A stretch of DNA of 63,949 bases, filler included, from Klebsormidium nitens (Eukaryota > Plantae > Klebsormidiophyceae), in the NCBI GenBank assembly GCA_000708835.1. It is 8 parts of 8 records of this genome, joined end to end, with 100 filler letters (N's around TTAATTAATTAA, not from the genome) between each part and the next. Parts side by side here need not be neighbours in the genome. Positions count along the whole stretch, not along the records: positions 1 to 7,618 come from DF238291.1; 7 more parts are not named here. One strand, given 5' to 3'. Position numbers and translations under genes: made by a program. Shown here one piece after another: positions 1-63,949 of the stretch. The notes beneath the pieces are model-generated. The model searched no databases, had not been told where the DNA came from, and saw only the letters and a program-made list of their open reading frames with translations. Every line of letters starts with the position of its first letter. The first letter of the stretch is position 1.

Positions 1-685
1 CCGCTTCATCAACGGTTTCCTCCTTCATAAGGATTCGACAACTGCCGAACTCATTTCTTAAAGGCCCGAGAGGCATCGTATACAGGCTCAATATCAAATG
101 ATCATTTACGATTTCCTTATCGGTGCGTGTCATTGCTCGGCTATGTTTGAATTTGTCAACGATTGTTCGGGTGATGATTTGATCAAGGTCATCTCTTACA
201 TTGACAATATGGTTCCAAGGAACCCACATTTCGATCTCTTTAGGGGTCTTCTGTTGCATCGTTTGGTCGAGTTCATCCTCAGTGGGTTTCTTTGCTTCGA
301 TGTAATTGCTGTACGCTTTGTGTGCGTCATCAAAGCCCATCTTTTGGGCCAGAATCGAGAAGGGTGCGGCATAACTGCTTTTTGTGAGCGGTTTGATGGG
401 TTTCCCCTTTGTACCTATCAAGCTTTCGATCGCTTCAATAATCCTTTCGTGATTGCCAATCCAATCGATTGACTCGTTATCAGTCAATTGCTTGTTGTAA
501 TTGACGGCTGTATGTACCTTTTGGATTTGACGAACGTACACATTCACCGTCGATTCAGTTCGTGATGTTGGACTTGAACCATCTCGGCCCTCTTTAATCT
601 TGAGTATGCTCCTTAGGTTTGGTAACTCTAGGAGCAATGCTTTGCGTCGATTGTGTGGCAAAGTGTGGATGACTCTTGTGGACAT
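1..685 (-). CDS. Tyrosine recombinase/integrase, PLV/virophage/NCLDV type (N-terminal 228 aa; runs off the window edge)
   Basis: My translation from ATG 685 stays open to base 1: MSTRVIHTLPHN...STVNVYVRQIQKVH...WVPWNHIV...HLILSLYTMPLGPLRNEFGSC. It has a SAM-like N-terminus, a W-x-x-W box and an LYT-x-x-P-x-RN-type motif carrying the first catalytic Arg. It is not in the supplied ORF track. Confidence 0.7.
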   Translation of the reverse strand, partial: MSTRVIHTLPHNRRKALLLELPNLRSILKIKEGRDGSSPTSRTESTVNVYVRQIQKVHTAVNYNKQLTDNESIDWIGNHERIIEAIESLIGTKGKPIKPLTKSSYAAPFSILAQKMGFDDAHKAYSNYIEAKKPTEDELDQTMQQKTPKEIEMWVPWNHIVNVRDDLDQIITRTIVDKFKHSRAMTRTDKEIVNDHLILSLYTMPLGPLRNEFGSCRILMKEETVDEA

Positions 686-765
686 TTTTCTGGTAGCTAG
701 CAGCCGGCTTACTTGAGCTTGACTTATCATTAGAATTTATTTTTCGACGAAAAAGCGAGTTCCAT

Positions 766-1587
766 TTATATGCGTTCGAGGTTGAGTAACTTGTTATCGA
801 AGCTTAACTTCCCACAAAAGTTGCTAAAGTTGCTTCCACTCATCGGTGTCAGCGGGTCCGACACCGATGCTATGAGATACCCACGAGGGATAAGCTCCAA
901 CGTTCGAGCAAGATACTTACAGAACATCTTGGGGAGCTCATATACCTCCCCTTGTTTTCTTAGTTGAAATAGCTGTTTCGATCTGCTGACCTGGATAAGT
1001 GCGTCAATGCTATCATCATGCACCTCCCTCTCATTCTTGAAGAGAACGGGTAAATGATATATCTTAAGACCACGCCTCACATTTGGCTTTATTAGAAGGT
1101 GCCACTCGACCAGCACATGAATCATGATAGTCTTGACATCCTTTCTATCAAGATCGTCTGCATCCAGCGATCGAACCCTTCGGGCCAGCTTAGCACCAAA
1201 ATATTCAACATCTTCTCGAGACATCTCATGAACCTTCGTCGAATCATCCGCATTTTCGACTGCTTGCTTCTTACGAAGTTCCTTCAATGGCTTATTGTCA
1301 TGTTTAAAAGGCCGAAAGTACGTTTGGTAAGCCTCTGAGTAGCCAAGCTTTTTACAAGCGGCAAGGAAGGGGGCCAGACGTGTCCTTCGGGAGCCAGGAT
1401 TGTCGTATCTTTCATGCACGAGTTGAGTAAAGGCTTGTGCATCTGATTCAAGAAACGTCAGGTCAAGCGTGTTAGGAAGTGGCCGATTGTGGCACAAATC
1501 GTAGACGAGGGCAATGCCCCTTACATATTGCTCCACGGATGCTCGAGAGCGAATGTTATCTGTGAACAAACTGCGCAGAGCATCCAT
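766..1587 (-). CDS. Tyrosine recombinase-like paralog lacking the C-terminal catalytic His/Tyr region
   Basis: 273 aa and alignable by eye to the downstream ORF (SVEQYVRGIALVY vs TVNVYVRQIQKVH; LAPFLAACKKLGYSEAYQTY vs AAPFSILAQKMGFDDAHKAY). The C-terminus LELIPRGYL...PMSGSNFS resembles a YR core but stops where the HxxR box is expected. Confidence 0.55.
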   Translation of the reverse strand: MDALRSLFTDNIRSRASVEQYVRGIALVYDLCHNRPLPNTLDLTFLESDAQAFTQLVHERYDNPGSRRTRLAPFLAACKKLGYSEAYQTYFRPFKHDNKPLKELRKKQAVENADDSTKVHEMSREDVEYFGAKLARRVRSLDADDLDRKDVKTIMIHVLVEWHLLIKPNVRRGLKIYHLPVLFKNEREVHDDSIDALIQVSRSKQLFQLRKQGEVYELPKMFCKYLARTLELIPRGYLIASVSDPLTPMSGSNFSNFCGKLSFDNKLLNLERI

Positions 1588-1899
1588 AGTTATTGCTCGT
1601 ATAGTAGGGATTTGACAATAATTTCACACAACCAGACATAGCAACTTCATTTATCTCAAACCTCTCTGTCAAGAAATAATGACAACGAAAAGTAGTACGA
1701 GGTTCACGTATTGATCAATGCTATCGGCAGAGGCAAAATGTTGAGAAAAGTGCACTTTTCTCAACTTGATAACTAGTTACTTCAAAGAGCGTTGTCAGAA
1801 TTCAGTAGCTAAGCCTGTAGCAGAAAATAAAATCGTGGTCAGACAAAAATATGTGACGGTCGATTTAGATCGGACCATCTACATCAACCGCGTGTGAAG

Positions 1900-2457
1900 C
1901 TGGGGTTAACTTCGGGGGCCATTTTTGAGAGAGGGCCAGTTTGGGGGGCAGTTTTTGTTACACGGTATGTGTTGAGCACATCGTACAAGCACACACTCCA
2001 GAGGGGCTAGTTTTTATTACACCGTATGTTGAGCACATCGTACAAGCATACTTTCCAAAGGGTGCACGGTTTGGGGGCCAATTATGGTTACACCGTATGT
2101 TGAGCACACAGTACAAGCATACTTTCCAGACGGAGTTTTTGGGCCAGTTTGAAGAGGGAGCCACTGGGTCGGGGGCCAGTTTTCACACAAGGCCAGTTAA
2201 GGGACCAATTTTGAGAGAGGGCCGGTTTGGGGGCCAGTTTTCCACATCGTATATTGAGCACATTGTGCAAGCACAGTCTCCAGAGGGGCTATTTTTTGTT
2301 ACACCGTATGTTGAGCATATCGTACAAGCAATGATACTTTCTAGAGAACCTGTTTTGGGGCCAGTTTTCCACACCGTATATTGAGCACATCGTGCAAGCA
2401 CACTCTTCAGAGGGGCTAGTTTTTGTTACACCTTATGCTGAGCACATCGTACAGGGG
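1900..2457 (+). repeat. Degenerate tandem array A (about 55-70 bp units; core CACCGTATGTTGAGCACATCGTACAAGCA)
   Basis: About 7 copies of the core near 1971, 2028, 2099, 2253, 2310, 2381 and 2437, separated by related GGGGCCAGTTTT linkers. Confidence 0.9.
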
Positions 2458-2834
2458 TACCCGCCACATGATCCCATGTATATAGATTGGCTCCCTCAGT
2501 CAGTCTGACTTATACCTGCATCGGGCTTCAAAAATTGCACCGGGCTTCCAACAGGTGTGCATCGACCGCTTATGAAAGCTGGGTCGGACCATCAACTCAT
2601 GTTCAATGTCACCCTATGTATGATATGCCATATCCCTGCCCTCGAGTGGCTTGCCCTCGAGTTGTTGGTCGATGTGAATTGAGGCACCGACCAGATTCCT
2701 CGGCACGCACTTTTTAGAACCACGTCAGTCTAAATAAAGAGGATTCATTTGCCGCGGATCGGATGCGGACAATGTCATACTAATTCATGATTCAACTTGA
2801 AAGATTGAGCCTAAAGCTGCTATCAAATGAAGTT

Positions 2835-3370
2835 CTACAGTTCAATCTCTTCATTGCATTCGTCGCAGCGTATTTGGTGGCCAAATCCGAGGTCATTATC
2901 TACTTCTGGACCAATTACAACGGATACGGTGTCTGGCATGTCAAACTTTGTGCTCAGAATCTCTTTTGAATAGCACATCTTCAAGGAGGGCAACTGTGGC
3001 CACACTAAGGGAACGTATCCTTGAATATAGACAGCAGTCACTTGAGGTAGAACGTCCTTCAGAGCTGGGTCGTTTGGGATGTCAACGTCCTTTCTATTGA
3101 AAAAGTACTTCAATGTGGCCCCTCCTCGGAGTCGAAAGACGTGTACATCATTTGAAGCGCTTCATCCGACGCCAAGGCATTGTCGGACTTCAGGTTTGCT
3201 CGTATGTGTGCAACCATCGTCTCCTTGCTTTTGGAGACTTTCCAGCCAGCCTGGTCCGGACGAAAGTACTTGCTCCGGGGCAGGCCGTCGACATAGATGA
3301 AGTTGCTGTGAGCGTATGCGTATCGTTTCACCGGCCATAGATCTACAAGGGGGCCCATGTACAGCATCAT
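2835..3370 (-). CDS. Small ORF pair (86 aa + 92 aa) overlapping at TTGA, or one frameshifted gene of about 178 aa; function unknown
   Basis: ORFs 3370-3110 and 3113-2835 overlap by 4 nt in unique sequence between the two arrays. A TATA-like motif lies upstream. Confidence 0.35.
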
Positions 3371-3512
3371 CTTAGTGCCAAGATTGTCCTAGAATAATGA
3401 GAACGGTTTTCCTAAGTTTCGAAGCTGAAAGCTCAGAATCTTGCTAGATAGTTGAATTCAGAACTGTTGACTGCTTGAGTTTGGAAATGAGACAAATGTA
3501 CAGCGATACCGG

Positions 3513-3520
3513 CTTTTATA
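3513..3520 (-). promoter_or_regulatory. TATA-like box (TATAAAAG) upstream of the cassette ORF
   Basis: The minus strand reads GGCTATAAAAGCC about 145 bp upstream of ATG 3370. A second TATAAAA lies near 3632-3638. Confidence 0.3.
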
Positions 3521-3934
3521 GCCAGTTCTTACCGTCCAAACAGGCCATTGCCAATGAGGCTATACGTTTGGAACTTCGGGCCTTGGGGCGGTGGATGCTG
3601 GAAATGAGAATTCACGGTCGAAAAGTTGGAATTTTATAGGCCGGGACTGCTGCACGGGCAGCTCCGGTCGGGACGGTCCGACCACAAAGCCCTGATATTT
3701 GTCCACGTATACGGAGGGAAACTCCACAATTTTGACTGCGCTTCCACGTGGTGCAATGCGAGGAGAATTTCCTAGGCAGTTAGGTCGCGAAAGCCGGGCT
3801 TGCGTCCACGTTTGGTTTCCAACTGTCCCGCTCGGGAGCAGAGCGGGTCGGGACAGAATCCTTACCGATCTCGGATTGAGGCCACCGGCTGGCACGGACG
3901 GGGGGACCCGTGACGGACAGCTTGGAGGCCTGTT

Positions 3935-5250
3935 TTCACACAGGGTCGGTTTGGGGGCGAGTTTTGAGAGAGGGCCGGTATGGAGTCCAGTTTTTTTACA
4001 CCGTGCTTTGCGCACATCGTACAAGCATACTTTTTAGAGGGCGCCGTTGAATATGCACGCAAGCTGTCTAGGTTTTGCAGACTACACGCATAATACTAAA
4101 CAACAAAAGATAGACATNNNNNNNNNNNNNNNNNNNNGTTGAGCACATCGTACGATGCCAGTTCTGTCTAGGTTTTGCAGACTACAAGCATAATACTAAA
4201 CAACAAAAAATAGACATGAGAGTCTTGTCTTGACATCGTTCGAGCTGTCAAGGAGCTGTAAAGTCGTACGATGCCAGCTCTTGGTGCACCGTATGTTGAG
4301 CACATCGTACGATGCCAGTTTTTGTTACACCATATGTCGAGCACGTCGTACAAGCATACTTTTAAAGGGCGCCCTTGAATCTGCACACAATCTGACGCCA
4401 GATTTTGTTGCACCGTATGTTGAGCACATCGTACGATGCCAGTTTTTCTTACACCGTACTTTGAGCACACCGTACGATGTCAGTTTTAATTACACCGAAC
4501 AACAAAAGATAGACTTTAGATTTTGCAGTCTACAAGCATAATACTAAACAACAAAAGATAGACATGAGAGTCTTGAGCCCGACAAGGAGCCCGATGCCAG
4601 CTTTTTGTTGCGCCATATGTTGAGCACATTGTACGATGCCAGCTTTTGTGACACCGTATGTTGAGCGATGCCAGTTTTTGTTGCACCGTATGTTGAGCAC
4701 ATCGTACGATGCCAATTTGTGTTACACCGTATGTTAAGCGATGCCAGTTTTTGCTGCGCCGTATGTTGAGCACATCGTACGATGCCAGTTTTTGTTGCAC
4801 CGTATNNNNNNNNNNNNNNNNNNNNNNNNNNNNNNNNNNNNNNNNNNNNNNNNNNNNNNNNNNNNNNNNNNNNNNNNNNNNNNNNNNNNNNNNNNNNNNN
4901 NNNNNNNNNNNNNNNNNNNNNGAGAGTCTTGTCTTGACATTGTTCGAGCTGTCAAGGAGCCCGATGCCAGTTTTTGTTGCACCGTATGTTGAGCACATCG
5001 TACGATGCCAGTTTTTGTTACACCGTATGTTAAGCGATGCCAGTTTTTATTGCGCCGTATGTTGAGCACATCGTACGATGCCTGTTTTTGTTACACCGTA
5101 TGTTGAGCACATCGTACAAACATACTCTCCAGAGGGGCTAGTTTTTGTTACACTGTATGCTGAGCGTATCATACACGCATACTTTTCAGAGCCTCCCAGT
5201 TTTGGGGCCAATTTTACACACTGTGTGTGGAGCATATCGTGCAAGCACAC
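3935..5250 (+). repeat. Tandem array B: ~41 bp units with palindrome CATCGTACGATG, interleaved with a ~100 bp block (higher-order repeat)
   Basis: Perfect 12-bp palindrome at 4146, 4303, 4427, 4700, 4773, 4996 and 5069. The block TTTTGCAGACTACAAGCATAATACTAAACAACAAAAGATAGACATGAGAGTCTTG recurs near 4070, 4150 and 4520, with its 3' end at 4922. Same orientation as array A; contains N gaps. Confidence 0.9.
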
Positions 5251-5406
5251 AAAGGCAGCCATTTGTTCTTGGACATCCGAACGGACATGTTGCACGTGTG
5301 CATAAGAGCACTCGGCCTATCTGAAAATGGAAACATGAAAAGCTACTTATGCAACACACACAACCGATAGCAAAAATTTTGTTGTGGTAGTAACATACGA
5401 TACATC

Positions 5407-5979
5407 ATGACGCCGACAATCCGGTCATTTCGGGTACAAGCAGCTTTCGGTGGTAGTTGTAAAGTGGACTTGACCGACAAAGTTTGGAGCAGCCGGCTCC
5501 AGATCAATAGTGAAAGCGGTCGCCCTCTTCAAGCAGGCGCCAGAATCGGTTCCGCCTTATATCGGAGCTTGAAGTTGGAGGCAACTAAGACATGCCGTCC
5601 ACCTCTGGTCTACTACGTTCTACTAATAGAAACTACTCGTGGATCCAAAGGAAAAGTATTTGCATATCAGATCAACATCGAGACCGTGAAGAAGGCCGAA
5701 CAACCGACGGGTCTGGCTTTTGCCGGGACCTACCGAACGAAAACAAGGAAATTCTGCGTCGACACGATATCGAAATGGACTTCTTGTAGCACAAGGAAAC
5801 AGAAGACGCTTTCGTCAAAAACCACTAGCAAACATTCCTCTGATACGGAGGAATCATCAGATGACGAGTCAAAAGTTGACGCAGGACCCAAACGCCAGAC
5901 TCGAGGACCGTCGAAGTCAGTGAAAGATACCAATAAGGGTGATTCGCACTCTAAGAAAGCTAACCGGAAAGCAACATGA
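5407..5979 (+). CDS. MC1-like (non-histone chromosomal) DNA-binding protein of giant-virus type, with a basic/acidic tail
   Basis: RSFRV...SGRPLQAGARIGSALY...LLIETTRGSKGKVFAY matches my recollection of the NCLDV MC1-domain pattern (P-x-QAA-x-KA ... ETTRGS-x-K-K-x-Y-x-Y). The C-terminus is K/S/T-rich. Confidence 0.6.
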   Translation: MTPTIRSFRVQAAFGGSCKVDLTDKVWSSRLQINSESGRPLQAGARIGSALYRSLKLEATKTCRPPLVYYVLLIETTRGSKGKVFAYQINIETVKKAEQPTGLAFAGTYRTKTRKFCVDTISKWTSCSTRKQKTLSSKTTSKHSSDTEESSDDESKVDAGPKRQTRGPSKSVKDTNKGDSHSKKANRKAT

Positions 5980-6103
5980 TAACGGTGTGATTCCGTTATC
6001 ACATTTCAAAAAACAAACTATGCTCACCGTTAAGAAACGTATTCGGTCAGCCCTATTTTCGTTGACGTAAGTATATGCAGAGGTAGTGGCCCGATTGCCA
6101 ACA

Positions 6104-6556
6104 ATGGGAATGAACATCTCTGAGTCCAATGTTGACACCCTGTTCGACAAGAAAATTGATCTCGCTCGATGTGAGAGCCTATCAAACGGCACCGGGGTGA
6201 AGTACTATCCATGTGTCCTACAAATCGGGCTTTCCTTGCAAAGCACAGAAATCATTGGTGTTGGCTTATGCCTTCTCATTCGCAAGATTGTCGACATGCA
6301 AGCAGATGCGACCAAAGTCACGTTAGGTGACCTTCATAAAAGGCTCATCTGCATGTTGATCAAACCGGCGGAGCATTATCAAAGCTACACGCTTATTGTT
6401 GAAGATGCAATATTTCATCTCCATGAGTTGTTTATACTCCTAAAGCACGCAGCGAGCTACTTGTTGATTGATGAAGCTGATATTAAACCGGATGAGATTG
6501 CAAGCTTAATACAGACAAAGCTTGAAATGTGTACCAGCCCGGCCCATGTAGCTTGA
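6104..6556 (+). CDS. Orphan protein with a paralog at 59476-60002
   Basis: FDKKIDLARCESLSNGTGVKYYPCVLQIGL...IGVGLCLLIRKI...LIKPAE closely matches the 59.5-60 kb minus-strand ORF. Confidence 0.65.
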   Translation: MGMNISESNVDTLFDKKIDLARCESLSNGTGVKYYPCVLQIGLSLQSTEIIGVGLCLLIRKIVDMQADATKVTLGDLHKRLICMLIKPAEHYQSYTLIVEDAIFHLHELFILLKHAASYLLIDEADIKPDEIASLIQTKLEMCTSPAHVA

Positions 6557-6644
6557 CAACCTGAGCAAGTGTCCGATGTTATCAAGCTACTGTAGTTAAC
6601 CCCATTGATTGGGTCAAGGCCAGTCCAAGCTGTCCAAGCTTTGG

Positions 6645-7283
6645 TTAAAATATTTCTGGTCGCGAATTGCTGCACTCGTCAACCTCTACTCGGCATGTGA
6701 ACCTGTTCCTTCTATTCTCTTCCAAGTTCTTTCTCAAGCCCCCGTACCTATCATCTAGGGCCTTCCAGTTCGGCATAGGAACGACCATATGGGAGCCTTT
6801 GCGAGCTCCATGCGAAAACCGTGCCATCTGTATGGTAAGGCCTAGCCCTCCCTCCAATATCATCTTGATTACGTTTCGCTTCCGCACCGCCGACAGGTCC
6901 TTCCCCACGAAAGACGTCTTAGGTCGATAGAGGGTCTCTAGGACCTCGAGAGACCTGAGCATCTTGAAGTCTTCCTCGTCGAAGACTTTTAGCGCCCTCT
7001 CCTCTTCAGCACCCCCATCGATCAACCTGAAGCTTCCAAACACGGTGTTGTCGATGTTCCCAGGAGCGATGCCCAGCAACTTTGCCAAGACACACCACGC
7101 ATAGTTGATGCCATTAGCCGGTCTGTTCCTGATCTCGAGGTACTCCTGGACGTTCCGTCTCTGTTCCCCTTCTTCAACGGCGGCGCTCAGGGTGTCGACG
7201 GTAGATATGTACTTGGACGAGACGAACCTGCCATCAAGGTGATTGATTGTTTTTCGTTGGCTCCCGGTGATCCCAAATATCAT
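6645..7283 (-). CDS. Hypothetical protein (212 aa, intronless)
   Basis: ATG-started ORF with protein-like composition, convergent with the orphan gene; no family recognised. Confidence 0.5.
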   Translation of the reverse strand: MIFGITGSQRKTINHLDGRFVSSKYISTVDTLSAAVEEGEQRRNVQEYLEIRNRPANGINYAWCVLAKLLGIAPGNIDNTVFGSFRLIDGGAEEERALKVFDEEDFKMLRSLEVLETLYRPKTSFVGKDLSAVRKRNVIKMILEGGLGLTIQMARFSHGARKGSHMVVPMPNWKALDDRYGGLRKNLEENRRNRFTCRVEVDECSNSRPEIF

Positions 7284-7322
7284 TACTTTGTCTCACCACA
7301 AAAGCACGCATCACATAGTAAA

Positions 7323-7618
7323 CTACAAACGTTTGAACATGCACTTATGTACATGCTCTAACCAAATGGTCCGACTAGAGTCGCAACACAAGCATCGGAG
7401 TTCGGCAACCAACCTTTCGTAGTTTTGGAAGTTGGCCATCAGGTTCTTTGCATGCTTTCCCCGCACGTACTCGTCCACGAACTGGGGGTCCACCTTCCTG
7501 TAGTCGATCGCGTAGCAGTAGACAGCGGCTTCGAAGATCTCGTAATTGAGGACGTCCTGGCTGGTGACCCCCCCGGACGAAGAGCCGAGCATCCCTCTGA
7601 TCTCTTCGAACCGCTCCC
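7323..7618 (-). CDS. Hypothetical protein, 5' end lost in the gap
   Basis: The frame is open from the gap edge through YEIFEAAVYCYAIDYRKVD...CMFKRL and ends 40 bp before the next ATG. Confidence 0.4.
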
Positions 7619-8973
7619 NNNNNNNNNNNNNNNNNNNNNNNNNNNNNNNNNNNNNNNNNNNNTTAATTAATTAANNNNNNNNNNNNNNNNNNNNNNNNNN
7701 NNNNNNNNNNNNNNNNNNATGACGTTCTAAATATGGAGACGCTTTTGGTGTCATTCAGTGAGAGATGGATGTCAACTGGCCACGGTTCAATGCCAACATG
7801 GTGATGATCAGTGGTGTTCAGAGGCGCGGCCAACTTTTCAGGTGCAAAGCTAATAGTAAAGGGAGCACACGTTTTGGGGAGGCAGCTAAAGAGACGCTGG
7901 CAGAGAAGCTCTCCACGTTGGTGTAGGGGAATTTACGCGGTCCCTGCTTCTCTTTTCGGAATAACCAAGACGAATCTTTACTTCCAGTGCGGAAAAGGCC
8001 TTCTATCCGGCTTGTCTGCAATCGATACGGAGCTGCAAGAGAAGCAGTTGAGCTTTCATTTGCTCTGAATTATGTCTGCTGCGGTGGTGCCAGCATTGGC
8101 AGAGGTGGTAGGATGCTCGCTGGGTGTCTCGGCCAGTTCAAAGGAAACCCAATCTTTGCAAAACTCCCTGAGCCATAGTGGAAAACAGAATCCGCTGAAA
8201 TTGTCAAGGCAACGCTGCAACTTGTGCTGTAAACCATCAGCATTGGACATCGCTCAGGATGCCGGCAGTCAAGGTGAACGGCGAAGGTGAGAGCCTCACT
8301 TTCATGAAGATTTAAATCAGGAGTTATCAGCTTCACAATAAAAAGTGGGCTACCCTGACGGGTGGGGTTACTTTGGGGTTTAGGCTGGATATGGGTGTGG
8401 AGCAGGTAAGTCTTCGGCTTTAGTGTTTTGTTAGGGGGAGCTTTTTATTCCTGAGCCTTATGACTCCTGAAAACTCCCATCACCTCGCTTCCACACCCCC
8501 GCAGTGCTACGTCGTGTACTGAGGCGCTGCGACGTCGAGCAGCCAGCTTTTTTTATTGTGATGCTTACAGTCTATGCTCGCTTTAGTGAGAGTCTGCACA
8601 GCAAATCATTTTGTACTCCTGCGCCAGAACAGTTCTGGACTGGGGATAAAAAGAAAGCCCCTTGATGGGCATTGTCGCAGGCTGAGCACGTCCCGAAACG
8701 AACTTTGCTTGCATGCTTTTTGGACTTCGTGTTCTGGTTCCTTGCCGTTAAAGCGAAATGATCGAATGAGCAACGAAGTATCGAGTTGCTAACAGAAGAG
8801 CATCTGTGATGGCCCCCTCTCACTGGTGTTGGAGGTACCAGGTGGACTCTGGTGATCATCAGGGCAAGTCGTAAGACAGCTGCCAGGTTTGCGGGGCAAA
8901 TCTCCATGGCCAACTCGGAATCGCGGGACTCGTATGGTAATCCATACCTGTCTATCGAATTGAGCAAACTTCT

Positions 8974-9864
8974 GTGGCCCGCAGAACCTCTCTCCAAGCG
9001 TCAGAAAGTGGGGCTGAAAAGGTGGCCGCTGCAGAGGAGTGGACGGACCCTTGGTTGGAGCGGTTGCCACCAGACACCTCCCCGATCTACTCGCACAGTC
9101 TCCTATGCATAGAAGCCTGGTTGCGAAAGCTTGGGTTTGTGCAAGTTTTGGACGACCCCGCGTGGTGGACGATCATGCGGGACGATTGGCATGCCGAGCT
9201 GCGGTTAGATGTTGTGGACATATCAGTCACGTGAGTGCCCGCTTCATTTTGACTGAATTCTATCTTTCAGCACTAGATTTGCAATTGCCATAGCGCTCGC
9301 TGATTCACAAGTGCATTGACATGGGACCTGCTTAGCCTTTGTGGCAGGCCATAAGCAGATAATTAGAAGAACGGTCCTTAAAGTGCCTGGTTGAAGAGCA
9401 GTTCATGAATGGCGTTTTCTATTTGTGGACTGCCTGTGTGTATCTTCAAAGCCTCTGTGTTCAATACATTGTTGCTGCCTTCTAGAGCTTCCCTCGAATT
9501 TGGGCCAGAACGTTAGTTAAAGCCCTGAGTTAAAGCCCTGATTGAAGCCTGGTTGATCAGAGTCGGTTGTGGCAGAGAACTAACCACCCTGCTTGTTTTG
9601 AAAACTGTGCAAGGCCATGGCTCTCATGTGGACTCCCTAGAAGGTTGATCCAGATGACGAAGCTCATGAAAGTTTCACAGCAACTTAATTCCGTTCCCTT
9701 GTTGGTGTCCACGTTAAACGCATGTGTAGTAGCATCTAAAACACGTGTCATTTTTCAGGTATTTGAAAGCAGGTCCGGGGAAGCTACCGCGGGATATTGA
9801 GAAGAGGTGGAGCTATGGTTTGAGTAGGAGGGACTTTGAAGCTGCTATTATGGCTGGGCCTTGA
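8974..9864 (+). CDS. DUF3143 family protein (cyanobacterial origin, plastid type); 5' end unresolved
   Basis: One exon to 9230 (LPPDTSPIYSHSLLCIEAWLRKLGF...DWHAELRLDVVDISV), a GT-AG intron, then exon 9759-9864 (YLKAGPGKLPRDIEKRWSYGLSREDFEAAIMAGP*). This matches the family pattern ending in ...YALSREDIENAILGGP. Confidence 0.85.
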
Positions 9865-10899
9865 TCCGCTCATCACAGGTGTTTCGAGTTGGTGTAGGGG
9901 TCGCTGATAAACATAGCCGTCCGTTCATTGTTCATAAGCTGACGACGAAAATTGTCCACTGGAATTTGGGTTGATATGTACACTGTAGGCCACAGCCGCC
10001 AAATTGTGGACCAATTGCAGTCATCCGTGTCGCATGTTTCTGTCCTTGACACGGCTTCGTTCGACATGACGTATCTTCCAGGCGGGCTTGAATCTATCTG
10101 CAAACCATAGGCCCGTTTTCGAGTGCATGGCAGCTAGCTCGTATTGATCTTGTTGGTCGGTTACCTTAACCTGAAGCGATTTGAGCTTTTCTACTTCTGC
10201 GCACCCTGGTTTAGCAAGATTACTGGCACGTATTGTTAAGTCCTTGCTTCTCATGCATCGCCCTTTCATGTGAAGCAAGGTACTAGCCAACTCGAGACCA
10301 TTCGGCCCTGCATGTGCATCCGGCCCTGACGTGCAATTGTGGTGTGCATTGAAAAATGGTTGACATGCCATGCACAAGACCATCGCAGCCCCTGTATAGA
10401 AGCAATTATAGACGATGCAGAAACTGTGGGTATTGCGGAATGTCGAGATATATATCTAGCTGTACCTGGTAACCGGTTACCATGCAGCATGCAATCTGCA
10501 ATCGTCCTCTAACATGCATGTCTTGTATACTTAGGCCTATCAATATGTTCAATCAGACCAAGACAATGATGCAGACTCATTAATGGCATGACACTGAATC
10601 ACTCAGAAAGTTGAAACTTCGAGATTCCTGCCAGATGTCTGCAGCAAAATTGGAATGGTTTTGCCGTCTCTTTATAACATGGACATAGCCGTCCATTGCA
10701 ACCAGAATTGCCTTTCCCACCTTATCAACTGACAAAGTGTGGAACCCTGTGCTTTCGTGATGAACCTGTTCGAGGCTGACCTTACACACGTGACCTTTTG
10801 TAAATGTATCTATATGTCCGTCCGCTCGCGACTTCCCCCAAAAAAGTCGCCCATCATTGAGATTTCTAGCAATGTGTCAAAGAGTCCCCAACAACCTGC

Positions 10900-12427
10900 C
10901 TACTCGTTGATGTAAGACCGAGGGTCCGGGTAGACACGCATCCGCTGGCCCCATGCGACCTTCGCGGTAGCTCTCTTCCGCCGGACCTTCACACCAACCG
11001 AACCCCCCCGTCGCGTCACTTTGTTTGGTAGCTTCCACGTGTTGATGGACACAACCCGGACTTGGAAAACAGCTTCTAGGAACGAGCGAATCTCTGTCTT
11101 GGTGGCCCTGTCGTCAACCTCAAACGTGTACTGATTGTTGGCCCACTGGGAGGAGTGCGTGCGTCCGTAAAGAGGGTTCCGGACAGGGTCCATTGTGGCC
11201 TGCTCAAGGCGAAGAGATCGTTCAGATGGAGGAGGCAGTCTGTACCAAGGAACAGTATGGTGACCTTGTCTGAGTCATACGCATACCGCCACATCCGAAC
11301 CGGACTATGCGACTCTTTTGGATTGCTGCGATCATGTTTCAGAGACCAGCGGTCTTGGCCGTGGACGATTTGACCTCTCAGACTCTGAATGCCCAATTCA
11401 ATTCTACCAGTTCTTAAACCCTATTTCATAGATGTCACACTGCAACAAACTGTTGGTCCACTTGGGGGAGATTAACCACGGATGAGGCATCGCACTCTAA
11501 GCCATGACCCACACCTCGTTGAAAATACGGTCCAACCACGAAAGATAAAGCTTAGCTTCCAAGGAACTAAGTGCGCCAGGCTTGACATTTGCACGATTGG
11601 GCGGACGCTGAACCCTAAAACAGAGTACCCGCCCGCTGTGCTTCGCGACTTGTAAACCTTGCAGAGGCTTTTCTTCCTTGGACAATGTGGGCACCGAATG
11701 ATGGACAGTGATATGATGGTAGCAAACGAAAGCTGCTAATCCAAAGCTGCTGATTCAGGCCCATGTGCAGCAGCACAAATGTGCAGTTGCTGGGGCAACC
11801 TGAGATTGAGGACGATAGAGCCACATTCCATGTAAATACTGAAGCCACAGATCGCTGTATTCGTTTTGGGCAGAGTCTCCTCTCGCTACTTTTTGTATAC
11901 CAATATGTCTTCGTTTGCGTCCATGCCATTGCTTAGAATCTCAAAAGAGGAAGTTTCCCGAGGCACATAAGAGGCCAAAGCCAAGGTAGTCTGCAGAGCT
12001 TGCCGTCCGCATAACATCGTTACCATTCCATGTATTGACTCCGGCAAGCACTCCCCTTGGTTGAGCCCCAACTAGTGCTAGACCCAGCTTTTTCTAATTA
12101 TGGCTGCTTGAGCGGTCTCTGCTTTCCTCGGCAGTGCTCCTAAGGCTCCCCATCAGCATATTGTCATTGCATCTCTTGAAACATAGCACTGGATCATTGT
12201 GAAAAGCAACTTACCTGGGGAGCCACGGTCCTCGGCCGCCTTGCATTTGCAGTCTGAGGCCGTGCTGCTGTACTCTTTGACTGGCCTAGAGCTCCAGCCG
12301 CTTTCAAGCCCGAGAAAGAAGGGAGGGCGGAACGAGTTACATTTGAGAGTGAGCGGGTCGATCTTTGATGGAGGGCTGTCGTGGCTTGGCAAGCACCCAA
12401 CCGGGAGGCCACAGCGGCGGAAGCCAT
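10900..12427 (-). CDS. rpl23: Nuclear-encoded plastid ribosomal protein uL23 with transit-peptide exon
   Basis: Exon 2 (11199-10900) reads ATMDPVRNPL...NNQYTFEVDDRATKTEIRSFLEAVFQVRVVSINT, the uL23 signature. Exon 1 (12427-12215) reads MASAAVASRL...PSFSGLKAA...RTVAPQ, an S/A/R-rich transit peptide. They join in frame across a phase-0 intron (CAG|GTAAGT...GAGCAG|GCC). Confidence 0.85.
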
Positions 12428-13329
12428 GGCCGCTCTTTGCGCTTTTCGATATCTAGATTCTAGGGGTTGGAGTCGGACAATGCTAATCCCCACTCGCTTC
12501 TATGCAAGGCAGACAGGAGGAAACCGAGGACAATTGCAGTCAGGTGCGCAAATTGGAGTATATTCTGCCCCCGCAACATTCAGCAGCAAGGCAGATGAGC
12601 TGGTGAAACGACATGGTAACGGTCGCTAGCAGTTACGGGCTGACAATCTAGACATTTTTACTTGCAGGTTCGGACGACCGACACCCGATACCGTTTCCAG
12701 ATCCGACTCACCCTATACGAGCACCAAAAAATGCTTGGCATATATTGCAAAATCTTAAATAATACTCAGAAATTGGATGGAAAAGATCAAAATTGGGAAG
12801 AGAGAAAAGAGATTCGAGAGAAAGCCGGGGCGGCCAAGATACATAGCTAGCTAACGAGAGACGGGGGGGGAGAGAGAGAGAGAAGTGATTCTCGTGCAGA
12901 GGATGCAGGCGTTCTTTTGCAAGTCCAGGAGGTTCTGTTAAGAGTGAGACATCGAATTGCCTGTTGCCATCCAATACCAGCTTGAACAACAAGGCCCAAA
13001 TTGGAAGCGTCAGCTTCGGTGCAGCTGAAAAGAAGTGGGGGTACTGAGCCAATCACTGATAGGGTGATAATCCTGCGCACTGCAGCTTGAGCCATGCAAT
13101 GCTGGCCGTAGACAGGTAGCTGCATGTATGTAGGAGCTGATTGACAGAAGCGCTTGAATGAGTAGAAACCTCTCCTGCTCAGGATTCTGATGTTTCCCTC
13201 TGCAAAAGATGCAGAGCCAATCAAACGTAATACTCCTGGGCCAGCATTTCCACCGTTGTGCCTCTTCCTGGAAGCTGGAAAACACACATATTTCCATCTG
13301 AACAACGTTCACCAGGCCGCTTCTTCTCT
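12428..13329. promoter_or_regulatory. Divergent (bidirectional) promoter region with a GA-rich tract
   Basis: Lies between the head-to-head starts of rpl23 and the P450. GA-repeat tract at about 12795-12885. Confidence 0.3.
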
Positions 13330-16300
13330 ATGGAACCCCTCCTGCAGATTCCCTCCCTTCCCATCCCCCTGCTAGTAGCCCTGCTAATCACTCCCCTCTG
13401 CGCCCTGCTTCTGAAGAATTGGCTCTCTCACACTTCCCCCCCCCGACCAGCCTCAGAGCAGCCCCCCAGAAAGCTGAAGTGGTACAGAAGCGGCCTGCCT
13501 ATTATAGGGCCCGCAATTGAGTTTCAAAAGGCCCCAAATGTGCTGCTATTGAAGGCACGGAGGGAGCTAGGCGACGTCTTTGGACTGAACCTGCTTGCAA
13601 AGCGGTTTGTCTTCGTGACTGGGCCAGAAGCGCATAGGTGAGGGATATTGGTCGTGCCCAAACACGTCTTCTGAAAAGCACTTGGAGGACGTTTTGAACC
13701 TTGGGAGGTGTAAGGGTGACCACAAGAAGTGCCTGCAGCAATCCCAATTCTGACGAGTTCCAAGTATGAGGACTCATCGGAAAACGATAGAACTTTGCAC
13801 GTCAATACTTGTCCTGTTTGAAAAGTCAGCTGTTCCACATAACCAGCAGTCAGGCACGTACTTCTCAACAATGAGTCCAGCGGACCCTCAGACAATAGTT
13901 GTGCTTCATATTTCTTCTACCTTCTCTATCCTTGTTGCTCAAGTATTGAAGGGCCATGTCAGGCTCTCCACACACAGGACCGTCGTCAATGCACCCAAGT
14001 GACACAACTTGTTTTGTCACCACTTTTCTGAAGTTGATCTCTGCAACAATCCGTGTGGCCTTCATCACATGTTTGGATCGGATTCTTTGCCATAGAACAC
14101 ATGGGGCCTATGAAATGAGTTTTTTTCTCCCAGATGCAGCTGAATTGGTACCGAATCCCCAATGGTAATGTACCATTGCTGCAAGCAACGACGTTAGCCA
14201 TGCTGTTGAAGATGCTTGTTGACGAGAAACGTCGACAGTTCTTGACATTTTGAGAGTCATATCAGCCAAAAACACATACCCCCTAGTCGCAAAACCCCAA
14301 ACTAAGCCGACCATTTGAAATTCACCTTTAGGTGCTGCTACCTATTAGAAGCTCGCCCTTCTCTTTCAACTCGCAGGTGGTTTTTCAACGGCGACGACGG
14401 CACTTCGAGCTGCGAGCTCGCGTTTGAGAAGGCGGTCCAAGAGCTGACGAGCCACCTGTTTGGTAATATCATGTTCGTCACCCCCGGTTGGCCGGAGCGG
14501 GCGCGCAAGGTCACTGTGACAGGTCTGGGTACGCTCCAAAGGTGCTTCTCAAGAAGCTTCGAAAACTTCCACTTTTGGTCTTCTCTTTTCTTGTCCTTCT
14601 TTCCTACTCGTTTTTTGTCGTCTTGAGAATTTTTGTCGGTCTTGTGAGTTTTCCAAAATCGCTCTCTTTTCCTTCGCATTGAAACTTTTCAGGTCTCTGC
14701 TCAGGCTCCGAGGCACATCTCAAACAGTTGGAGCGACTTTCTGAAAGGCACTAGCTGAAGCCCGTTGGTAAATTGCCTCCAACCGATCATCCTTCTCAAA
14801 TTAGGTATTCCTCTCACATCGCATTGTCTTACTGCATCTCTTCCTCGATACCATCACTGTCTAAATATTAATTCGGTAAGCTAACAAACTACACCGGCAT
14901 TATCGAAGATGAGGTTGAAGTAGTTATAGTTTCCTCCAGAGCCACGAAAGAGTTGTCAACCCGAAACTCTTAACCGCAGGTTAACCTACTACACTGGCAT
15001 TATCCAAGACGAGGTCGACCGCTCTCTTGCCGCCTGGGCGCAACTAGGCGCGGTCGACCTGTTCCGCGAGTGCTCCCGGCTCGCCATGACGCTCCAGATC
15101 CGCTGCCTGCTGGGAGATGACGTCAGCGAGGGCTTCCCCGAGCTGAAGGATCTGTACTACGACTTTGAGCACTTGGCGGCGCTTCCCGAGGTTGCGCAAT
15201 TTGGATGGTTCCCGAGCGCTACGGCTCGGCGGTTTGCCAGAATAAGGTGAGTTCTCAAAAGCGCGCTGTTTCATGGTCCTTCCAGGATTTCCAATCATCG
15301 GATGTGTTTCTTTATCTGACGGCTTTCGAGCTGAAGGATCTGTACTATGACCGTGAGCGGTCGGCGGCGCTTCCCGAAGTTGCGCAGTTCGGGTGGTACC
15401 CCAGCGGTACAGCTCGGCGGTGCGCACAATCAGGCGAGTTCGCCATATAAAGATTCCACGTTCTTGTGCTTTGAATGCTTCCACATCTTGAACGTGTTAT
15501 GAGCTCAAGAGTCGTTTTACAATTTGAGCGCTTGGCGGTGATTTCCGAGTTTGCGCAGTTCGGATGGTTCCCGAGCGCTACGGCCGGGGTTCGCCAGAAC
15601 CCACGAGACTTCGCAAAACCGCGCTGTTTCCTGGTGCTTCCAGGGTTTCCAGTTATCTGATGTGTTTCTCTATTTGACGTCTTTCGAGTTGAAGGATCTT
15701 TACTACAACTGTGATCGCTTGACGGCGCTCCCCGAGATTGCGCAATTTGGATGGTTCCCAAGCGCTCCGGCTCAGCGGTTTGCCAGAATAAGGCGAGTTC
15801 TCAAAAGCGCGCTGTTTCATGGTCCTTCCGGGGTTTCTAATTATCTGATGTGTTTCTTTATTTGACGTCTTTTGAGATGAAGGATTTATACTACCACTTT
15901 GAGTGCTTGGCGGCGCTTCCCGAAGTTGCGCAGTTCGGGCGGTACCCCAGCGGTACAGCTCGGCGGTTCCGCACAATCAGGCGAGCTCGCCATATAAAGA
16001 TTCCACGTTCTTGTGCTTTGAATGCTTCCACATCTTGGACGTGTAATGAGCTCAAGAATCGTGTTACAATTTGAGCGCTTGGCGGTGCTTCCCGAAGTTG
16101 CGCAGTTCGGGTGGTTCCCTAGCGGTACAGCTCGGCGTTTCGCCAGTATTCGGTGAAGTTACAGAATGTCCGCGTTCTTTTAGCTTTTACTGCTTCCACA
16201 TTTTGAACGCGGTTCGGAGCTCAGAGTCTGTGTAACGAGTTTGAGCGCTTCGTGGCGCTTCCTGAAGTCGTGCAGTCCAGGTGGTTTCCTAGTCATGCGG

Positions 16301-18892
16301 CTCGGCGGTTTGCCAAACTTAGACGTGTCTACAAACTTTGGCGTTGTTTGTGCTTGTGGATACTTCCGACTCTTTGACTTGTTTCGAGTTGATTAGTCTA
16401 TTGCATTAACTGAGCCGCTCGCAAAGGCCACTTTGGGTACTTTGTTCTCCGACTTACAGAGGGTTAGGAGGTTCGGTTTTCTTCGAGAGTATGAAGATTC
16501 GGAGCTCATTTACCTCTACCCAAGAAACATATGATGGTTTCGAGTTGGCGCTCCTTAGAGTTGGCAAGCCGCTTCGAGAGAAGTATGGGATGCTCACAAC
16601 AAGACTTTCGACAGACGGAAAGTTTTGAGATACGAAGACATGCTCCAACGCAGCTTACATTCGTGACGCCGCCTAAAATCCAGTCTCCAAGCCTGCCAAA
16701 CAACGAGGACGGGTAGCGTCCAAACTTAGACCGAGTCCGTTCGATCCAATTATTCCCACACAGAATCAGGGACAGGCTGAGTTGGAGGGCTTTCTTTAAC
16801 CTTATTCCATTGCTTTCATGTCACGAAGCACATGATTATGGTCCTGAAAGTCACGCCACATAAGCAATTTGGTGACAAGCTCTGCAGGAAACGTCTCGTG
16901 GTCGAGTCGAGGACAGTCTCTGGTCAAGACCGACTGCTTGATGGAATACTATAAAGAACGTTCTGCTTGCATCAAGCGGGCGTTCTATATATAGGGATCA
17001 ATAGTCGAGCACTCGCTCGACGTCAGGCATAGATCACGCAACATGTGTTGAAGGCGCGACGCGTCGACCTTCTTACTTTGAACGTTCCTTCGCCTTAATT
17101 CCAGACACCGTTTTCAGCGAGACATTCCACACGCCTGACATTCTGAAAGGACTACGAGAGTGCGCGCGGTCGCCGTCGAACATTTCAGGGTACTGTTTTC
17201 ATTGCAAAATGTTCATTATTTGCAGGAAGCGAATGTTCGCGATCCTGGAAACGGTCGTCAACGAGCGGTTCGACAGGCCGGACGAACACAAGGGCCGCCG
17301 GGACTACGCGCAGTTTGTCGTCGAAAACTGCCCCGACTACCGGCAGATCGTGCCGGCGCACCTCCTGAGCCTCATGTTCGCCGGGCATGTCAACACGGTA
17401 CGGTTCTTGGCTTCTCTTCTCGCCCTCATTCCCTCGTTTCTCGCTTCCTCGGCTGTACTATCGCTGCTTTCGTAAAGCCAATCCAACTTTCTACCAAGAA
17501 TTCATTCGCCATATTTCGGAAAGCTCGATCAGCTTCTTCGTTCCTTATTAGCACGCTCCTTCCGGTGATGAACCCGCAACGGAAAACCGGCGCTTTGCAA
17601 GCTTGACGAAACGAAACAGTCAGTTTGAAAGGGCCTCGTAACTCCCCGCAGGCCGGAACAATGGGCTGGAACATCGCCCACATCGCGTCCGACGAGGCCC
17701 TCCGACGCGCAGTCTGCGCGAAGGTGCGCTCCGAGGGGGATCCCTTCGCGCGGGGCGCTGACGTCAGCAGCATGACGTCGGCGGGCATCGCGATCGCCGC
17801 CAACCGGGCCGAGCTGCCGCTCGTGGACAAGTGCGGCCGCGAGACGAACCGGCTGTACGGCATTCTGATCCTCGTCCGAGCGGTACGGGAGCACCCAGAT
17901 TTCAACTTATTTCCTTCTTTTTAATTAACTTCTCAGAAGTTTGTTATCTTGGCGATCAGCTTCCTCATTTTGGTCTTATCTGCAATCTGAAGGTGTCCAG
18001 TTCGGAGTCTTGAGGCGTGCGAATGTTTGCCTACATGCAGCGTCCGAATTTCACTCCTAATTATCAGACGGTTGGTTGAAGCTAATGTTCTAGAATTCAC
18101 TCGGACAGCTGTCTTTGGAATGGTTCTGGTCGACCCAGTTGTCAAACAATTTCTGGAAGCGGCGGACGCCGGACGCCCGACTCCAAGAAGGTAGAATTTC
18201 ATTGTAGTCGGACTCGTTTGTTAGCCTCTTGAAAATGTCATCTGCTTATAGCATCCAACAGTCAGGGAAAGCCGCTCGTTCTGGTTTTAAGGCGTCCGGA
18301 CTTGAACACCCAATGGCAGTCATCGAGCAAACCTGCTAGCGCAAGATCTGATAGCCCGCCGTTTCCCGCACAACGCTCTTCAACGGTTTACAAGTCCATC
18401 CTATTCCGTAAACAAAGTCTTTGATTGCGCTTTGATTGGACACTCTTTGACGAGGCTTGACAAACGCATGAATAAGGTGCTATAACCTTCGATTCTTTTT
18501 TCCCGCAGGTGTTGAAAGACACAGCATTCGATGGCATTGCTCTGCCGAAAGGCACCACCGTCGCTTTTAGCCCATACGTCTGCCACCGGGACCCTTTGGT
18601 GTATACCGACGTGAATAAGTTCGATCCTAAACGATACTCAAAAGCCGGTTTAGAAGAGCTGAACACGAATCGGCACTATGTTCCGTTTGGGGCGGGCAGA
18701 CATGCTTGCCAAGGGCAGCGATTCGTGACAATCATCTTACGGATTATATGGACTACTCTGTTCCGGGACTTTGAACCACTTATCGAGAACCTAGCATTGC
18801 CCGAGCCGGAGTATTACGGAGCGCTTGGGACGCCGCTCCCAAAGGCCCCTGTCAAGCTGCGGCTGCGTAAACGAACAGAGGAGTCGTCCTAG
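13330..18892 (+). CDS. Cytochrome P450, divergent CYP51-like (6 exons)
   Basis: Exons 13330-13637, 14377-14541, 14980-15246, 17226-17397, 17652-17882 and 18509-18892 splice in frame. It has an N-terminal TM anchor, LPIIG, I-helix LMFAGHVNT, ExxR (ETNR), FDPKRY and heme motif FGAGRHACQG. IRCLLG...LYYD resembles CYP51. Confidence 0.9.
15140..16330 (+). repeat. Seven tandem 169-188 bp copies of the P450 exon-3 tail plus splice donor, extending into intron 3
   Basis: Units start at 15140 (the true exon), 15328, 15501, 15686, 15874, 16048 and 16217. Each carries a recognisable copy of GCGGCGCTTCCCGAAGTTGCGCAGTTCGG...GCTCGGCGG. Confidence 0.9.
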
Positions 18893-21749
18893 CATAAAGA
18901 CAATCATAGGGCTCCCTTCTAGTACTTCCCTAATTGAACACGGCTGACAGCACCAGTCGAGGCCCAGAATACCCGCATACCATATATACGCTATTAGCAA
19001 GTTATGACATGGTTTGTCAATCACCAGGGTTGAGAACCAATAAGTACGAGATTCGTCTGGAATGCGTCACATCCTTGGTAAGAAGTTGTCGCGCATGCGG
19101 GCCCTGATAAACATGTCTTTTGTCGATCGCGCCAGAATCGTACGTCCGTACATTTGGGGAGTCGAGTGATAAGCGATGGTAGAAATGAACGAATGATGCA
19201 GTTTTTTTGCGATCGACTCACAACTCTGGGTCGATTGAGCCGCGAATCGACTGGAAAAGCTAATCAACTTCAGGCTTGACGCTCTCTTACTTTGTACGGA
19301 CGGTTGTATCATTTCTATGGACCATTGACCCCACATGCATGCAGCTCAGCTAGTACCGTCGCAAGCATGCATGAGAATATCATTGCATTACTCCGCCGAA
19401 TTATACTACAATGATAATAATCATCTACAATAAGATCATGTTTATTGGTAATCTTAACGCATGCAGCATGCATGATGCACTCATTGATTGTCTCTTAAAT
19501 GGTTGTTGGATACCAAGCTTTCAATCGTCGTGGCATGTGCCATGCAACAAATTCGGGCTATAATTCCACACTTGCAGAATGCTGAAAGATTATCATATAT
19601 CGACTTGCGGCCGTGACGGTGTCCCATGGCACAGTTGGAATACAAGTCGTTTTTCTCCTGTATACGGAGCACACTGCATCTGTGACTTCAACCATGCATG
19701 CAGCACACACATACTTCTTCAATCAAGATCGATAATGCAATGAACAGCTTCAATCTAGCTCTCGTTGTTCAAGCGTCTCTAACTTAGTCCAATCAAGTAA
19801 TCACTAGATATTTGGTCAACCTGCTCCTCTACACATAAACAAACTTGAAGTTTCTTCTTGACTCCAGGTTTTGAAGCCTGCAGTTGCCTCAGTATAACGT
19901 ACCTTTGCTAAGACAATCTGCTACTCACTAAGATTCTATATGGTACAAGTACATGACTCGCTAGACTGGGGTCAACCTGGCAAGCGTAGTGACGAAAATG
20001 CACTTTCCTGAAAGCGCTATTTAGATTGGCTGACCGCATACCTACCCCTTGACCGATCCCGGAGTCCTTATGTTACCTATATACCAAGTTTTATTCACTA
20101 CGCTAACTTTGATCAACTTTGAATTTGACGGCGAAAGGCAAAAACGTCCTGCTTTCTGCAGTCGATCTTCCTTTGGTGACCAATCTGAGTCTGATCCTCA
20201 ATCAAAGCTGAGCCAAGTCAATAAACCTGAAACGTCACTGNNNNNNNNNNNNNNNNNNNNNNNNNNNNNNNNNNNNNNNNNNNNTTAATTAATTAANNNN
20301 NNNNNNNNNNNNNNNNNNNNNNNNNNNNNNNNNNNNNNNNGTGCGACCGAGTTCGCACTGCAGACTTGCACACTTTGTCTAGGGTAGGAGGATCCTAGAC
20401 CGAGACCGGACTCTTATATCTTCGGACTGTTGGCGTTGCCGACCCATTTATACCGGGCTCGTGTGTGAAATTGAGGTTGTTGATGGGACTTTTACCTGAA
20501 TTCTCGCACGCGCAACGCATGACCCAGGTTTCACATTTTTTCACGTTCCCTAGTTGCGATGATCGGTGAAGTCCCCGGGTGAAGTGGAGCACAACCGGTC
20601 CCGGGCAAATGGTTCGATGGACTTTTCCGTCATTGTGCGCCGTCAAATTGTTCATCGCACGGCCGGATTTCAGTTTAAACCATTACATCGCAAATTTGGA
20701 CCTGTCGAACGAAACTCACGAAGCTCTGCCTTAGAACTCAGGTGCAAAAGTGGGGCTGCACTGCCCCCGGGTATTGTAAGATAGCCCGGCTGAATCCAGA
20801 AAGTGGTCGGGAACACTGAATTCAGTGCGGCCGAGTGACCCCGGGACCGTATCCGGTAGGTACCTATCGAAATTTAAAATTTTCCACGGAACTCGGTGAT
20901 TTTCGACTCACCGAAAGGCCTCGTTTCCACTGAACACTGACTTACACTCACTGTATCCCGAGGCTACAAGCCGCGCACGAGGCCCATAGCCTCAAATTCG
21001 CTGGGGACTCCGACTCAAAATCCGGGCCTCCGAAGCGTTACATAGCTGAGACTTCAGAATTGCTGTTCGATAGCCTCTCGTGAGTTGGATTTCCTAGGGT
21101 CCGGACCGGTTGTGAGTCGGAGCAGGCCCGCCTAGCGAATATTGAGCCTCCGACCTGGGCCGTGACACGCGCTCGCGGCGCCGCGCCGGCGGCCGAACAA
21201 CTCACAAAGCGCGCAGGGGGATCCCCCAGCTCCTCCAACCAGCTCACTTCGCAAACCCTAAATAAGGGAATCCCAGAACCTAATAGCTCGCAACCTTTGA
21301 ACAGTTCCTCTTCATTCCACTCTCAGCTTGAAGCTCGTGATTCCGCATTCCGGGAGGCGGGCAGGGGCTACAAAAGTCGTTGCCAAGCTCCTGATCCGAG
21401 TAAAAGGCCTGCACTGCTTGGGACCGGCCGAACTTGCTGTTGCGGGCACCAGCGGTGGCAGCCAGCTTGTCAAGGTGCCGGTAACGCTGGAATCTGGTCA
21501 ATCCCCTGGCAAAGAAAGAGAATGCTCATTGCATTCTGAAGCAGAGGTACAAGGGCCTAGAAACATCACTGCCATTGACTCGCACATATCTCCTTTCAAT
21601 GCACCAGTCCCTTGCAAGAGCTCTGTTGCAGTTAAGCAGCGATCAAGTGTCTTGACAGGAAAGAGGCTCATTACAAAGTCGCCTATTAGTTTGCTGGAAC
21701 TGGACCATAGTGCATGATCAGCCTTTAATAAGAGCTCTCACCGGCCTAG

Positions 21750-25040
<3,291 letters not shown>

Positions 25041-26171
25041 ACCACCGAACAGCTCTAGCTCGGGGCTAAATCACTTTGACAGCCATCAAACTCTTCCTGC
25101 ATCAAGGAGACTGCAGCGTCAGCAGCTTGTTGGCCTTTTTTTATATAGAAAAGATTACAAGTATGCGAGCTGCCCACCAATTAGGAGCTTGGTGCCAAGG
25201 CCGTGGTGCACGGCCGCCATCTACTTGGGTACGCACGCCTAGCTATGAGAAAGTCGCCAGGGAAGAATTCAAGGGAGAGCGGTCGTGTCTTACATTGTCA
25301 ATTGAAGTCGGACTTCTGATATCCAACTCAGTAGGATTCACAGGTTCTCTGTGTGTCCTCGACCGCCGGGTGCCAGTCTGTCTGGTCAATGCCACTGAAA
25401 GTCGTTAGCCAGTTCTTCGATCTTGCGTATATACAACTTATTGCAGAGCGCCGTAAGACGTTCTTGAGGTATTCTTGAATGTATGTAGCACTGGCCACGG
25501 GCCAGCAATGGACTATACGGTATGCATCATGGCATGTCGAACCTGCAGTACGCAGCTACCTTGTGTCGTCAATTTCAAAGCCCGCCAAACCATTGAATGG
25601 AACCGCGCCCAGAAGGGCAAGCGTCTTTATTGTATACATGGGCACGTACCACTATAGATTATAAACAGGCTAGCTGCTCATAGTCCGGCGTACATACGTC
25701 AGCTAGCAAGCAGCTTTAACCAATATCCAATTGCACGGCAGGCCGGAGGCCCCCGCCGCCGCCGAACCTCATGCATGGCGTGCTGCGCACAAGTTCTTAT
25801 ATCATGAGGCTAGAAATGACGCATTAAGTTGCAGGCTGCCTCGATCGCGAATGTATGCTATGCCACTTGCATGTAAGTGATTACTTTCATGTCGCACGTA
25901 CGTACATGGTACTTACAAAGTCAAGTTTGCCGCGGGCCGGCGGCAGCAGGTGGCTGCATTCATGACTACCATCTAATCGTGGCCGCCGGCGTCGAGGCCA
26001 TGCTATACGGAAAATTTAGGTTTGCATTTGAGATGGTATGATCACCCCCAGCGCTGCAGCCCGCGATGACTAGCACTAGGCTTCTAGGACACGGACGGTC
26101 GAATGGATACTGTGAAAACTCCTTGCGATAGGCTTACGTCGAACGATAACATGATCTCTGTCTGATCTCGA

Positions 26172-29100
26172 TCAGTCCTGTTTGGTTCGACGGCGACAAC
26201 ATTGAGCTACAAGTAGCATGACCGTTAAACACGACAAACACAGAAAGGCGAACACCAGCTCGGACAAACTTTGCCTGCACCGATGGAGTAGATTATAATC
26301 AATTGCAAGACAGAATGATGGTATGACAGCGCGCTGATAATGTGACGGGAAAGAAACAGAATATTATGCGGAAGGCTGCCTAGAGCAAGTCAACGGATTG
26401 CTGATGTTTTGTTCGACGCCAGAGCTAATTATCAACACCAAAAGCTGCGTCTCAAAAGAAGACGGTCAAGCAGCTCCAAATTATGGCAAAAGGACGAGGT
26501 ATACGAAAATTCTGGCAAGAACACAAAGGAAGAAAGAAAGTGGCACGTACCTCAGTTGCGCGATTGTGGTGGTCAGCTCTGCGACCTGCGTCACCAAGAG
26601 GTCGTCCCTGCTTTCAAGGGCGCGGATCCGGGCCTCGTCCTGCACCAGGAAGGCAGGGGGCCTTGAATCATGATTTGCCTGTTCAATTTAATCCTGGTGT
26701 ACCTAAAGACCTTCACACTACGCGGACAAGAACGAGGCACGCGTTTTTGCAATAAGAGCTCGCCGTTCGAAATGCACAACAACAGCCGCTGAAAAAGGCT
26801 TCGGTATACATCATGCAACTGGCTGGCAGATACTCAACACCGCATTCTCTTGAAATCGCATCAGCCAGCCTTCTTTGTGCTGACGCTGTTTACTTCGTGT
26901 CTGCCGTCAACGTCAGCTATCAAGTCGAACGCGCCCATCCGAAAATGACAACGATGCCGAGCCGCTCACCACTGCGTGCAGGCGTGCCCACATCTTGGCG
27001 GCCATTGCCGTCGTCGCATTCAGCCGGCTCGCGAGCGCCTCGATGTCCGCGTCCAGGTCGTTGAGCGAGTGCGAGAACTGCTGGTGCGTCTCGGCCACAT
27101 ACCCCTCGAACAAGCTCGCGTTCACCTCCAGCCCCTTCAGCCGCTGCAGCAACACTCTCAGGACGAAGTCGCCCCCCTGCCGCCCGTTCGTGCTCCCCGC
27201 ACCGCCCCGCCACCCGGTTCCCGTGGCCGGCCCGCTTGTTGACGTCGGGGCCCCCGAGGCTGACGTCAGCGAGGCGGCAGCGGCCGCCGTCTGATTTGCG
27301 GTCCCTGGCGTCGTTGAAGACGTTGCATCCCCGTTCCCTAGCCTGGCAGTATCGTCCGTTGCGTTTGAGGGCGTCTGAGTATCTTCCGTTCTGTTTGCAT
27401 TCGCCTCTTTCGTTTCACGTGCGGTCGGTGGGGAAGTCGTTGTATTCACCTTGTCGGAAGCAGCCGTGCTGGCCTGTGGACTGCTTTCAATAGTGCTATT
27501 GCCCCGATCAGTGGAACTCCTCCTGCTGGCAATCTCCTCTAGTACTTCACACCCGTCTTTCGTGGCGCCGGCGTCTACGACAGCGGCCGCCTTCTCCGCC
27601 ACCCTGACGCCCCAACTCTTTGCGCCGCTCTCTCCTTCCTCCCTCACTGACGCCTCCCCGTGTCTCGCAAGCCCCTCTTTTGTCTGCGCGGCATCCAGCT
27701 CCGCTGGCGAACGCAAAAGTTCATCTACTTCGTCTTCTCCCGATAGCCCCCCTTCTGCTTTATTCCTCTCGGTTTCCCCGCCAACTAAAGCGGCCATCTC
27801 TTCAGCCAGACCGCTTCCCTGATTGGCCGCCCCTTGGCCGGTCTCCGCACCGCCCTCGATCCCGACCGGCGCATCGGTCCCCGCCTCCCGCATCGCTTCA
27901 ACAAGCTCCTCCCGGAAACTCTCCAGCGCATCCGTTCCATGGACTCGTACCAGGCTGAGGGTACAGTAGAACTCGGCCCCGTAGTGGCTCAACAACTTGA
28001 CCAGCAGGTACCGCACCCAGGCGCTCTGCGCGTTTTCCGACAGCTCGAAGCTCTGCGGCGTGCGCACATTCTGCGCGGTGAACTCCCCCAGGGGGGTCCA
28101 CGCCCCGTCGTTCGGGTATGTCTGCGAGCCAGACAGCGAGAAGTTCTTGGGCCCGCTGGCGTAGAACTCGTAGTTGCTGAGCACGACCGTATCAATGCGC
28201 GTGTCCTGCGTGAGCTCGATGACCACCCACTGGTCATCCACGCTGCACGGGTTGCGCAAATACTTGTCCTTGTCTTCGTCCAACACGTTGCCTTGCCCCT
28301 TTGCTTCCTTGTTCGCAGCAACCACCTTTGCACCCGCCGTCACAGATGCATAGTTGAATCGCGGCCCTTCAGGATGCACGCGCTTCTGCGCCGGGGGCGC
28401 CCCCCCTGGGGCAGCCTCCGACGCGTTCGGAGCCTGCTCTTGCTGCTGGAGCGCGGCCTTCCGGTACTCGTCCAGCCCAATGGGGGCCACCCGGGGAGGC
28501 CGCGTGCTGGGGGCTGTGTCGAGAACCTGCAGCTCTTGCCCGGGAGGGGGGTCTGAGAGCGTCCGAGGGGCATCTTCCGCAGAGTCGTCACCAGGGGTCA
28601 GCTCCGCCATCCTGCGAAGCTCTGACTCCGGTACCAACGTGCACAGCAAGGCCCATCCGTCTCCCTCCCAGCCTGGGAAGCGCAGCGCATCCCCTTCCCA
28701 CTGGCACTGACCGCGGCCAGAGTCCTTCCGCCCCGCGCAAAAAGCATCGTTCGCTTCTTCACTCTTTTCTGCTTCTACAAGCTGCACTTGAGCGCGGTCT
28801 GCATCCACGTCAGGATCTGATGGCGATGCGTCGCCATCCACAGCGTCCTGCGGTGCCCTTTCTCCACCAGTTTCACCCTGGCTTCCGCTACTTCGTTCAT
28901 CATTGCTGTCGCCACTAACTAAAACCTCATCTCCCCCTCCCTGTTCTGACCGCGCCTCTCGCTCCCCAGACTGGATCCCAGTTACGGTTTCTTGCTTCTT
29001 GTCTGGTGAGTTAACAGCGCTTCCCTTGACTGGCGAGAACAGGCCAATCCCTAGATCCCGCTCCGTGATTACTGGTGGTGCGTCTGGCTCAAGGTGGACG

Positions 29101-29774
29101 CACGCCGCACCCTCCGCATCGCACACAACATCAGGCACGGGGGGCGCATCAATCAGCGCAGCAGCAGCAGCAGACCCTGCAGAAAGGCAGAAAGAAAATA
29201 AACATTTCGACCTGGAGCAAAGACCTCGAAACTGCCCCTTCGACAAAACGTTTCAGCGCACCACCAGGGATAAGAGCTGGCGGGCCCCAGAGCGCGAGTG
29301 GAAGAAAGTGCTGCTAGATATCAAAAAGTAGAAGAGAAGGGGCAGGCTAAATGCTATCCTGTCCCAAGCATCAAACAGCAGCTTGTGAAAGCTGGGACGC
29401 TGAAGTATTCGTGCATTTTGAAGAGTGACTTGACACCAGCATGGAAAACAACAATCAGGCGTCCCCTCTGCAGAACCCTCCAAATCTGAACATGAAAACA
29501 GATGAAAAGATGCATCACACACTGTGTGCGTCTTCCGCCCCAAAGACCGCTGCCTACCTGTTGCTGCCAGGTCCAGCAGCAGCGCTAGCTGCAGCACCAC
29601 CAGTAGCAGCGCTGCACCGGGCACCAGCAGGCACCCCGCTGCCTCACAACTGGTGTGCTGGCATCCCTGCTGGGAACTTGAGCGCTGGCATCTGCGCAAA
29701 TCTTCTTTCATCCCCTTTTTCAGGCCTCCTTTCAGTTGCTTCCTGCTTTGTGCGCTCAACTCAGGGACGCGCAT
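26172..29774 (-). CDS. Mid-SUN domain protein (SUN3/4/5, SLP1-like)
   Basis: Exons 29774-29558 (TM), 29176-26970, 26639-26551 and 26274-26172 (C-terminal TM). The SUN domain reads RFNYASVTAGAKVVAANKEAKG...DKDKYLRNPC...VVIELTQ...NYEFYAS...LSHYGAEFYCTLSLVRVHG and is followed by a coiled coil. Confidence 0.9.
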
Positions 29775-30307
29775 GGTGCCAGCTCATGGCAAGGTGGATG
29801 GTTGATGATGTCGAAAGGGCGCTAGCAACCAAAAGTTGGCAACATTCAGTAGTGGAGAGGAAGCTTTTGAGCACTAACTTTTTGATGCCAAATGGGGCGG
29901 GCCAGGGGGCTCCCTCCAAACCCTAATTTTCGTTGAGGGGGGGAGCGCAGGTGGGTACTTCCTTGCGTGAGGTGTTGAACGCCTGTGATTGGCGGGATGC
30001 TTCGCCTTGCCATTACCATTTTGATGGCACGCAGAGTTAAAATGGAAGCGTTTGAACCCTTCCAAACAAAGCATGTGTCAGATATGAACCATTACCTCTC
30101 GCTAATTGAATCAAGTACCCAGGTGACAAGGTGTGCCTGTTCACACTACAACCGTGCTCAAGCTGCATGGCTTCCCTTCTGTGGTCCACTGGCACGAGGG
30201 GTGGATGGAACAGAAAGAGGCATATAAGGGGGCTGTCTCTTCCATATCAGGAGGGCGTGCTCTGGGAGCCACGCTTGTGGCGCTGATGTGCTCTCTCTGC
30301 TGGTCCG

Positions 30308-33300
30308 ATGCCTCGACTTGGAGCGCGTCTGCTTCTATCGCTGCTCCATCAAACGTATCACTGCTACCTTGTGATTCTCGCTGCACTCGCCCTCTGCTCA
30401 AGTTTCTTGAAAAGGCTGTGGAGAGGCAATGAAGATGGAGGTGTGCTGGCAGGCCTGAATCCCCAGGCACAGCTTCCTGGCAAGCGGCCGCTAGCTGTTG
30501 CTTTGATTGTCAGTGAATCAGAGGCGAGGGACTGCCTGATAGATCTACACCGAGTGCTGGCGTTGTGCCGGGATGTGGGAGTGGAGCATGTTGCAGTGTA
30601 TGATGCCGCAGGTGAGCAATCGCCTTTAACCCTGCGGATGTTGCACGTCTTGGTAGAAACCATCACTGCAATGCTTTGTCACTCCACCACTTTTGTTACA
30701 TTGTAATATATTCAGCAAATGTGGTGACAGCAGCTTGTAAGAACAATGATGAGAGGTATGCAAGTACGCCTCCTCCACATCGCCACCAGACAGTGTGGCA
30801 TCGTTTTCTTGTATGATACTTGTTTAGTGCCTGCCACGTGTCTGGATTACTTTGACATACCCCAACTTGTATTCCAGGACCACTTTGAACTCTTTTTGAC
30901 CTCCTGCTGTAGAAATGTGCCTTCAAAGTACCAGCCTGGTAAACCAGTGCTGCAATTGCAGCCTGCCGCCAGTGCAGATAAAGATTCAGGATGGACCGCT
31001 AGGCAAGTTACCACCACCCATCGTATTACTGGATACAGAATTGCACCAGGCTTTGCTAGTTTCCCCAACCTTAGAGAACTCTATTGGTCACTGATGAGTC
31101 TTCCAATGTGCAACCCTGATTGTTCTTCCCCAGGCACGATCAAGGCAGCATGTCACCATATCCTGGCAGAGGTGCCACTGTCAGAGTCTCTTGGGGGGGG
31201 CAGATCTAACCACAAGCAAGGGAGGGGAACTCAGAATGGCTGGGGGAATGGCTGCCAAACCGAAGTCCCTGACAAAAACCGAAGCCCTTGGACCGATGGC
31301 GCTCCTCGGAAGAATGGGGTGGTGAAGCGGAAAGAATGGCGCCCCGAGCCATCAGACGAAGTCCCAGTTGCAAGGTGTGGCGGTGAGTGTGGGTGCTCGG
31401 GACAGGCCACGGGCGGCCTTCAAGAAGGGGCGGGATGCAGGCGGAACGGGTTCTTTGAAGGTTGCCGAGGCATTCGGGAAGCAGAAGGTGATGGAAAGTC
31501 GCTAGGGCAAATGGATGCATTGGGAGATGACTGGGCTAACTCGTATGTGTTCGAGCGAGAACACAGTGCGTCTATACACACGGAAAGTGCTTTGCAAGTG
31601 CAAGCTAGTGTTTCAAGGACACCCACTTCAGATGCGACGTACATCCCTACACAGGCCCCGCCCAGCCTGCCAGCGTCGTCAGAGGGTGTTAATAGCAGAG
31701 CGCCTGCTCTTGAGAGCGTCAACAGTAGGCTGTGTGAACCATGCCAGGCTGAGTTGCCCGGTCCGCGAGCAGGGACTGCACACAGTGAGCAGGATACAGA
31801 GGGGGTTCAAGTAGGATGCAGCAGAGAGTCTGTAAGTTACCAAACAGAGAGCTCAGAATTGAGAAACAGGCACTTAGGAGTAGATGCGACTAGGAATGGC
31901 AGGAAGGTGAAGCACAGGCTAGACGAAGCTACAACAAGGCGCGAAAAAGCGGGCCGGATTTACGGGGGGGGAGGATTGCGACGGTTGGTCAATGGCATGC
32001 AGGGCCAGGGGGGATCAACAGCGGGGAGCAACGGGGTCAGCTTGGCCCCAGGGCTTTGTGAGCCAAAGGTTCCTGTGCCTCGTTCGGAGCGGAAGAATTC
32101 GATGACGGTGGATTTTCTGTCAGAAGCAGACGGCAAAGATGCGCTTGGCCGCGCTGCAGAACGGATATGCTGGGAGGCATGGCACGGAAGTCATGGGCCA
32201 AATGGGCCCGCAGAGAACGGGCATGTCCTGCAAGCTGCTGACAAAGGAGGACATGGAGCAGCCAGTGCGGAGGATGGGGTCAGGCGGCTAGAAGAGGACG
32301 ACATTGACCGGGCTCTGGCGGCGACAGGTGACTCATCCTTGCTTATGTTATCAGAGCGATGGAAAGGAACTGCAGTAACAAGTGGGGGAGAAATGTTCCT
32401 CCATGCTCCTATGTTGGCCGTAAATTTTGAAGGTGACTAATTGCAGGAAGCGCGTGCACCTTGTAAAAAGCCTGCTGCGAAGTGCAACCACCAAGTTGAT
32501 TGTTCATCAACCAATAGCCATCAGGTTTGGTGTACGAAAGAAGGATTTTGATTGTCTACCTGTACTCGTCATGCTGTGAGCACGCTCCTCTTGCGGCTCA
32601 GGACCAGGTCGTCAATCTGCATGATTCAAGCTTTTCATTCACTTACATGAGATACTTGAGATTTGTGTGTCCGACTTGAAAAGGATCCATTCTGGATGGG
32701 ACAACTAAACCTGTTTGCTGTTCTTGTCTTCGGTCCTTGAACCTATCAATTGCTTTGGACGACTATTCTGGCAAGGGTTCGCTATTCTTGGTTCAATATC
32801 CCGGGGCTCATTGAGGCCATCGAAATTCAGATACGGGTCCAGAAGTCTTTGCATGACGCCGTTGCTGCTTGTGCAGGCGGTGTGACCCGCGAGCCGGAGC
32901 TGGTCCTCGTGTTTGGCAAGGTGCTGACCCTTGCCGGCTTCCCCCCTTGGCTGCTGCGGAACAGCGAGATAGTGTAAGCCCGCCAGCCGTGCCTCTGGGG
33001 GCGGCTTGAAACCAGCTTCATTTTGCGGACATGCCGGCCTTCTCAGGTCCTCTTGAAGGAACGCTTATCGCCGATTTACACCTTGTCAAATCTTGGAGAC
33101 GAAGTTTGCAGCCCTGAAAAACAGGATGTTGTCCTGCCAGCATACAAATCTTTGGCAGCATATTACTGGTTCAGTAAGTTTTTTTGAGGGAGTTTTTGGC
33201 GGTGCTTCAAGGTCCACGAGGCGTTTTCCGAACCGCATCAAGCATCATTCGGTCGCAGTGTCATGAAAACAAAACGTGAGGCAAGAGCAGCATGTACCCA

Positions 33301-33433
33301 CTCTGGGTCAGAGTATGAGCTCGATCCGATCCTCCGTTGCAGGCACGTCCCATCTTTGCGAGGGATAACAGCCACTTGCTTCACGAGAGCAATAGAGGAT
33401 TTTGCACGGAGGACCCAGCGATTCGGAAAGTGA
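30308..33433 (+). CDS. NUS1: NUS1/NgBR/LEW1-like cis-prenyltransferase subunit
   Basis: Exon 1 to 30611 (LAVALIVSESEA...GVEHVAVYDAAG). A long exon ends at 32327 (MTVDFLSEADGKDAL); its acceptor is uncertain. Then exon 32877-32973 (EPELVLVFGKVLTLAGFPPWLLRNSEI) and exon 33343-33433, ending in the conserved QRFGK*. Confidence 0.85.
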
Positions 33434-36400
33434 AGGCGTTCCGTGTCTTAGGGGGGATACGCTCGTTTTTGCGCGCATGTAGCTCGTTGGTTCTTTTATG
33501 GCACTCGATCTTTGAATTATGCACAATCCGTTCAACGGTGAGACTCGAAGCACAATTCTCGTGTTTCAGACAAATCAAAAAGATTACCGGTCTGACCTTC
33601 AGTGTGATTTGAATCATCGATTTGTAATGCCCATTTCAATCAGTGCCGTATTGCCCACGTCGGACCTTCTCCTCAGTGCCACTTGGGCAAAACGGGGGCA
33701 AAACCTTAAGTACCGGCTTCCAGCCGACCATGTCCGGTACATGTTGGAAGAAGCACCAGCTTCTGCGCTAGGTCACACATATACAAACCCGGAATCCACT
33801 TGCATGACCAGATTTGGATTGGCACCACCTGTATTGGATGACAGCGGATACGAATTGTGTGACNNNNNNNNNNNNNNNNNNNNNNNNNNNNNNNNNNNNN
33901 NNNNNNNTTAATTAATTAANNNNNNNNNNNNNNNNNNNNNNNNNNNNNNNNNNNNNNNNNNNNCACAGACCTCGCCGTTCCCCCCAAAGGTTATTCCGGC
34001 TTCCGCGGTCCCCGTCAAGTAGCGCACCACCCCGAGCGCCGCCTTCCAATGTGCCTCCTTTAGTGCGCTTGTGTAGCGCGCCAATGCCCCCACCGCTTGA
34101 GCAATGTCGGGCCGTGTGCACACGCTCAAGTAGAGCAAACTCCCAATGAGCTCGCTATAGGGAAACCTCGCCGTGTCAAGCGGCTTCCCCTCCCTCGCTA
34201 ACTTCTGCCCCGCACCGAGGGGAACCGAGCGCGCCCGTGCGCCCGCCAACCCGTGCCATCCGAGCAACTCACCCGTTAGCTTCTTTTGCGTCAACTTTAA
34301 GGTGCGCCCCTCTCGGTCGCGCGTCAACTCCGTTCGAAGGAAGTACGTCGCCTCCCCCAAGTCGCGCATGTCGAACTTCTCCGCCAAGTGCGCCTTCACC
34401 TTCGCAATCGGCTCCGCTCCCCGGGCCGCGACGAGAATGTCGCCCACCCACACGATGAGTCAAACCCGCTCCCCGTCCACCACTCCCGAAAAGAGGGCCG
34501 CGTCCACAAAGGACGCCACGAATTCGAAGTTCCCAAGCTCCTCCTTCAAGCGCGTGTGCCACGGACGCGGCGCTTGGCGCAACCCGTACAAAGTGCGCTT
34601 GAGGTGGCAAACCACGTTGGGCCCGCCTTGCTCGTACCCTTGCGGTTGTTGCATGTAAATCTCCTCCTCGAGCTCACCGTTAAGGGACGCCGTCTTAACG
34701 TCCAATTGGTGCAACTCCAAATCGCGCTCCGCGACCACCGCTAGAAGCGCCCGCAAGGTGGTGTGCTTGCTCACGAGGGCATAGATCTCCTCGAAGTCGA
34801 TCCCTTGCTTTTGCAAGTACCCTTTCGCCACCAAACGAGACTTGTACCGTTCCAAGTTCCCAAGCGCATCCGTCTTAATCTTGTAAACCCACTTCACGGG
34901 AACCGGCTTTTACCCCCTCCGGTTTTTCGACGAAGTCCCACGTCCCGTTTTCCAACAAGGACCGCATCTCCTCGTCCATTGACATCCGCCAAAGCTCGCT
35001 CTCTTCTCCCCTTACGGCTTTTTGATACGTTTGCGGCTCCGGATGCTCCCCCGACCCTTTGGGGTGCTCCCCTGTTTCCGCCGCTAGATTCGCCCGATAC
35101 CACTCCCCGGGCGCCCGCCTCTTGCGTGCCGGGTACCTTCTCGCCGTGTCCTCTTGAGCGCCTCTTTTTCAACGGAATCATCGCTCCCGGTGTCGGCCTC
35201 TCCCGCAGGCCCTTACACCGGGCTGAGTGTCGGCCTCCCCCGTAGGGATAGCCCCTACACCCATCCGAGTCGGGGGCCTCACACGACTAGGGCCGCGAGC
35301 ACCCCCCTCCTCCTTCCCCGGATCGGAGCCAAGCTCAACGATCGCGGAGGGCCCAAGCTCATCCACCATGACGTCGCGGGAAGTTAAGATCCTACCATCC
35401 CGCTCCCGAAGGACCCGGTAGGATTTCGAGTTGGGCTCGTAGCCCAAGAACACCCCCTTCTCGCTCACCGGCTCCATCTTCTTCCGGTTTCCCTTAGGCA
35501 CGTGGATGTAGGCCCGCGCCCCAAACACCCGCAAGTGGCTTAGGTTCGGCTTCGCCCCATAGAAAATTTCCCACGGGGTCTTGCCGTGCACGCTCGAGGG
35601 AACCCGGTTCCGAGTGTACTTGGCCGTCACCATCGCTTCCGCCCACAATTCCAGCCCCAACCCGGCGTCCTCTACTAAAGCCCGCGCTCTTTTCTCGAGC
35701 GTCCGGTTCAACCGCTCCGCCGAACCGTTTTGTTCGGGAGAGTGCCCCGCCGTGGTCCGTTGCACCGTCCCTCTTTTCCCGAGGAGGGCCGTCATTTCCT
35801 CATTCATGTACTCCCCGCCCCGGTCCGTTTGCACCGCCTTGACCTTCTTCCCGGATTGCAACTCCAAGCGGGCAAACACGCTCTCCGTGACTGCCGCAAC
35901 GTCGCTCTTCCGCTTCAACGGTTGGACCACCGAGAGCTTGCTATAGTCGTCGAGGAAAGTGGCCAAGTACCTACTCCCCCCTTTGACGTCACCGGCATGG
36001 GCCCGCACACGTCCATGTGCACGAGCTCGAGGGGCTCCGTACTCTCCTTGGAGTCCGACTCCTTGGGGAACGGCTTCCGGGTTTGCTTCCCCATGATGCA
36101 AGGCTCGCAAACCGAAGTTTTCTTCTCCCGGAACGCCCCAGCTTTCACCCCCACACCCCGGACCAACCCGGGGCCCTCGACCATCTTGGCCAAGCTCTCA
36201 TAGCCGGCGTGCCCCAACCTCCGGTGCCACAACACCGGGCTCTCGGCTTCCCTCGCGAGCAAGCACGTGTCCTACCACGTTGCCCTCGGTTGGCAAATCA
36301 CCGACATGCCCTCCGCGTTGTCCTCCGCCCGAAGCATGACTTCTCCGTCCGTAGACATTTCACACACTTCACCGCGGAACACAACCTCGGCCCCTACCGC

Positions 36401-37665
36401 GGTTGCTTTCTTCACCGAGAAGAGGTTCTCCGTCACATCGGGGACATACGCCACCTCTTGAAGAAAATTAAGACGCTCACCGGTTGACGTCTCACACCGC
36501 AACTCCACGGTGCCCACCCCGGCTACCTCGAGAAACCCCTTGTTCCCAAACTTGATTGCCCGAGTCCCCGGCTCAAGCATCTTCAAAGTTGAGAACAACT
36601 TCTTAATCCCCGCCATGTGTTGGCTCGCCCCGGAGTCGACAATCCACCTTCTGGTCTCCGGCCCTTCCCGGGCTACCAAGGCAATCCCTTGCCGGCCCCC
36701 GGTTTTCTCCTTCTTGGGCCAATCCTTCTTCAAGTGGTCCGGGCTATCGCAAGTGTAGCACTTCTTCCCCGTCTTGGGCTTCTCGGGCACCCGAGCCCCG
36801 GACCGGCACTCTCTCGCAAAGTGCCCCAACTTTCCACACTTGTGGCAAGGCATGGAAGCCTTTCCCGAGCCACCCTTGGCCACGTAGGCCACCGCCGTTG
36901 CCGATCCCGAGGCCCCGCTATCTTGCTCTCCCAACAGCCCATGCCTTTGCTCAAAAACTTGCAACTTTGGAAGCAGCTTTTCCACCGGGTCTAGCTCCTC
37001 TTTGGTGGTTGTAAACACCGTTACCACCCCCTCAAACCGGCTTGACAACCCGGCGAGCACGCTAAAGGATAGATCATCCGGCTTTATGTCAGAGCCTGCG
37101 GCTATCAAATCCCAGTAGAGATCTTGGGCTCTGCCCACATACGTGGCAACGGACTCACCAGACTGCATCTTGAGGGTGCTCAACTCATGACGGAGTTGCA
37201 ACTTCCGAGCAGCAGTTTTGTTCTTGTAGGTCTTTTTCAGCGCGTCCCACGCTACCTTGGCATTCTCCGCTTCTAAGATTGCCCCGAGGTGCTGTTGCCG
37301 GACGTGCAAACCTATCAAAGCCTTTGCTTCCTCGGTCCTCTGTCATCACCGGCCGGGTCCGTGACCCCTTTCCACAACTTCTTGTGTTTCAAGAGAAGTT
37401 GCATAGATCCTCTGTGACCACACCGTATACTTGTCAACGTCTAGAGGCTCTATATGAACCTTGAGTCCTTCAGCCATCTTCACCGCTAGCCAAACAACGC
37501 TTCTTGGGCGGGGCACTCCTTTGTGCCGGGAGCGGTTTGTGGGTTTTTCACAGGCGTCGCGAGATAGAGTACTTCACTCTTTAGCCCCCACTGGAATACC
37601 TCTCACCAACCTAGAATTGTTGTTGCTAGCAACGGCTTACTACTCTCCCCTCACTCTCTAGCGTC

Positions 37666-37679
37666 GTGGGCCCATAACA
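37666..37679 (-). other. Primer-binding site TGTTATGGGCCCAC (initiator tRNA half-molecule type)
   Basis: Directly follows the LTR end and is nearly identical to the Drosophila copia-type PBS GGTTATGGGCCCAG. Confidence 0.7.
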
Positions 37680-38319
37680 TGTTGAAAGAAAGCGTCTTGA
37701 AGCGCCTTTCAAGTGCACAACTACTAGGAATGAGTGTCCATCACAAGTCAAGAGTCCAAATCAAGTCCAATCACGTAGCTAGGTCTACTCTAGCTTATGT
37801 GGAGTCCTTAATTAGCCTAGATGGTCCCTTCTTCAAATCGACGGCCTAACTTCAACGACTCCAACAATTACCATCGGACGATCCACACGACTCCCTCTTA
37901 ATCTGTCCTTTATCTCGATGGTCTCGTATGCGTTCATCTTAATCTGATCTTAATCTGATCTAAATCTACGTGCTCTTTACGTTGGTTGTCTTAATCTCGA
38001 TTGATCTTGATCTTAACCACCTTCAGACGTCAATCTTACAGCACATTAAGATCAATCTCGCTTACATCAAGTCCTTAATCTCACAAGCATTAAGACCTTG
38101 ATCTCGGCCTCATCCGGTCTTAATCTCATCCACATTAAGACCTTGATCTTGGCCTCATTAAGACCAAACCTAGCATCACACAATGAACCCACCACACTAC
38201 AATGGTATAGGATATTAGAGCGTAATCAAGACAAATACTCCTTCATCTCAACAGAGATAAAGACCAAAGACTCCTTAATTCTAACAGAGATTAGGAGCAA
38301 AGACTCCTTAATCTCAACA
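37680..38319 (-). repeat. 5' LTR of the copia element (640 bp)
   Basis: Bounded by TGTTG...CAACA, has internal short repeats, and lies directly beside the PBS. Confidence 0.8.
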
Positions 38320-38490
38320 CCTTGCTCGTACCTTGCGGTTGTTGTATGTCTATTTCCTCCTCGAGCTCACCGTTTAGAAACGCCAATTGGTGAAGCTCCA
38401 AGTCGCGATCAACCGCTACAAGCGCCCGCGGTGTGCTTCCTCACGAAGGCCTGCATAGACCTTCTCGAAGTTTATACTTGCTTTTGCACA
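38320..38490 (-). mobile_element. Fragment of an older copia RT, the likely insertion target of the younger element
   Basis: CCTTGCTCGTACCTTGCGGTTGTTGTATGT...CTCGAAG...CTTGCTTTTGCA is a deletion-riddled homolog of 34629-34815. Confidence 0.75.
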
Positions 38491-41017
38491 CGAGCTACCT
38501 ACGGTGGGTTCCGGCCGAGTCGACTCCGATTCGATTCGCAACGAAACTGTGGGACCCGGTTTCAAGATCTGTCACTAGTACCGGCGGTTTTCGTCACGGT
38601 GACTTGGACTTCCGAAACATGTATGCCGATGATCGGGTACTCAGGAACTTTTGCTCGGCCGTAAGTGAGTGAGTGTCATGAAATTGTTAAAAAGTGTGGT
38701 ATTTTACACTTTCACGAAAGCATCAAAATGCCACACTAAGACGAGGCTTATGCAACATGCATAAACCTCTGACAAGCAAATAGAATGTTGGGGGGCGTCA
38801 TTAGCTATCCTTTGAAGCTCCAACATTATGTTTTGTTCAGGACAAATAACAAATAGCAGCATAGGAGGCGCAAAGTTGAACGCCATTGTTGAATTTTGAA
38901 GAGCGACTTCTCTTACATTCCTCTATCGAATCTCTGCACTCTTCTCTCAGTCTGGGTACTGCAGTATTCTTGCTCGGTACAAGTCGGATGTTCCGACCAA
39001 GACCTTGAAATTTAAATCACGGTATTTTAACGCGCAGACTCGAGTCTCACGCGACGGGACCGTACCTACGCTTAGTACGCAATTGCCCGTTGATTGACGT
39101 GTCAGAAAAAGTTCGACTCATGAACTCGGACCCAATTCTCAAGTATCGCGTGACACCAGTCAAACAAATTGGAGACCGGACCGTGACGCGGTCGATACCG
39201 TCGACACCGCGCAATTTGCTATATGATCGTGGGTGTCTTTGATCGCGGCCCTCTTAGACAAGCAACCCGTTGGCTCTATACCCACAACACGTAAAATCAG
39301 CCTACCAACTCTCGGTTCCATTGGATCATGCTTCCGACCCTTCAGATACATCTAATCCCCTATCGCAAAACTTCTAAGCTTTGGCTTAAAGTCGCCGGAG
39401 CGCTTATGTGCATATCTTAAAGTATCCATGCGTTGCGCAAGGCTAAGTTGTTGAAAGCGATTGGCATCTCACGCTCAATTGACTCAGGACGTTCCTTACA
39501 GATGACTCTTGCCCAAGATCGTCCAAGTCCACAATCTTAGTGAAAGTCCATTTGATAGCAATTCCAACAATTGGTCATCCCCCAAAAAATCCATGGCTCG
39601 TTTCCTCCCCAAGCAAGGTTGGCGGTTCGACGGTATCAGTGGCTCGCACGCAGCTTCCCGATTTGACAAGGGCTTTAGTAATTTCCACACAACTCAACCA
39701 CAATCAAGCCAGAATCCATAGTCAAGTCGAAAATTATCCACAATATCTTGATTCAATGAACGTAGATGACAATGATTTTTTTGAAATTTAGGAGGCATTG
39801 TCATTGTCTGAAAGCAAAGACAAGGTTTGAAGAAGCAATTGAAGTCAGACACTAAAGTAGATGGCCACTGTATGCTTGGTATGCAGCATAAACGACTTTA
39901 TTTAGCCGTTTTGGAGCAGCATCCATTGACAAACCCGAATTTGCACGGCATTCAACCACTTCAAAGCTGACACCACATCTAGGCAATGCATTTTGCTTAC
40001 GATGGTTAACACAAAAGAAGCAAACAAGCCGAGCAAACCGTGACTCCCTTGTCTTCTAGTCGACATGGTATTTAAAGTACCGTTATGAGGATACGGCACC
40101 ATTCCAATTGTTCAATTACACTCATGCCAAGCAGCATGGTGTTAGCATCATTGTGCGTTATAACAATGAGCCGTCACAGTAGCCTCTACTTTTTGTGCCA
40201 AGGTCAAAAACACAAGTCACCGGGTCCAATGTCCTATCAAACGCTTTTCATACCCTTTCATCAGCATAACGCAAGACAATAGCGCCATAATGCATCATAC
40301 GAAGCTTGATCCGGCATTTATGGCCGTTGCCCTTCAGCAATAACCATTTCACACCCAATATTTGCGGCTATATTCTTGAGAAGTCGGCCGTTGACATTCA
40401 ATGCAGCTTTCACGGGTCGTTCTTATCAATCCGATGGCCCTTGTGAACGCCGATATCACGATCAGAAGATTGCAAAGCATAATTGGCAGGCAGAGCGCCG
40501 AGCAAAGTATTGAGCCCCTCATTCGACACATCACAAAGCTCTAGAAACTTATCTGTCTCATTTCCCTCCAGTAACAATGAGATAGCAGGGGAAGCAGAAA
40601 TAGCGGCGCATCATGGACGCTCAAATGAGTACACTTGCCATAAGGCCTCTTTACCTTTATCTCATCAAAGTATGAGACTTTGACCAGGGCAGTGAAACAG
40701 CTTACCCTGCTCAACCACTTTGATCTGAACAGTGCATTCTTACATGCTATCATACCCTATTTCAACAAGGGCAAGGAAACTATCACGCTCGTATTGGTGT
40801 CAGTCACACTAGTTTCCGAGGCATCTTGATCCAACTTCATCTGCAAACTGCTTAACACTCTGCGCTCGACAACCGCGTCGATAAAGATTCGTTTCTAACC
40901 GGGAACAAACTCGCATTTGTCCAAAAGGGTTTTAATTTCAGCGGTCTCATAGCCCCTGTCCCGAAATATAACGGCTAAGTCACTCAATTCCGCGGAGACG
41001 CGCCGTTTTGCCGGGTC

Positions 41018-41143
41018 TGTAACGATTACGACTGGTTAAGCCTAACCTCGTTCTCGACAGGATTTCGTTGACCACGAGTTAGCGAAACGGCGGTGGTTAC
41101 GTCTTAACGACGCACTGCGTAGCTGTCTGCAAGATGGCGTAAT
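41018..41143 (+). mobile_element. Terminus of a repeated element starting TGTAACGATTACGACTGGTTAAGCC (LTR or TIR), running into a gap
   Basis: The first 25 nt are the exact reverse complement of 61074-61098. Confidence 0.6.
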
Positions 41144-41327
41144 ANNNNNNNNNNNNNNNNNNNNNNNNNNNNNNNNNNNNNNNNNNNNTTAATTAATTAA
41201 NNNNNNNNNNNNNNNNNNNNNNNNNNNNNNNNNNNNNNNNNNNNAGCATCTCGCCGTGCAACTTGACGATATAGGTGCTGGGCTTAGGAGCTGAAGTTGA
41301 TGAAGCTTCACGAATTTCAGCTTAGAA

Positions 41328-42040
41328 CTAGCGGTTTAGGGAGAGAGGGACCTGCTCAAAAGGGCGGACCAGCAAGGAGCGGGTAGAGTGATGTGCTAAG
41401 AAGGACGGGCGAGGCAGGCAAGTCACCCATCCCACCCTCTTTTCTGTATGTTTGATTGACTTGCAAGTGCATTCTTTGGCGTATTTTGGCAGCAGGTAGC
41501 CAGCCCTTGCCGCGCACCCGCCCCTGCACACCGTCGCGTCCGTGAGAGTCTCGGGCATCAAGAACGTCTCCTGCTGGACGCTGTTCCCTATCTTCACCTG
41601 GTAGTTGTTGTTCTTGATGTCGGGGGTGTTTCTGAAGATGTCCTCCGCCTTCTTCGCATCGTCTACCTCCACTACGTGAAGCAGCTCGAAGAAGTATGGG
41701 GGCTTGAACGTCCGCTTGTGCGCGTTGTTTCGCTCCTTGAGATTCGCCGTGTGTCCGAATTTGCAAATGCGTCGAGGCTGTTGCTGGATCACTCCAACGT
41801 ATAGGCACTTTTTCGCGTCGTATGTCACGAGGTATGCTTGCTCCCTGTTCGTGACAGGTTGCGTTTGCTGCGTCAGCTCGACGTAGGCGTCTCGGATCGC
41901 ACGGAAGAATGCCCGCACTCTGTCGCCCGTCTCGGTCTGAGCCACCATGGCAAAAGACTCGAAAGCTTGGACGGTCATGTAGTACTTCTCTGCAGGCCGG
42001 CCGCCTTGGTCGAGGATTTCATCAGATGAAGGGGGGTGAC
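41328..42040 (-). pseudogene. MSV199/antirepressor-like N-domain fused to a T5orf172/GIY-YIG-like domain (giant-virus type), 5' part decayed
   Basis: GGRPAEKYYMTVQAFESFAMVAQTETGDRVRAFF, then CLYVG...KFGHTANLKERNNAHKRTF...ELLHVVEVDDAKKAEDIF. The upstream part is out of frame. Confidence 0.6.
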
Positions 42041-42459
42041 CAGGATCTCCGTGTTGAAGTTTGCTTCAAAAGGCTGATCAGCATGCACCTCGCCGTGGAA
42101 TGGGGGCAATCCGTGTGACGCTAATGTTCCACAAATACCCCTCATGTGTAGCACTGTAGCGTCTCGTTTCAGCTCATCAGGCTGCGACATATTGCGGGAG
42201 ACTCTCTCGAGCATGTGCGTGTATGACAAAAACATGGTAATAGGGGCCGTAAAAAAAGGCAACAGTCATTATTTCTTGCCAGGGTGGGATCAATCTGATG
42301 ATGATCATTAAAACGACGACTTAGACGGCGAAGCTGACAGGACTCTGACAGCCTCCGCCTTTCTACCGTCGTAAGCTTATGAATTGGAACTACTGCAATC
42401 TGTGGCACGCTTCAATGTCCAACAAACGTCTTCAAAATCTGATTCTTCAAATAAGATAA

Positions 42460-43407
42460 CTAGGGCCACTTTGAAGCAAGGAACCTCCCTTCAGCATTTG
42501 GTACGACGTAAAAGAGGCGGCCGCGATGGCCCAGCCAGCCGAAGTGCTGCTTCGCAACCTCCTTGGAAAATTTTAAGCCCCCCAACGCAAAGCAGATGAA
42601 ACTCCTTTTGCTCTCCTCCAACTGAAGTGCATTGTAGTCCGCCAATGTGGCTTCGTCTGTATCACTCACATCCACCTTCAAAAGCTCCTCCCAGTACTGC
42701 AAAGCATTCTTTAGTTCCGACTCAGCTGCCTTATACTGCCCATCCATATTGTGTTTTGCTTCTATCAAAACCACCACAGGCTGCCCGTCAATGGTGCCCC
42801 GCACAAGGCCATCCAGGTCACCCACCCTTGCTTGGAATTTGTACCTTAAGGAAACTATGATCTCCGAGTCCTCTAGAATACTTGCTACAGCATTGGAGAC
42901 GCACTCCTCAATGAGTAAGTCATCTGCATCCCGGTAATTCCTCATTTGAGTCAGCTCCGCGCCAGGATCCTTGTATTTTTTTTAAAAAGTAGTCAACTTC
43001 TTCTCCGCCATCGACAGCTGCTTCTCATGCCTCCTGTTACTGATGGTCAACTCCTCAGCTAACCGTAAAAGGGCCGTATTTCCCCAAGGGCTATTTACAA
43101 AGACACGCTTATCAAATAGATCTTCACAATGAAGCTCTCTCATTGCTTGCTGCAATGCAGGGGGGAAAATTTCCCATCCAAAGCGCACTGAGATCCTTGA
43201 AAGGCCCTCAATGGTCAAGGTTTTAAGTACTGTCTTGAAGTCATCAGGGGTAGCAGTCCCAAGCCTGTTATTGTCTAGATCGATTGACAAATTGCTTTCT
43301 AGATGCACCTCACTCTCCTGAATCTTCTTGAACAGTGCGGTGAGAAGGGGGGGATATATAGCATGATCTGCGAGGTTCCAGAACAGAGGTTTCCCAAATG
43401 GTTGCAT
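42460..43407 (-). pseudogene. PD-(D/E)XK nuclease-domain protein with one in-frame TAA
   Basis: ORFs 43407-42982 and 42945-42460 share a frame and are separated only by a TAA inside TTTTTAAAAAAAA. The motif is GDLDGLV...VLIEAKH. Confidence 0.55.
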
Positions 43408-44296
43408 GCAGCAAACCTCCCAAATGGAGAAATCTACAGGGCAGACCTATGTCTTGACCTCCAGGAAGCACTTAATTTTTTGGCAGCCAACAAAGAAAGT
43501 GCACGCTACAGCCTTTTGGTGGATCGTTCAGGAATGAGCTACGACAGCAATAGGGTTGGAGGTGATTATCAGGTCAAGCTTGAGAACGGGCGAATGTTCA
43601 CCTTCTCTGTTCGAAAGCACGTCGACTCGGATCATTTATTATTACTGGCCGTGGCGTGGAACTAGTAACTAACATTGGGTTCTGCTTCCGACTAACCCTA
43701 GTTGAGTACTTGGGCAAAGCGCATTCTTGATAGTCGTGTCACACACATTGTAGAAATCCGTATCGATGTTCCATTCACCGTTGATTAGCAACAAGGCGCA
43801 CAACATTGTCTCCGATGGCCGCAGCAAACAATAGGCGTCCAATGTCAAGAACAGATTACAGAAGCAATACCGGCACAGACGAAGTCTCTTTCGTGGAGTT
43901 CAGGATCAGTGCAATAGAAAAGAGTATGAATTGATCTTTCACAAAAATAATTGTGAGTTTATTATAAGCTTCTAATCTGCCTGTAAACGTTTATTACACT
44001 TGTGCCATCCATAGTCGTTTCTCAGAAACAGAGACGGAAAAAAAAGCATTTTGTGCGTGCTGAACACCTAGCCATTTTTGGTGCGCTTCGTCAAACCCTC
44101 GAGGGCCACCCGCCGGCTCTTGCATGCGCCCACCCGCTGTCTCCGCTTGGGATGTATTGACGTAGCCCAACAGCTGAATTGCAGAGACGCAATAGGAATC
44201 AGCCACTGACTTCGGCAGAGCTTGCTTGTCGAGCTTGCAAGTGACCCCAAAGACAGTCCCAGCTTAGGCACGAAAGACAATTGAGCAACTTTAAAG

Positions 44297-44504
44297 ATGC
44301 GGATCTTTGTAAACACTCTGAAAGTAGAGTCGTCCGACACCATTGAGAACGTCAAGGCGAGCATCCAGGACGAGGAGGGGATCCCGCCCGAACGGCAGCA
44401 CCTCGTCTTCTGTTGGCAAGCAGCTGGAGGACGACCCGCTCGCCGGCGGACTAGAACATCCAGAAAGAGTTCACTTCAAGCTGGTGCTTCGACTCTGACG
44501 AGGA
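44297..44504 (+). pseudogene. Ubiquitin pseudogene (single unit)
   Basis: [38 protein letters not shown], then after a frameshift GKQLED, and later VLRL*RG. TGKTITL is deleted. Confidence 0.85.
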
Positions 44505-44565
44505 ACATCTTGAACGGTGAGGATGTCATTGCAGTCCACGAACTGATGCCAGACAAGCTCACCTG

Positions 44566-45477
44566 TCAATCTCCCTGCCCACTACGGGTGGCCGCCCACA
44601 GCTTCTTTGCAAACTTTTGTTGGGCCAACCGTTCTTCATAGACCGCCATCTTCTGGGGATCGTCCTCGTACGCGGAGCGCCATGCCTCTCCGGCCACCTC
44701 GGTGGAGGCAATGTGTTCGACCACCCAAGCATTTTCGGGATCTTCCGTATACGCTCGGGTTCCCACGGACCATTTTATGAACTCGGCGACATTTGGAGCC
44801 TCCAACGATTCCCCGGGCGTTGCAGCAGGAAATCGCTTTACGAAAAAGTCCCAAGGTCCGATCATCTTTGCGTGCGCTCTTCTCCAGTCCGTGAGTTCCT
44901 GGTTGAATATGTTCTGCACTCGCCGGTACTCTCGGACATTGGCTGCCACCTGGTCAAGCCCCGCAGAGACTTCCTGCGCCAACTCCCACTGCTCCCGGAA
45001 CTTTTTCTTTTTCTCCAGCTGCCAGATCTGTTCATAGAGACTGACGAGCTCCAATGAGTCTCTATCTATGCGCTCCTTCATCTTCACCAATTCTTGAGCC
45101 GCCTCCCAGGTCACCATTTCTGCCGCATCTGCAGGGGCCAATGGGGAACAGCGCAGGTGCCCAAAAACAGCCCCCAGGACATCGAGCTTGTCGCCGTCGG
45201 GAAGAGGCTTCTTGACGGACGGAAGAAACCTCTCCGCCCTGCGACGAGAGAAAGCTTCCACCAGCCTGCGAGACGTGTCTACTTGTTTCTTGGCCCTTTG
45301 AAGTGAGCTCCATGCCTCCTTGACGTGCTCTGGTGCGTTCCCCTGAGCTGGATCCTCCCCGGAATGATGCCAGCGATCGCACTCGTACAGGCCGATGGCC
45401 AGCTTCCGCTGCTCAACTTCAGACAATGCGGCCATGGCGTTCTTGTGCTGTTTCTCAGCAGGTCTAGCAGCGTTCAA
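44566..45477 (-). CDS. Hypothetical helical/coiled-coil protein (303 aa, intronless)
   Basis: Long ORF rich in E/K/A/R; no family recognised. Confidence 0.5.
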
Positions 45478-45589
45478 CGGTCATCTCAGGCCCCAATCAC
45501 GCTGCTGCGCTTTTCTTGCGCCCCAACCTGCCCTCGTCAATAGCGATATATATACATGACCCGAATCGAGACATTCGTCTTTGTCAATC

Positions 45590-45698
45590 GCGGTCTGCAT
45601 GCCAGCCTTGCGGGTCTGCATGCCAGCCTTGCGGGTCTGCATGCCAGCCTTGCGGTCTGCATGCCAGCCTTGCGGGTCTGCATGCCAGCCTTGCGGGT
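45590..45698 (+). repeat. 21-bp minisatellite (GCGGGTCTGCATGCCAGCCTT) x5
   Basis: Seen directly; two units carry a 1-nt deletion. Confidence 0.95.
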
Positions 45699-46684
45699 CA
45701 ATCAATCAATCATATACTTGAAAGTCCCGTAAGAGCCTCGTGGGTGTGTCAATCGAAGCGGTGGACGCTCGAAAGCGTTCCTTTCAGCCTCGACAATGAT
45801 CGCATTGCACGAGTAAGAAAGACACGACCGCGAAGCTGATTATACGGATTTTTCGAGGCAACAGCTTGGACCCGCACCCAAGAGGACTACGGTACCACAG
45901 CTTAGCCTTTGAAGCCTCCCCCAGACTAGGCCCCGTGAGCCGCCGACGCATCGTTTTGCATAACGGATTGTATTTTTTGATGAAGGCAACCAATGCTGCT
46001 GCGGGTTGCCAAAACGCTCTGCGCGCGTGCTCGCGCACACCAGCCTGGGCACGTGGCTCCCCCCTGCATGCCACCGTGGCTACGCGGAACATCACAGTGG
46101 GCGAATACGGCCCACTCTGACCACAATTGTTTCCCCCGGGTCCTTTTGACCCGTAACTACCCCATAACGAGTGCCGGGTACTGTCACGGTACAAACCGAG
46201 ACCGCCTTCGGGTGCCCTGCAATCACCCCCACATATTGCCCCCTACGATCGCGGTCCCAACCTGATTTGCCATACGCATCCAGAAAGTCCCCCAAGTAGG
46301 CCGACCGAAGACTTCCCGCACTTTTCGAACCTTCAACCCAACCCCGGGGTTCTAGCTAAGACCTTCCTGACTAGACTGCCCAGGGTTGACAGTGTTTGTG
46401 AGCGCCCAGGGTTGACAGGGTTCTCTGAGCGCCGAGGTTCTGATTCATGCTACCACGTGGGCAAGCAGTAGTCTGTGGCGGCAAAACTGTACTAGCCAGG
46501 CGAAGTCCTTGGTCAGCAGCAGCAAGCCTTCTGCTGCGCAGGAAGGGAGAGGATTACATACCCTGTTGATGCAGACTGACCCATCATCTGCCTGGTAGAT
46601 GCACTGCAAGAGTCTAATAAACAGCAGAGAAGTGGATGCAGCGTAGCAGCTAGCTTTGTGACATGCAATCAACCTCAAATAAGT

Positions 46685-47179
46685 ATGAAGGTCTGCAATC
46701 TGGAAGAGACGATAGGCGCTCTGAACGCCATTTTGGCGCACAATTCCACACTTTTCGCGTCCTTGCCGCAAGTTCCTGAGGGGGAGGCTCGTGTCTTACA
46801 TCTGGACCCACAGGGTCAGGGTTTTCAAGTGATTTGGGGAGGGCTTGCGGAGGACATCTTGAGTGCAACTGTGCAGTACGATATGAAGGTACAGCTAAAG
46901 TGCCTCTTTGAGCAGACACAGCGCAGAGAAGATGGCGTTAGAGGTTGGAGTAGCGTTGTGTTCCTCACCACTCTTAACTCAGAGCAGGCTCTGTACAGGA
47001 TCTTGCTGAAGCCAGGAAGACATGATGTGAAGACAGCTCAGGTGATCAGAGGTTTTGCGGTGAATCTGCACGTACGGTTATACATGACTCCGCGCGCGCG
47101 TCATGTTTTACACGCGCGCGCTAGCATCGGTTTGAAATTACATTTGAGATTCGAGCTGCCGAGGCACTCCACGTTCTGA
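46685..47179 (+). CDS. Hypothetical protein (uncertain, possibly part of a spliced gene)
   Basis: About 165 aa open frame with globular-like composition; no family recognised. Confidence 0.3.
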   Translation: MKVCNLEETIGALNAILAHNSTLFASLPQVPEGEARVLHLDPQGQGFQVIWGGLAEDILSATVQYDMKVQLKCLFEQTQRREDGVRGWSSVVFLTTLNSEQALYRILLKPGRHDVKTAQVIRGFAVNLHVRLYMTPRARHVLHARASIGLKLHLRFELPRHSTF

Positions 47180-48399
47180 CAGCTGTGTTCGCCTGGCCGT
47201 CGCAACCGTACCTAAGTTAAATTAGGTACTGCCATGTCTGGGACTGTATAAATTGTTTTCCTGACATGCCAGCTCAAAAAACATGTGTCCCTGGTGTGCG
47301 CGCGACAAAACCAACCCAGCAAGGAATAGTCTGGCACCATGGGACGGGGGTGCGCGCGCCAGGGACCTAGTGGGGATATCATGATGCTGAAATGCTTGCG
47401 CTGCACTGCTCTTGGGGGAACCCCAGTGACAGAGATTCATATATTCCAGCTAGACAGACACAACATGGCCGACAAAACATACACGAGAGTACCATCTTAA
47501 CGAAGCCGTTGTCGCAATCTTGAGATGATGTGACACGAATGAAACCGAAAGAAACAAACACCCTTGACGATTCCGAATTCGCATGCAAATGTGGAATCGA
47601 AGTCTGGTGTTATCGAGTGAGCCTCTGTCGTGCAGATCAGAAAACGGTAGCTTGCTCTTAATTCTAAGTCAAGCACGCTTCAAACAGTTCAATCAAACGT
47701 CAAATTCTTTCAGATCATCCCTCAGAACCGGAAGATTGTCTTGTATCGGCTTGGGATACGGGGGACGGTCGGCCTCAGGTCCTAGCTGCTTCCCCAACTC
47801 GTTGATCAGCTCTATTCAGGTGTGGTCGGGTGATTCTCCCTGTATTTCTCCATGCCCCCGTTGCAGTAGTCGAAATTTAGAATATAATCTATATGATATC
47901 GCAACCGCTCTGAAAGCTTCGAGAATTCCACGGAATGTTGCACTCCCTCGCCCACGACCTCTCTGAGAACGTCTGTGGCGTACCTCAAAAGCTACAGAAA
48001 GTCGGAATTGCCGACCCCTTCTTTCTGAATCACCACCAAGGCCCGAAATCAGAATCGACATACAGATCCTGATGCATGCATATCGTAGCTCAGGCAGAAT
48101 GTATAAATTACATGCGGTACGAATCGTGCGTCAAGTAAGTGATGAACAATCTCAATAGAAAGCAGCCAACTTCAGTGCCACGGCATTTCAAATGTCATTG
48201 CGACAATTGACGTAACATACACGGCAAAAACAAACAAATCAACATGCCTTGTTCCTAACAGGCTCTAAACTATGCGTGACTGCGCTGCAAACTAACTTAC
48301 CTACTGCCAGTAAGGAATTTTTGAACACAATTAGACAGTCTTGCTTTACCTACAAATCAGAACTGGTCACAACGCCAATTATCTACAAATCATAACTTA

Positions 48400-49048
48400 T
48401 TACAACGCCACCCATGCTGCTTTTCCTGCGCGCCAAACGTCGTGCTGCGTCTCGCTCATCGCCACATTCGGTAGCTCGGGAGTTCCCATATCGCCCGATT
48501 GTAGTGCGTCGCTCGGCAAGACCCCCGTCTTCAAAAACTCTCCCACCGACGGGAAACTCTGTGGCGAGGATAACTCGATGACGCTCTTTCTGAAACGTTC
48601 TTTTTCCTCATGCGTATGAGCAAGCCATGATCTCAGCTTGGTATTCTCTGTGGTCAAGGATCGAACCTGCCCCCTCAAGTCGTCAGGATCTATCGCCTTT
48701 ACAACGTCTTGTTGCCGTCTCCACTTCTGATAGGTTGCCACCTCAGCTTCATACAGTTGCTGCCACCTTTCAGAGCCTACCCTCGCATTATTATATGCCC
48801 CGATCCAGGCGTTGGTCTTTTCCAACTGAGTTTCACCCTCACGCATCGAGGTTTCATAGTCTGCCCGGACTCCTCCAACTGCAGCTTCATTTTTTCAGAT
48901 TCGGCTAACAAATCCTTATATGTCATCCTCGACTGTTTGAGATCATCTGACACAGCATCATACTGGCCCTTCATCTGCTCATACTTTGCCTCCGCATCCT
49001 CCAATCGCCGCTTCATCTTTTTAGAGTCAGCCTCAAGTTCACCACGTC
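48400..49048 (-). pseudogene. Coiled-coil protein fragment with a frameshift near 48850; 5' end in the gap
   Basis: KRRLEDAEAKYEQMKGQY...KLQLEES continues in another frame as YETSMREGETQLEKTNAW. Confidence 0.45.
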
Positions 49049-50974
49049 NNNNNNNNNNNNNNNNNNNNNNNNNNNNNNNNNNNNNNNNNNNNTTAATTAA
49101 TTAANNNNNNNNNNNNNNNNNNNNNNNNNNNNNNNNNNNNNNNNNNNNGCACACCCCACCAAGGAGCCCGCACACACACAAGGTCCCCAGAAGCAGCAGC
49201 ATCAGTGAATGCACAGCCATAGCAGGCCAATGGTGTTTACTGCAAAGGCAAAACCACAAATAAGCTTCTGATCCAATGGATGTATCTCTTCCCCCAAGCC
49301 GGTTTACTTTTTGCCAGTTTTGCCACAATTCACGTGAATAAGCCCTTACACATGTATTACCAGTTCGCAGGGGGTCTGCTGCCAACTGGGAGGAGCGCTC
49401 GGATGCTGCTTTCCTGGTTGACCTAACAGAGCTGACAACCCTGCACTACCAGTCCCAATAATACTCCCTCCAGGCCCGCATCTTTTTCAAATTATTGGCA
49501 TGTCAGCTCATGACGATTTGACTGAAGTAGCTCTCAACAGGCTGCCAACATTTTGAGGAAAGCCTCCTGGAGACGGAGGAGTGACGATCTTGCAACAATT
49601 GGCTCCGTGCATGGGCTGCCGTTCACCGTGATTGACTGGTTAAGTCATGCCAGCATGCTCCTTGCTGACGGCACAAATACTGAAGGACATTCCTGAAGGC
49701 CTCGATGGTCAAATCAGTCAGGGAATCAGCACAATGAGGACTCTGGGACCACATTGACAATCGGATTTGTCAGAGAAGATAGACAAGAGATAGACAGGTT
49801 CGATCCTGGATACAACAAGATCTTGCACAAGCTCTCAAAACGAAGACAAGGGCAAAAGATCAAGTTCATATCAGGACGAGATTTGAGGTCTCCTTGTTGA
49901 AGGCACTAAAGGCAAGACAGCTCATCTCGCTTTTGATATCTCTGCACTATACATGTATAGCCCTGCAGGAACACTACTTGACATGTGCCCTTTCCCTGAT
50001 TCTGGTAACCATCCAAAAGTTGCCTTCACTCAGTTATGTGATGCCTTCCCAATTCCCCGACGACATGTATTAAGCGGCGGTGCAAAGTTTTTGACTCATT
50101 TCAGTACAAAAAAATACCAATATGTAATTTTTGACAATACAAAATGCGCTAGGAGGCTTGCAAAACAACAAGAAACACAGACTCTTGCAAATCACGTGGT
50201 TGATTTCGAGCGGGAAAGAATTTTCAACCAATGTTGAGCATTCCAGTCTACAGCAACACCCTAGCAACACCCCAGATCTGCATCACGAGAAAAGTGCAAA
50301 TTGAAGGAGAAGCGCACCTTGGGCCTTTGGCCTCCAATGTCAGCCAAGGTGTAGAGCCTCAGGCTATCGCACAGACCCCTTGCAGGTTCTCCCCCTCGAA
50401 GCACTGAGTAGGCTGCCCCACGATCCTTAAATGAAGAATCGCATCCTTCAAGGTGTTGGCAAGAGCTCATCCGCCTAAAGAACTCCCCTTCGTTCTCTCT
50501 AACATCAGCAAGGCAAGGGGTGTTTGGCATAAAGTCTGAGCCAATCGGAAAGCGCCAAGGCATACCCCCCAGGATTCACGAGGGCGACATTGTCCAGTTT
50601 GCTAGACCGAATGTCGAAAGCGCCGGTACGGACCCCAAGTGTACCGCCTCCCACCACCCGGGCACTCGGTTGGAACTTAGGGACAGGATTCGGATATTCA
50701 CCCCTTGTTCCTAAGTGTCTAACATACATACATATTCTTCAAACTTGTTCTAAGAGAAAAAGCCAGTACTATGGTACCAGTTGGTTTTTTCCCCTTTTTT
50801 CTCTCCAGTATGTATTCCAATATAATCTTTAGTATGGTTTTACATACATACATATTGGCCATCAAGCCCCCAAGAAGTGGTGCTGCACTAGGTGCAGATC
50901 TGTTCTGTTTTTTTTTTTTTTTCCAGAAATCCCTTACAATTTTTCGGCTTCACGACAAAATATTACTAGGTATG

Positions 50975-51570
50975 GCAGGGGATAGGCCGGGAGCCACAGT
51001 CAAAACTCCTGTCTGTCCTGTCTGTCCTGTCTGGTGGCGCCGTAAATTACAATATTATTCCATATTACCTGATGTGGACGGGCATAGGCCAGAAGCCACA
51101 GACAAAACTCCTGTCTGTCCTGTCTGTCCTGTCTGTCCTGTCTGTCCTGTCTGGGGGCGCCGTAGATTACAATCTTCTGTCATATTTCCTGGTGTGGACG
51201 GGCATAGGCCGGGAGCCACGAACAAAACTCCTTCCTGTCCTGTCTGGCCCGTCTGGGGGCGCCGTAGGTTACAATATTCTGTCGTATTTCCTGGTGTGGA
51301 CGGGCATAGGCCGGGAGCCACTGACAAAACTCCTGTCTGTCCTGTCTGGGGGCGCCGTAAAGTACAATATTCCCATATTTCCTGGTGTGGACGGGCATAG
51401 GCCCGGAGCCACTGTCAGAACTCCTGTCTCTCCTGTCTGTCCTGTCTGGTGGCGCCGTAAATTACAATGTTCCCATATTTTACCAGGTGTGGCCAAGCAT
51501 AGGACGGGAGCCACGTTCCAAACTCCTGTCTGTGCTGTCTTGCTGTCTGGTGGCACCGTAAATGATGATT
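50975..51570 (+). repeat. Minisatellite of six ~91-120 bp units with a nested variable 9-bp repeat (CTGTCTGTC)n
   Basis: Unit GTGGACGGGCATAGGCCGGGAGCCAC...AAAACTC(CTGTCTGTC)n...GGCGCCGTA..TTACAAT...CATATTTCCTGGT starts at about 50975, 51074, 51194, 51296, 51387 and 51489. Confidence 0.9.
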
Positions 51571-51635
51571 TTTCCGGTTATTTTCAGTGTAATGGCCGGC
51601 ATATTTGAGGCTTCTAGAACTTTAATACACCTGTT

Positions 51636-51790
51636 GGCCTGTGTGAGTGAGGTTCCAAAAATCTCTCGCACCTTTTTCCGGAAAAAGCTCTTAAGGGGAG
51701 ACCATTTGAGGACTCAGTCTAGGCCTGTGTGAGTCCAATTGCGAAAATTTCTCGCACTCTTTTCCGAAAAGATCTCTAAAGGGGAGACCA
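51636..51790 (+). repeat. Pair of ~70-bp direct repeats (GGCCTGTGTGAGT...AAAAT.TCTCGCAC..TTTTCCG...AAGGGGAGACCA)
   Basis: Two copies near 51636 and 51722, adjacent to the minisatellite; possibly a transposon subterminal region. Confidence 0.6.
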
Positions 51791-53754
51791 CGCACCCGGA
51801 TCAGCCCGAAATTGTCCCGCCCAGCTTTTTGAAAATCCTGTGAAGCTGCCTACGTCACGGTGCTCTGGCGCTCAATGGCGGTAGAAAACAGAGGCAAGGT
51901 GCTGAGCTGGCAATTGGCGAGCAATGGCGGTCCATGGCTGCCTACAGACGGCCTGCATGACGGCCAGCCCTTTGTTCAAACAGAGTATGAAGCTTGCAAT
52001 CGCAAAAGCGGAAGCCAAAGTAAAGCAGGAGCCAGAAGCGGAAGCCAGAGGCAACAGAGAGCAGGGAACCTGTAGGGGACAAGGTGAGTCCTTCATTGCC
52101 GCTCTCGCGCATGCTACGTGTTCGGTTGTTCTGACGTTGATCTAGCGCTTGCTGTGAAGCGCGCTTCGGCGCTAGCTACAGGGCTGATTTCATAGAAGCT
52201 GGGGGCCTTTTTTCTGGGCCTGTTCTTCTCCAGGCTGCTTTTGGGGGGCTGGTTTTAGGGCTTTCGGGGGTAAGCTGTTCAGGCAGTAGGTGCCAAGCTG
52301 GTTCCTTGCCTCTGCCGGGGGGCCGATTTCGCTGCTTGCGCTGATCGCAGACTTGCGGGCTTTCAACCTGGAAGATGGGGTAGATTTAGGGGCTGGTTTT
52401 GGGGTGTGGGGAAAGTGATTGACGCTCATTTGCGTCTGTCGGAGGGGCCAATTTTGCTGCAGATTGCAGACTTGTTTGGGTCTGTTTGAAGCCTGCTTGA
52501 AGTCGGTGCTAAATTGGTGCTTTTTGCAAAACGGATGTAGTGTCTGCTGGGGGCTGATCGTGGGCTGTTTTGCAGACCTTCTTGTGGCTGATGCTTGGTG
52601 CAACTTAGGGGGCTGATTTATTGGGTATGCCGGGAGCTGATGGGAGGCTTGTTGTTGGCCCCAAATTGTGTATGCCTTGAGGGATGGTTGCGTCGAACAC
52701 CACACCCGCTTTGCCTGATAAACAAAGCAACCTAGGTCTGCTGGCCCGAAGCTGTTTTTTGGCGCTGGCTTGCTCTGCCCCACTGCTGTGGTCTTGATGC
52801 ATGAGGACTGACCCCGTGCTTTCAAGTGCAGCTCAGCAGCGGTGGTAGGGGAGGAAGCGCCTAGTCCTCTCTAAAGGAGATCAGGAGCGGAAAGGTGAGG
52901 ACAGCCGCAGGTTGCCTTTCGTGCGTCCTCAAACCCAGATCGAGTGTTTGAGAGGCCAAAAACAAAGCCAGATTTGCCATTTGCTTCTGTGGTAGGCGGC
53001 ACCCCGCCGCACCCCGCCGCTGCCGCGGAGGCCCCTCCGGGAGGCCGCTGCCGCGGCGGCTTCCCTTCTTTCTGCTTATATCTCGTTCATTTGCCCAATC
53101 AATGTAGAGCGCACATCAAGATGCATGCATAAAGGTTGAGCAGACGTTTGCTCGAGGCAGCTGATGTCTGCTAACGCCTGCGGTAGAATTTCAGCACCTT
53201 GCGAAAGAGCTCTGCCTCACAGCGTTGTACTCTTGCAGGCCATGGTCGAAGGGGATGGTCCACCATCGAGAGGGTTGCAGCTGGTCCTCCCCTCCCAGCT
53301 GAAATGCATCTTTCGACGCTCAGCAGTGCAGCAGGGCAAGGGGGCTTGTCTCCGATTCGCGTATCCTGCCGGGGGGCCGCCTGTCAGGTCCATTCCCAGC
53401 GCTGGTCAACGCTCACGTTGCTCAATGCATGCATGTCGGTTGTATGACAAGGGAAGCTTGCAAGCAGGTTAGTTCCTTCGTCGATTGCACTTCAGTCTTT
53501 CAGTGCCTGGCCTGAAGCTTGCTCTCAATCTGCAGAGGAACCCTCCTATAAGCCCACGAGTCCCACTTATGTCAAGGTGCGCACTCCAGAGGAGATTGAG
53601 GCCACGCGGGCAGCGAGCGACAAGAGACAAAGGACCGGTGATCCGTTGCATTTTCGGGAGGGCTTCTTCGAGCCTGGGCAGCCCAGCGCACACGAGCACC
53701 AGGTATGATTTTATGCTTGGGCTTGGACTCAGATTGCAGCCAACCGCTCCACAC

Positions 53755-54265
53755 ATAATGCTTGCTGCAATCGATAGCGTGGAGTGTCCAAGCTGTCAAA
53801 GCCGTCCAAGCATTTTCCGAAAATCATTGGGAGTGATTATTCCTGATGACCGGCCATTCCACCTATAATGCTGGCTGTAATCGATAGGACCCTGTTCAAA
53901 ATCTTCCGAGCTTTGGCGGATTTTTTTTTTGAGTGACCAAGGACGATTTCAGCAGCCAACTATCCCCCCTAGAATGCTGGCTGTAATCGACAGCACAGAC
54001 CCCCCGTCCAAGTGTCCGAGCTTTGGCGCAAACTGTTTTAAGTACATTCTTGCTGACCTCTGCAGCTGACCATTCCACATAGACTTTGTTTTCATCATTG
54101 ATAGCGCAGACACCTTGTCCAGGTGTCCAAGCTTCGGCGCAAACTTTCCTGGCGACCAGTTCTGATGACGTCAGCTTTCGGCCATGCCACCTGGAATGCT
54201 TGCTGTAGTCGATGGCACGGGTCCTTGTCCAAGGTGTCCAAGCTTTTGTGCAAACTTTCGCTCAA
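53755..54265 (-). repeat. Five degenerate ~110-bp tandem units containing TTGGACA-x-x-TGGACA motifs
   Basis: The anchor AATGCTGGCTGTAATCGA, or a close variant, occurs at 53757, 53867, 53973 and 54195, with a degenerate copy near 54088. The minus frame reads recurring KVCAKAWTxGQGVCAIDYSxH. Confidence 0.7.
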
Positions 54266-55063
54266 TGGACAGCGGCTCGTGCAATCGAACACAGTCATCA
54301 GCCTTGGAGTAAGAGCAAGTCGGTCAAGTTGTCAGCCTTGGCGCTGTCAAGGCTTTAACACATATCCAAGATGCATGCAACCACATATAGTCGTTCCTCA
54401 TGTATATGAAGCTATGGTAGCGGGCTTTCAAACAACACTGTTGCGTCCGTGCCACATAGCGCTGTCTGGTATCTTTTAATAAGTGTTCAAACAGTAAACA
54501 GCATGAGCTCGATGTTCCTGTATGATGCATGTGTCGCATCAATGATTGACATTGTTGCAAGCAATTGATCAATCCTTCCGGCCATACATGCAGCTCATCC
54601 ACTGATTTGCCGTAGCTCATCCTTGTGCACTGGAAACCAAGTAGGTTGTGGCGCCGTGGCAGGTGCACCAGGATGCAAAGATAGCATGTGCAAGCAAGTG
54701 GACGAGGTGCGTTTAGGTACTGCTGCGCAATCTTTGAAGGGGTCAACCATGCCACATAATCCTCATTGCAGACTCTACCATGTCCAATCTCATCACTGAA
54801 TCTGCTATGTCCAATCTCAAGTGAGAGCACCAGCTGAAAAGCGCTTGATACTTCGATGTATTCCGTTTACACCTTGTCCAAACAGGTGGGACTCTCGCCG
54901 ATATTTACATTGGCCGCTCTTTATCAAATTAAAGCTCTGTACAACCGGCTTGCGAACGGACCCGTGCAAGATCAATCTTTGTCTAGCAAGCAATGAGTGT
55001 CGGACCAAGAGCCTAGTTTTTCGAAGTCAATGTGTGTGCTTCTCAAATCTTGCCGTAACATCA

Positions 55064-57877
55064 TCACCCAAATCCGGCCGCGACCACCTTGGCCCACAGG
55101 TGCGCTTGCTCGATTATTGGTCGATTGAGCTTTACCCACCCCCGGATAGATTGCTCTTGCCGCCTGTCAGCAAATTGATGACCAGCAAACTTGGGGATGA
55201 TCTTGTCCGCGAGGGTGCACACTAGGAACGGGGCGTCCTTACTAACACCCCTGTTGTAGGACCGCTCTCTCGTATCTGCACCCCAAGCTGCGTGCACGAA
55301 TTCGAACGCGCACGGGCACCCCTCAGGCTGGCCGTCTTCTTTGGTCAGAGCCATCCCGGGGCCGCCGCTGCTTCCGTACGCGGTGGATGCCGTATGCTTG
55401 ACAGTCTGTGAGTTGGTCGAGATGAGCTCCCCAAAGCTCATGGACTTCCGCAGCGGCTTGAGGCAGTTCTGCAATCCAAATCAAAAGCACAAGTGGTGTC
55501 AAGACAGTTTTCGCTAACCAACTGATGCTCAAGACTCCAGTTCTGAAGCTGAGCCGTCGCTGACGCAAGGAGCGCTCAAAACAAACCCTGCATTAAACAC
55601 ACAGGAGCAATAAGCAGGACCCTGTGAACTCCTCCGAGCAGCCCTCTGTCTGGATGCACAATCTGCACGCTTATTCTGATGACAACGAAAGCTTGTGGTA
55701 TTTTCTAACCCTGCTATGCATAGCCCTCTGCAGCAATCTAGCCCTCTACAGCAATCTGCAGTAGGCTGGTGTTCAACCAGGCCTACTAACTGCTTGCGAA
55801 TTGCTTTTCAAAGATTGAAACAAACGTCCCCAACCTAGTTGCCAGGATTCTGACCAAATCCTTCAACGGCACCATTCTCTGAGTTGAAAATCAAACTGCA
55901 GAGCAGCCTCTTGCACAGCCTCTTGCACGATCGTCTCCTGAGCAAGAACAGCTGGCACCCACCGCACGAGAGCAAGGTTTTGGAAAATCCATCCTTTGAG
56001 GGCTCGTAAACCTGTTTATCCCAACAGGCAAACAACGCATGCAATCCGTGAAGCACTTCAACAAGAGACCCTGCGTGCTCCGTCAGCTGCTTCAAACTGC
56101 CAACTTCATCGCAGTGGGCAGCTCTTGCACCTTTCCAGGGCCTTACACACAAGACTCATCCTGAAATACTGCTTAATCGCTCACCTCATTAAGCCAAAGC
56201 ACGTGCGCCGCGCGCTCCAGGGGGGTCAGTCTCTGGCCCAGGAGACTTTGCACATTGTCGAGTGTCGCCCCACCTGCAAAACGAGGGCAGATCGTCAGAG
56301 CACAAGAGCAAGAACAGCAGAGACGCGGCTGGTCAGATGCTCAATCACACCTTGGAGACATTGGAAAGGAAACAGTATGCAATCTGACCAGATTGGGCTC
56401 GGTTTTCCTCATATTGCTCTTTGCCACTCAGAACAAAAGCTCAGCCCGAGCTTGGGCGAGGGCTGGTTTCCCCATCTTACTGTCTGTTTCTCATTGACGG
56501 ATGTTGTTACATGCATGATGTGGGTCGCTTGGAGTCTCAAGGGGCTGTTGCAGGGGGCTCGGTCTGCAGTGGATACTCTTGAAGACCTTCAAGAACTGCT
56601 GAAGGGAGGGGCGGGATGACTCGACTCACCCGGGAAGTGGCCCACCGCAACGTCCAGTTTGTGTGCGAGGCCCGCTGACGGCCTTGAGCTGGGGACCAAG
56701 TAGCGCAGGTTCTGGAACTTCCCAATCTCAGAGGCCGGCCCAAGCAGCACCCTTATCAGCTGGACATCTGTGAAAGCCTCGTCGGGGGGGCATGAGCTGG
56801 GGGGGTGAAACCGGCTTCGGGTTTGCTTCTCGGGGGAAGGAGGGGGGCTTGTCGTGGAGGGGTCGATGGTGGGGTACGCTCCTGTGTCCTCCTCCCCATG
56901 AAGCTCGATAACAAACGGCCACCCGCCGCTCTTGGCATCCTCGCCGGCGAGCAAACCGGCCGAGACGTACCCGGAGTTGCTTGCCTGCTCCACCCGATAA
57001 GTGACGTGGGCGTTGGAGAGCGCATACACGCAGGCGAAGCCGTCTGCAAACAACAGGCGCTCACTGATCAACCACATGGACACGAATCGACAGGGCAGAC
57101 GCGACCTGCCAATTTGCCAGATCCAAATACCCGCAGCAAACAGTCACCCACAACACGTATTGCAATTACAGAGATTGTGACCGTTGCAACGAAGCAAAAA
57201 CGAGCGACTTCAATGTCAAGCGCCTCGCAAAGGAATTGGAAATTGATACATCGACTAGATCACAAGATCTGCGGTTACCACAAGCGACTGTTCTAATAAG
57301 GGACTGACGTCCACGTCCAGGAAGCACCAAGATCGTCACTCTGAATGGCATCTCTGGAAGCGCAAACATCAATCCCAGCATTTGCACATCCGTGTGCGAT
57401 CTCTGCACCAAGTTTAATTCCGGACGACCGTACAAGAGGATGCAGAATCTCACCTTCCACAAACGCTGGAGACACGGGGAAACATGAACCCCCATCATCA
57501 TCGTACCATCCTCCTTTAGTCAGGTTCAAGGACCACACCGGCAGCTCTGCCATGTAATTCAGGTCCAGTTGACTGTGCAGGACCCAATCTTTCTGCGACA
57601 TGAACGCCGCCTTGATAGGAATGAGGGTATGGGTATTGTCCCAGACAAGAAGAGGGCGGTATTCAGTAAGCTTCCGCCCGGCCAGTTGGTGTTTGAGAGC
57701 AGGGCTCTTGAGCATCAGCCTCTCCACCCCTCTCCTCTGCAGCCCGATGTCGTCCTCCCCCGTCAGAAGTGGCCTTGGGAAGTCCAGGTCAACATCCGAC
57801 TCAACCCCACTCTCCAGCTGCAAGCTTCCGAACAGATTCCTAACCACCGTGGAAGACCCTTCCGCTTGATCAGCCAT
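55064..57877 (-). CDS. Trypsin-like (chymotrypsin-fold) serine protease, 4 exons
   Basis: Exons 57877-57309, 57105-56630, 56273-56185 and 55471-55064 splice in frame. The triad motifs are ALSNAHV (His), FTDVQLIRV (Asp) and TASTAYGSSGGPG (Ser). Confidence 0.75.
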
Positions 57878-58139
57878 CGCGATTCGGCAGCATGCCTTTG
57901 GCCCTGGGGCGGGGTGGGGCGGTTCCCGGCGGACAGGTGACCTTTTAACCGGGACCTCGAACTCTGCTCTGACAGTGACAGCGCCCCTTCAAGTTTCTCT
58001 CCCGGAACAGCAAGCCTTGTGTGTCGTGTACCGNNNNNNNNNNNNNNNNNNNNNNNNNNNNNNNNNNNNNNNNNNNNTTAATTAATTAANNNNNNNNNNN
58101 NNNNNNNNNNNNNNNNNNNNNNNNNNNNNNNNNGTTACA

Positions 58140-58400
58140 TTGGACACTTGGACAGCCGCTGATATCCAATCGGTCTTGGGGGCTTGTCCGATTGTCCAAG
58201 GTCTAATGGACGAATGTGTGGGTGTAGTTGCTGACGTCATCGAAATGAAACCCTGATATTTTTTTGGTAAAAGCTTGGGCACTTGGACGGCCGCTGCTAT
58301 TTGGTCAATCTCGGGGCTTGTCCGATTGTCCAAAGTTTGATGGAAGAACGTGTGGGTGTAGTTGCTGACGTCATCATAGAAGTCCTGATATCTTTGTGGG
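58140..58400. repeat. Two 135-bp direct repeats, each with inverted TTGGACACTTGGAC / TTGTCCGATTGTCCAA sites (iteron-like)
   Basis: Units start at 58140 and 58275; inverted partners at 58184 and 58319. Confidence 0.8.
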
Positions 58401-58449
58401 TCAGCGCACCTGCCGCCACACATACAGCAAAACCTGCCAGCGCCAGGGG

Positions 58450-59320
58450 TGAGCGTGACTTCTTCGCTCGGAAGTCACCATTCTTTGACTTTGATTGCTC
58501 CGCAGGAAACGGGAAGGGGGTATTGAAAGAGGTGCTGCAAGCTGCCACCGGTGATTACTTTGGCGGCATGTCCAAGGATGCAGTGGTCACCGCCCCTGGC
58601 CAGAAATCTGCCTCGAAGAACGCCCCTACCAACTACATCTACGAGCTGATGGGCGTGCGGCTTGCTGTCGCCGATGAGACGGCAGAGGGAGAACGGGTGA
58701 ATTTGGGGCTCGTCCTAGGAATGACCGGGGGGGGGAAGACAAAGGCGCGTTGTCTGTATGGAAATAACGTAGAGTTCACCATCACGCACACGCCCTTTGT
58801 CCAAACGAATTATCCGCCCGCCATGTCTGCAACCGCAATCAAGGAGAACGTCCTGCGACGCCTGCGAATGATCCCGTTTCCCAACAGCTACGTGGGCGCT
58901 GACACCTTTGATCCCAACAATGCAACCCATCGCCTGAGAGACGACGGACTCAAGGGTCGCATGAAGGAGGAGGAGTCCCTTCGTTAAATGCTCTCGTGGT
59001 TAGCCCGCGGTTCGGTTGAGTGGTATGCTAGTGCAGATGGGCTCGGTCGTCCTCCTCAAGCGGTGAAGAGTGCAACACGTGAGTACGTCGGCGAGGCCGA
59101 CAAGCTGCAATTATTTCTCGACCAACATTGCAAAATTGGAGAGGGGCTTTCGACTCTGCAGGCTGAATTTGCCACCCTCTATTGCGAATACGCTTCAGAG
59201 AGGATATCCAATGAGGAATTGGCAAGAAGGATGGAAAAGAAGGGGTTCAAAAGGCTCAAGAACAACGAGACACCCCGTCAATTGTACTATCCAACGATCA
59301 GGTGCGAGTACACACTCTGA
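58450..59320 (+). pseudogene. D5-like SF3 primase-helicase, C-terminal half, with a premature stop
   Basis: Walker A SAGNGKG, Walker B RLAVADE, motif C VQTNY, LRRLRMIPF, and a winged-helix-like tail (LARRMEKKGFKR). The TAA at 58985-58987 is CAA in the duplicate copy. Confidence 0.85.
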
Positions 59321-59475
59321 TGGTCCTACGTAGAACTTGAACAAAGTAGATAGGCTCCACTCGAAAACAAAAGGATAAGTTGTGACAGGATGTCAGCAAA
59401 AAGCCCATATCAGAACAGTGACTATTGAGATTGTATAATGACGTCAACATGTTGCGGCCATGATATGTTTTCGTA

Positions 59476-60002
59476 TCAAATCTTGGACATCCGGACAGAA
59501 TTTGCTAGGCCATCTGGCCTAGTGGTTGGCAACTCTAATGAGCTTCCTCCGTATGTACCAAGCTTGCGATTTCGGCTCGGATGAGCTCCATCAATTAGGA
59601 AAAACCTAGCTGTATGCGTTAGTAACGTAATGATCTGATGTTGGTGAAATATCTCGTCGTTGAAGACAAGGTCGTAGCTTTGATTTTGCTCTGCGGGTTT
59701 TATCAGCATGCGCATAAGCCTATCATATAGCTCGCCTAGTGTAAGCGGTTGTGCCCTTGTTTGTTGCTCAGCAATCTTGCGGATCAAAAGGCATAGACCA
59801 ACACCTATGACTTCCAAGCTTCCAGTCGACAACCCAAGTCGTAGAATGCATGGATAGTACTTCACCCCAGAGCCAGCTGATAGATTCTTGCATCGAGCTA
59901 AATCAATCTCTTTATCAAAGACGTTGTCAAGATTCGACTTTGACATTTTCATCTCCATTTCCACCGGGTATTCGAGGCCAAACTCATACTTATCTTTACG
60001 AT
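59476..60002 (-). pseudogene. Paralog of the orphan at 6104-6556; 5' end in a gap, 3' end frameshifted
   Basis: FDKEIDLARCKNLSAGSGVKYYPCILRLGL...IGVGLCLLIRKI...LIKPAEQ; convergent with the D5 gene. Confidence 0.7.
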
Positions 60003-60058
60003 NNNNNNNNNNNNNNNNNNNNCGCGCAGCCAGGAGTCGGTGCGCAGTCGTGCCGTTA

Positions 60059-60318
60059 CAGCAACCCATCGCCTGAGAGATGACGGACTGAAGGGTCGCA
60101 TGAAGGAGGAGGAGTCCCTTCGTCAAATGCTCTCGTGGTTAGCCCGCGGTTCGGTTGAGTGGTATGCTAGTGCAGATGGGCTCGGTCGTCCTCCTCAAGC
60201 GGTGAAGAGTGCGACACGTGAGTACGTCGGCGAGGCCGACAAGCTGCAGTTATTTCTCGACCAACATTGCGAAATTGGAGAGGGGCTTTCGACTCTGCAG
60301 GCTGAATTTGCCACCCTC
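60059..60318 (+). repeat. Near-identical partial duplicate of D5 region 58922-59181
   Basis: GCAACCCATCGCCTGAGAG...GAATTTGCCACCCTC recurs with few substitutions, then switches abruptly to AT-rich sequence. Confidence 0.9.
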
Positions 60319-60502
60319 ATTCATACTTCCGCAAAAATAGGGGGTTGCCACGTGCCGCTATTATCCACTGATTTTTATAAAAAATTTAATAAGAATTTTA
60401 AATGCGATATTGTTTTGCGTCATGAAAGCCGTGCCCACCCATCCACCCTTTGCAAAAATCATTTTTTTTTTTTGAACATCAATTTTACGTGATTAAATAG
60501 TT

Positions 60503-60533
60503 CATTACCGCGCGCTTCAGGCGCGCGGTAATG
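60503..60533. other. Perfect 13-bp GC-rich hairpin (CATTACCGCGCGC-TTCAG-GCGCGCGGTAATG)
   Basis: Exact inverted repeat, with CTAG 12 nt downstream (60546-60549). Confidence 0.85.
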
Positions 60534-60849
60534 GTATGGTCTCACCTAGCCGTTACCACAGTCCGCGCCAGGTCTCCGCCAAACTTCTGTAGAATCTCGA
60601 TCTAGTTCTTAGGGAGGATTGATTTTGACTGGGGAGCGTGGGAAGACCATTTTTCCAAATAATTGTTTTTAATTACTCTCTTCGAAAATATTTTTAGTTT
60701 TTTGCCCTCCCCATGCTCCCCACTTATTACTTACCTCTTCCCACTCCATAACACAATAATAATAAAAGAAACAATACTCATATAGACTGAAACAGACCTA
60801 ATGAAAATTAAAAAAAAATGATTTTTAGAAATCTCTCTGAATCTGTTCA

Positions 60850-60960
60850 AGGTTCTCACAAGTCCGCACCAAGTCTGCACCTAAGTCCGCACCTAATCTT
60901 CACTTAGTCTGCACCTAATCTTCACCTAGTCTGCACCGAGTCCGCACTGAATCTGCTCAT
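60850..60960 (+). repeat. Cluster of ~11-bp repeats AGTC(C/T)GCACC
   Basis: About 9 degenerate copies just before the gap. Confidence 0.75.
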
Positions 60961-61073
60961 TATTCTCTGGGCGNNNNNNNNNNNNNNNNNNNNNNNNNNN
61001 NNNNNNNNNNNNNNNNNTTAATTAATTAANNNNNNNNNNNNNNNNNNNNNNNNNNNNNNNNNNNNNNNNNNNN

Positions 61074-61098
61074 GGCTTAACCAGTCGTAATCGTTACA
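61074..61098 (-). mobile_element. Terminus TGTAACGATTACGACTGGTTAAGCC of an element inserted in the Helitron helicase
   Basis: The helicase frame breaks right after DEMSML; the sequence is identical to 41018-41042 in inverted orientation. Confidence 0.65.
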
Positions 61099-63767
61099 TT
61101 AACATAGACATCTCGTCAATAACGATAATCTCTGCCAGCATAAGCTTAATGAATAATTCACTGGTTGAGCTGATAGGCGTCAGATATTTTCCTCTCGGGG
61201 TATGCCAAAGAGACTATGAACGGTGGTAGCCGTTCTACTGAGGCGGCATGCCGCGGCGCCCGTCGTGGCACATAAAAGCACCTTCTTACCTTCGAGCAGC
61301 CATTGTTTTACCAAGTAGCGCGTTAAAAAGGTCTTGCCAGAGCCCGGAGCTCCAGAGGTTAGATGGGAGCCTTTAGCTGTAAGAATGTCGTTCGACACAC
61401 GAGATTGACTTTCCGTCAACCTGGCATCAGTGGCATCGGCAAAGTCGTCGTGCAAACCTAGATCGAACAAACTATCCGCGTTCCAATCAGCGCGGGTTTG
61501 ACGAGCAAAATCGAGCCGTTCACTCAACGGCAGATCGTCGAGTGGTGTCAGGTCATCCATGTCAGAGATTGGGTATTTCTGCAGCATAAGGTCAACGAGA
61601 TGTTGTCTCCGCTCGTCAGTGAAAAGATTCCTTGCTGTATATTTGTCAAGATGAGCTTCGAGATCGGATTCGGTTGTTATGATCGAAAGCAGGATGCATT
61701 CATGAAAGTAGGAGCGATCGGTGTTTTCAGGAGAGATCAGATCAGCTTCATCATCAAAAGGGGTAGTTTCAAGCAGCACGTTGTAGAAATAAGCTTCAGG
61801 CTGAGCCGCAGGATGAAAATTCGTGAATCGTGTTAGATGTGGGAATTTGAAAACCAACCCGCCAAACGCGTCATGGCCTACACATTCTGCGGGCCCGTGC
61901 GCATTCTCACGTCTGACCACATAGTCTCTGAAATATTGATAGAATGTGACGTCATTCAGCGCAGACGGTCGCCCACAATATAAGTCAATCGCGGGTATGA
62001 TTGGTTTGGACGCCCAAGTAGAAAACCGGCGCGTGCGAAGCTGAGATGGAGATGAGTCGACATACGGACGGTGTCGCTGCGCTGAACAACAGGTATCTCA
62101 AGGCAAGTGAGAGCAGCCTCACAGGGGGACACCGGCCTTGCCAAGATGGCTGCAGTGAGGAGCTTGAGCTGTTGCTCCGACAAATCTTTGATTCCAAGAC
62201 GTCTCGCCAAATCAACGTCCAGATTGAGTTCTCCACTCGGCTCAGATTTGAGGGCGTATTTAAGCACGTATCCGGACCAGTTTGTCTCGGTCACCCGCTG
62301 AATGTTCATGTGGTTATTCAACAGAATCAACAAATCCGGATGATACAACACCACGTTACGGTGGTCCGTTCCAGGACGAAAATACTTCCACCTGTTGCTG
62401 ACAGGATCCATTACCGTTAAGCCGTAATGCGACTTAAAAGGATACCTAGCCTTGCACGGGCCTTCCCGAACGCTGCGTCAGGGCGGCACACATGCATCTG
62501 CTTTCGGCTTACAATGTCATACAATCGCGCGCGGAGCGGGTCACTGGGACGACATATCTGGCCAGATTCAGTAAGGTCACCCGGTATGCAAGCTAAAATT
62601 TCGTTTGCTACACGAACGACATCATCTTTATGTACCCAAAGGATAATATGAGCATGCACGGATCCTCGGGCCTGGACTTCGTATCTGATTATATAATGTA
62701 GAACTCTGCCCAACAGATGAGGCGGCGCGAAAACATACCCCCTCATAAATCGATGGAGACGTTCGTGAAACAAGCGCGCACTTTCAATTGGGGCGTCCGC
62801 TCACGAGAAAGAACTATTAAAGACGCGCAATAGCATGTCCAGCTGTTCGATTTCGGACCAACGCATATCAGAAACCTCATCAGCTGTTATCGTCAGGAAG
62901 AAGTCTGGTAAACCAAAGAACTCTACCATGCACAGCAGATCCTTAAAATGCGATGAAAACCAAGCAGGCAATCCGGCAACTCTGCCCGGTATCGAGTGCT
63001 TTATGACGTGCCTGTACAGCATGTCCTCATCGTAATGCGGGAAGCGGCGCCGTAGATTGTAGATATCCCGATCAAGGCAAACTTTGTTGCATGCAGTTGT
63101 TACAACTTTGCACTGCCGCAGTTGATACATAAACATTAAGTATGGTGGGTACAGCGTGAACACGCTGAAGCACGCTGAAAACCGCATACGTAAATAGTCA
63201 CAGAAATCGATGGAACCGTCATAGGCTCCAGTTCCAATAGGAAAAAGGAATGGGACGAGACATTGTTCCAAGGTAACAGCAGCCTGAGAGAACAATGAAT
63301 CAACCCCAAGGCCGTCGACCCACACGTCAAGATTAAATGGAGCTCTATTAGGATCTGATCGCAGCACGGGTTGCCCAGGTTGAAACAGCATGTTCTCTCT
63401 CAGATGAGGATCGAGAGCCTTGCGATGTACAGGAGTTACAATCGACAATAATCGTCGGGAAGCATCAGCGGCCATGTGATCTACAGGGCTCCGGTCTCGC
63501 GGAGAGCTCACAATTCGTTCGATTACTCTCGCAGGAAGAAGGCATATGCCTAAATCAGGATGCGACAAGTTCTCGATATTACAGAGGTACTTCTGGATCA
63601 TAGGATTGTGTTGTAGGTTGTGGTTGAGAATCAGCTGGGTGGCCTCCCTCAACGACACTTGAAAATCAGTCAAGGAAGACGCCGGGTTGATAACAAATGG
63701 ACTGTCAAGAAGGGAAGCCTGTTGCAAGCTTCCATGCACAAATCCACGAAAACGTCTAAACGTATAC
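61099..63767 (-). mobile_element. Helitron-type Rep/PIF1 helicase gene, frameshifted and truncated at both ends
   Basis: HUH Rep motifs PDFFLTITA, YEVQARGSVHAHIILW and YVLKYALK; SF1 helicase motifs SGAPGSGKT, LLCATTGAAA, TTVHSLFGIP and IIVIDEMSML; split over four ORFs. Confidence 0.9.
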
Positions 63768-63949
63768 TGTAACGACACGACTGCGCACCGACTCCCGGCT
63801 GCGCGCTGAATTCGCGGCCGCGCATCGTCCGTTATTATACGCTATCGACTTATTGAATCACTACACGCCACGTGTCCAGGTTACCGCTTCACCGCGTGAC
63901 CGTCCGATAAGACCCACGTGCACCGCGCGCCTGGGAAGTTCCGTCCGAT
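63768..63949 (+). mobile_element. Probable LTR-like terminus (TGTAACGACACGACT...) interrupting the Helitron 5' region
   Basis: The Helitron reading frame ends at a TGTAACGA start similar to the 41018/61098 termini. Confidence 0.45.

Follow-up and report, generated by a model that had tools for sequence, protein, structure and literature searches.

A tyrosine recombinase gene and its tyrosine-less paralogue in a probable integrated DNA element of Klebsormidium nitens

Organization of the locus

The window analysed here is a stretch of 63,949 nucleotides (filler included) from the genome of Klebsormidium nitens (GCA_000708835.1), joined from eight parts of eight records. Its first piece, positions 1 to 7,618 (DF238291.1), contains the following genes and features:

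1..685, minus strand: ORF A, a tyrosine recombinase gene truncated at the left edge of the piece, of which the N-terminal 228 codons are present
766..1587, minus strand: ORF B, 273 aa, a paralogue of A that extends from the core-binding domain through the first half of the catalytic domain
1740..1765: perfect 26-nt palindrome, its centre about 165 nt upstream of the B start codon
1901..5264: block of 3.36 kb that holds all repeat arrays and is private to the window copy
1934-2471, 3895-4056 and 5084-5250: 57-nt arrays, inside the private block
2472-3894: unique 1.4-kb segment, inside the private block
2835..3370, minus strand: pair of ORFs of 86 and 92 codons, each in a frame of its own, within the private block
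4057-5117: higher-order repeat of a spacer of about 60 nt plus 41/32-nt units, containing both N gaps
5407..5979, plus strand: ORF D, 190 aa, taken as the gene that an earlier note on this DNA had called MC1-like
6104..6556, plus strand: ORF E, 150 aa, uncharacterised
6574..6672: non-coding unit of about 100 nt, beyond which the closest relatives no longer resemble the piece
6645..7618, minus strand: ORF F/G, one frame interrupted by a single in-frame stop and truncated at the right edge of the piece

On the minus strand B is followed by A, while D and E diverge from B on the plus strand and the conserved palindrome sits in the B-D spacer. As the earlier note had described, these four ORFs are open, compact and intron-free. 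Their dN/dS values of 0.14-0.27 against the nearest relatives are counted as evidence of selection for the explanation favoured below. An alternative ATG for ORF A lies upstream at position 730. Scans of all ORFs of the piece against Pfam, PHROGs and NCBIfam gave nothing significant, and Rfam and tRNA scans of the piece were empty.

Towards the right end, ORF E is conserved beside D in the closest lineage. The adjoining non-coding unit is single in the window and in locus L001 and forms a fourfold tandem in L007, where one further, inverted copy lies 8 kb away. The intron-rich host region announced by the earlier note is absent from the piece, the sole compositionally different part being 6645-7618 (GC3 of 0.66-0.75 versus 0.49-0.51). 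The codon composition of F/G is host-like or foreign. The lower part of F/G has a homologue with 28% identity at the same relative place in locus L004; a metagenome scan with ORF F returned no relatives. F/G was also considered as the C-terminus of a helicase and rejected, since no similarity was found.

Relatives of the element

The relatives comprise JGI metagenome contigs with plant-type host genes and further sequence of K. nitens. In all of them B and A are followed by a primase-helicase of the D5/C962R type (Prim-Pol/D5_N/superfamily-3), a gene beyond those described in the earlier note, for which an IMG/VR scan found no relatives. One complete copy of about 12.4 kb lies between host genes; no terminal repeats were found around it. 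Host genes for a TIR-NB-ARC-LRR protein and a G-patch/Surp protein flank one copy, and a remnant of the element lies beside SufBD in K. nitens; both observations are counted as evidence of integration. Some lineages of the family carry extra blocks. The piece is therefore probably the recombination-module end of one copy of a multi-copy family of integrated DNA elements in a Klebsormidium-like alga.

Similar to this element, the integrated polinton-like elements of Guillardia theta have their recombinase close to one end and encode a fusion of primase and superfamily-3 helicase, the latter an architecture known from giant viruses (PMC4642659). In transposons of the Crypton and DIRS types, the recombinase stands alone or is linked to a retroelement; the linked primase-helicase argues, by architecture, against an assignment to these groups.

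The recombinase gene pair

Members of the A family are proteins of 350-366 aa with the motifs and the fold of tyrosine recombinases. The catalytic half of the window copy lies beyond the piece edge, and only the first Arg of the catalytic set, in the motif LYTMPLGPLRNEF, is inside the piece. In full-length relatives, motif inspection found R, K, LLRH, GH and Y kept in order; the first His of the H-x-x-R box is replaced, and R, K, R, H and Y are conserved. A structural model of A of moderate quality (pLDDT 68.5) retrieved exclusively tyrosine recombinases as top Foldseek matches in the PDB (XerA, Cre; probability 0.87-0.94, with TM-scores of only 0.3-0.5). A search of BFVD yielded 13 matches at E<=1e-3; they belong to algal giant viruses and a virophage, and include proteins of Aureococcus anophagefferens virus, Heterosigma akashiwo virus, Tetraselmis virus 1 and Qinghai Lake virophage. 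In addition, a homologue with 26% identity is encoded on a polinton-like IMG/VR contig together with an A32-type ATPase and a lipase, and has the first-Arg motif LY..P.RN in common with A.

At the level of sequence profiles, none of 16 A-family members matched an integrase profile of Pfam or NCBIfam at E<=1, and PDB sequence searches with the A profile, a widened version included, returned nothing. The family is read as tyrosine recombinases despite the Pfam failure because its motifs stand in order and the fold search agrees. The recombinase assignment of the earlier note, which was to be dropped if profile searches failed, thus falls with Pfam and stands by fold search and motif inspection. 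Taken together, A is a tyrosine recombinase of a virus-associated kind. With Cre, XerA and Flp it has in common the two-domain fold, seen by Foldseek on the model, and the R-K-R-H-Y order of the full-length relatives; it differs from them in the replaced His of the H-x-x-R box and in the lack of any sequence-level match. The structural neighbours of A come from the same virus groups as the OLV11-like recombinases, i.e. polinton-like viruses, virophages and algal giant viruses (PMC4642659). OLV11 itself was not returned by name among the matches. In contrast to the OLV11-like systems, the gene is here paired with a tyrosine-less paralogue and no capsid module is detectable.

That the locus holds two related recombinase-like genes, as proposed earlier, was borne out by pairwise comparison of A and B (E 3e-5 over 84 residues) and by profile-profile comparison (probability 93%, E 2.8e-7 over 229 columns). 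B has about 90 residues fewer than A, and no conserved Tyr or His block occurs in its last 60 residues; B is hence a conserved paralogue of A that lacks the part with the nucleophilic tyrosine. A PDB sequence search with B found nothing, its family has no relatives in IMG/VR, and an exact look-up of the B protein of the window gave no record. The fold search, for which the query was the model of A and not one of B, also returned YopR and MrpR (8bj6, 8a0a), recombinase-fold repressors of phage SPbeta. These two set a precedent for B, whose proposed role is likewise to bind DNA and no more.

The palindrome upstream of ORF B

The position of the palindrome is conserved in nine copies, which represent five sequence variants, all of them symmetric. 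Changes between lineages are symmetric as well, with 6 of the 13 base pairs changed on both sides. Its cells are paired in 90.4% of cases versus 76.5% in shuffles, and 0 of 500 shuffles reached the observed value. A role as the integration crossover itself was ruled out because the palindrome is intact inside integrated copies. Palindrome half-sites were not enriched at the element borders.

Repeat arrays and ORF D

The repeat arrays reported in the earlier note exist: the 25-mer array core has 14 matches at up to 3 mismatches versus 0 expected, and several unit classes were found, namely a 60-nt repeat family with 18 copies and further units of 57, 41 and 32 nt, together with a higher-order repeat. 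Their description as palindromic applies to the joints of the 41-nt units, where a 12-nt palindrome occurs in 9 copies, 7 of them exact, and not to the 57-nt units, from which it is absent. Both N gaps lie inside the higher-order repeat, and their flanks do not keep the register of the neighbouring copies; each gap therefore hides sequence, and the length of the array is not fixed by the coordinates. ORFs listed across the gaps are consequently artefacts, and no real gene crosses a gap. The ORF pair within the block has neither relatives nor a family match and, if it is one gene, would involve one frame change or an intron.

None of the relatives has the block (1901-5264), 15 related loci lack the array core, and a 22-mer of the array had zero matches in the metagenome collection. 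In three close copies, about 20 nt stand in place of the block. No inverted repeats bounding the block were found, and a nested known transposon was rejected as a source of the arrays for want of terminal inverted repeats. We read the block as an insertion or expansion private to the window copy, at a variable position within the B-D spacer, and not as a site of the family. Because the arrays are missing from all related copies, the earlier proposal that they form the working site of the element is not supported.

ORF D consists of a domain of about 125 aa, predicted as beta-beta-alpha-beta-beta-beta, and a disordered tail in which Ser, Lys and acidic residues abound. The profile of the archaeal chromatin protein MC1, which we take to be Pfam PF05854, matched neither 17 members of the D family, nor 10 remote relatives, nor any other ORF of the piece; none of the 34 ORFs of at least 60 aa in the piece gave an MC1 signal. 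PDB sequence searches with D and its profile found no match, solved MC1 chains included. With a model of D too poor for an informative fold comparison (pLDDT 48), Foldseek gave no match of probability above 0.15 and no MC1 among the matches. The only likeness to MC1 is a small beta-rich domain of comparable size in this low-confidence model. ORF D has no detectable link to MC1, and the MC1-like gene of the earlier note is not supported.

Nature of the element

The element is judged a variant of known virus-like elements that integrate by a tyrosine recombinase. The central proposal of the earlier note, a virus-like element that is integrated in the genome of a streptophyte alga and encodes a tyrosine recombinase and a related partner, is supported. 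The element is present in multiple copies, its recombinase is of the type found in polinton-like viruses, virophages and algal giant viruses, and the partner is a paralogue.

Major and minor capsid genes and an A32-type packaging ATPase were not found in the relatives by Pfam, NCBIfam, PDB sequence search or a Walker-A scan. The element may nevertheless be a genuine polinton-like virus or virophage, with capsid proteins encoded by some of the conserved uncharacterised ORFs of the relatives (about 529, 413, 252 and 195 aa), a reading to which we give perhaps one chance in a few. Capsid proteins of such viruses are often missed by Pfam. With its size of about 12-14 kb, its virus-type recombinase and its primase-helicase, the element would agree with this group (PMC4642659). 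Against this, Pfam detects no A32-type ATPase, the helicase alone has a clear Walker A motif in the element core, and the uncharacterised ORFs have no PDB or Pfam match and, the 529-aa ORF included, no relative in IMG/VR. A similarly tentative proposal is a capsid-less, self-replicating integrative element of streptophyte algae, i.e. a lineage derived from polinton-like viruses that turned plasmid- or transposon-like, in which the recombinase would be a fixed pair of catalytic subunit and tyrosine-less paralogue, acting on a site whose perfect symmetry is maintained through compensatory changes.

It is unlikely that A resolves replicated or linear forms instead of serving as an integrase, with the palindrome as a hairpin-forming resolution or origin site. 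In favour of this reading, the palindrome adjoins the recombinase genes, is intact in integrated copies and keeps its symmetry through the very centre in all five variants; however, the site of a dimeric regulator explains this symmetry equally well, and a protelomerase ranked only 17th among the fold matches of A (probability 0.18). Less likely still is the reading that the piece derives from a giant virus that became endogenous and of which it would be a fragment. Giant-virus-like core genes do occur in K. nitens (PMC5294986), A has its closest structural neighbours among giant-virus proteins and the helicase resembles D5/C962R, yet one whole copy lies between host genes about 12.4 kb apart, and about 150 kb of related loci contain no giant-virus capsid, polymerase B or A32 gene. 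The D5-like helicase is the only giant-virus core gene in the element, where several would be called for. The earlier picture of recombinase, partner, MC1-like DNA bender and repeat arrays as one working recombination machine drew on the location of all four parts within 6 kb, with the arrays in the spacer beside the recombinase pair, and is highly improbable, being already contradicted by the missing MC1 signal and by the restriction of the arrays to the window copy.

For the integrated virus-like element favoured here, A would catalyze integration, excision or resolution, and the primase-helicase would replicate a free form. We infer the roles of B, D and E: B may be a non-catalytic DNA-binding partner or regulator in the manner of YopR and MrpR, and D a small nuclear protein associated with DNA or chromatin, distinct from MC1. 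The palindrome is a candidate binding site of A, B or both. The array block would have no role in the mechanism of the family.

Significance

Among the algae, streptophytes are the nearest relatives of land plants, and to our knowledge their small integrating DNA elements are barely described. A literature search retrieved reports of giant-virus inserts in Klebsormidium and nothing on this family of recombinase-pair elements. The A family represents a recombinase lineage missed by standard profiles, and the element offers a conserved pair of a catalytic and a non-catalytic gene. As the array block illustrates, repeat arrays that attract attention can be an accident confined to a single copy. 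The palindrome, in turn, is a precisely located candidate binding site with natural compensatory variants, through which the relation between protein and site is open to study by comparison alone.

Gene organization of the element copy

The K. nitens piece (1–7618) contains six coding regions, the two halves of F/G and the ORF pair of the repeat region each being counted as one part and as a candidate single interrupted gene:

1–685, minus strand: ORF A, virus-type tyrosine recombinase family, runs past the left edge
766–1587, minus strand: ORF B, paralogue of A
2835–3370, two frames: small ORF pair within the repeat region
5407–5979, plus strand: ORF D
6104–6556, plus strand: ORF E, neighbour of D
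6645–7618, minus strand: F/G, one frame with a single in-frame stop, runs past the right edge

The spacer of 3.8 kb between B and D contains every repeat array of the piece. Its higher-order repeat is built from an approximately 60-nt spacer and the 41/32-nt units that come after it, and both runs of N lie inside it. At neither gap do the two flanks keep the register of the intact neighbouring repeat copies; hence sequence is missing at both. ORFs called across the gaps are artefacts produced by the runs of N, and the real genes are unaffected.

Relatives and genomic setting

Searches yielded 16 protein clusters with B, 18 with A and 21 with D. Nearly all relatives originated from two JGI metagenome samples, accompanied by a few Logan assemblies and some Klebsormidium nitens proteins. 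The relatives' contigs carry plant-type genes, namely a TIR-NB-ARC-LRR gene and intron-split G-patch/Surp exons, and the neighbours of the K. nitens element are SufBD and FrhB, which identifies these contigs as algal nuclear DNA. The gene order D, (E), B, A, primase-helicase recurs between lineages with only 44–50% protein identity. One complete copy of about 12.4 kb was found with host genes on either side; a K. nitens remnant of 2 kb retains D, B and the first ~79 codons of A. The primase-helicase, whose named matches include solved animal-virus helicase structures, is broken into several ORFs in several relatives and is intact in two loci (L003 and L013). A, B, D and E diverged under constraint, as shown by dN/dS values of 0.14–0.27 when the window copy is compared with its closest relatives.

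Several neighbourhoods were recorded. About 2.3 kb separate the D end of one element copy from the TIR-NB-ARC-LRR immune-receptor-type gene (L003:1–2421, continued in L012). A reverse-transcriptase/RNase H retroelement and a PHD-finger ORF (L015:6534–9651), probably a nested or neighbouring retrotransposon, directly follow a split primase-helicase copy. In K. nitens DF237348.1 (L011:1–14327), the annotated models resemble spliced models laid over element ORFs (KFL_003990120). A 1516-aa model there joins Herpes_ori_bp and DUF8368 domains, and both L004 and L014 have its helicase type upstream of D.

The recombinase pair

ORF A had no match in Pfam, NCBIfam or PDB sequence searches. Full-length members of its family retain an Arg motif, a β-hairpin Lys, LLRH, GH and, at the C-terminus, a Tyr, arranged as is usual for tyrosine recombinases. 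The top PDB matches of its AlphaFold model (pLDDT 68.5) were all recombinases, XerA and Cre (probability 0.87–0.94, E 0.03–0.07). Against BFVD, the model matched 13 viral proteins at E ≤ 1e-3, encoded by giant viruses of algae and by a virophage; VLF-1 of nudiviruses and baculoviruses came next, outside this cut-off. A homologue with 26% identity is encoded beside an A32-type ATPase and a lipase on a 20-kb IMG/VR contig that looks like a polinton-like virus, a setting in agreement with the tyrosine recombinases described for such viruses (PMC4642659). On the same contig (L009:10848–12580), a TET/JBP dioxygenase adjoins a TET-associated glycosyltransferase.

The alignment of ORF B with A (probability 93%) runs from the core-binding domain to midway in the catalytic domain; B has about 90 residues fewer and lacks the conserved Tyr and the His block. 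Its identity across lineages of 44–88% shows that it is a maintained gene rather than a decayed copy. The earlier note's two related YR-like genes are thus upheld by motif order, fold matches and the A–B alignment; profile searches with Pfam and NCBIfam remained blank for A.

Further genes of the element

That note had also proposed a search for capsid and A32-type ATPase genes; neither was detected in the relatives by Pfam, NCBIfam or PDB sequence search. The sole clear Walker A motif of the element core is that of the helicase. ORF D belongs to a small family (15 representatives in 1.84 billion proteins). No family member matched Pfam, MC1 or other, PDB sequence searches with D were empty, and the fold search with its poor model (pLDDT 48) was uninformative. 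The MC1 label is unsupported for D, the ORF taken for the earlier note's MC1-like gene.

The private block

Window positions 12–1900 and 5265–6672 can be aligned over their whole length with L001 and L007; the alignment with L006 is looser. These three loci have about 20 nt at the site of the window's 3364 nt (1901–5264), a block comprising all arrays and both gaps. The array core and every part of the block were absent from all 15 fetched loci, and the array 22-mer was absent from the metagenome collection; the arrays are private to the window copy. The empty site carries a short native motif similar to the G-rich portion of the array unit. The block may equally well have arisen by local expansion seeded there, combined with the insertion of unique DNA (1.4 kb), as by a single foreign insertion. 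The stretch of the B–D spacer holding the block is tolerant of additions. At the same spot, L013:1407–2860 carries an unrelated, independent addition of 1.3 kb that contains a 31-nt repeat of its own (3.8 copies).

The right end

The window resembles its closest relatives as far as 6672, a position within a unit of about 100 nt (6574–6672) that is single in the window and tandemly fourfold in L007. The regions concerned are L007:2079–2478 and 10720–10807, together with L001:694–2029. In L007 the further unit is inverted and lies 8 kb from the tandem, and the two sites enclose a fragmented second primase-helicase as well as one more conserved ORF; the region between them may form an element of its own with inverted repeats at its ends. 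A 13-nt inverted repeat (6548–6590, 92% complementary) spans the stop codon of E. The GC3 of F/G is 0.66–0.75, compared with 0.49–0.51 for A, B, D and E, and its sole relative (28% identical) occupies the same relative place in L004. F/G may be host DNA, or it may belong to a different element lineage or to the window's element.

A conserved palindrome upstream of B

A perfect palindrome (1740–1765) lies upstream of B, some 165 nt from its start codon, and recurs at the aligned position in all nine copies examined. Its five sequence variants, with the central hexamers GTGCAC, ATCGAT, CTCGAG and GTCGAC, are each symmetric save for single defects in two copies. Scored as a helix, 90.4% of the cells were paired versus 76.5% in shuffles, none of 500 reaching 90.4%; with the partner shifted by one to three columns, pairing was 40–55%. 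Changes on both sides occurred in 6 of the 13 pairs. A second block with GTCA...TGAC symmetry (1661–1685), followed by an AT-rich TATA-like block, lies about 80–100 nt upstream of the B start, likewise in 9/9 copies. Since the palindrome is intact within integrated copies, it is not the integration crossover. It may be an origin, a resolution site or a site bound by the recombinase pair or by a regulator.
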